Source of the DNA: Euprymna scolopes
Lineage: Eukaryota
Length of the DNA stretch: 64,000 nt
Strand: one strand, 5' to 3'
Assembly (NCBI GenBank): GCA_053919585.1
Contig: CM132784.1
Part shown: positions 1 through 64,000 of the stretch, in pieces
Position numbering within the stretch: position 1 is the stretch's first letter
Layout: each line of letters opens with the position of its first letter
Made by a program: the position numbers and the translations under genes
Notes under the pieces: model-generated
What the model was told of the DNA's origin: nothing
Database searches by the model: none
The model's input: only the letters and a program-made list of their open reading frames with translations

Positions 1-11551: not shown

Positions 11552-14500
11552 TCTATAAATATAAAAGCGAAAATGTATGTATGTATGTTCGCTTTTCCTC
11601 GATGTCCACGAAAGGCTTCTTTCAAACAAGCGCTTGCTCGCTTCACAACTTTTTAAAACTTTTTTATATCATCTATAAATTGTAATAACTACGAATTATC
11701 CACGGAGCTCGCCTCTCTATTTAATTTTAGACTTTTAAACCTTAATTATTTCACATTTCCCGCATCGGCACGCGTTGCATTCGCTTTTCAGTATAAAATG
11801 GTCAATGTAGGGGCAACCCTTCATACCAACAGTTACTCATCTAGCTCCCATTTCCCACCTCTTGGGAGCTGCCCCCCCCTTTCCCTCCCCCCTACCCTTA
11901 TCTCCACATTAAAAAACGGCCTTGTGCCTCATTTGCTCAGTGGGGAAGCAAATAAATCCAAAGCCCCCCCCCCGCTTCGGCGGCACGGGGGACAAGATAA
12001 AAGTGTAGTATCTGTTCCGGCAGATGCTGCAAGCAAAGACCAGCTACGACTAGCAAAGACCATATGTGGGGGTAACCCCATATATCTGAACTTGGTCAAG
12101 GTAGGGATCACCCTACGACCACAGTTACTATCCAGCTCCCATTTCCCACCTCTTGGGAGCAGGATCCCCCTTTCCCTCCCCCCTCCCTCTATCTCCACAT
12201 TAAAAAATGGCCTTGTGCCTAATTTGCTCAGTGGGGAAGCAAATAAATAAACAGCTCCCATTTCCCACCTCTTGAGAGCTGGTCCCCCCTTTCCCTCCCC
12301 CCTACCCTTATCTCCACATTAAAAAACGGCCTTGTGCCTCATTTGCTCAGTGGGGAAGCAAATAAATCCAAAGCCTCCCCCCGCTTCGGCGGCACGGGGG
12401 ACAAGATCAAAATGTAGTATCTGTTCCGGCAGATGCTGCAAGCAAAGAATAGCTAAGACTAGCAAAGACCATATGTGGGGTTACCCCCACATATCTGAAC
12501 TTGGTCAAGGTAGGGATCACCCTACGACCACAGTTACTATCCAGCTCCCATTTCCCACCTCTCGGAAGCAGGATCCCCCTTTCCCTCCCTCCATCTCCAC
12601 ATTAAAAAACGGCCTTGTGCCTCATTTGCTCAGTGGGGAAGCAAATAAATCCAAAGCCCCCCCCCCGCTTCGGCGGCACGGGGGACAAGATAAAAGTGTA
12701 GTATCTGTTCCGGCAGATGCTGCAAGCAAAGACCAGCTACGACTAGCAAAGACCATATGTGGGGGTAACCCCATATATCTGAACTTGGTCAAGGTAGGGA
12801 TCACCCTACGACCACAGTTACTATCCAGCTCCCATTTCCCACCTCTTGGGAGCAGGATCCCCCTTTCCCTCTCCCCTCCCTCTATCTCCACATTAAAAAA
12901 CGGCCTTGTGCCTAATTTGCTCAGTGGGGAAGCAAATAAATAAACAGCTCCCATTTCCCACCTCTTGGGAGCTGGTCCCCCCTTTCCCTCCCCCTACCCT
13001 TATCTCCACATTAAAAAACGGCCTTGTGCGTCATGTGCTCAGTGGGGAAGCAAATAAATCCAAAGCCCCCCCCCGCTTCGGCGGCACGGGGGACAATATC
13101 AAAATGTAGTATCTGTTCCGGCAGATGCTGCAAGCAAAGAATAGCTAAGACTAGCAAAGACCATATGTGGGGTTACCCCCACATATCTGAACTTGGTCAA
13201 GGTAGGGATCACCCTACGACCACAGTTACTATCCAGCTCCCATTTCCCACCTCTCGGAAGCAGGATCCCCCTTTCCCTCCCTACATCTCCACATTAAAAA
13301 ACGGCCTTGTGCCTCATTTGCTCAGTGGGGAAGCAAATAAATAAACAGCTCCAATTTCCCACCTCTTGGGAGCTGGTCCCCCCTTTCCCTCCCCCCTACC
13401 CTTATCTCCACATTAAAAAACGGCCTTGTGCCTCATTTGCTCAGTGGGAAAGCAAATAAATCCAAAGCCCCCCCCCCGCTTCGGCGGCACGGGGGACAAG
13501 ATCAAAATGTAGTATCTGTTCCGGCAGATGCTGCAAGCAAAGAATAGCTAAGACTAGCAAAGACCATATGTGCGGTTACCCCCACATATCTGAACTTGGT
13601 CAATGTAGGGATCACCCTACAGACCACAGTTACTATCCAGCTCCCATTTCCCACATCTCGGGAGTTGGACCCCATTTCCCCCCCTCCCTCTCTCTCCACA
13701 TTAAAAAACGGCCTTGTGCCTAATTTGATCAGTGGGGAAGCAAATAAATCCAACAGGCCCTACCCCCTCGGGGGACCGGGCGACAAGATCCAAGTGTAGT
13801 TTCTGTTCCGGAAGATGCTGCAAGCAAAGACTAGCTATGACTAGCAAAGACCATATGTGGGGGTAACCCCACATATCTGAACTTGGTCAATGTAGGGCTC
13901 ACCCTACAGACAACAGTCACTATCCAGCACCCATTTCCCACCTCTCGGGAGCTGGATCCCCCATCCCCCCTCCCTCTCTCTCCACATTAAAAAACGGCCT
14001 TGTACCTAATTTGCTCAGTGGGGAAGCAAATAAATCCAACGGGCCCAAACCCCTCTCGGAGGCCCGGGCGACAAGATCAAATTGTAGTATCTGTTCCGAC
14101 AGATGGTGCAAGCAATCGCTAGCATGCTAGCTATGACTATAAAATACCAGATGTGGGAGCAACCCCACATGCCTGACCTTTAACCACCTCCCATTTCCCA
14201 CCTCTCGGGAGCTGGTCTCTTTTTCCCTTCCCCCTCCCTTCACTCCTCACATTAAAAATTGGCCTTGTGCCTAATATGCTCGGTGGGGAAGCAAATAAAT
14301 CCAACAGGCCCAAATCCCCCTCGGGGGCCCGGGCAACAAGATCAATGTGTAGTATCTGTTCCGGCAGATTCTGCAAGCAAAGACTAGCTATGACTAGCAA
14401 AGACCATATGCGGGGATAACCCCACATATCTGAACTTGTTCAATGTAGGGATCACCCTACAGACCACAGTTACTAATCCAGCTCCCATTTCCCACCTCTC

Positions 14501-14878
14501 GGGAGCTGGATCTCCCTTTCCCTCCCCCTCCTCTCTCTCCACATTAAAAAACGGCCTTGTACCTAATTTGCTCAGTGGGGAAGCAAATAAATCCAACAGG
14601 CCCAGGGCCAGTTTGGCCAATGTCAACTTCGTCATATCAGACTGTAGCTTTCATTTCGAGACGAGGGAGCGGGTTTTTAAAAACAAACAAACCCATTTAT
14701 TCCAAACTGGCCCGCACAAAATAACTGCTGAATACCTATCGCCGTCATGTCAATTAAAAACGCGCACCTGTTATTTTTTTAAACACTTTACTATTTTCCA
14801 ACTACGCGTCGTCAACGCTTCGGATTTTTTTCGCATAACCCGAAAAACACTCGGGCAATGCCGGGTAGCCCTCGCTAG
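11552..14878 (+). mobile_element. Complete non-autonomous Helitron (Lep1/HINE-like architecture) carrying a central tandem array
   Basis: A^TCTATAAATATAAAAG..(TATG)n 5' end; cgggcaatgccggg GC-rich subterminal motif + CTAG^T 3' end; inserted between A and T with no TSD; removal restores the host frame. Confidence 0.88.
11798..14607 (+). repeat. GC-rich complex tandem array: ~290-bp monomer (A ~117 bp + B ~173 bp) with a 693-bp higher-order repeat
   Basis: Order B'-A-B-A-A-B-A-B-A-A-B-A-A-B-A-B-A-B-A-B-A; near-identical ORFs 11929-12261 and 12622-12954 give the 693-bp period; each monomer has about six hairpins. Confidence 0.95.
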
Positions 14879-15227
14879 TATAGAATAAGTCAGAGAGAGT
14901 GGCAACCTGGGTTGAAGTGAATGTCCCTAATGATGGAAGCCTGAACATAGCTGAAAGGGAAAAACATACCAAATATCAAGGTCTCATGTATGAAATCAAA
15001 AGAAACTGGAATCTTAGGGAGATATGAATCATATCCGTTATTACAGGTGCCACAGGCCTTATGAAGAAGAACCTGAAGTCTCACCTGACTAATAATTCTG
15101 GTGAACCAAGTGCAAAGGAGATCCAGACAAATGCATTTAAGGGTACAACGAGGAGACTAAAAAGAGGTCATGTTGGCAGCTAGTTTGACTGTCCTATACC
15201 CAGCATTACAATCTTCAAGGGAAGAAA

Positions 15228-15279
<52 letters not shown>
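14879..15279 (+). mobile_element. R4/Dong-like retrotransposon 3' end: restriction-like endonuclease C-terminus plus (TAA)n tail
   Basis: I*NKSERVATWVEVNVPND...EREKHTKYQGLMYEIKRNW..ISVITGATGLMKKNL completes the PD..(D/E)..K motif; (TAA)n at 15230-15279. Confidence 0.85.
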
Positions 15280-15282
<3 letters not shown>

Positions 15283-16384
15283 CAAAAATGGTATGTTGAA
15301 GCATGGGTTATTTTTCGTTATAATAATCTATTATATTTTAATCATTTTGTCTTAATCCGGCTTCAAACAAATTAATATTGAAAACACTGTAGTAAATGCC
15401 TTAATTACTGTAATATTAATTAATGTAAACAAATGAATTATTATCAGTTATGCGTAAAGTAAAAGAAACGAAGAAATGAGTATTCTGCTGTTAATAATAA
15501 TAAAAACCTACAATAATGATAATTATTATAGTATATTAAAATAGTAATGTTAATAAAAATATAAGATAGTTAGATAATAATAAAATATAAACTTATATAA
15601 ATAATATTAAAACAATATCAAATAATAATAAAATTATAGCACAAGCATATTTATAAAATAAATACAATGCAAATTAATGTAATGCCACTATTAAACTATT
15701 AATGACAACGATATAAAAAGAAAATTGTGTAACCTGGTCGTTACATATTAACCGTGTAGTAACATTTCAACCACAGGGACTCACCTCTTGTCTGGTGCCG
15801 TTCAAGGATCAAAGAAACAAAGAAGGATATGAACATACGCATCAGTATATTTAGGTGAATAAAAAAGCATTTATTCCAGTCATTTCCCACAACGCAATTC
15901 ACTTTTCCTTCCTCACATTGATTTAATCGCGCATGTGCCCACCTACATCAACACATTATATACTTGTTCTCTCCCCGTTCTTCTGACTACAAGGTGAATA
16001 TTTATTTTCCTTTTCCCTCCTTCTTCTTTCAGTGACGTAAGCAAGTGCACACTTGCCAATTTGCAAACGTGCTTAAATGTGGCTGCCCTCTTTTTTTTCT
16101 AATTTGATAACTTTTTACGCCATCTGCCCAAATGTTTTTCTTTTGTTTAAAACCTTCTTATTGATAACTTTTGTACAAAAACTAGTTTGTATAATCTTTT
16201 TGTCCAGGTCCTATGTCGTATTTGTCCCTTTATTCTTCAGTTTTAACGAGATTATTTAAGAGAACACTAGTTAATCAAACTCTTTGTTTAGTCCACGGTC
16301 CTTATTCGTCTCTTAGCGGTTCATTTCATGTTTGATGAGATTATTTAAAACTAATATTTATAGTGGTTTCAATAAGAAGAGTGT

Positions 16385-16690
16385 TTTTCGTGAGGTCTGG
16401 ACAGGAGGAACAATAGGTTCGACCTCAAACGAGCACTTACCATGAAATAAAAAAAAACAAACTATAAAGCAGAGCCAGACTCGCAATATCTCTTCTGCGA
16501 AAACGAGGTTGAAGGAAAGAAAATGCATCCTCCCACTATCCTACGAAGTCTATTTTGAACCTTGCCCAGGGAGGATAAGCTGCTTCTAGCAGTTGCCGTC
16601 CAAATGTGGCATGATTTCTTCATCCTTGGGCGTACTTGGCTCTTATATATGTAGGGAATTGCATCAACAATGAAATACTAATGGAGCGGT
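16385..16690 (-). mobile_element. CR1/Zenon-like LINE fragment (post-RT region)
   Basis: YIYKSQVRPRMKKSCHIW...LGKVQNRLRRIVG...RRDIASLALLY..YFHGKCS. Confidence 0.75.
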
Positions 16691-17386
16691 CAAGAGAATG
16701 TATTATAAAAGTTAAAGAGCCTAGCTAAAAACACATTCAGTACCGGATGTCGACGTTGAAATAATAAGAATCCACATTGTTTCATTACTTCATAAAAATA
16801 CCAGCAAACAAAAAACGTAGGTATATGAGGTTCACACGATAAAACTACTTTTCATTGTAACTTGTTGGAATCGATTGAAATGTACGGTTGTTTGGTTAAA
16901 TTTTTAATTTCCTGCGTCATTTGCGACCACGTCTATTGCTTAGCGAGAACAATTCCGGTGAACGGATTTGTCTATCTGAGAGTTTCATTATCTCTGCCCG
17001 CATCGTCTGGTTTTAAAAATGTTGCACTTAATGACTCCCGTACAATATACTTGAGGTGTTTCATTCGGTTACAGTAAATGACCTGGGTTATTTCAGTATC
17101 TGTTTTAAAGCATCAATTCTTTCATTTCCGAGAATAAAAAACAAATATAATTTCGTGAGAGATCTAAGAATACGTTNNNNNNNNNNNNNNNNNNNNNNNN
17201 NNNNNNNNNNNNNNNNNNNNNNNNNNNNNNNNNNNNNNNNNNNNNNNNNNNNNNNNNNNNNNNNNNNNNNNNNNNNNNNNNNNNNNNNNNNNNNNNNNNN
17301 NNNNNNNNNNNNNNNNNNNNNNNNNNNNNNNNNNNNNNNNNNNNNNNNNNNNNNNNNNNNNNNNNNNNTATATGCATACGTATGTG

Positions 17387-17433
<47 letters not shown>

Positions 17434-17483
17434 GCATATATATATATACATAACCACACAGATTCTCAGACATACACACAGAC

Positions 17484-17514
<31 letters not shown>

Positions 17515-18599
17515 TATATACATGTATATATATATAGTCTTCGAAGTTTTTAGCCTTTAAAACTATACAAACAATATTTTTTATCATACGATAGAAAACT
17601 ATTTAGTCAGTAAGTCATTCAATCACCTACAATCACTGCATCAACTTGCTTTCTCGAATTCACTACAGTACAAGTAATAATTTATTTTTAAGGAGTCATC
17701 AGTTGTTTATCATGAAACACTGTTTCAGGGATTTAAATATTTATTTATACGTACGTTTATGTATATGTAAATTGCATGTAGGAAGTTTATGCAAGTTATG
17801 ACTGGGTATATAGATTGCTTTAATGTTAAAAGTACTCTTACACGCGTTGTTTAGATTCTACTCAATATGATTAATTTAGATATATGGTGAAAGAGAATAC
17901 AACTCTCCACAGCAATTTCCCTTATATTTCTTTCGTTAAAATGTCGATTATTCGAATGCTTACGCAGGCTCACTTCCTGTATGTTATGTAATTTGTTTCC
18001 CCTCTCAGTTCTCAAAGTTAAAATGTTCTTTTTTTACAGCTAAATACCAGCTTTTTATATGCCCAAATCGGACCGTGTTTTTATTTGCATGTGTCACATT
18101 TTTGTTTACTAGCGGTCGGGTTTCAAGCTAGAGTGCCGGTGACCTTTTACAATATGATTACGTCAACCATAGACACTTCTTTCCAATACCATTGTGACAA
18201 GTTCACACCAGAAAAGACCAGCGGCGTCAAATACGGACGCATTTGCGTTTCTTGTTTTTTTTTTCTTTCTTTTTTTATTTGGTTAATTTTCATCGGATAG
18301 GTGAAAATGTCGTATTTTCAATTCCTGGATTCAGACTGAATTTTTTTTTTACCTTATTTGAATTACTATTTTATATATTTTCTTGTCTGTTCAATGTTCC
18401 TTTTTTTTTCAAATACTAAAAAGTTTAAAGCTTGGAATTTTTTTTTTTGCTAAATTCTTTGTTTATAGACTTATTTTGATTTAACTTAGTTGCGTTTTAC
18501 GAGTCATATGAATAGATTATAGTTCGTGCAAATAATCTTTTGGCACTAGCAACAGCTATAATTGCAAAACAATACTTAATATTAATATAGACTTACGTA

Positions 18600-19500
18600 T
18601 TAATTGCCTCTGTCGATCCCTGAAGCACTTTTTGATCTAATATTCATTAACGACAACTCTGATAATATTGTATCCGAGATGTGTATATTTGATGTATGGC
18701 ATTTACCAGGGACGAGCGAATATACAAAAATTTACGGCATTAGCAGAATCATTAGAAAATGATCACCAGATCGTGGTTAAATGGGGCAATAAATGGATAA
18801 TAATATTTTATTATAGTAAGATTAGGCCCTCTTCTATAAACATGACAACACACCACTCTAACTATCGATATCCATGGCAAATAATATTGTACCAGAGAAT
18901 TCTTCCATCAAACTCCCCGACTTAATATTGACAGGCAGTACGAATTGGAATAAATACATTGGGGGCATTGCAAAGGCCAGTACAAAGACAGCTCTCATGC
19001 TAGAAGACTGCTCATATCTGAGTATATCCTATACATCTACGAGGCCCCTATTCGTCCATGCATAGTGTTAGTACCACATCTGGGCTGGTGAATCTAGCAT
19101 TAGTCTTTTAACAAAAATATTCTTTACTCTAATATGACCCACTTTGTCAACTTAGCTCAAACTCCTGTCCCATCGCACTTTTGTGTCTTTGTACCTGTTT
19201 CACAAGTATTTAAGAGAATGTGCTCCGATCAATTCGTTGCACTACTGCTCCCTCCACATTCATATCCTCGACAAAGCCGCTTAGCAAAAAAAAAAAAAAT
19301 CACACCCCCATCACTGCTGAGGACGTTTAATGTTAGAAAGCGTTCTACTCTAATAGCTTATTCCCTCGAGCAGCTAAACTTTGGAATATTTTTCTGCTAC
19401 CTGCTTCCCCGATTGTTCTGATATGCAGAAGTTTAAATGTAGCATAAACCAACATCTTGTAAATTTCTCTTAGGAACAGTCCCAATAGTGTTCCTATACA
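18600..19500 (+). mobile_element. CR1/Zenon-like LINE 3' fragment
   Basis: LIFIND.., LENDHQIVVKWGNKW, YIY..IRPC...HIWAG, C-terminal FPR/LW region; heavily decayed. Confidence 0.7.
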
Positions 19501-19544
19501 TATAAGTGGCGGTATACATTATTGGGGGTGAACGTGAGTAACTA

Positions 19545-20501
19545 CAAGATGTGCCAAAAGAAGCTGACGGATTTAAAATTGGATTAACTTCCTCAATATT
19601 TAAGTCATGCTTACCAATTTTCATATGTAGTTAGATGAGCCTCTCCGGGATGTTTTTAGATATAGTAAGATATCATAAACTACTTCTTCTAATTTTTTTA
19701 CACAACTTAATCTAGGGTATGTTTTTCAAAAGGTCTAATTTTAGTTATGAAAAATGATGTTACTCAAATGTCCACCAATTCCGATTACTTCATCCGCCGT
19801 TACTCTATACCATACTGTACATTTGTGAGGGTGTAATTGCCGTTGAGCTGTTGCGTGGGGACTTTTTGATCTCCAAATCCTGCAATTTTGCTTATTTATG
19901 AACCCATTCAGATGAAAATGGGCCTCATCGGACATAATTTGAGAAAGTGTGGATCCTTATTGACCAAATTTTGGAATAGCATTGCGTATTCCAGCGTTTT
20001 TTTTACGGATTTTTTGGCTGAAGCTCTTGCGCCAATTGAATTTTATATGAAAATTTGCCCTCTTTCTGAAGCATTCTGTGAAGAGATGATCGAGTGACCC
20101 TGCTTTTAATTGGTCTGCTTCTTACTGATGTAGATGGATCCTCGACCACACTCTCTCCTAATCTCTGACGATTCTCATCATTTCCGGCCGCACCTGGACT
20201 ACCATATTTAGGGCGGTCACATACAGATTCTTTCTCATGAAATCAAGCCACCATGGTTTTTATTGCATTGAGAATAGAGAAATTTCTTGTGTTGAAGTTT
20301 CATCGAAATTCTCTTTGAGTTTCTAATATTGACTCATTCAGCCGAAAATACAACTCTCCTATAAATATCCGCTCCTCAGTAGTGTAACGACTCATGGTGA
20401 CCTTGGAAGGGTTACTCTAGATGATCTGAAAAAATAAAAGAAAATAAAAAAAAATAAAGAAAGTTATGAATTTTTTTTACCCATCAGCTTCTTTTGGGAT
20501 G

Positions 20502-20506
<5 letters not shown>
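19545..20506 (-). mobile_element. Internally deleted Tc1/mariner element (DUF4817-HTH type)
   Basis: Imperfect TIRs (caagatgtgccaaaagaagctgacgg / revcomp tagggcatcccaaaagaagctgatgg) with TA flanks; ATG at 20395 MSRYTTEERIFIGELYF; SDEAHFHLNGFINKQNCRIW joined directly to C-terminal GGHLSNIIF. Confidence 0.85.
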
Positions 20507-20561
<55 letters not shown>

Positions 20562-20564
20562 TAC

Positions 20565-20778
20565 TTTTTTTATTACATTTTCACCCCAAACAAGACACAT
20601 GGCCAACTTGGTGTAGGGGGCTACTATAAAGGGCAACAACTACTGGGGTACTATGTAGGGATTAGGTCAGCAAGATATCGGTTCACTTTGCACTTGAACT
20701 TCTGCACGTAAGTACAGTTGGGGAAGCAGGGATCTGGAATGGAATTCCAAAGTCTAGCGGTTCTGGGAAAGAAACTAC

Positions 20779-20783
<5 letters not shown>
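20565..20783 (-). mobile_element. CR1/Zenon-like LINE 3' end
   Basis: SSFFPRTARLWNSIPDPCFP...KFKCKVNRYL; 3' UTR shared with 22236-22770 and 62800-62975. Confidence 0.8.
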
Positions 20784-20839
<56 letters not shown>

Positions 20840-21017
20840 GCAATGAATCGCTTTGCTGCAGACATACATTAAATTTTAAACTATAAATTTAAAACATGCA
20901 TAGATGTATATTTGCACATACACATATATGCATAAATTTATACATGTGTACACATATATACACGGGTATTCATATAGTTATACACACATATATACACGTA
21001 TGCTTATAATTATACAT

Positions 21018-21059
<42 letters not shown>

Positions 21060-21100
21060 GCATATATATATATATATATATACACACAAATAAAGAAGAT

Positions 21101-21437
21101 TTGGTTGGTTATTTTTGTTTTACGGCATATCAACACTTTTCGGGTTATTTAATTCCGAATCCAAAGATTTTGAAGAAAAAAATTTAATCGAATATATTTG
21201 TTGTTTTCACGTCGGTTTCTATTTAACCCATAGTTGGGACCCTAACAGGTACTACCACTCCGGGTCAGTGTGAACCTGGGAGCAATGGTAATTAAAGGGT
21301 GGCTCCACACTCCACAAATCCCCAAAGCTGGGGCCTCACCACTGGATATAGTTAAAGGTCATATCCAGGACCCCCATTGAGGGGATTTTACCCTCTGCAG
21401 GGGGGCAGTCGGCGTATTCTAATGCCCCACCGAGATA
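21101..21437 (-). mobile_element. SINE-like retroposon with (AACC)n tail
   Basis: High similarity to reverse complement of 38980-39259; resembles an abundant octopus interspersed repeat (from memory). Confidence 0.8.
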
Positions 21438-22104
21438 TNNNNNNNNNNNNNNNNNNNNNNNNNNNNNNNNNNNNNNNNNNNNNNNNNNNNNNNNNNNNNN
21501 NNNNNNNNNNNNNNNNNNNNNNNNNNNNNNNNNNNNNNNNNNNNNNNNNNNNNNNNNNNNNNNNNNNNNNNNNNNNNNNNNNNNNNNNNNNNNCGTTTTA
21601 TACTGCGATAGTTTTCAGATTTAATAACCCTGAAATACGGAAAATTGCTAGCAGAAACTGCGCATACATTTATATGACAGATACTGACAGTCTGACAAGT
21701 GTTATCAAAGAGTAAAATCTCCCTAGGATTTCCCAGAAAAGAAATTCAATCCCGGTGTTACTGAGTGCTTGTATCATAATAGCCTAACACAGACGAACGG
21801 GTTCTTCTACGGACTCTTAAAAGATTAAATGTCTCTACGATTAAGTGTCTAAGTTCATTCAGATGATATTTAAACGAATGCATTCGACTTTGGCGCCAAC
21901 AAATGCTTTTATTGGCAAATTTTTGTCTGTATTTAGTAGTGTTGGCTCTAGTGTGCTACAAGTCAGTAACATTAGGACTATAGTTATGTTTTCTTTTTAC
22001 TAGCGATGTGAAATGAATAAAATCATAGGTTAGCATAAATGGTAGAGAAATAAAAAATGTTTCGCACTGCGATTTCTATTTAACTTAATATAGCATGAAA
22101 CCAG

Positions 22105-22188
<84 letters not shown>

Positions 22189-22235
22189 GTAAGAAATAGA
22201 ATATGTGTTTAAGGATAATTTTGAAATTAGATATG

Positions 22236-22770
22236 CTTTTTATATTACATTTTTACCCCAAACAAAGCAAAATGCCACTTTAATATTCAGGGCTACTATC
22301 TGGACATAGAATTGCACGAATACAATGTAGGGAGTGTAGGGGCGAGATGTCAGTTCACATTACACTTGAACTTCTGCATGTTAGTATAGTTCGGAAAACA
22401 GTAACTCGGAAGTGAATTCAAAAGTCTAGCAGTTCTGGAGAAAATAGAGTAGAAAGCTGTCTGACATCTGGGGACCTCTAATGTATAGGGATGGGACTTC
22501 GCTGCTTTTCAGGTTTGTCAGGGAGATTTATGTCGACGGTGTACAAGTCTTCTAGAATGTCAGAGCATTTACCATTTAATTACTTGTAAAACAGGCAGAG
22601 GGATACAACATTTCGTCGGTGGGACAGAGATTGAAGCGTAGCTGAGAGTTTGGGACTTATTAGGTTGGCCATTCAGTTTGCGACCCTGTCGAGGACTGAA
22701 AGACTACTAGCACCAGCCAAATTGTGACAACAATACTCCATATATGGGTAACGCAAAGAACATTTAACTT
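22236..22770 (-). mobile_element. CR1/Zenon-like LINE 3' fragment
   Basis: Same 3' end as 20565-20783, plus MEYCCHNLAG, LQSLSHRRNV and YK*LNGKCS motifs. Confidence 0.8.
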
Positions 22771-24000
22771 TTGATGATTCATTACAGGCTCGGCCTACTA
22801 TTTGTGTTTCTACAGAACGGCTATGACGTCGATTAGAAACTTTGGTGGACTGTGATTTCCCTCTGGATACGAAAACAGCCAGCCGTTATTGATCAATATT
22901 TCCAGTCCTCGATCATATTCCTCTCGAATGTATGCTGGGGCTGAATATTCTGCAAGTTCGTTATTAATCGAAATCCGGATGTTGGTCACCAGCCTATTTG
23001 TATGATGTTGTTCACTTCCGACTGTTCTCTTCGGCTGAGAAATCAGGCTCGACAGTTCTGATGACATCAAGATTTAGTTTGCTGAATTGTTGAAACGTAA
23101 ACTCACCGGAACTAGACACAGGTACCAGCCGCTTGATTACGTCCAGTACAAGCAATAATTAAAATGATAGTAGGAATTTATTTTCAGCTATAACTTCTAT
23201 AGTAATACCGGGTTTTGCATCGATGTTAACTTGCGCCACTTTAATGACACACCAGTCATGTTTTCTTCCGTCTGTGATAACAGAGGACATTGTCCTTGTC
23301 CATTCCTTACAACACAACCTGTGGACTAGTGACAGACCTGTACATGCGAACAGTTACAATTGGCAAGGTGCCAGTTACAAGTGTGTGGGGTGAGATTGGC
23401 ACTGAACCCCCGCCTTTTATTCGCGTCCCGGACAAAATTAAACAATATGGCCACGCCATTGACATCGATAACATGTGATATTTCTTCGGGGCTATACACT
23501 AGTACTTATGAAAGTCTCACAATCCAGTAGACAATCAGTTTCTTTATAATTGGGTTCTTGATCTTTGTGAAACTGTCGAAGATTATTCGTTTCCTTTACC
23601 GTGTATTGTGCTAACCGTGTAGCTACTGCAGATTTCTATGTCACTCCTGTGAATTTCTTTAAAATGGTACGAGCGTGAGCCAGCATATAAGACAGATCCA
23701 GGTTCTCCATCTGAGTAGATAGTTGTAATAGTGTGTCCAAATATTCAGGGAAAGAATTCCTATTGAAGGCACAGGCCATATACGCCGCTAAACCAGACCC
23801 ACGAGTCTACGTCGTTTTGCCAAAAAGAAATCGATCGTTAAACCTGGTTGAAGACAGCATGCTGAAAACTACTTCCATACGGCAAGAAAGTAATGGAAAA
23901 GGCTGTGTACAGCTTATCATTAAAGAGTCCAAATCCACACGCTTTTTCTCACTTAATTGTTGTTATGCAAAATACTCGCCACGTAACAAGAGCATATAGA
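22771..24000 (-). mobile_element. Ty3/Gypsy LTR-retrotransposon relic (gag-protease-RT start)
   Basis: CCHC knuckle CYRCQWRGHIV*FC (23473-23432); protease-like tail LLSF*LLLVLDVIKRL; RT N-terminus PAYIREEYDRGLEILINNGWLFSYPE..PPKFLI. Confidence 0.8.
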
Positions 24001-24187
24001 TGACGCACTCGAGATGTTTCATCAAACTCAGTTGATATATCAGTTCAGTTTACTCCAGTCAATTTTTGTGTTGATTGTCCGAAGCCCTGCCATCGAACAC
24101 TGATATAAGCTATGGATCGGAGGACATAATTGTCAAAATAGCTTATGGCATTATTAGTAAAAGCAAAAGGCTGACGATTTAAAAAAC

Positions 24188-24245
<58 letters not shown>

Positions 24246-27200
24246 TAGATATATTATCAAACGCAGAAGTGCATTCGCGATAACCGTCAAGTAAATTGAC
24301 AACACGAACAATACCGTCGATGCAACCCGACATGGTTCAAAACATTTCCGTCACCACGGCAGGGATCAGATACGATCCGAACTATCTTGTCAATACGATC
24401 CTCAACACAACAAGAGCCATCTAGGCATTTACTTGATTCTGTATCCATAAGACACGAATAGACTTTCGCCTGTAATTGGATCGACTAAGACACTGACTTT
24501 CAGCGCATGCTCGTCACATAGCGTTTTGAAGACGGCAGTGCAATTGGTTAAGGTTTATTCGTCAATTAACTTATCTAAAGTACTGTAATATACATCATCA
24601 CTACCGGAAACGACCTCGTGTTTGCATAACCTGTAAAATTCCAGCGGAATATGTAAAAAAGGAAAGATAAGGATAAGTTTATAAGTCGCTCGTTGGTGAA
24701 CATATACCATTAATTTGCATATGTACACAGTTGGTAACTGTTAAATGAGACTATTTCTAAAGCATGGGAGTTGAGTTGAGTTTTGTGTTGAACCGCTTAG
24801 AACGAGGACGAACAGTGGAGGATAATATCAAATACGCGAGGGTTTGTTGCAATTTTAGGAAAGAAGAGAAAAACGACTTTCGCGCGTTGTATCGATGAGA
24901 GAACGGTTTGACACTGCCATTTTTTTTTGTTTTATACTCTTTCCATTTTAAACTGATTTTATTTTCACTTGCGTCCGCTGCAACAGATACTTCTTTGCTC
25001 CGATGATATTAAGCTATTAAAAGTTCTTATGTCAAATACTTTTTAAAGATTTTTTCAATTAAAACTTAGCATTGATTTTACCGGAAATATAACTTAATTT
25101 TCTTTATTAATTTATTCGCAGCGATCTCAAGTCTTATAATTTCCGAATGTAGAGCTTGTGTGTTTTACTAATCCCAAAAATGCTTGTAGCTCGACTTTAA
25201 ATTATTGTCTGACGTAAGCATATGTTTATTACTTTATATTTGTTAGGTTTAGGATTACTTTCCTTTTTATTCATCATTGGTTCTAGGTATACTATTTTTT
25301 ACAACTGAAATCACATTAATTGAACAACATTATAAAACTGAATACTTCCCATACATGATTCTTCTGTTTCTCAATATTTTTCTTTGGATTTATATATTCT
25401 ACCGCAACATCCAACCCAACCATTATTAGTTAGAACAAACTTGTCGCCATCTTTCAACCAAAACGTACTTTTATAGACATGTATAATCTATGGTAACTAT
25501 GGAGCGTTTCATATTTTGTACATCGTTCGGTAAACTTTACTTGCAAATACGCCAATTTCCAGCTCAATTGTTGTAAATTTGTATCCGTATTTTTGTGAAT
25601 ATTTATCCTAATTTAGAAGATATATCCTTTGTATTAAGAAGTTGGTAGCTATAGTCTTGTATACAATAATTTGAGTCAGCTAAGAAATCACCACATGCTC
25701 TAAACTTGTTATTCTTTTTTAACGGACAATTTTGGAATTGCTAAATCACGATTAGAAATATTTTCATTCAGTTCAATCTATTAAGGGCTGTGCCATTTGT
25801 TTTTAATGACTTCTAATGGCTACGACGACAGCTTTCTTTTTACTTACCAAAATGACTTAACTTTGAATTCCAATTCAAATGTAATTTACTTTGTTACAGT
25901 GTTTAAGCTTTTCTAAAAAAAAAGTACTTCTTTTTAATTTTATTAGCAACTTTATCAAATTGGTTTGCTTTTCTGTATTCAGTTCTTTACGGAACGCCGT
26001 CACACGCGTTTTTATAAGTTGAAGAATATAAAACAATTTACGCCGAATAACTTAGTTTTAAGTTATTTTGAGAAGTAGACTATATTTTTTCGTATTATAT
26101 TGAAGGTTCACGTTTGTAAAAATTATAACTGTAATCATTGCTGTAGGTACGCATTTACGTATAATATTTCTACTATATGAATTGAGTGAACCTATTTCAG
26201 TCAACATTACCGAGACAATTAACGACAGATCTTTTTCCACCGATTTATTTCCAGGTATACGTATTATGTACTGTCATATAAGGCCTGTGTGTATACTATT
26301 GAATAAAATCATACGGGATGTTTCTCATTTTTTCTCTTACATACTTCTACTTTATTTTCTTATTGATTAAAAACAGGGCAATTCTTTTGTATATAAATCA
26401 CATAATATTATACCCCACATACTTTAAACACGGCATCTTCGTTTGGATTTGATTTCTTACGCTCAATACATTTATTATACTGTTTTAAGGTTGTTATTTT
26501 TTCATAATTCACAGTGGTATTTTACGAAGTTATATTTGTTTGGTTTCTTTTTAATGGCAATAGTCTACAACGGATTTCTTTTTTGTTCGTAATTGTTAAT
26601 GTGTTTACAAAATTTAAAGATTTAAACATGTCTCTTTTATATCTGTTATCCTTATATATGATAAAAACGTCGCAGTTTTCCGCTCTAGGCCAACATACCG
26701 TAGGTTTGCTACAACAGATGTCAAATACAAATTTATTATCTCGAAACTATTGTCCACTATACTGTAACTATACACCTTAATGATACACATGTTTAGACTG
26801 TATAATAAAATCGTACATTACATCCTAGGAGGGACAACATCACTATCGTCATTATCTTCTCCACCGCGTGAACTTATATTGTTTCCTACTTTCTTGGGTC
26901 TACGCCGTCATTGAATGTTTACTAATCATATACACAACGCACACTTGTTCCAATTTTCAACTACACAAATTATGAGGTCTGCCTTGCAGCATTCCATACA
27001 TGTTCATTTGCTGAACTCTCAGTGCCCATACATTCGAAATTAACCGAACGCTTAGTTATATTGCAATATGGACTGAAAACAATAAATATTTGCTTAAAAT
27101 ATATTTATTTGACACAAAAAACATTTTCTCTACGCACAATTTACTGAACGTATGGCTATATCCCTATTGATATTTATATACCCTTGACATATTTTTTTTT

Positions 27201-27589
27201 ACTGACGCATCGTTGCTCTATGTCTGCTTCTTCGGTAACGATATTGCGTAATACCAAATACAAATACTTTACAGAAAAAACATCCAAACTCACGCATTAT
27301 TTATCGGTCAAGACAAACAATTTTGCTAACACCTATTTGCTTGCACAAAATAACTGCTTACAAATTTTTTTGGACACAATAAAAAACAACTTTTTTTTTC
27401 AAAATTACGAAAAAAACTTGCTTCAGATATTTTAATCTTCCACCAAAAAATGTCTTTGCACACTTTATTGTACGTTATGCTATATTTATACATGTTGATA
27501 TTATAGTTTCTTCTTCTACGCAGCGTTGTTCTGTGTTTGTGTCATTAAACTAATAGGCCGCATAAACTTGCGCACGCATCACTATGTGC

Positions 27590-27825
27590 TTATATGCATA
27601 CATGTGCGTGCGTGTGCGTGTTTGTTTTTGTTTGCTTGCGTGCGGCTGTGTTTGTGTACGTGTGTATGCACCATACAACTATTAAGTTGCACAAACATGG
27701 AAACGCGTGTGTTGGTGTTCATGCACATACAAACATGTGTGTGTGTGCATGTGTGTGTTTGCATTATTTGCTTGCGTGCATGTGTTGGTAATTGTGTATA
27801 TGTGTGCGTGAGTATGTGCGTGTGG
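27590..27825. repeat. Degenerate (GT/GTGC)n low-complexity tract; similar at 63296-63470 and 63825-63965
   Basis: Direct reading; produces the C/V-rich spurious ORFs. Confidence 0.9.
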
Positions 27826-28187
27826 GTTTTTTCTTTATACATATTCATACGTTATCAGAACAGATACTACGCTTTCAACCTTGCCCCGAAAATCAACTTA
27901 TTTTATTTACTGTTTCCGTATTGTTTCCTTCCTTTTTTATTTCATTTCCTTTTCGGTGTATTTTATCTAAGTACGCATGGAAAAGGTAAATAAAATAGCA
28001 TTTTTATTCATTTAAGTTAGAAAGATTACGAAATAGTAATTCGCGCAGGTACGCATGGTAAAATACTTGAAATAACAATTTTGTTTTAGTATGAAGGAAA
28101 ACAAAATAGTAATTCGTTTTTTTCTGGTAAATGCGTGCGTAAACAAAGAAAAGTGCAGCAAAAACAAAACAAAAATGAATAAATACA

Positions 28188-28189
28188 TA

Positions 28190-28265
<76 letters not shown>

Positions 28266-28815
28266 TGGAGACGTCTACACGAACCACAGGCGCACACCAG
28301 ACAAGATGCTACAGAGACAAAACATGAAGCGCTACATGGAACCAAGAACATTGAAGCTGCATACCTATAAGTTCTCCAACTCCACCCCCATTCTCCCATT
28401 ACCACATCACTCCCCCACTCCCCCCGAAGAAACAGAGTGAGATCGAATAGCCAAAGAGGAAGGAAAGACCGAGGAGTAAGTACTAAACAGACATCCGCTG
28501 TATAAGTGCAAAGAGAATTGGGATCTTGGGGAGACTTGTTGCGACTCAAATTCCAGTAAAGACCAATGCCCGCTGCCAACGAGAAATCAATGGCAAATCA
28601 ACGAGAAGTCAATGACAGCTGTTGCGATAATACAAATATATTTGCAAATGTTATCGAAAGAGGTGGAGAGTACGGGAAAATATGAAGGATTTGGTGTCAC
28701 TCAGCTTCCAAGGCACACCACAGGTTTTATTCAATCAGATCTTTGATGACCTGTGTGAAAGCTCCTTGCAAGCCGATAATGAATAAATAAATAAATGAAT
28801 AAATAAATAAATAAC
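28188..28815 (+). mobile_element. (AAT)n tract followed by decayed R4/Dong-like 3'-end sequences ending in (AAAT)n
   Basis: (AAT)n 28188-28264; two related ggagacttgttgcgactcaaattcca / gaaggatttggtgtcactcagcttcca motifs; A-rich tail; family assignment from recall. Confidence 0.45.
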
Positions 28816-30376
28816 GTTTTATTTAATTTCGAGTAACCGGTCTGGTCTTTAAGTTTGATGAGCGCAGAGTAATTTTAGCGGTGTTTGACCGAGTATATTT
28901 CCGTTGTCATATTTACCAGAAGTAAAATCGGACTTAACCATAAAAGTTATAAAAATAATATTTTTAAAACTTTCTCTTTTTTACATTATGAGTGTTATAT
29001 TCTGAATCGATGAGCATAACGTGATAAAAGAAAAAAAACCAAGTGTTTGTGTAGTCTCCAGAATTTGGGGCATTTACGCAACCGTCAGCATTTTTCCCAT
29101 TTCAACTAAGCCACAGAAACGGGTACCGCAAATTTAAAATAATTCGTTCTAAGAGTAAACTCTTCCTGCATATAATGTTAAAGCAGTTGAAAAGATTGTA
29201 GAAACTGTTGAACTGCTTCGCCGAAAATACTGCATAAAGCTAAGATACTTTGCTCAAAATAAGTTTAGTCCGGTTTTTATGAGTATTTTTGTATTTTATT
29301 TTGTGCCTTATGTTTGTAATAACAGTGCTTTATTCTTCGCCCAACGATAAATCAAACGTGTTTTGTGTGTGTCTGTGAAAATAGATTTATTACTTCTATT
29401 AAATTCTGGAATACTAACTCCAGTCATCGATCTATAAAGGAATTCAGCGAATGAATTCCAAATTCGTAAAGCTAGAAATATTCTCGAACCATTTGCGTGT
29501 CGAATTGCTTTTGTAATATATTTTCGAGAAGGTTCTGATGTTTTAAGACTTCTTCTTTGTTGTGTATCTGTTTCTCATTTTAATTTTGTTCTGTGTCTGT
29601 TTTCTTGTTCAAATTGCTAATGTTGCGGCTGTACTTTACTACACATTTTCACAATTTCACATGTTCCATATAAGTTTTTTTAACAACATCTAAAAAATAA
29701 TCAGCTTTTAACAATAATTAAAACAAGTACTCGTGTATTTATTATGTCGTAAGCTGCTTAGAAAATCGCAATATCGCCATTGCTACATGCATTTCCCATT
29801 TATCTCTCGCTAGCAATGACCCTCGTTTATCTCTTAAATTCAAGTAGTTATATAGATTCTCATGCTCCTGTTACGCCCGCATTCTTTTATTACAGCTTTC
29901 ATTAATGCTCTATCTTCTCTGGCTTTTCATTTTACTTGACGCTTCACAATTATTCTTGCGTTTACGGTCAGCTTCATCAATGTATGTGTTTGGGTGAAAG
30001 GGACAGTTGATGTGATATAATGCAGTTTCAGTTATGTTTTTATTTTTATTTTGCACGTTTAAAAACATCATTGAAAATGTTATATCTATATCATTAATTG
30101 CTAGAGGAAAGATAATGTTTTTAAATTGCAACAAAATGTACATTACATAAAATTATTCCAAGGTAATTTTTGATTCAATTTAAATTAAATTTTTATATCT
30201 TACTTTGTAAAATTTATGACAGTGCACTTCGAAGATAAATAACTTTCAAATTGAATCTTGTATCTTTATTTTTAAAGCCTATAGTAAAAACATTTTGATA
30301 ACAATTTTCATGCATTGGATGAAATGCTTTTCTAACGTGTATCTTATCTATTTTAGATTATATTTTACAACACTCC

Positions 30377-30540
30377 TTCTCTCTATTTCAGTTTGTATTT
30401 CTCCTCACACAACAATTCATTTTTGCAACACTCTCTTTGCATTATTACAGGTCTGAATATTCTCTCTGTTTAAGTTTGTATTTCTCCTAACACCACAACT
30501 CATTTTTTGCAACCCCCGATTTGTAATACAAGTCTGAATA
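30377..30540. repeat. Diverged tandem duplication, ~84-bp period
   Basis: tctctct.ttt.agtttgtatttctcct.acac.acaa.tcattttt twice. Confidence 0.85.
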
Positions 30541-30744
30541 ATGAGAAAATCTGAATTTTTTAACAAAAGCTTTAAAATAAATTTTTAAGATTAAATTTTT
30601 TTAAACTTCTTTCATAATAGAAAATCTTTAAAATTTAATAAGGAACATATTTCACATAGGTTTCATTAACAAATATTCAGTGTATAACGAGAAAAATGGA
30701 GATGAAAATTTCAAAAGGACTGTATAACTGGTTACGGTCAATAG

Positions 30745-30781
30745 TAGTCCTCGCGAACGAAAGTCTTTGTTATTGTTATTC

Positions 30782-30839
<58 letters not shown>

Positions 30840-30877
30840 TAAAACATTTTGTGTCCTGCTCTTTCGCGCGAGGACTA
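30745..30877. repeat. MITE-like inverted repeat enclosing a (TTA)n tract
   Basis: tagtcctcgcgaacgaaag ... ctttcgcgcgaggacta. Confidence 0.6.
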
Positions 30878-31029
30878 ATATAGGAAAAAGGTTTGTGTTT
30901 CTTATAACGTTTTTACGAAGATATTACGCAAGTATAAACCATATAGAATATCTGAATAAACATAATTAAACCTAACAGTTAATCATAGATGATTATTCCA
31001 TAACAAAACCATAATAAACTAATAGGTGA

Positions 31030-31210
31030 GTCATGAAAATTGATGTTTAAAAGTATATGCAAATTAGCTAGATATTTTGCAGATGAATGTAATTCCACGT
31101 CCTATAATATAACAAAGTTTTATATTTTTTTTTTATAAATAGAAAAAAAGGGCTTTAAATATTAATATTCAAATAAAAATAACAAATTCATGGGATTAGA
31201 GATATTCTAA
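31030..31210 (+). repeat. Unclassified dispersed repeat, second copy at ~53965-54145
   Basis: atatgcaaattagctaga..tttgc.gat.aatg.aattc.acg...ataacaaa...aaatagaaaa shared in direct orientation. Confidence 0.75.
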
Positions 31211-32321
31211 TACATGTCTTTGTTATATTGATTTCTATTGTTTATAATGTTTGCATTATTTTAATAAGTTTGCTTTGACTTTATTTATTAATTACATTCA
31301 TTTATACATAATTTTTCTATTTCATTTTTCATCTTTTTTACCAACTTTGTTTGCACATATTTTTTTATTGTTTATATTTGATATTATATTATACTTAATC
31401 TTTCATCAGTTATTCTTTGCCTTTACTTGTTCTTTCTTTTAATTATTTAATTGCTGTTTTTGTTAGCATGTACCTGCTGTTGAAAACATTTTCAGGTGTA
31501 AAATGAATTTCACATTTATATAACATACTGTAAAATTATATAAATTATTTATTTGGTCACAATTGCATATAAGTCTTTTATGGAAACAAATATGCTAATC
31601 GCTTCTTATTATTTTCATTCTAACGTTACTTTCCAGGAAATGCGTATGTGTAGAAAACTAGATAAGTATACGAGGCGGCGTTATTGATGGATGATTTGTT
31701 AGTTACGTATACAGTTTTGCCGGGTTAATGTGCTAACTAGGCCAAAGTGATGTTGGGATATATCCCCTCCCTTCACACTGATGACTTATGGCAAATAATT
31801 AAGCTGCTACGTCTAGATTATGCAAACTTAAATAAATAAATGTAATTTACGTAGTGTGTTTTAGTCGCATTATAAGGAGAAGGTAATTTCAATTGATTAA
31901 GAAACGACTGTGAATGAGGAAAACTAAAATTTGTGACTAGTAGAGATATTAAATTGGGCAGATTATAAAAGTTTTGTTAGATGTGTTGCACATTTGAGGG
32001 AACAAGGTATTTGATTTCCAAAGTAAGCTAATCCTACGGTTTGGTATTCCTACAAGTTCCTTTCGGTTCAAAATAAAAACATGCCCGTAAGAGTATGCAT
32101 TAAACACAACTATATAAAGTGATTTATGATGAAATCATTGGGGCGTTCTGATAGATTATTATATATTTTCAGATTGGATGTTTTTTGTTTTTTTTTGTGT
32201 AATGTTTTTTTTTTATATCGTTTTCGCTTCATCAACAAATACAACATTTTATAACGTACTTTTATTTTCGATCATTATTTCATTTGTTCGCCTTAATTAT
32301 CTTTCAACAAATATGGCGCTA

Positions 32322-33215
32322 CAGGATGGAACGATAAACTTGTCGCCTTAGAAAAGACGATAGGATTCCATTTCCTTTTTTTGAAAACCAGTTTTCATTT
32401 TTTGTTACAAACCAGTTGGTCAGTGGTGTAAAAAACATCAAGAACAATAGGGGCCTTCTAGCATGTCAGAAATTGACACAATGTTCGACGAGCAAGATCA
32501 GAGATGCACCGCTGTACAACCCATGCTCTCCACTGATCAGAGTTCTTACGATAGGACCATTACTAGAACTCTCAATATACAAATTCGGACGGTTTAACGC
32601 ATTATCGCAAAGCTAAATGAAGTTTCCAGTCACGATTATATTCTTTAGTGTGGTTTTCAAATGGGGACCACATCATTCTACCTAACATCTTCGAAGTCGG
32701 CTTGAAAATCAACACAAAACTTACCTGAATGTGTTAAAGAATGTGATTATTTCTTGGTGCAATCAGGTGACTGATGACAGATATTGGCTGTCTCAGTAAG
32801 AATCGGCGCCGGCCCACAAGTCCAAAGAGACACAGGCTTGGCTTTAAAGGGGGTGCTACGACTTTGTTCCCATCTCCCCTTGGCTCCCCTTCCTTCCTCT
32901 ACCTAAGTCTGCTGGACTACTTCGATTTACCATATGTTGAAAACATCATTAACATGCCCTCCCACAACACAAAATCTAGTCTGATTGCCGCTATCCGCCG
33001 ACTATTCGCCGAGCTTACCGCTGACCCTTGTAGAAAAGGCGTGCTCCCAATTCCAGACCTGTATCGTGGTGGTGATGAAAGCACAAGGCGACTACATTAA
33101 ATAGATATTAGATCTACTACATAATCAAGTTACCTGCATCGATTTTTTACTAATATGTTTTTTAAACGCTGTAGTGTTGTTTTCCTGACGTCACCAATGT
33201 CATCGTTCCAGCCTG
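32322..33215 (+). mobile_element. Deleted Tc1/mariner (maT-like) element
   Basis: TIRs caggatggaacgat / atcgttccagcctg with TA flanks; decayed Q(D)SAPAHKSKETQAWL and W.PS...L..LDYF motifs; related to 57573-58366. Confidence 0.8.
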
Positions 33216-33859
33216 TATATTCCGTCTTATTATGTTTCATAAGATTTTTAAACTCATCTCATGCATTCTCTTTAATCCATTTTCTTTACGATAATGTTTT
33301 TTTTAATAATTTCAGCTGTAAGGTATTCATAATTTTATGAATACATTTTCTTTTATTCATATTGTCTTTTTCATCTAATTTATTCCCAATTGTTTGTATT
33401 CTTTCTATTTTATTATTTAAATTATTTTATTCACTTATTGTTTTCGCCGATAGTTTTCTATGAATTTTTAATATTATTTTTATTCCAGTAATTCATCCTT
33501 ATCTCTATAGTATTGCTGTTATTTTATTACTTCTACATTAATCAATATTTTTTCGATTGATGAAAAATGTAAAAAAAAAGTTCCGTCTGGTTTCATTCTT
33601 AAAAATATAAAGTGACATTTTGTCGCTCGCCTCTCGCGCATGATATAACATTCGATCTGTTCGTCATGCTCTTTGAAGATTTGCATGCAAACCTTTTCTC
33701 GCAAAGGAATTCTACAAAGAGATTCCTCATTCTTACTCACCATGTCTGCAAGCATAGAAATACCATTTTACGCCTTATGTCTTATTTCTAATATTCGATT
33801 TACGTGCTCACTTGTTGGCATATTTGGACGTGTCATAGGAGTTTTCCTAGGTTAACATG

Positions 33860-34530
33860 TTCTATTAAGTAGCACACCTAATGCTGTTGGGCAGGCGCCT
33901 GACCATCGTTTCATCACAGTTTAAGGTTAACATTCGGTTTTCTTTTAAATTGATGATTTTTAATTAATTTCCCAACAACTTACCCTGAGCTGTGTTCATG
34001 TTCCATTCTATCTCCCCTGAAATCCGCTGACCACTCTGTTGTAGCAGTTAAGATAAAAATGGAATGCAATAAGTCTTCAGACGTACCTCTGCACCGTACT
34101 GTATATCGATACTCTATGGCTGACTGGCGATAGCTTCCGTACATCCATATCTGACCTACTTCTGCATTCCATGTTTAAAATGGATGTGTCTTCTATAGTA
34201 TCAGACCTGACTGAATAGTGAATTGTAGGCATAGACCGATTACTACTATCCAAAAAATTCCAACAAAAACCTAACAGCCAGCTATGGTTATCACCTGAAT
34301 GTGCTGCTGCTATCGCGCACAGAAATCACATTTTCCATAGCTACCAACGTAATAGATGTACTGAGACTAAAGCTGTTTTCAGGACTGCCAGCAATCACTG
34401 TAAAAGAGTAATAAAACATGCAAGAGAGCTATATACTCAGTCTGTTAAATCCAAAGTAGCTGAGCAGCGGCTTGGTTCCCACCAGTTCAAGCAAATAGCA
34501 AACAGGGTCTTGAACGGAAGTTGCGTTCTA
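33860..34530 (+). mobile_element. CR1/Zenon-like LINE fragment (endonuclease-RT linker)
   Basis: LWLSPECAAAIAHRNHIFHSYQRNRCTETKAVFRTASNHCKRVIKHARE. Confidence 0.7.
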
Positions 34531-36238
34531 TCCCAACTTACAATTACTGTACACGCAATAACCCTTATCCCTGAGTGGCCTTCGGGCCTTGATAAGTGGT
34601 GACCCCCATGTAAAACAAAAGATCAGTACGAAGTTAATTAAAAGATTTATTAAGCTGATAAATAATACAATACTCTATTATATTTTGGGTGCAATAAATA
34701 TAAGTACATCTGAGTCCTTTTTACTTACAAGATTAGGATTGAAATGTTAAATCATATGTACGCGCTTGTAAAGCCGCTCAGGATAGACGTCGATAGGAAC
34801 GTTCGAATTATGCTTAGAATACCAGTGTAAATCACAAATACTTGTTCAGTAAGTTGACTCACCATATTACTACTAAAGAGTTATTACTTCAACGATATAA
34901 ATCCCTTTAGCGGAAAATATTAGTTGCGCCATAGGATTGGAAACGAACCCACAAGATTAAAAAAATAAGTCTTACAATAAACGATTAGAACCGACCTAAC
35001 AAGTTAGAAAATATAACTAACCAAAATGTAAAAAAAAAAATAATGGTTATTTACCGAATATAAGTATTTTTCTGTCTCTCTATTCCGTTAAACATTACGA
35101 AAAACGTATAAAATCTATTTATACTCAATTATTCCATAAAGTATTAACTTGCTTCTTTCATTTTTCTGCACTTCCAAATTTATACTGTCTACACAAATTA
35201 GACAAAGTTTATCCCCTTTTTCATTAGGTAAGTAAAATGGAACAAGTTTTTCGATTCCCTTAACGCTACGAAACATTTTATAACAGAAATCAAGCAAAAA
35301 CGAAAACAATGAAAACTAAAAAAAATCCAACAGCAATAGTCTGAACAAGAACAATTCCGAATGAAATATCACAAGACGATTGACCCTAAATTCTAATAAC
35401 AGGAAAAAATAGTAAATCACATTTAAAAGACGTATTTTTAAGAACAAGAAAATAACCTGATTCGAGGAATTCTCAGATGGCTAGTATATTCGTTCAGTAG
35501 TTCTAGCTTTTTTATGTAGGTTTTGAGCAATATTTAATAAAACACGCGAACAATGACCTGACGAGTAAAACAGCACTCTATTGTTACAAAAGTTGGGAAA
35601 CAAATAAAATCCTATATACATGTAGTTAATCGTTCGAAAAACGGAAGACACATAATTTAGTGAGATATTAGGAATTCTGTCGAAAATGCTCGATAACAGA
35701 AATACCCTGTTTTAAAGTTAGTATAAGTATTAAGGTATCATAAAACTATAATACGATGGTTCACTCACGTATGGAAATATGCTTAACACACAGTGTGAGG
35801 CAGTTAAATTAAATTGAGTATTAAGTGACATGTTCATATGTCTTATTTTTGTGCAAGTTCTAACATGAAAGCATGAAAATAAAATAGACCAGGAAACAAA
35901 CGTTACGATTCAAAATATTAAAAAAAAATGAATAATCGGATTGAAGAGAGAAATATATCATGAATATAGATTGGAAGACAAAAGTCAAGTCAATTTGTAT
36001 TTTAATAAAACCGGTTTGAAGTGCGTGGTTTAAAAAGCATATAAAAGGTATTTTCTTTAGGGGTATCCTATGCTTTAATTGTGGGCGGGTTAGACAAAAA
36101 ATCCTGTGTTTGCTAGAATGGAGACAAGTTAAAAATAATCGCAATCACAAGAAAACCTATTGTTAAAAATGAAAATAAAAATGTTAAAGGGGAAAATACC
36201 TCAAAATAAAATGGTCAGATTATAAATTGATTACTTTA

Positions 36239-37516
36239 CGAGGGACGTGAAATAAGTAATGCCCTGTCCCACTTCCCATAGTAGTAGAGCAACGAAACTT
36301 GGCACAGTTATTATTCCTTCTCTACATAGGAACCACACAGAGTTTGGAATTGCTCCCATCGTTAGATGCAGCTCAAGAGACAATTTTTTAACACCCCAGG
36401 TTGGTCCTCCATCCACGACGTGGCTTCAGAAATCAAAGCTTCACCATCTGGTAAACGATTTCCTTTCAAAAACAACTTCGTGGCTGGAGAGAGGTGAAAG
36501 TCAAGGGGTGAAATATCAAGAGAGTAGGAAGGATGGGGTAATATTTCATAACCAAGCGCCCGTGCTTCTGATCTGGCGACATGCGAATTATGGACCGGAG
36601 CGTTGTCCTGCAGGAGGAGGGTAACTTTGCTGATTTTGCCCCGCCTCTTGATTTTGATAGTTTCCCTTAATTTCCTCAAAAGTGAAGCATAATAGGATCC
36701 TGTAATTGTAGTACCCTTTGCCAGGAAATCTGTCATAACTACTCTGTCCTGGTTCCAAAAGACTGTAAGCATGACCTTGCCAGCGGAGGTCTGCACCCTT
36801 GCCTTCTTTGGAGGTGGTGAGTCCAAGTGCTTCTACTGCATTTAATGTATCTGGATCATAATGATGGACCAAGGTTTCATCCTGTGTAATCAGTCTTTTG
36901 AAAACTTTGAGTCATCTTCTTGGCACATCTCCAAATTCATCCTCGAGCACTCGACGCGTTTTCGCTTCTGGAATGGTGTGAGCAACCTGGGAATCCGTCT
37001 GGCAGACACCTTATGCATATGCAAATTGTCATGAATGATAGTTTTCACAGATCTTGTACTAATCTTGACATCTTGGGTTATTTGGGGAATAGTAATGCGC
37101 TGATCTTCATAAATGGCAGCCTCAACTTGACAGACAGATGCCTCATCAATGACAGAAGGGGAGCGACCAGGTCTGGGAGCTGTTTCCACAGACTTCAGGG
37201 CATGTTTGAATTCACGATGCCAGCGGTTTACGAGGTCTTATGATTGAGTATTATCACCATAAGGTTATTTCATTTCATGAAAAGTCTCCTGTGGCGTGCA
37301 TCCTTTCAAATACAAAAACCAGATCACTGCTCGACATTCAAAAGGCTCAATTTCACACCTGACTCAATTCAAACACCTGTAAAACAGAACCCACGATTAG
37401 TTCAGAGCTGTAATTTGCCATATACTCCCTAGACATATAAATCATTCCACATGCAAAATTTTAGCTAGACCAGACGTTTCGAAGTGGGTCAGGAGCATTA
37501 TTGTTGCACGCCTCTG
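36239..37516 (-). mobile_element. Full-length decayed mariner (DD34D) transposon, ~1.28 kb
   Basis: Imperfect TIRs with TA flanks; SARRIPRLLT, QDETLVHHYDP, SAGKVMLTVFW, LLQDNAPVH, HPSYSLDISPLDFHL; frameshifted. Confidence 0.92.
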
Positions 37517-37690
37517 TATTAAGGAAGTAATATCAGGCAATACACAAACACGTTTGGAAAATATTTGCATGGGAAACAAAAAACGAAAAAATGGCAGAGT
37601 AGAAATAAAAAAGTAAAAATAAGTACCATGTAACATAAATTGAAAGTGTATGCAGAGTGCTTAATAAAATTTGTTGTTCTATATTCAATA

Positions 37691-38120
37691 CTAGTCTTGG
37701 TGCCCGGCGTTTCCCGGGTGTTAAAAAGTGTGTGTTTAGCAAAAAAAAAAAAGTGGAAGTAGGAAGGTGGGCTCGAACCCGTACCGCTAAGGAGGAAATG
37801 AACGTGAAAAAAACGTGACGTCTTTGTTGATGCGCCCATCGTTAATCCGGAAGTGACGTAAGTTTAAATTAAGGCTAGTAAATCGAAAGAAGTGGATAAC
37901 TTTCGAAAATATCGGGAAAAAGCAAGTAGAAAAAGGGCAAAGTTGAGGGTTAAGGATTTAATGTGTTTCGCCAATTTTCGATATTTGTCTTCCCAAGGAT
38001 CAAGCTTAAAAATGACACCGATTTCGTGAAAATCGGTTGCCTCTGTCGATAGTGTTTGCAAAACATACATACATACATACATGCATACATACATGCATAC
38101 ACACATACAAGCATTTAAAG
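37691..38120 (-). mobile_element. Non-autonomous Helitron (Lep1-like)
   Basis: Minus strand: (TATG)n near the 5' part; cccgggaaacgccggg hairpin + accaagaCTAG^T 3' end; internal B-box-like GGTTCGAGCCC. Confidence 0.75.
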
Positions 38121-38124
38121 AGAA

Positions 38125-38440
38125 AGCCCCAACGGTGCAGTGAATAGAGACGTTAAATCTCTGGCGCAGTGAATAGAGACGTTGAATCTATACGGTTCCA
38201 GGGTAGAATTTATGAAAATAGCTGTTCAAATCCCACCCAAAGCCGGTCAGAAGCTTACTTTGCTACAACAACAACTATGGATGGCAGTAATTGCTGAGAA
38301 TGCAGGTAGGTAATTCAGAGTTCATATCCCGTCGAGGTTACCATCTGAAGAAGGCCAGAGGAACAGTTGGCCGAAATATTGTGAAACAACAACTAAGAAA
38401 GATGAGGATAATAGTCCGCAATAAATAATATATTAAATAA
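38125..38440 (+). mobile_element. SINE/Penelope-like short repeat with hammerhead-like core
   Basis: Duplicated gcagtgaatagagacgtt; CTGAAGA-A-GGCCA...TGGCC-GAAA at 38345-38376. Confidence 0.45.
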
Positions 38441-38979
38441 TACTCATTTCAACAATTGAATTCCAATTAAATGATATATGTGCTGATTTGTCCACAAGAG
38501 TAAATGACTGATTAAAATTAAACATATATCCTCTACCACGTCAAAAAATTCATGCACAAAATGAAAAAAAAGATGTTTTTAACGTTTGGTGTATCTGAAG
38601 CTTACACCAATATTGAAGTCACTGAAGAACGGTCGAAGTACCGGATTATAAATAAGAATACGCTAATATTTAAACTGAATTGTCCTAATTTTAGAAACTT
38701 CGATAATTAAAACAAAGACAGACTCTTAATCTATGTAGTGTAAGCACACTAATAGGAAAACGTTCTACGAATTTGATCGTTGAGGGGTGTTGATGTATAA
38801 AAGTAAAATGTTTATAAAATAGTACAGAAATTGACTCAGCCGTGTTGTAATCCATAGGGAACGAACCCTCTTACACACACGCTTACACACACAAAGAAAA
38901 ATTCACTTTAAAATATTAGTAGTGATTTATACCCGTCACCGTTACAAAGCAACTGTCTAGTTACAATTTAAAAGTGGTA

Positions 38980-39259
38980 GCGGGTCCTGGATATGACCTT
39001 AAACTATATCCAGCGGTGAGGCCCCAGCTTGCGGGCTTTGGGGAGTGTGGAGCCACCCTTTGATTACCATTGCTCCCAGGTCCACTGAAACAGAGTGGTA
39101 GTACCTATTAGGGTCCCAACTATGGGTTAAATAGAAACCCACCTGTAAAACAACAAATATATTCTATTAAAACATTTTTCTTCAAAATCTTTGGATTCGG
39201 CATTAAATAACCCGAAATGGGTTGATATGCCGTAAAACAAAAACAACCAACAACCAACC
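38980..39259 (+). mobile_element. 5'-truncated SINE-like retroposon with 10-bp target-site duplication
   Basis: TSD aaaagtggta at 38970-38979 and 39260-39269; (AACC)n tail; homolog at 21101-21437. Confidence 0.85.
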
Positions 39260-40739
39260 AAAAGTGGTAACGATATTGCCTATATTTCGTTTTATTTTCA
39301 TTTTAAGCTAGACGTTTAGGTAGATAGTAAAAGTCCCAGTGATTTCTGTGAAATTTTGAAAATACCTTTTAAGTATAAATTCTTTTTTATTTAATGTGGA
39401 GATTTATCAATATTTATGGATCGGAAAACATGGGCAAATATTTCTATTTGACAATATTTGGTTTAATTTAATTCATAAACCTGATAGACAAATTCTGCAA
39501 GTTTCGTTCGGTGAAAATTTATTCTTAAGTCGCCTTAAGATTTATGCTAACATTTGAGACATTTTAAAGAATCCGTATTTAAACTAGAAGAATTATTGCA
39601 AGCATGAGGATTAGTATCATTATATCTTGATTTAAATCTTCGTAAAGAAGTATACAACCGTTGCCAAAATCTCCGCTATGGAGAGATAATTCTGTCTGAT
39701 CTTGTACGTGTATTCTCGGAATTAATTTAAATCTAAATTGGAATACGTATTGTAGGCATAAGCTTTAGCTGCATTATATACATATATAGATTTTAATCCT
39801 CCTAAGGGGCATAAAATTGTTGCAATGCTCTCCTCTTCATCAGATATAATCTGCTTAATCGGATGCGTTTATTATGCTTATTAATTCTGCCTGATCCAGT
39901 ATTTTTTCTATTACAATATCCAACACTCTGAATAACTCTCAGCCGTGCATTCACTCTTTATGAAACAATATAATTTAAGAGCCTGACATCAGTAATAGAT
40001 ACGAAAACATTCCGGTATATAATACCGCCTTTTGTTATTTTGAAAACGTGGCTTCTTCCGTTTTGATTTATTCGTTAGATTCTTATTCAAGCATTTTTGT
40101 ATATCAATGTTTCTATTTGCGAATCGTTTTAACCGATTTCCCACAATTCTTATCTTGCCTAACAATTACAGGATTTGTTTTCTCTATGGCGTCAGATTTT
40201 TTTTTACTTGCCGCACTTGATGGTTTTATTTGGATAAGCTCTCGTAAAACCTCTCCTTGGAGCAATATGAGGCTAGGAATAAAAACCAACGACTTTAGTC
40301 GACATAAAGTATATCTATATTTATACTCTTATCGCTGCTTGCGAAACTTTGTAACGCTGTAAGCTTGTAGCTAGTTATAAAACTGCGTCAATATAAAATA
40401 CGACGTGGTTTGACTGGTTTTGTGATATTTAAATTATCATCCCAGGAATTAGAAANNNNNNNNNNNNNNNNNNNNNNNNNNNNNNNNNNNNNNNNNNNNN
40501 NNNNNNNNNNNNNNNNNNNNNNNNNNNNNNNNNNNNNNNNNNNNNNNNNNNNNNNNNNNNNNNNNNNNNNNNNNNNNNNNNNNNNNNNNNNNNNNNNNNN
40601 NNNNNNNNNNNNNNNNNNNNNNNNNNNNNNNNNAAAATCTCTTACATAATAATCTGTACTGGAAAGCCGGTCACATCTAGCTGCACGTACGGGGTTTCTA
40701 TTTAACTCCAAATTTTAAAGAGCTACGAAAACAGGAGTG

Positions 40740-41435
40740 ACACGAGTAACCGTTTGTTCTCCAGAATATTTTCTACATAGTTACACGCATTTTCAATACA
40801 CCTTTGCCAGCGAGCAACGAGAGACCTGAGGCCTCGGTCATAACAATGACTGTTGAAGGGGTCCATTTCCTTCATAGTTGCAAATTATGGCGTGGTTGGC
40901 GCATAAATTTCGCCCTTGTAATTCACTCTAAGAGGTCCGAGGTCCAAACAATTTGGCGTCTGTAATAGGTTGGCATAATACGATGTGTGAGATGGTCCGT
41001 TCAGCCGAACATTGTTGCATAAACTCTGGCTTACTCAATTTTGTTTGTCTTACAAACGGAATGCTATTCTTTATACTTCCCTATGCAGAAACAATCAGGG
41101 TCTCCAGATCTGTGAAATTTGCAATGCACCCGCAACAGTTTAGACAGTTTAGAGTCAACGCTAATGGTGCGCGTCTTGTTCCGGACGACAATGCACATCG
41201 CGTTTTCTCAGATATCTGCGTCTTGAACCGTTTTGCTAAGGAACATGATCGGGTCGATTTCATCGACCGTCGTTTAGACAGCGGCACGTAGTGATGACAT
41301 AAATGAGGCTGGTATCCAAGAATCTGTAACTTTCGGTTTCGTACTCATTCAACAAGACCTGGCAGACATTGCGGCGGCAGTCTTATTGGTCGCGCGTTAG
41401 CATCTGTGGAATCCACGCGGTACACTTTTTGCTGT
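40740..41435 (-). mobile_element. Decayed mariner transposase fragment
   Basis: KKCTAWIPQMLT (WVPHEL-like), HHYVPLSKRRSM, C-terminal RWQRCIENA.NY. Confidence 0.75.
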
Positions 41436-44400
41436 ATATTAGTAGAGAAAACCCCGTTTTCAGTTCTCTGAAACCCACATTCAACTATTTCATTGTTATA
41501 GACATTTGGTTTAGTTGGATATTGTCAGACTAAACTGTTCGCATTAGTGGATTTCAAGTAAATAATTTAGTTGTTAAAGAGAGGAACTCATATCAGCTGT
41601 TATGAAACATCTCGATCGATCACAAAGGTTATTACGCAATTCATCACTTCGATATCAGTCAGATTTTCTTTTATAAACGAGTGTATAAGTTTATATTCTC
41701 CACTTTTCGAACTTATGTCATATTTTTGTTTCGGTTGGAAGCACGATAATATTATAAAAGGAGAGAGATTGGAAATCGGGGTTGAAATATTTTGAGAAAA
41801 AGAAGAGAAGGGAATAGGGTATAAGAAATATAGAACAGTAGAACACTGGAAGAGAAGTGAAATATATTTTGCAATACATACATTAACCTTGAGTCATTTC
41901 TTTGTTGTTCATTATCCAATATATATAAATGATCTCCAAAAGTTATTAAAAAAACCGTCCTCTGCAATAGAAAGCAACATACGTAGCGTTTCAGGTTTAG
42001 TTGTTATTTATTTCTCTATTATCTAAGCTACGTACAGATGGATACAGAAGATAAAAAGTAAGTGATCCTGAGCTAGAATGTTTCATTTTTTATATGCTCA
42101 AAGGGTATATCGGGCGTAAAATTTTATTTTATTCACACTGCCAAGGTCAAAGGCATTGTTTTCACTGTTGACATTTAAACAGTAATTGTTTCCCAGGTAA
42201 AATTCAAATCGAAAATGTGTTACAGGTGGAAATTCCCTATATATGAATGTTCGCATCTGTAAAACAAATATTGGTAGATAATTTTTTCACACATATCGAA
42301 AAGGATCACTAAAACATATAGATATATATATACATATATACATAAAAAGCTGACCATCTGTGTGCGTGTGTGTGTATGTGTGTGTGTGTCTGGTCCTGAA
42401 TAGGCTCGTATATGGTTGACGATTTTAAAAAAAACTGATTACATATAATGACAGAAGATGTATCGAGGATCAGGAATTGGTATGTTTGATCTGGCATTAA
42501 TTACGAGCTTACTTTTTTAATATCCCATTTTGCTGTTTCAGATTATTTTACTAAAGTAAGTAAAGCTTCATTATTTTTCAAAACTGTGTTTGTTTCTTTG
42601 TGTTTCGATATTTCCTCGATATTATTTAGTAAGAGTTTTAGCAGAAAAGCCAACAAACGACTACCCGAAAAAATAAATATACAAGAAATAATTGTTACCA
42701 TAGTAAATAAAAGTTCAGTTCATTTTTTTTTTGTTTTGAAATAGTTTGTAATGTGCTTTACTTTAAATAATTTCAGCGAACCGAAATTAGACGAAATTTG
42801 AGGCGATAATTACTTAAATGAATTTTTATATAAACTACACATGCCATAATCGAATATTCCTCAATCCCAAAATAACGGAAAACATTAAAATATGTTTATA
42901 AATAGTCCTTACATTGAAGGAATTCTCTTAAATTGTTTACAGAGAATGCTCAGGTGCGTCTCCTTCAAATTGAAAATGGGACTCTCCTTTTCAAAGTCGC
43001 TGCCATTTTAATGTTTTTTAACCGGTTCGTGGATCAATTTTTTTTTTTTTACAAACTACTTAAAAATACAAACCGATGAAATCTTCTACCGTAAAAGTAA
43101 CTTTTATTGACCATGGTAACATTTATTTCTTGTATATTTATATTATTATATATATAACATTTCCTCTTTGTAAGGAAACATCATTTTGTTGGTCACTCTT
43201 GGCTACGAATGGAAACGAAGTTGATATAAAAATATATTTTTGCGAAAATTATCTTTACTTTCATCATATTTTACTTAAGGTAAAATTTTTGAGTATCAGA
43301 ACCTATTTCTTTACGACCCCCTCCTTTTCCTAACCTATTATACTTTCATCAATCAGTCCATTTTCTGTGGGCTGTTTTTTAACCCAGTCAACGACGGGTA
43401 CTTCTGCTTCTGGAAGCAACGAACGTCGAAAAGAAAACACAAGATAGAGAAATAAGAACTAAGAGGAAAATCTACACGCAGATAAAAAATAGAAACAGAG
43501 CGTGGAAACATGCTTATGAATAAAGAGGCCGAATAAATTATTCGTAATAATAGCACAAACCGAAGGTAAAAGAATGAGAAAATTGAACGGGATATAATAA
43601 ATAAAATAAATCTACAATATTAGCAATTCTAAAAACATATTAAGGAAGGAAATATAAAATAAAAATATGAGAACATAAGAAATATATGATGTAAACAAAA
43701 AGGCTATAATTCGATACATTATATGTTTAAAATGACAAGATTAACGGTTAAACATAAAAATACAACGCAAATGGAAGTAATTTTTTTATATTCAGATGTT
43801 TCGTTAGCGTCCAGTTGTTTTCGTAATATTCCGCTGTCACAAGAAACCATGTGCATAAGTCATTCATATACTTCTATGTATAACAAGATTTTATTTGAGC
43901 TAAGTAAATTTCAAAAACGCATCTTTAAAATAATATGTAAAAAGGCCAAAAGTAATGAATTCAATTTTTTTTAGTCGAAGAATTATCACATCAAATAATG
44001 AAAATATGAAATTTTGATTTCGAATAAAAGTTTAATTTAATTGAGGAAAATGCAATACTTTGTCAATATAGCATTATTTAAATCCTAAGATTTGTGATTT
44101 TTTCAAGAAAAGAACCATGTTCTATTACTGAAATGCATAAGTGGCATTGAACCTTGAATAAGTGATAAATGTGAATACCAGGTGCTTTATGTGTTCTCTG
44201 CTTATCTCGGCATTGACTCAATTTGTCCTAAAATTCTCTTTTCAATGGAATCAACCCCTTCGCTGCCTTGGATCCAAATTACCAATGAAAATTAAATCAT
44301 GCCATATTTCTAAACAAATAGTAAATATAATTAGATTATTCTTAGACGAGAGAAAAATCAATGATGTCCCTGATGTACGTAAATACGAACAGTATAATAT

Positions 44401-45749
44401 TAATGCGGGTTGATGAAGGACGATTATTTGACATTTATAAAGTCTGATGTTAATAAACCAACTCACTGATAACATAAAGTCGTAAATCTGCTGATGGTAT
44501 AACACTTTATCATAGGCATTTAGAAAAACACGAATGTACACATAGCGGAATCTATAGAATACGAACTCCAGTCTGTAGCTGAATATGTCCGTAAATGGAT
44601 GGAGATATCTAATGCTAACCACTGTAATAACAATTAAAACAAAACATTTCAAGGATTGAATTTGAACGCATTTGCTATGATCTATTCCTTCCAACCTCTC
44701 GGCTTAATATTTACATATAAAATGAACTAGAACAGACATAGGAAGTGTAAAGAAGACCGATTTTGTTCGTGTCTTTTATTCGTTTTATAGAAATCCTTGT
44801 ATACAGCGGTTACGAGCAGTGACTGCGGATTTGCATGCGGGCTTCACATTCTAATGGTGGTAGTGCATAACCGCCTCTTAGAAACGGGGTTAACCCCTAT
44901 ATCCCTCTTTCAGTTACTAATTGAATAGTAGGATAGCCTTACCTCTTAAAATTCTATGAAAATAATATTTCGAAATTACACAAGGTTTCCCTGAATATTT
45001 TGTCATTTCTGGGATTTTCCTCACTACTGGAACCAATTATGTTTTTTTTTTAATGTTGTAAACATTTTTTTCTAGCTGGGGATATGAGCATCTTACCAGA
45101 TGCAGGATATTCATCCGCTATCTCGCATATCATCAGCTAGCCAGAATTAAATGATGATCAATTTATTTTCCACAGTCCTATATTTTTATTGTCATCCAAA
45201 TCGGCGACATCGGCCATTGTTCATTCAAATTCATTGATTGTTTGCTCTAGATGCGATGCACGGGACTCACATGCCTCTCGCAATGACTTAGTCCACAATA
45301 TATAGTGGTCTAGATTGCACTGTAGAGAATATAATGTTGATTTTATAAAATTATGTTTATTTATAATTAATTTATTTTTATATATATATAATGGGTGGAG
45401 TTTAAAATACAAAAGTCCAGTAACATTGTCCTTTTTTGCTCTGAACAAAAACACACATTACGATCGCGCCCCTGTTATATAAAAGGATATTCTGTTGTTT
45501 TATATGCTTGGAATTTGTGTGCCTTTCTTTACTGATTGGTCCGTGATAGTCGCTGGAATTTAAGTTTAAAATGAAAGGATCAGGTATTATTGGGCAATTT
45601 TTTGTTTGAAACAAAAACATTAATTTCGAACACACTTCAGACATATCCAATAACATAATGTTAATTTTATTTGCCAGATCTTCCTGCTTGTGTGGTAATA
45701 AAAGATTTCAAATGCACTAGTGATGTTGGAATGTATATGGTGTTAACTT

Positions 45750-45964
45750 GTGTCAAAATCGCCTATTCCGACTTCTATCGCATTTTTCTAATTACCGATG
45801 AACAGTAATTATGAAGACATTCCCATACACAATCTATCTAAAAACACTGTCAGATACATAATGTAGATTTGTCCTAAATTTCATAAAACATCGTCCTAGT
45901 TGTTACATAGGGAATTAAATCTCCTAATCACAGGCACAAAGTTCCTTTTATATAATAGTAGAGA
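45750..45964 (-). mobile_element. Possible Helitron 5'-end fragment
   Basis: Minus strand A^TCTCTACTATTATATAAAAGGAACTTTGTG; no matching 3' end found. Confidence 0.35.
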
Positions 45965-48386
45965 TATTAACTCCCTATATTGTGTCGCATTGCATTTTAG
46001 CCGGCCTTCAGCAGAAACTTAGAGGTGGATATCAGGAAGAAATAGGCACGATTGTGATTGCGTAACAACTGTTTCATTATATACTCTTTGTGCAACCCCC
46101 TTTAGAATTCCATACAGAAAGAAGGCTCGTTCTCTATACGCAAATAGAAGAGGTTAACATTACAGTAATACACATTGATGTTATTTTAATATATGTTGTG
46201 TAATGAGCTTCTCACACGAATGCATACACACGCTTTTAACATGCCTATTTTAACTAGAAAATGTCCTTATAAAAACAGTCATTATTTTCCTAATCCATAT
46301 TGTACTGTATAAAAAAGAAAGAAAAAAAATTATCATGAGAGTTGAGAAAAACATAAACGAATCAGGATGAAATAAGTCGAGCAAAAACAAAATGGCGGAC
46401 GGATGTCGAGATATTCAAAGAAAAATATTTATCTTAATGAAACAGCGAAGGTAGTGTATTTACTCTTGCGGCGTATCAACCATTCTTCAATCATTCCGTA
46501 CCATTAACGACGATTTTTATATGAAACATTTGTATATGTTTTAGTTGTAGGTGTATGTTTTGAAAATCAATTTTTCTTTAAAGAGTTCGTTATGCTTAAT
46601 CCATAGTAAGAATTTTGTATAAAGTATGGAGTATTATTACCACATCTGAAGAGAAGCTGCTTGAGGTCCACTATCTCATCATGTCAGCATTCACAACTGT
46701 TATCAAAACTTAATAGAGTATGTTTTTTTTTTCTGCTTGCAGCCTCTTTTCTTACATGGAAACTTAAATTCAATTCGATGTAAAGTAATTCTTGGTGAAA
46801 CGCCCCTTTGAATTATTAAATTCTACGGATTTCTACCAATAGCTATTACTACGCAGGTATCTCACAGACCATCTAACATTAATACTCCTTATTTTCGAGT
46901 GACCTTTAAGTCTTTAGATTGCTTGTAAAATGTACTCTAAGTCAAACATATTTGAAACTTATGCTTACAATGGAGTTAATTCACACAAAATAAACAATCA
47001 TATCGAAACGAGAATATTGGGTGTTGAAAAATACTATTTTTTAACACACGTTCACACCTAACAATGCATATCGCGACTTCGACCTATTTGCCCCATACTT
47101 ATTAAAGATTAACAAGATGTTAGTAGAAAGTTTTCTGATATTTAGGTATCTCAGCAGTGAAAGGTGTGAGATTTTGTTGCTAAGAGGGGTTTGTTGAGGA
47201 TATGTACGTCGAAGGGGAACACGTACAACGAGTTCCTCAGAGCACATTCCGCAATATATAATCACGATTGATGTAAGATAGCTATAAAATGGTTTAGAAA
47301 GAGTTTTTGATAGCAATAAGATAAAAGTATTGCATTCTGACCCAACCCGGTTTCTAGTACTTATTATTAATCTTTTTAAATACTAATTGTGGCACCAAAC
47401 TGTTTCTTTAGCTATCCCGAAAATAAATTCAAGAAATATATAAGGTAGCCATCACGGAACCCGTCCACGTTCCCTAGTCGAGGATCTACAGACCACTTAT
47501 AAATAAAAAAAAACACCTTCCAAAAGAGTAAGTCATCCTTGGGATGGGTATCTAATGAGATCTGAGACATTCTCGAACAATGATTCCCTGGTCTTAGTGC
47601 GAATTCCATTTTTTATCGCAACGCGGCACACTGTTTTCATCTGATACATTACTAAATTTATGTAGACATACAGATTGACAAATACGAAGAACATTTCAAA
47701 AGTAATGTCTTATTTTTCATTCCGCCGAATGGATCAAAAGGAATGCATATTATATTGTTATGATAACTAAACCAATGCATTCCTGATCTGAAATTTCTAT
47801 ATCGCTATTGAAGATATTTGCAGTGAGAGACTCTATGTAAATAACCATATATTATACATGCATCAGTAGCAGAGATGTGTGATTGAATATATGCCTAAAT
47901 CGTATTGAAGATAATAGTGACTATGTTACGAAATATTTTTTAAAGCAGAACAGATCGCTAATCCAAGTGTTACCACTACCGTCTTCAGAGTTTTTTTTTT
48001 TCTAATTTCGAGTAAATAGTAAGGTTTCACTATTGAAACTAGAAACATACATACACACATACATGCATACATACATACACATACACACGTACATACATAC
48101 GATGGCAACTGCATTCATATAATAAAAATGGATTGTGAATAATTATTTTTTGTGTATTTTTTACAAAGTAACATTTTTCTACGATGGTAGAAAGTCAGAG
48201 AGGAGCATTTGAAAAACGTACATAATACACTCCTTGTGCCTTGCACTATACCATGTTTTAATCTGTAGTAGGAACCTTTTTTACATTTAGACACAAAAAG
48301 ATTTAATATAGCATATTTTTTTTGCTCTCGGTAAGTAAGTTCGGCGTTGCAGAATTAATTTTCATTCTTTATTGAATGTTGGTTGG

Positions 48387-48454
<68 letters not shown>

Positions 48455-48802
48455 TATGTTAGGTAATTCTACATAAGTAATATTCATAAGCACGCATTTC
48501 TCTCGTGCTAACAGTCATATTCTGTTTATGTATGCGTAATTATATTGAATCCTTCATCATTCAGTTATATTCCCAAGTCACATATGTGTGTATACATGTG
48601 GGTGTATTAATTTATCTACATAAAATAGACGTATATTTAAACAAGCATTAGCATAATATGCAAGGTTCTTCGTTTTCCACTATTTTAACTTAATGCATTA
48701 GCATATGCACACATATAACCTGAATTCAAGTTGATAAATATAAATATATATATATATATGTGTCTGTATGTGTGTGTATATAATATCTTGATAGTAGTTT
48801 GG

Positions 48803-48849
<47 letters not shown>

Positions 48850-49106
48850 TTCAGAATAAAGTTATTTAACAATCAGCTCACTTCAAAAAAAGTTGTCTTT
48901 TTTAATTCATTGAATCACTCTAATTTAATATATGTATATATGGTAATGAACNNNNNNNNNNNNNNNNNNNNNNNNNNNNNNNNNNNNNNNNNNNNNNNNN
49001 NNNNNNNNNNNNNNNNNNNNNNNNNNNNNNNNNNNNNNNNNNNNNNNNNNNNNNNNNNNNNNNNNNNNNNNNNNNNNNNNNNNNNNNNNNNNNNNNNNNN
49101 NNNNNN

Positions 49107-49358
49107 AGTCGGGGAACGCAATGGATTCCCGTGTTAGATAGCTGCGCGTGAAATTAATAAAATATCAACCACACGTCTCCTGAATCGACACTGCGTGAGT
49201 CCAGTGGCAGGAAGGTGTCCAGTACAATACCGAGAAAAGCGGAGAGCACACACAGCGCATGAAATTCCCTAATGGCCACTCATTGTAGTATTATCAAGGT
49301 AAACGCTGTTTAAATTCGGTAATCTTACGGGAACGTATATCGTCTTGAATATGCCGTA
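49107..49358 (-). mobile_element. 5S rRNA-derived SINE (SINE3-like) or 5S pseudogene with attached body
   Basis: 49358-49253 reads tacggc..gttcccgtaagattaccgaatttaaacagcg..ttgataatactacaatgagtggcc..gggaatttcatgcgctg, colinear with metazoan 5S rRNA; followed by a non-5S body running into a gap. Confidence 0.7.
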
Positions 49359-49415
49359 TATTGTATACACATGTATTGGTGATGGTGTGAATTTCATTAT
49401 TAATGCAGTTCAAAA

Positions 49416-49480
<65 letters not shown>

Positions 49481-49484
<4 letters not shown>

Positions 49485-49689
49485 ATAGACAAATTTACAT
49501 AGTCGCTACACTGGGCATGCCATTGCTTCGGACAAGTAATCGGTCAAGGCCAGAAGTCCTCAGCAGTGGACTTCATGTTTTATTCAACTGAAAGGTCCTG
49601 TTCTTTAAAAACGTATGTAATAACTGGACTCCTTGTACGAAAGATAAGCATGTCCAGTGTAGGGACTATGTAAATTTTTCTATATCAAT
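49481..49689. mobile_element. MITE-like element with ~50-bp terminal inverted repeats
   Basis: attgatagacaaatttacatagtcgctacactgggcatgc / gcatgtccagtgtagggactatgtaaatttttctatatcaat; adjacent (TA)n. Confidence 0.75.
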
Positions 49690-49816
49690 AAAATACATTT
49701 TGGTCTTTTTATGTAGCGCGTTTAATAAGCACGTTAAAGATTTCCCATCTGAATACCTTTAACTTACATATGCATAAATATACATTTTATAAAAAAGGCT
49801 ACGCTCTAATTAATAT

Positions 49817-50498
49817 TCTTATATACATATATATATATATTATAAAACTCAAATGATCTTGTAACGAGGTATGCACCCCACTTTCCGGTTTACGACATCT
49901 GGTTGCGCATGTGCTCATGACCTGCGCACTAAAATATTAAGGTTATTATTTCGAAATTATTATATAATATTGGAAGAGTGGGGTTTAAAATAATTTAAAC
50001 GCAATACAGAAATGGACGATGTAAAAAAAAACAGACGGTATTAACAATTGTTTATTTGGATAATTTAAACGCGAAAAAAAAAGAACAATAGGGGCATTAA
50101 ATATTACCGTTATTATTTCGAAATCATTATTCAACATGGGCAGAGTGGGATTTAAAATAACTTAAACGTAATGCAGAAATGAACGATGGAAAACCCCCCA
50201 GTTATATAAAAAATTTAATTTAACTATAATAAGTAGTATGGTATCTGTTCAGTGAACATTTACCTATAAGTATGGGCACCCACTTATAATTCAGTAACTG
50301 TATTTTTTCTCAAAAGTAATCAATTATAATAAACAGAACGACTCATAGAAATATATCTATATTCTTTTTTTATTTAACATACTTTCATAGAAATGTTTCT
50401 GTTATGTCAAAAAAAAAAAATCTTTACGTCAAAAGTATCACGCTCATACATGAATTCCATAGCTAATATAACATACTGACCCAACGGGTCACGGGTAG

Positions 50499-50503
<5 letters not shown>
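49817..50503 (+). mobile_element. Non-autonomous Helitron, copy 2 of the 9414-10262 family
   Basis: TCTTATATAC..ATAAAAC 5' end; gacccaacgggtc hairpin + CTAA (CTRR) 3' end; internal ~166-bp direct repeat. Confidence 0.75.
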
Positions 50504-50562
<59 letters not shown>

Positions 50563-51683
50563 TTCAGAATAGTTTTTATTTAACAATCAGTTATTATGGA
50601 AACGTGAGATTGTAGCTTTACAAAATATTACTGGCAGTAATATTCTATAAGTTATCCCATCTAAACAAGAATTGCTCGATATACAAGATAGAGCAAATAA
50701 ATTAAATTGTAATTCAATGAATTTCAAAAACTCTCATTGAAATGAAATAGAGTGGTTGAGTTTCATATCAAAGAATTTTATTATTCTAAGCAAGACTAAG
50801 AATGCTTTAGAAAATTAATCTTCAACAAACCCATAATATATATCAAGAGTGAGCTAGTGTGCAGATGTAAACACAATAAAAAATTTAAATACAGCCATCT
50901 TAAAATATAATAACATACACTCTCTGTATAAATGATAAATAGGTAAAAACAAAGGACTAAATACACATCAGCTTTGACTAAAATGTAAACTATTACTTTG
51001 CTAATATGATATTGTTCATTTTCTAAAGATAGGTTCTTAATCACCTCTTTTAGCACATAAAATAACTTTCTTTTTTTGTATATATGCACATGTTAAGTAG
51101 GACCTTACTATAAGCGCATTAACATACTACACTTTAAATCTCTTACACGTAATTCGCATTCTAAGATCTAATTATAATAGTATTTCACAAAACATGTAGC
51201 TTCCCAATTAAAGAATTTAAAATTTCGCCCCCATCTAATAACCAGAAAAGGAGTAAATATTCCCCATTGCAAGGTAATCTCCAGATCCGTACTTATAAAC
51301 AAGAAAGAACTATACTCATCGATGAGTCATCCCTGTTGGTACTAGGGTAATTCAATCCTATAACCATAGTTACACAATCCCACTCTTTTCATCTTATTAA
51401 TGTTAAATTGGCAGTGTAGGGCTTAACAATTATCTATGATAAACTTAGGTAAGTTACGTACATTAATTATTGTTATAATTAGTGGTGTTAAATAATGGTA
51501 TACATTCTTTATGTCTAAATATATTTTTGTATATATGAGGGTATATATATTGAACACGTGTTATAGGTGGGTATATATGGGCTTAGATGTAAGTATGTAT
51601 AGAATAAGTGAGCGTATGTGTGTATAAACTGTATGGTTTCGTGTATGTAAAAATATATATTGTATGCGTGCGTGCATGTGTAC

Positions 51684-51745
<62 letters not shown>

Positions 51746-53009
51746 ATGTATCTATATGTAACTTTGTGTATATTGGAATGCAGTTGTAGAAAATTTTCCC
51801 AGTTAAATATTATTAAATAGCTGTTATGTTTATTAATAATGTTATGGATTTTACTTATATTAAAAGTTTTTCAGTAAGGTATTATCATTACTTTATTATC
51901 TTTGTTTCAGCATATTTAGCATTGAACTATTACCGTAAGGATCATAAAATAAAGATAAAACGTTCCACCAATTATCTCAGAATTGGTTTCAAAATTAGCT
52001 CATACATATTAGTATATTCTAAACCTTATGTCAATCCTCCTTTCTAAGGGAAATATAGAAACGTATAAAATTAATAATTAGCACCTCATGGGCAGTACCT
52101 ATAACTTGAGTTGACGGAACAAATACGATTTAAACTGACAAAGAGATTCGAGATGAAACTAGGAACAATCTGGAAAAAACGAATTATTTCATTTACGTAT
52201 TTGGCCCATCTTTTTTTTTCTTTTTCTTTTTATTTTTATTCTTATTTATTATATCTTATATTTATATTCTTCTTGTTTCCCCTCTTCCCTTCCCGAACTA
52301 AGTCTCTATATCTAGTACACGACCTGACCTCAATTAAGCATCCGGTCAAACTTTATGATTCTTTGAATTCTATTTGAAGAGATATCTATTTATATANNNN
52401 NNNNNNNNNNNNNNNNNNNNNNNNNNNNNNNNNNNNNNNNNNNNNNNNNNNNNNNNNNNNNNNNNNNNNNNNNNNNNNNNNNNNNNNNNNNNNNNNNNNN
52501 NNNNNNNNNNNNNNNNNNNNNNNNNNNNNNNNNNNNNNNNNNNNNNNNNNNNNNNNNNNNNNNNNNNNNNGTATATAGGGATGAATATGCACATATGTTT
52601 CACCCCACTTCTTACCACTCACCACTACCTACTCTCCCTAATATTAACACTTCACCCCACTAAAAATAATATAGACTTCTAATGAAAAGGTTTCCACCAG
52701 ACTTTGAATCATTATCGCTGGACCCACAAACAAATTTATACAAGCACTTGCCCAATTCGGATATCTACACAGCTATGCGGATAACCCAATATATAACTTG
52801 GACATTATTACCAAACGGATGTAAAGAACGTATAACATGGATTTTACCAAGCAAGCTGGATCTAAAAAAAAACACATTCATATCCCTTTTCTACAAATCC
52901 TCCTGCTACAGGACTCCTGATAAATGTATTATTTTCACTTTGACTTTCCATGTCTCACTGACTTTAGCAAATACGGAGCATACCTTTATAAGTATCTGCT
53001 AATATTTTC

Positions 53010-53057
53010 TCTCCTCTGATGAGATGGTAGACATCGAAGCCCTATAGGTTAAGGAGA
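53010..53057 (+). ncRNA. Minimal type I hammerhead ribozyme relic, probably within a Penelope-like element end (~52571-53140)
   Basis: Stem I tctcct/aggaga; CTGATGA; stem II gatg-gtaga-catc; GAAG (GAAA expected); palindromic CCTATAGG stem III. Confidence 0.6.
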
Positions 53058-54935
53058 TTAATTTTCTAAAGCATTCTTTGTGTTGCTTAGAATAATAAAA
53101 ATTCTTTGATATAAAACTCAACCACTTCATTTCATTTCAATGAGGGTTTTTTTTTAATTCATTGAATTACAATTTATTATTATATTTATGTGTATATATA
53201 TATATATATATAATTTTTCTTTACGTATGTAATTAATGTTTATTAGCATACCTATGAATTGTCTGAATGTGTGTGTGTGTGTGTGTTTCGGATCTATTGA
53301 CTGGTGTTAATCTTGACACTCGGAAGGATAAAACACTAGTCTCTCTAAGTATTTCATAATTGTTATAGTAAATAATTATGCCATCCCCTATAAGAAACTC
53401 CTTGCTTATAGTTGAGCACTTTCAGTAGAATTAAGTCACTCAATTTATCTCCTCTGCGCAGATCACCATGTATTGATTAGAGCACTCTGACAAATGTTAA
53501 AAATAATTTAACAAAAATATGTTTAAAATTAAACAGCATTTCTCGAAGTTAATGTTAGCCGAATGGATTAGGTGGTTGCTAATTAAATCAGGGACGGTTT
53601 CTGTCGCCGGGTCTGGACCTATCGACAGTTTTTAATCATGACACCCTGCACCGATGATTCTCAAAAGGATGAAACACTAGATTAGAGCTCAAGTGTATTT
53701 CCTGCCAGATATTACATTGAGGTAATACATTCAGGATGATCTTAGCCAAAAAGGTAAAATTAAAAAAAATATTTTAAAAATATTTAAAAAATAGAGCACT
53801 ATATAAGTTTAATTATAAAAGTTAAATTCTGTAAATCAAAATATATACACATATATTTAAGTTGAGAATTTATTGTTTGAAAGTATTGTAAAATATGTTT
53901 ATGAATATAGTTAAACGTCATAGTTGACTAAACATGGCCAAATCATAAAGAAACCGAAAAAAATAATTAAAATGAATGTTTATAAGAATATGCAAATTAG
54001 CTAGAACATTTGCCGATAAATGCAATTCAACGATCTATGTATAACAAAATTGTGTTTTCTTTTTAAATAAATAGAAAAGAAAATGTATTTAATATGAATA
54101 TCAATACATAAAATAAACATTTTTTTTTGGATTATAGATAGATCTGTTCATATATATTTTTATAATAATTATTAGTTGAGACCTATATACACAAGTGTTT
54201 ATTGCTTACATAAACATCAGTGTAGTTTAACAATTCCTGCCGATAACTGGTTTTCAAAATTTCTCAGAATATGTAAGGAAGGTTAGAGATAGTTTCTTCT
54301 GATGGGTTATTGATTACCATAGCAACTTGTTCACCATTGACTTTGTACAGAAACAATTTCATCTGATCGGCTGCTTGTTACCGTAACAACTTTTACAACA
54401 TGGACGTTTTCAATGTTTTTTTTCACAAACACACGGTTGTTATAGAATATTGATATAAATGAGTTACAATTTCTATAGTGTACGTATTATTTTATTTTAT
54501 ATCGTAATAAATATTATTTTTGCATATACGAAAAAATTATAAATAAATATAAAGAAAAGCGATGGCTTCATGATTTTTATTGTGTTAATTCACAGCAATA
54601 ATACAGATGGGTTTGTTTATTTTCTTCTCTAATTATAACACTGAAGCCAGAGAGGGATTTCGAGCATCGTGTCTCATAGTGTCTGTATCTAGCAGGAGAA
54701 AAAGAAAGGGTAACCAGTTTTTATTAAAGTTTTAATACGTCGTCGGCACCTGCCTAAATCATAACGTGAATGTCGCTCGCATGCCATATTTCACTACAAT
54801 GTCACCAGTTACTTATGTTTCTCTCTTGTTATCTACATTCTTTTTGTTTGTTTATTTAATTACGTCTTTCATATTACTGTTTTGTTACAAGCGGAATTGC
54901 TTTTAATAATGACAAATGACGGCAATATTGTGATC

Positions 54936-55007
<72 letters not shown>

Positions 55008-55181
55008 GTTTTGTCTACACGGCCGTTTTTTGGCCATCTGTAGCGTCCTCAGAGTTTTACAGAAATGTTCGCTTTTTTGGGATGAAAGCGAAATAGCGAA
55101 CATTTCTGTAAAAGTCTGAGGACGCTACAGACGGCCAAAAAATGGCCGTGTAGCCGAAACAATAATGTAACTTAACAGAAA
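55008..55181 (+). ncRNA. 66-bp inverted repeat whose right arm forms a hammerhead-like ribozyme
   Basis: Arms 55008-55073 / 55095-55160; CTGAGGA 55116-55122, stem II gctaca..tgtagc, GAAA 55156-55159, GTA site 55167-55169, stem I tttctgt-aaagt/actt-aacagaaa. Confidence 0.6.
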
Positions 55182-55262
55182 GATACGGTAATAAAAATAA
55201 AATGCATATTTGCTCTACAGCAGTATTGAGCACTGTCTTCAGTTTTTATTAATTACCATCTC

Positions 55263-55348
<86 letters not shown>

Positions 55349-56058
55349 GATCACAGCCGTTCATTACTTTTGTTATGTTTATGGGGGCAAAAGAACGAGA
55401 CTGAAATTCTTTATTCAAAAAATATCAATTAAACAGATGAGTATCCTCTAATATTTTTTATTCATAATGGTTTTTAATCAAATAAAAAAATCTCAAGCAA
55501 TTTATTGATAATTTCAATATTTGAACTTATTCTCGCCATATGGTTAAATATAATTTACTTCCTGCTATCTGTTTATTTCTGAATTGATTATGTAAAATTC
55601 AAACAGATAACTGTTGTTTACATAATTATTCAAATAAAAATACTTGTAGGATTAAATTGTTATAATTCACTGCTTGACTTAAGAAAAGGGATTTATCAAC
55701 ACTAGTTTTTTTTTGTTCCATATATTTGTTTGAAGATTCAACTTGTTTATTATTTTTACATATTTATTTAAATCTTTGAACAGTATTTGCTGCTTCTTGA
55801 ATTTAATTTTACCTTAAAATCATTAGTTATTGGGATCTATAGGATAATTGATTGGACTTCAAAGAAAATCTTAAATTTATTACTTTGAAAAATATTTAAC
55901 AAAAAATATTTGAAAAAATATATTTTCTCATAATATTAAAAAAAGAAGTTATTTCATATGAAATTACTAAGTATTCATTACGCCAATCGAATGAATAAAA
56001 ACGATGATTTTGAACACAAAAAAGAAAATATCATTACAAAGCCAACCTTGGAAAAATC

Positions 56059-56417
56059 ATAGATTACATAGATAAATGCGAGCATGGAAACTAATATGTA
56101 AAGATTAAACTTAGAAAAGATTTTAAAATAGTTATTAAACTGAAAAAAGACAATATATTCTACGAAAAAATTAATACAATTATAACTTAAAATATTGCAA
56201 AATTAATACAATTATAACTTAAAATATTGCAACATTAAGAACTAATTTAACTTCAATTTAACATTTTATAATTAATTCTTAAGTCATGAATGTGTTATAT
56301 ATTTACTAAAATATATTGTATTTTTCTTTTCCAGTTTTTGCAATTAGTCCTTTTACTTTTCTAAGTTTAATCTCAACCATATTACTTTTTCTGCTCGCAT
56401 TTATCTATGTAATATAT
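56059..56417. mobile_element. MITE-like element with ~100-bp imperfect TIRs and an internal ~31-bp tandem duplication
   Basis: attacatagataaatgcgagca..agattaaacttagaaaag / cttttctaagtttaatct..tgctcgcatttatctatgtaat. Confidence 0.75.
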
Positions 56418-57494
56418 ATATATATATGTGTGTGTGTGTGTTTGTGTGTTTGTGTGTGTATGTGTGTGTGAGTGTATGTGAGCAGACGAGTATGCGTGTC
56501 TGAGTCAAGTAACCACATAAGGTTGCGTGCCGGCACTGTTTTCTGATCCTGCATTCTAGGCTTTTATGTGTGACACAAACTAAATTCCTATTTTACCGAA
56601 CGAGCCCCTCGGGATATATTCTGACTACTTTTTTCACGATCCGAAAGTAATCGATTAATTTATTTTGTCAAATGTGTTTATTAGTATGGAGAAATTTTGC
56701 CGTCCACGAATTTGCAACAATATGCAACGATCAGTAGTCACTGGCTATTAGCCAAGAAATGTCGTCATTCTTTCTTGGCCCAGGGCCAAAACATGGCGAA
56801 GAAACTATACAGATAATACAGGCCGGTTATATGAAATTTTATAATTATATTTTGGAAAAGCCTACCAGTTTATTCATGATAGCAACAGGCAAAATGCTTA
56901 TTAGAATTGACGAGATAATTTAATTGTTTTGACTTTTTTAGAAGGGCATAAATGTTTACGATTGCGTGTATTGTTATTCGTATCGCTGTTTGTTTAAGGG
57001 GATCAGAATACTTATACTACATGACATATTAAAATAAAAATGAAAAACAGTCAGCAAATTCGAAAAAAATAATTATTTTATAATTAGTTATATTTTTTCG
57101 AAATTTCTCCGTCTGTGAATCTCTCTCTCTCTCTCTCCCTCCCTCTCTCTCTATATATATATGTACTGTGTGCATGTGTGTATGTGCGTACTTATATGTT
57201 TATATATTTAAGACTGACGTGACACCTTCTCATTGGCTATACCTCATTCTCCTCCTCCTTCTTCTCCTCCTCCTGCTCTACCTTCCTTCCCTTTCCATTC
57301 CCCTTTTCCCCGTGCATCCTCATACTTTCACTACACCGATGAAGACTGAAGGATCGGTCGAAAATTATGTACTTATGAAAAAAGTTTTTTAATTTTTTTT
57401 TTCATAATATTATTATTTTGTATTCCTGCCCGTCACCAATTAAAAACGAATAAAGAAAAGTTTTAAGCTTTTATACTTTTCGCATTCTTTTTTA

Positions 57495-57572
<78 letters not shown>

Positions 57573-57575
<3 letters not shown>

Positions 57576-58363
57576 TGGAACGATAAAATTTTATCCATAG
57601 AAAAAATGGCATTCTTCTATTTACGTTTGATGAAAATCAGTTTTCGTTTTTAATTGCAACCATCTACTATTTGGCTAGTGTGTGAAGATTCCAAAAGCGA
57701 TATAAACCTTCAAACATGTATAAAAGTGGCACAATGTTTAACAAGCGATATCAGAGAGGTGCCTCTGTACTGAACGAAGTTAAGAAAACAGGACCATCGC
57801 CAGTATCCTAAAAATGCATTGCTGGATTGCCACAAATAACCGGAACGTGACCAGTCTGATAAAAAATCATTTTTCGGTTAGGGTTATGGCATTGGATGTT
57901 GTTTAATGGATGCCACATCATGCTACTTCAAAATATACCTTGATGGGCTTAAGAGTGTGGTGATCCCCTGGTGCAATCATGTGGCTGCTGTCAGCCTCTG
58001 GGTGTAGAACCAGGACTCGGAGCCGGCCCACAGGTTGACAGAGACTCAGGCTTGGCTTCAGAAGGAGTGCTACGTTGTTTGCTCATACGTCGAGTATATA
58101 ACTAATATGGGATCTCAAATCATGAAATGTAGTCTGACCGCCGTCATCCGTCGAGTATAGGCAGAGCTCTCGCCGGCGTTTGTGGAAAAGTCATGCCCCC
58201 AGTTTCGGGCGCGCATCTCGGCGGTGAATGAAGCTGACCATGCCTACATTAATTCGACGACAGCTCTACAACATAATCAATTAACCTCAATTAATTTTTT
58301 CAGTAAAAGTTTTAATATAAGGCTGTAGTATGTTTTATTTAGAACCACAACTTTATCGTTTCA

Positions 58364-58366
<3 letters not shown>
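57573..58366 (+). mobile_element. Deleted Tc1/mariner (maT-like) element inside (TA)n
   Basis: TIRs gtggaacgataaa / tttatcgtttcac; QDSEPAHRLTETQAWL; related to 32322-33215. Confidence 0.78.
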
Positions 58367-58399
<33 letters not shown>

Positions 58400-58405
<6 letters not shown>

Positions 58406-59060
58406 TATAATTGTCTGTCTGTCTGTGTCTGTGTGTACATTTCCCTACGAAACTACTCTGTCAATCTTCAGTCTAATTAGGTATTTTCCGCCACAAATTG
58501 GGATGTCAAGGTGTCAAAGTTCAACGATTTGACTTTTGACATCTCTACCCCCCCCGGCCGATTTTAGATCTAAACACTTGAAATTTGAGATGTACGTTAC
58601 TTAAACATCGGTACAAACTTTTTAATTTAGTTTGACTCTAAAAGAATAAATGTTTATACGTAAAAATTGTGGTCATTTTTTTTAAATTTAACATCTCTGA
58701 CCTCTCTTAAATTGCTCAGCTAATTTTTAGTGTACACATTTGAAATTTTAAATAAAGTGTATTCAGACATAGGGCAAGATTTTCAATAGGATTTTCCAAA
58801 GATTTGGTTGATAAGGCGTAAAAGTTGAAGAGATATTACCTTTGCAGTCTCTCGCAAACTATTCAGCAAATCTTGGGTCTAAACATTTAAAATTTCACAT
58901 AAAAGGGTAGTCAATCATGCCGCAAGCTTCTAAATCAATTTTGGTGGGGGAGAATTTGGTTGCCAATAGGTGAAAATTGAGAGAATTGATCTCTGCAGAC
59001 TCTGCCAAACTCCTCCGCCAATTTTGGGTCTACACACTTGATATCATAGATGTAGATTAC
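58400..59060 (+). mobile_element. Helitron-like (Lep1-type 5' end) relic with a diverged ~150-bp internal tandem repeat
   Basis: (TCTG)n after (TA)n; motif ta(a/c)aca(c/t)tt(g/a)a recurring at 58571, 58733, 58880, 59031. Confidence 0.55.
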
Positions 59061-59076
59061 CTGGACGTGAGTCAAA

Positions 59077-59077
<1 letters not shown>

Positions 59078-59163
<86 letters not shown>
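59078..59163. repeat. (TTA)n microsatellite
   Basis: Direct reading. Confidence 0.97.
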
Positions 59164-59164
<1 letters not shown>

Positions 59165-59226
59165 TAAATTGTCAGTATTTACTTCAACAGTGCTCGATAC
59201 ATACGTAGAGCTTGGTAGACAGTTAG

Positions 59227-59260
<34 letters not shown>

Positions 59261-59272
59261 ATTAAGCTGCAC

Positions 59273-59353
59273 AGAGTATTCCGTGTTTCATTCTCGTGAG
59301 AATTCTGTCATAAAACTTAGGAATTCTCACGAGAATGAAACGCGGAATATTCT
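59273..59353 (+). repeat. 33-bp near-perfect hairpin with 15-nt loop (MITE-like or pre-miRNA-like)
   Basis: agagtattccgtgtttcattctcgtgagaattc / gaattctcacgagaatgaaacgcggaatattct. Confidence 0.85.
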
Positions 59354-59386
59354 TTAGCTTTATTGCCGTATACATTCTTATAACAT

Positions 59387-59477
<91 letters not shown>

Positions 59478-59612
59478 ACATACAGTATTGTTTCGCGGTT
59501 TCACAGCCCATCAGTGCGGCTGGACAGGCAACTACCTCAAGCCAGGATATTGAAACTCGATCGTTTGTACGACAGTCAAGGCTCCTAACCACTACGCTAT
59601 TGGCGTCTGCTG
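59478..59612 (-). mobile_element. tRNA-derived SINE, with a partial second copy at 59765-59832
   Basis: Minus strand A-box TAGCGTAGTGG, anticodon-arm-like ttgactgtc, decayed B-box; body duplicated downstream. Confidence 0.65.
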
Positions 59613-60689
59613 CGTGAGTCATGAGTTTAACGATGTTTTGGCATCGTCCGAACTACCTCTGCTCGATTTGTATACACAAAAAGCATCGCTTATAAGCTAA
59701 TGGTAATTCGTGTATCACTTCTCAATATGCTCAACTCATGATAAGGAGCATTATAGTCATCTACATACAGTACTGTTTCGCTGTTTCACAGCTCATCAAT
59801 GCGGCTAGACAGGCAACTACCTCAAGCCAGGAGTATGCCCTTGTAGAATCTGCCTGGTTGTTTGTTCACAAAATCCACCTTCAATACTTTATACCTTCAT
59901 ATGTATGAGTTCGTTTTTTATCATAATATATATGTGTGCCTGGAATTTAAATCGTATATCTTTATAATAGGAATACATCGGGGACGTTTAATGCAACTTA
60001 TTCAATATTACCAAATCTCATTCCAACCGTTCCCATACAGTTCTTTACTTAAATGATTTATGAAACAATAAAATTTCAAACAGCGATCAGTTTGTATAAG
60101 CAAACACTATGAAGTGTACGTGTGCTATTCTTTTTTGTGGTCGAATTCCTTATAATATTGTTACATGAAATTTTATGAAAATGTAAATGTCATAATAAGA
60201 TCTTTTTTGAAATACAACATTAGAAATAAGGAAGATACTGTATAAAGACGCCTAATAACTTCTCGAACTTGGATCAGTTAAATGTTGGGATTCATTTCCC
60301 AAAGACGTTCGTTTAAAACTCACCTTGATCCGTGAGATGTACGATGTAAATATATCGACGATGTTACAACGAATAAATATTTAATAAAAGAAGTACTTCT
60401 ATTTCTTTTTTTTTTAACCTAAATCAATATATTGCTGTTTTAGTTTAGATATTTTCCTTGATTTATTTATACTAATATTATATAAAATAATGAGCTAACC
60501 AAATCTTCTTTCTCAATATTACTCTTTATAGTTAAAATATTTTTTTATATTAATTAATGCGTTATCAGAGATAAACGACATCGGGGATAATTGTCTAATA
60601 TATAGCTTGGCATTAAAATTATGAACATGAATATCTTTCTCTCTCACTCTCTTTCTCTCTACATAACCATCTATTTTTATCTCTCTACA

Positions 60690-60720
<31 letters not shown>

Positions 60721-60751
60721 ATATATATATATATATATATATATGCCTACA

Positions 60752-61430
60752 TCTATACAAAATGCACTTTGAATGTGTGTCTGTGTTTACATGTGTCTTT
60801 ATCTGTTTGTTCGTAAGTTGATCGTCTATGGATTCTGAAACAGTTAATCGGATGTTTTTGAAATTTCATACAAATATACATTATGTGTCTGAGAGTATTT
60901 TTGAATGTATATTGTTTCCTAATATTTCCGATAATATTAAGAAATCGATAATAAAAGTAATCCGATTAAAGAATGATCAATCCGATATTGATCAAAGTTA
61001 ATACACTTGTATATAGCCTTATACAACAAGTGCGAATGAGACTTTTTATCGGACACGCAGAAAAGCCTTGTGTATAAAATCGATAGTAGGGTTTTTGATA
61101 AGATGAGGGCTTGACCGAAATGAATATTTCTGTTTAGAGCACAACTGAAATATCATACTTTATTTATACTTTTTTTATAATTCCAATTCAGACAATTATA
61201 TAAAAATAGTTTTATAAAATAAACATTATGTTATTGATCGTTACATTTAGACTTAGATACGTTTTTCAATTATACAGAATCATCTGAAACTTCCGCTGCG
61301 TGTCCCTCACAATGGCAAGCAACAAATCAATTTGATTAAAACAACGGAACAATTGTATGAATTCGTATAAGAATAAATGTATTTAAAGTGTAGAATATTC
61401 TTTAATCGTATATTCAACCAAAGAAATATC
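60752..61430 (+). mobile_element. Helitron-like relic (Lep1-type 5' end)
   Basis: A^TCTATACAAAATG..tgtgtgtctgt..atcggatgtttttgaaattt; 3' end not identified. Confidence 0.4.
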
Positions 61431-61491
<61 letters not shown>

Positions 61492-61664
61492 ATATATATT
61501 AAATTAAATTAAATTTTGAAGTGCTTCTGTATTACGGATTGTAAAATGATGTCTATCTAAAGTTCATATAAATATTAGTATCACTATGTATAAAATGAGA
61601 TAATCCCAACTAGATAAAATTAGATCAATATACAGTATAGAACAATAATAAAAATTACAATTTT

Positions 61665-62780
61665 AATGGAAGGTCCTTAAATATTTTCTAGACCTTTCCT
61701 ATAGCCACTTTTATTAATAGTACACACATAAAACTAAGTAGTCTCTACCGACTGCAATGCAGTTGTGCCGTTTAAACAACTTCTGGAAAGATCCGTAGAA
61801 GTCTATTTGTATTAGTGCATCAATGACCCCTGTCTCAGTTTTCTAATTTGTGCAATTGTCTCATAACGGCAGCTGCTAATAGTTTTCCTTGAGATTAGGG
61901 AAAAAAGATAAAATATAGGAAGTAAGGTTTGAACTATTGGGAGGATAAGGGACTGTCTTGATGTCCATCTAGAACGATTAATTTGTTACAAGGATGGAGA
62001 TTTCGACTGCTGCATTGTTCTGGTGGCAATGGCAATGATCCAATCTTGAGAGTGCTGGCCTCTCCCGACGTAATCTCTTCCTGAGCGCCCCTAAACTTTA
62101 AACATAGCATTCCTTATTGACTGTACATCTAGTGGAAACCCCGTGCATGTATGCCTGTGTTATCATCATAAGTCTCTGGTTGGGTTTGCTTTGTCTAGTT
62201 TTCTTCGGTCTGGTAGAGCCAGCATGCTTCCGTTGGGAAAAATGTTTCTTGGTTTCTGGGTAATAACAGTAGATCCAGTTTTCAGAACATGTCAGCAGAG
62301 GATCTAGAATTCGAGATATTAATTGATCAGCTCGACAAACACCCTGCTATCATGACAACGTTTTTCTTCCTAATCTACTCGGAGCACCCTTGGGACAAAC
62401 TTCGCTCAAATTTTCCGCATTTTCAGTTCCTCACGAAGAATTGTATGCACAGTAACTCCACTGACATCAAACTGAGCACTTATGGTCTCTATAGATATAC
62501 AACGGTTCTTATCCATGACATTCGGTATTTGGCCAATCAGCGCTGTTGTTCTGACTTCCTTACTCATCTCACACCTCTCATTCTTCAATCTGTTATGCCA
62601 CTAAAAACCTGATGGTCTATATACGAAAGTCGGTCGAAAAGCAGTCTTAATCATCCTCTACGTTGCTGTAACATTTTCGTTCAAGTTTATAGCAGAATAA
62701 CATTGCATATCACTCTTCTAAATTGTCTTCACACCTATCCTATGTTGCATTTTTTAATTCATCAGTTGTGGCAATCATTT
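61665..62780 (-). mobile_element. Decayed mariner transposon
   Basis: MRKI*AKFVPRVL, WIYCYYPETK..SQ.KHAGSTRPKK, HQNNA, PYPPNSSNL motifs on the minus strand. Confidence 0.85.
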
Positions 62781-62799
62781 AACCCACCCCTACACAGTA

Positions 62800-62975
62800 G
62801 AGATCCCTAGAGTATTTTAGTCTAATAGTTTCTTCCGCAGAAATGCTAGACTTTGGAACTAGCTTTCGGGTTCCTGCTTTCCCAACTGTACTGACATGCA
62901 GAAGATCAAGTAGCTCACCTACATCAAATTGGCACTGTGCTTTGTTTGGGGTGAAATTGCAATAAAAAAGTAAGA
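62800..62975 (+). mobile_element. CR1/Zenon-like LINE 3' end
   Basis: SNSFFRRNARLWN..CFP; 3' UTR tttgtttggggtgaaattgcaataaaaaa shared with 20565-20783. Confidence 0.75.
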
Positions 62976-63057
62976 TTTTTGTAGGGTGCATTCCAATCCC
63001 TGCTATAACTGTTAATTTGAACCTGACTTCATGAAAATTAGACAGTCATCTCATCTG

Positions 63058-63265
63058 ATGTTGAATTCACCTATTCGTAACAACCATCATTGTCGTCGTC
63101 ATGAACGTTGAGGATTTGTGCCATTATGAACGCGTTTTCATTTTAAAAGCTGTACTACCGGCGAAGCGAACGACTCTCTATTCTATATTCTGTGTATTTG
63201 GGATTGTTTTACTCTTTTATTCATGTTGAATTCACGTATTCGTAACAACCATGATCGTCGTCATC
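63058..63265. repeat. ~45-bp direct repeat, ~165 bp apart
   Basis: atgttgaattcac.tattcgtaacaaccat..gtcgtcat twice. Confidence 0.8.
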
Positions 63266-64000
63266 AAAAATGCTCCTTCATATATATTCTACATGTACGT
63301 GTATGCGTACGTGTGTGTGCATGTGTATGTTCATGCATGTATGTATGAATGTATGTGTGTATGTGCATGTTGTCATGTGTGGTTGTTCTTGCGTATGTAT
63401 GTTTGCGTGCATTTTCTTGTATGCATGCGTGTATGTGTACGTGTATATCTTTATTTCGATATGTGTGTGGGGTGGAGAGAATTCCGAAAAGTCCTGTTAA
63501 GGCAACCCCTATGGGTGAAACAAATTTCTGATTAATAAAAAAAAAAACATAAAGCGGGAGAGCAGTACTCGCATTAAGCTGGTCTGCAGTTTTATTTGTT
63601 GCTGCCTATCTTGCTCATGCTTGTTGCTGGATCTCAACATTTTGAACCGAGAGAGAGAGAGAGACTTAGCTGCCGTACAAAGCTAAAACTCTGTAACATC
63701 ATCTTTGCATAGATATTTCCTCAGGCATTTGTCTATAAACTTGTCCGTGGCGATGGAAAAAGTGTCACGTGTGTAGCCCTGAAAATGCTGGAAGCATGTA
63801 ATAATTGATCTGCCATCATTCTATATATGCATATGTGTGTATGTATGTATGTATGTATGTATGTATGTATGTGTGTATGTATGTATGTTAATATATGTAC
63901 TAGTGTATGTATGTGTATGCATACCTATTTGTATATGTATGTATATGTGTATGTGTGTATATATATTTATTGATTGATTTATTTATTTTTGTGTATATAT

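What the first reader, a model, noticed from the sequence alone, without database searches (positions are those of the whole stretch)
11798..14607. Helitron-borne tandem array of a highly structured, strand-polarised multi-hairpin module (candidate novel structured RNA/ssDNA element)
Seen: each ~290-bp monomer is a string of stems joined mostly by A-rich linkers. H1 ccgc-TTCG-gcgg (11972-11983). H2 tgtagtatctg-t-TCCG-g-cagatgctgca (12004-12031). H3 atatgtgggg-GTAA-ccccatatat (12062-12085). H4 gtaggg-ATCA/GCAA-ccctac (12101-12116). H5 agctccca..tgggagct (11843-11870). H6 atttgct..agcaaat (11931-11953). In the homogeneous left copies the non-Watson-Crick pairs in H2 and H3 are G-T on + (A-C on -). 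H1 changes compensatorily between copies: ccGc/gCgg, then ccCc/gGgg (13763-13774), then ccTc/gAgg (14052-14062, 3-nt loop). The H2 closing T-G becomes T-A at ~14099. Established: cUUCGg, UNCG and GNRA are the extra-stable RNA tetraloops, and Helitron/HINE elements are known to carry central tandem repeats. Inference: the monomer is under selection for a + strand fold, unlike typical satellite monomers, possibly a ribozyme-like, protein-binding or replication-related RNA/ssDNA module. It matches no hammerhead, HDV, twister or pistol core that I could identify.
Basis: partly seen in the sequence, partly recalled or inferred. Interest (0 to 1): 0.85.

Follow-up and report, generated by a model that had tools for sequence, protein, structure and literature searches.

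The report
Tandem repeat carrying a U2 snRNA fragment
This is a real, hairpin-rich tandem repeat whose most structured part starts with a decayed copy of the 5' end of the spliceosomal U2 RNA; it looks like transposon-type junk DNA, not a new functional RNA.

Summary
The array at 11798-14607 is real, but it is not a uniform ~290-bp monomer. It is built from two sub-units. There are 12 copies of A (109-116 bp) and 8 copies of B (149-178 bp), in AB and AAB order. A 693-bp block was duplicated very recently (99% identical). Only B folds much better than shuffled controls: z is -3 to -5.6 on + and -1.3 to -3.9 on - with RNA parameters, and about equal on both strands with DNA parameters. A does not.

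The first ~50 nt of B match the 5' end of U2 snRNA. They have a two-tier GC hairpin and then the invariant U2 block, AAGATCAA, one extra base, GTGTAGTATCTGTTC. All 8 copies match that block with 0-2 mismatches. Rfam U2 scores only 18.8-20.4 bits (gathering 46), so this is a fragment, not a gene.

Evidence for selection on the fold is weak. Two of 49 pairs covary, both in GC-rich H1. Fourteen pairs show only disruptive changes. The GNRA loop of H3 is flipped to its reverse complement in three copies, and one copy gained a perfect 14-nt palindrome. Both are marks of DNA-level template switching.

Helitron-like end motifs exist but could not be verified, because no other copy was found anywhere. 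Interest is low to moderate.

The parts
11798..14607 (+). Whole tandem array: partial B tail, then A B A A B A B A A B A A B A B A B A B A, then 12-15 nt of a B head
   Evidence: TRF periods 119, 284-287 and 408-409. Unit anchors and alignments. No other copy in the window.
11798..11841 (+). Truncated B tail that opens the array (H4 variant with GCAA loop and one T-T mismatch)
   Evidence: Read directly. BLAST to B tails at 81-84% identity.
11842..11957 (+). A unit 1. The other A units are at 12133-12248, 12252-12367, 12542-12650, 12826-12941, 12945-13059, 13234-13342, 13346-13461, 13638-13749, 13925-14035, 14185-14300 and 14479-14592. Each holds weak stems H5 and H6, a C/T-rich tract and a highly conserved 53-nt 3' part.
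   Evidence: Fold z is +0.4 to -1.9 on + and +0.2 to -1.5 on -, so A is not unusual.
11958..12132 (+). B unit 1 (identical to B3 at 12651-12825): H1 two-tier hairpin, U2 core, H2, small GCTA hairpin, H3, extended H4
   Evidence: (z -4.89 on +, -2.46 on -).
12368..12541 (+). B unit 2 (near-identical to B4 at 13060-13233 and B5 at 13462-13637). Its H3 loop is TTAC, the inverted form.
13750..13924 (+). B unit 6, diverged. H1 reads CCCC/GGGG, and H2 has two broken pairs.
14036..14184 (+). B unit 7, diverged. It lacks H4, has three broken pairs in H3, and carries an 8-nt insertion.
   Evidence: Rfam U2 at 18.8 bits over 14048-14168.
14301..14478 (+). B unit 8, diverged. It matches the U2 core pattern exactly.
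   Evidence: Rfam U2 at 20.4 bits over 14314-14460. Zero mismatches at 14338-14361.
14048..14097 (+). Best-resolved U2 snRNA 5' fragment (about U2 model positions 1-47). The equivalent core blocks are at 11994-12017, 12403-12426, 12687-12710, 13095-13118, 13498-13521, 13785-13808, 14073-14096 and 14338-14361.
   Evidence: cmscan alignment to RF00004. Core pattern search gave 8 hits against 0 expected.
11958..12650 (+). Higher-order block (B A A B A), copy 1. Copy 2 is 12651-13342.
   Evidence: Pairwise alignment 99% identical over 693 columns.
12471..12494 (+). H3 with inverted loop. It is the exact reverse complement of H3 at 13853-13876; the same holds for 13163-13186.
   Evidence: the repeat finder pairs I1 and I2, 24 nt, 100% complementary.
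14118..14131 (.). Perfect 14-nt palindrome, created in B7 by an 8-nt insertion that is the inverted copy of the adjacent bases
   Evidence: Alignment columns 81-88. Sequence check.
11552..11797 (+). Unique left flank up to a candidate Helitron 5' end (A|TC at 11551|11552). A second ATCTATAAAT lies at 11671.
   Evidence: Motif only. Unverified.
14608..14878 (+). Unique right flank ending in CTAG (14875-14878) followed by T. An interrupted 9-bp hairpin at 14833-14861 ends 17 nt before the end.
   Evidence: The hairpin region does not fold better than shuffles (z -0.62).

Best explanation
This is a non-coding, satellite-like tandem array built from two sub-units, A and B. It probably rides inside a roughly 3.3-kb non-autonomous element with canonical Helitron-type end motifs.

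Shown:
- The first ~50 nt of B descend from the 5' end of U2 snRNA: a stem-loop I region followed by the invariant branch-point-recognition block.
- The array grew by tandem duplication and unequal exchange. The latest step copied a 693-bp block.
- The U2-like block and most stems are decaying in the older copies.

Inferred:
- The multi-hairpin look of B has two non-functional sources. One is structure and + sense (G-U) polarity inherited from the RNA ancestor. The other is DNA-level template switching in quasi-palindromes, which creates stems, evens out their arms, inverts loops and can yield apparently compensatory changes in a single event.
- The array has no present RNA function. It is carried passively by the element and changes copy number by recombination or replication slippage.
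- How the U2 piece got in is unresolved. It could be a reverse-transcriptase template switch onto U2 RNA, as in snRNA-headed SINEs. It could equally be DNA-level capture.
For: - Array anatomy and higher-order repeat.
- U2 ancestry: cmscan aligns B7 and B8 to RF00004 from model position 1, with the block GAUCAA / GUGUAGUAUCUGUUC matched almost base for base. The consensus block with one inserted base hits all 8 B units at 0-2 mismatches against 0 expected.
- Not a working U2: 18.8-20.4 bits against a gathering score of 46, no hit at all for the left copies, no Sm site by inspection, and the core block varies at 6 of 13 columns.
- Weak selection on structure: 2 of 49 pairs have double-sided change, 14 pairs have only broken cells, and the covariation term is +1.71. 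Stem columns are only marginally less variable than unpaired ones (24/98 against 30/77, p = 0.048).
- DNA-level palindrome dynamics: H3 is exactly inverted between copies, and B7 gained a new perfect palindrome by inverted duplication. With DNA parameters both strands fold about equally well. Template switching is documented to give loop inversions, stem extensions and compensatory changes (PMC8794818).
- Tandem repeats inside Helitron and Helentron non-autonomous elements are well known (PMC4067079; PMC7492417).
Against: - Only about five independent B lineages from a single locus were available, so purifying selection on structure cannot be excluded.
- Both double-sided changes fall in one hairpin, H1, which keeps its two tiers in both sub-families.
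- H4 never breaks in the 7 copies that have it.
- The three non-Watson-Crick pairs of H2 are all G-T on the + strand.
- With RNA parameters the + strand is consistently better than the - strand.
- The 53-nt 3' part of A is more conserved than anything else in the repeat. This explanation does not account for that.
- The Helitron context rests on 2-5-nt end motifs and a weak hairpin.
- The cmscan E-values for U2 are only 0.09-1.3.
Confidence: 0.6

Rival explanations
1. The unit is a functional structured RNA transcribed from the + strand, for example a U2-mimicking decoy, a protein-binding module or a self-processing RNA. Its fold is kept by selection.
For: - Strong fold z-scores for B on the + strand.
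- G-T pairs rather than A-C pairs in H2 and H3 on the + strand.
- Two covarying pairs in H1.
- A-rich unpaired positions.
- UNCG- and GNRA-type loops in some copies.
Against: - No Rfam family reaches threshold, and no ribozyme family appears even at E <= 10.
- Fourteen pairs change only disruptively.
- Tetraloop identities are not kept, and the GNRA loop is flipped to its complement in three copies.
- The U2 core is decaying.
- The strand asymmetry can be inherited from the U2 ancestor.
Confidence: 0.1
2. The hairpins act as single-stranded DNA signals during rolling-circle transposition of the carrier element. They would pause, terminate or bind the Rep/helicase on the displaced + strand.
For: - The array strand with the hairpins is the strand that reads 5'-TC...CTAG-3'.
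- Folding with DNA parameters is strongly better than shuffles, z down to -5.8.
- Helitrons use a 3' hairpin near CTRR (PMC4067079).
Against: - DNA folding is equally good on the - strand, so the sequence gives no polarity.
- Copy number and unit order vary freely within the array.
- The Helitron identity itself is unverified.
- In the papers read, no cis role is known for central repeats.
Confidence: 0.07
3. The repeat is a tandemised SINE-like retroposon. It would have a U2-derived head at the start of B, a body made of the rest of B plus A, and a short A-rich (AAAT)n-like tail at the end of A. That makes it a crustacean analogue of the crocodilian SINEU elements. The Helitron-like motifs would then be coincidental.
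For: - The U2-like part starts at about U2 position 1. This is what a reverse-transcriptase template switch onto U2 RNA gives, as proposed for SINEU (PMC4494074).
- The G-U polarity fits an RNA phase.
- Every A unit ends in AAATAAAT, followed by AAA at the A-A junctions.
- A LINE 3' fragment with a (TAA)17 tail lies next door.
- Tandem SINEU-3 insertions are reported.
Against: - No dispersed copy is in the window.
- No target-site duplications were seen by inspection at the unit junctions.
- The supposed tail is only 8-11 nt.
- A-only units occur as well as BA units.
Confidence: 0.15
4. The array is a decayed tandem cluster of whole U2 genes. B would be the ~190-nt coding region and A the spacer with its promoter.
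For: - B is 175 nt, close to the length of U2.
- cmscan stretches the alignment over model positions 1-192.
- The conserved 3' part of A lies just upstream of the U2-like start.
- U snRNA genes occur as tandem multigene families (PMC7754599).
Against: - Beyond about position 47 the alignment has almost no matching letters.
- No Sm site and no stem IIa or IIb sequence were found by inspection.
- The A-rich AAATAAAT sits at about -21 to -14 from the inferred start, too close for a TATA-type element (inference and general knowledge of snRNA promoters).
- A-A junctions make no sense for a gene cluster.
Confidence: 0.06

Closest known systems
Central tandem repeats of non-autonomous Helitron/Helentron elements (DINE-1/HINE; Cg_HINE arrays of the Pacific oyster)
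   Same: A short satellite-like array sits between two unique modules of a few hundred bp and makes up most of the element. The array varies in copy number (PMC4067079; PMC7492417).
   Different: No subterminal inverted repeats were found between the flanks. The ends look like canonical Helitron ends (A|TC ... CTAG|T), not TT-flanked Helentron ends. The monomer is a two-part mosaic and contains an snRNA-derived piece, which those papers do not report.
SINEU, the SINEs with U1/U2 snRNA-derived heads (crocodilians)
   Same: A short 5' U2-derived segment is fused to unrelated sequence and multiplied. Tandem copies occur (PMC4494074).
   Different: SINEU is reported only from crocodilians. It has poly-A tails and a Tx1-type target preference. 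Here the units form a head-to-tail array with no poly-A, probably in a crustacean, and possibly inside a DNA transposon.
U2 spliceosomal RNA (Rfam RF00004)
   Same: A stem-loop at the 5' end is followed by the invariant block GAUCAA GUGUAGUAUCUGUUC, in the same order and with the same spacing.
   Different: The score is 18.8-20.4 bits against a gathering score of 46. There is one inserted base in the core. By inspection there is no Sm site and no recognisable stem IIa, IIb, III or IV. The core varies between copies.
Hairpins created and maintained by template-switch mutation
   Same: Loop inversion, inverted duplication that creates a perfect palindrome, stem extension and one-step compensatory change are all seen among the copies. 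All are described for this process (PMC8794818).
   Different: That work concerns rRNA and microRNA genes across phylogenies. Here the events are between paralogous repeat units at one locus, so their direction and number are inferred.

Membership tests
U2 snRNA gene (RF00004) | Score at or above the Rfam gathering threshold (46 bits) | tested here: not met
   Best scores are 20.4 and 18.8 bits. There is no hit at gathering level in the whole window and no hit at E <= 10 for the left copies.
U2 snRNA gene (RF00004) | Invariant 5' block with the branch-point recognition sequence GUAGUA | tested here: met
   The block is present in all 8 B units with 0-2 mismatches and one inserted base, against 0 expected by chance.
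U2 snRNA gene (RF00004) | Sm site followed by 3' stem-loops III and IV | tested here: not met
   In the cmscan alignment, model positions around the Sm site and stems III and IV have almost no matching letters. No AUUUUUG-type site was seen in B.
Canonical Helitron (non-autonomous) | 5' TC and 3' CTRR ends, inserted between A and T, no target-site duplication | tested here: inconclusive
   A|TC lies at 11551|11552 (a second candidate at 11671) and CTAG|T at 14875-14879. These short motifs are frequent: 14 ATC sites in the left flank and 2 CTRRT sites in the right flank. No second copy or empty site was available.
Canonical Helitron (non-autonomous) | 16-20-nt palindrome about 11 bp from the 3' end | tested here: inconclusive
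   An interrupted 9-bp hairpin at 14833-14861 ends 17 nt before the end. The region does not fold better than shuffles (z -0.62).
Helentron-associated element (HINE/DINE-1) | 11-15-bp subterminal inverted repeats near both ends | tested here: not met
   The longest inverted match between the flanks 11060-11841 and 14593-15000 is 9 nt of A/T.
Helentron-associated element (HINE/DINE-1) | Central tandem repeats between two unique modules | tested here: met
SINEU-type snRNA-headed SINE | 5' head derived from U1 or U2 snRNA | tested here: met
   The head starts at about U2 position 1.
SINEU-type snRNA-headed SINE | Dispersed solitary copies with a 3' A-rich tail and target-site alterations | not testable with these tools
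   There is no other copy in the window and none in the searchable collections. The source genome was not available.
Self-cleaving ribozymes (hammerhead, HDV, twister, pistol and the like) | Match to the family covariance model | tested here: not met
   No such family is listed even at E <= 10 over the array.
Structured RNA under selection (generic) | Significant covariation supporting the helices | tested here: inconclusive
   Two of 49 pairs have double-sided change and 14 pairs are only broken. The covariation score is reached by 14 of 500 shuffles, but the count of covarying pairs by 310 of 500. Only about five independent sequences were available.

The most novel reading that the evidence does not exclude
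Each unit is a small transcription unit. The conserved 53-nt 3' part of A would act as an snRNA-type promoter driving a U2-headed, hairpin-rich small RNA. The branch-point-recognition sequence of that RNA is locked in H2. A rolling-circle transposon would then have multiplied the unit, giving a transposon-borne family of U2-mimic RNAs that could titrate U2-binding proteins or U6.
Probability: 0.05. Interest if true: 0.8.

Novelty: new member of a known kind. Interest (0 to 1): 0.3.

Why it matters
- It shows how a repeat can look like a designed structured RNA without being one. Stems can be inherited from an snRNA ancestor, and DNA-level template switching can add more stems, flip loops and mimic compensatory change.
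- It is a useful warning for covariation-based RNA discovery in repeats.
- If the U2 ancestry holds up across the whole genome, snRNA-derived repeat modules, so far described as SINEU in crocodilians, would extend to an invertebrate and to a tandem, possibly Helitron-carried, setting.

Tried and rejected
**Searches for more copies all failed.**
- Exact-pattern scans gave only six chance 21-mers in metagenome contigs, nothing in bacterial and archaeal genome contigs and nothing in viral contigs.
- The 203-aa ORF that runs through the array was used as a handle on other assemblies. It gave nothing in the word-indexed search. The exhaustive phmmer run gave only six weak, multi-stretch hits to long proteins (28-40% identity, E 1.5e-07 to 8e-04), which I take to be spurious.
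- A full-text search for six 16-17-mers of the monomer found no paper.

**Other leads that led nowhere.**
- ARAGORN found no tRNA.
- By eye, the 3' part of A resembles the Sm-site and stem IV region of U1. No Rfam U1 hit appears even at E <= 10, so I dropped the idea.
- An internal duplication of the U2 core within B (near H4) rests on one 14-nt match at 79% identity, too weak to claim.
- The bacterial promoter and terminator scan is irrelevant to a eukaryote and showed nothing beyond the hairpins.
- The ENA contig that carries the nearest mariner relative shares only the mariner with the window.
- Papers on grasshopper, frog and crayfish repeats held no snRNA-derived satellite of this kind.
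Full report
**1. What is there**

The stretch 11798-14607 is a genuine tandem array. TRF reports periods of 119, 284-287 and 408-409 bp. Anchoring on conserved motifs resolves this into two sub-units:
- A is 109-116 bp, with 12 copies.
- B is 149-178 bp, with 8 copies.

A 44-nt B tail opens the array and 12-15 nt of a B head closes it. The order mixes AB and AAB. The block 11958-12650 (B A A B A) is repeated at 12651-13342 with 99% identity. The 'homogeneous left copies' are therefore products of one very recent duplication. B1 equals B3, and B2, B4 and B5 are near-identical. With the diverged B6, B7 and B8 (84-89% identical), that leaves about five independent lineages. Neither unit nor either flank occurs elsewhere in the 64-kb window.

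**2. Checking the stems**

With RNA parameters and dinucleotide shuffles, B units give z of -3.0 to -5.6 on the + strand and -1.3 to -3.9 on the - strand. Forty control segments of the same window average -0.22 (sd 1.63), and three reach -3. B is therefore unusually structured.

A, which holds H5 and H6, is not: z is +0.4 to -1.9, and every variant in H5 and H6 is a single disruptive change.

With DNA parameters both strands of B fold about equally well, z -2.2 to -5.9. The strand polarity therefore comes only from three or four G-T pairs and is modest. Unpaired positions are A-rich at 40-44%.

**3. A match to a known RNA**

The start of B is a fragment of U2 snRNA. In permissive mode cmscan lists RF00004 for B8 (14314-14460, 20.4 bits) and B7 (14048-14168, 18.8 bits). 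E-values are 0.09-1.3, depending on how much sequence was searched. These scores are far below the gathering score of 46.

The alignments start at model position 1. They match the universally conserved block GAUCAA / GUGUAGUAUCUGUUC almost base for base. That block, with one inserted base allowed, hits all eight B units with 0-2 mismatches; none is expected in shuffles. It is preceded at the right distance by a GC-rich two-tier hairpin (H1) whose B7 form also matches the CUUCUCGG of U2.

Matching 23 consensus bases next to a second short match at the correct spacing is very unlikely by chance, even allowing for all Rfam families. I put U2 ancestry at about 85-90%.

It is not a U2 gene:
- Past about position 47 the alignment is essentially letter-free.
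- There is no Sm site.
- The left copies get no hit at all.
- The block that never varies in real U2 is variable at 6 of 13 columns among these few copies.

The 5' arm of H2 is the U2 GUAGUAUCUGU stretch itself. The 3' arm is an imperfect inverted copy of it, with three A-to-G differences.

**4. Is the fold under selection?**

I scored the eight-copy alignment A1 against the consensus structure of 49 pairs.
- Two pairs show double-sided change: columns 8-34 (C-G to G-C) and 18-25 (G-C to C-G). Both lie in the C-run/G-run hairpin H1.
- The third H1 state (T-A in B7) needs a one-base register shift.
- Fourteen pairs depart only by broken cells: four in H2, two in the small hairpin, five in H3 and three in the outer H4 helix.
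- RNAalifold's covariation term is +1.71, which is unfavourable.
- The number of covarying pairs is reached by 310 of 500 shuffles.
- Stem columns are only marginally less variable than unpaired ones (24/98 against 30/77, p = 0.048).

Tetraloop identities drift. The sample is too small to exclude selection, but what there is looks mostly like decay.

**5. DNA-level signatures**

Two observations point to DNA-level events.
- H3 of B2 and B4 (12471-12494, 13163-13186) is the exact reverse complement of H3 of B6 (13853-13876). The stem is palindromic, so the whole difference is the loop: GTAA flipped to TTAC. A selected GNRA loop would not be expected to flip this way.
- B7 carries an 8-nt insertion that is the inverted copy of its neighbour. 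It creates a perfect 14-nt palindrome at 14118-14131.

In addition, B5, B6 and B8 share a G-to-T change and an inserted A that together extend H4 by one pair.

Loop inversion, stem creation or extension by inverted copying, and one-step compensatory change are the described footprints of replication template switching (PMC8794818). The H1 'covariation' can have the same origin.

**6. The carrier**

The array sits between unique flanks of about 250 bp.
- The right flank ends in CTAG followed by T (14875-14879). An interrupted hairpin at 14833-14861 ends 17 nt before the end.
- The left flank offers A|TC at 11551|11552, and the same ATCTATAAAT recurs at 11671.

These fit the canonical Helitron definition quoted in PMC4067079. 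They are short, common motifs, though, and the hairpin region is no better than shuffles (z -0.62). The subterminal inverted repeats that define Helentron-type HINE elements are absent: the longest inverted match is 9 nt. 'Helitron-borne' is therefore plausible but unproven. Tandem arrays inside such elements are well documented.

**7. Host**

The window is eukaryotic. It is microsatellite-dense and carries LINE and mariner debris. The mariner ORF's nearest named relatives are from a mantis shrimp and a mud crab. This suggests a malacostracan crustacean but does not prove it.

**8. Best explanation and rivals**

Best explanation (confidence 0.6): this is a passive, transposon-associated composite tandem repeat.
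- Its structured unit began as a U2 snRNA 5' fragment.
- It gained further palindromes by template switching.
- It expands by unequal exchange.

Rivals:
- a functional + strand RNA (0.10);
- a single-stranded DNA cis signal for rolling-circle transposition (0.07);
- a tandemised U2-headed SINE, analogous to SINEU (PMC4494074), with no Helitron involved (0.15);
- a decayed U2 gene cluster (0.06).

The strongest unexplained point is the near-invariance of the 53-nt 3' part of A, just upstream of the U2-like start. This feeds the low-probability 'snRNA-type promoter' reading in the novel case.

**9. Limits**

Every attempt to find further copies failed. The decisive tests need the source genome and RNA data: a genome-wide covariation test, definition of the termini from other copies, comparison with the host's real U2 genes and their promoters, and strand-specific expression.

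Noticed in passing
window 11872-11897, 12166-12187, 12284-12307, 12859-12880, 12977-12999, 13378-13401, 13670-13688: The only canonical G-quadruplex motifs in the whole 64-kb window lie in A units, all on the - strand, so they read as C-runs on the + strand. The array as a whole is C-rich on the + strand (C 897, G 544).
   Followed up: partly
window 14899-15280: Directly right of the CTAG|T end lies a decayed LINE-like 3' fragment. Two short ORFs there look, by eye, like the C-terminal part of invertebrate reverse-transcriptase elements. A (TAA)17 tail follows at 15230-15280. The resemblance was not tested against a profile library.
   Followed up: no
window 36237-37518 (- strand ORF 36365-36826): Mariner-type transposase remnant (Pfam PF01359 in its relatives). 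It is 86% identical in DNA to an ENA contig. Its nearest named protein relatives are from Oratosquilla oratoria and Scylla paramamosain, which hints at a malacostracan host.
   Followed up: partly
window 11798-12250, 12332-12943, 14436-14888: The AB period is 291 bp, or 97 codons, so ORFs of 150-203 aa run through the array. They have no credible relatives among billions of predicted proteins and are taken as accidental.
   Followed up: yes
window 11551-11560 and 11671-11680: The 10-mer ATCTATAAAT occurs twice, 120 bp apart, in the left flank. Either copy could be the A|TC 5' end of the carrier element, or the repeat may be chance in AT-rich DNA.
   Followed up: no
window 3007-3405 and 4806-5192: Two ORFs read, by eye, like endonuclease and reverse-transcriptase fragments of a non-LTR retrotransposon. 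They were not searched.
   Followed up: no
whole window: Microsatellite density is very high. (AT)n, (TAA)n, (ACAT)n, (TATC)n and (TC)n tracts occur roughly every 1-1.5 kb. Nine N runs lie at 160-321, 1554-1766, 6069-6241, 6416-6555, 17177-17368, 21439-21593, 40456-40633, 48952-49106 and 52397-52570.
   Followed up: no
window 14593-14640: After the last A unit the array ends in 12 nt of a B head. Two small palindromes follow (GGCCCAGGGCC, GGCCAGTTTGGCC), then GGCCAATGT, which resembles the GGTCAATGT that opens the array at 11800. This may be microhomology at the original duplication junction.
   Followed up: no
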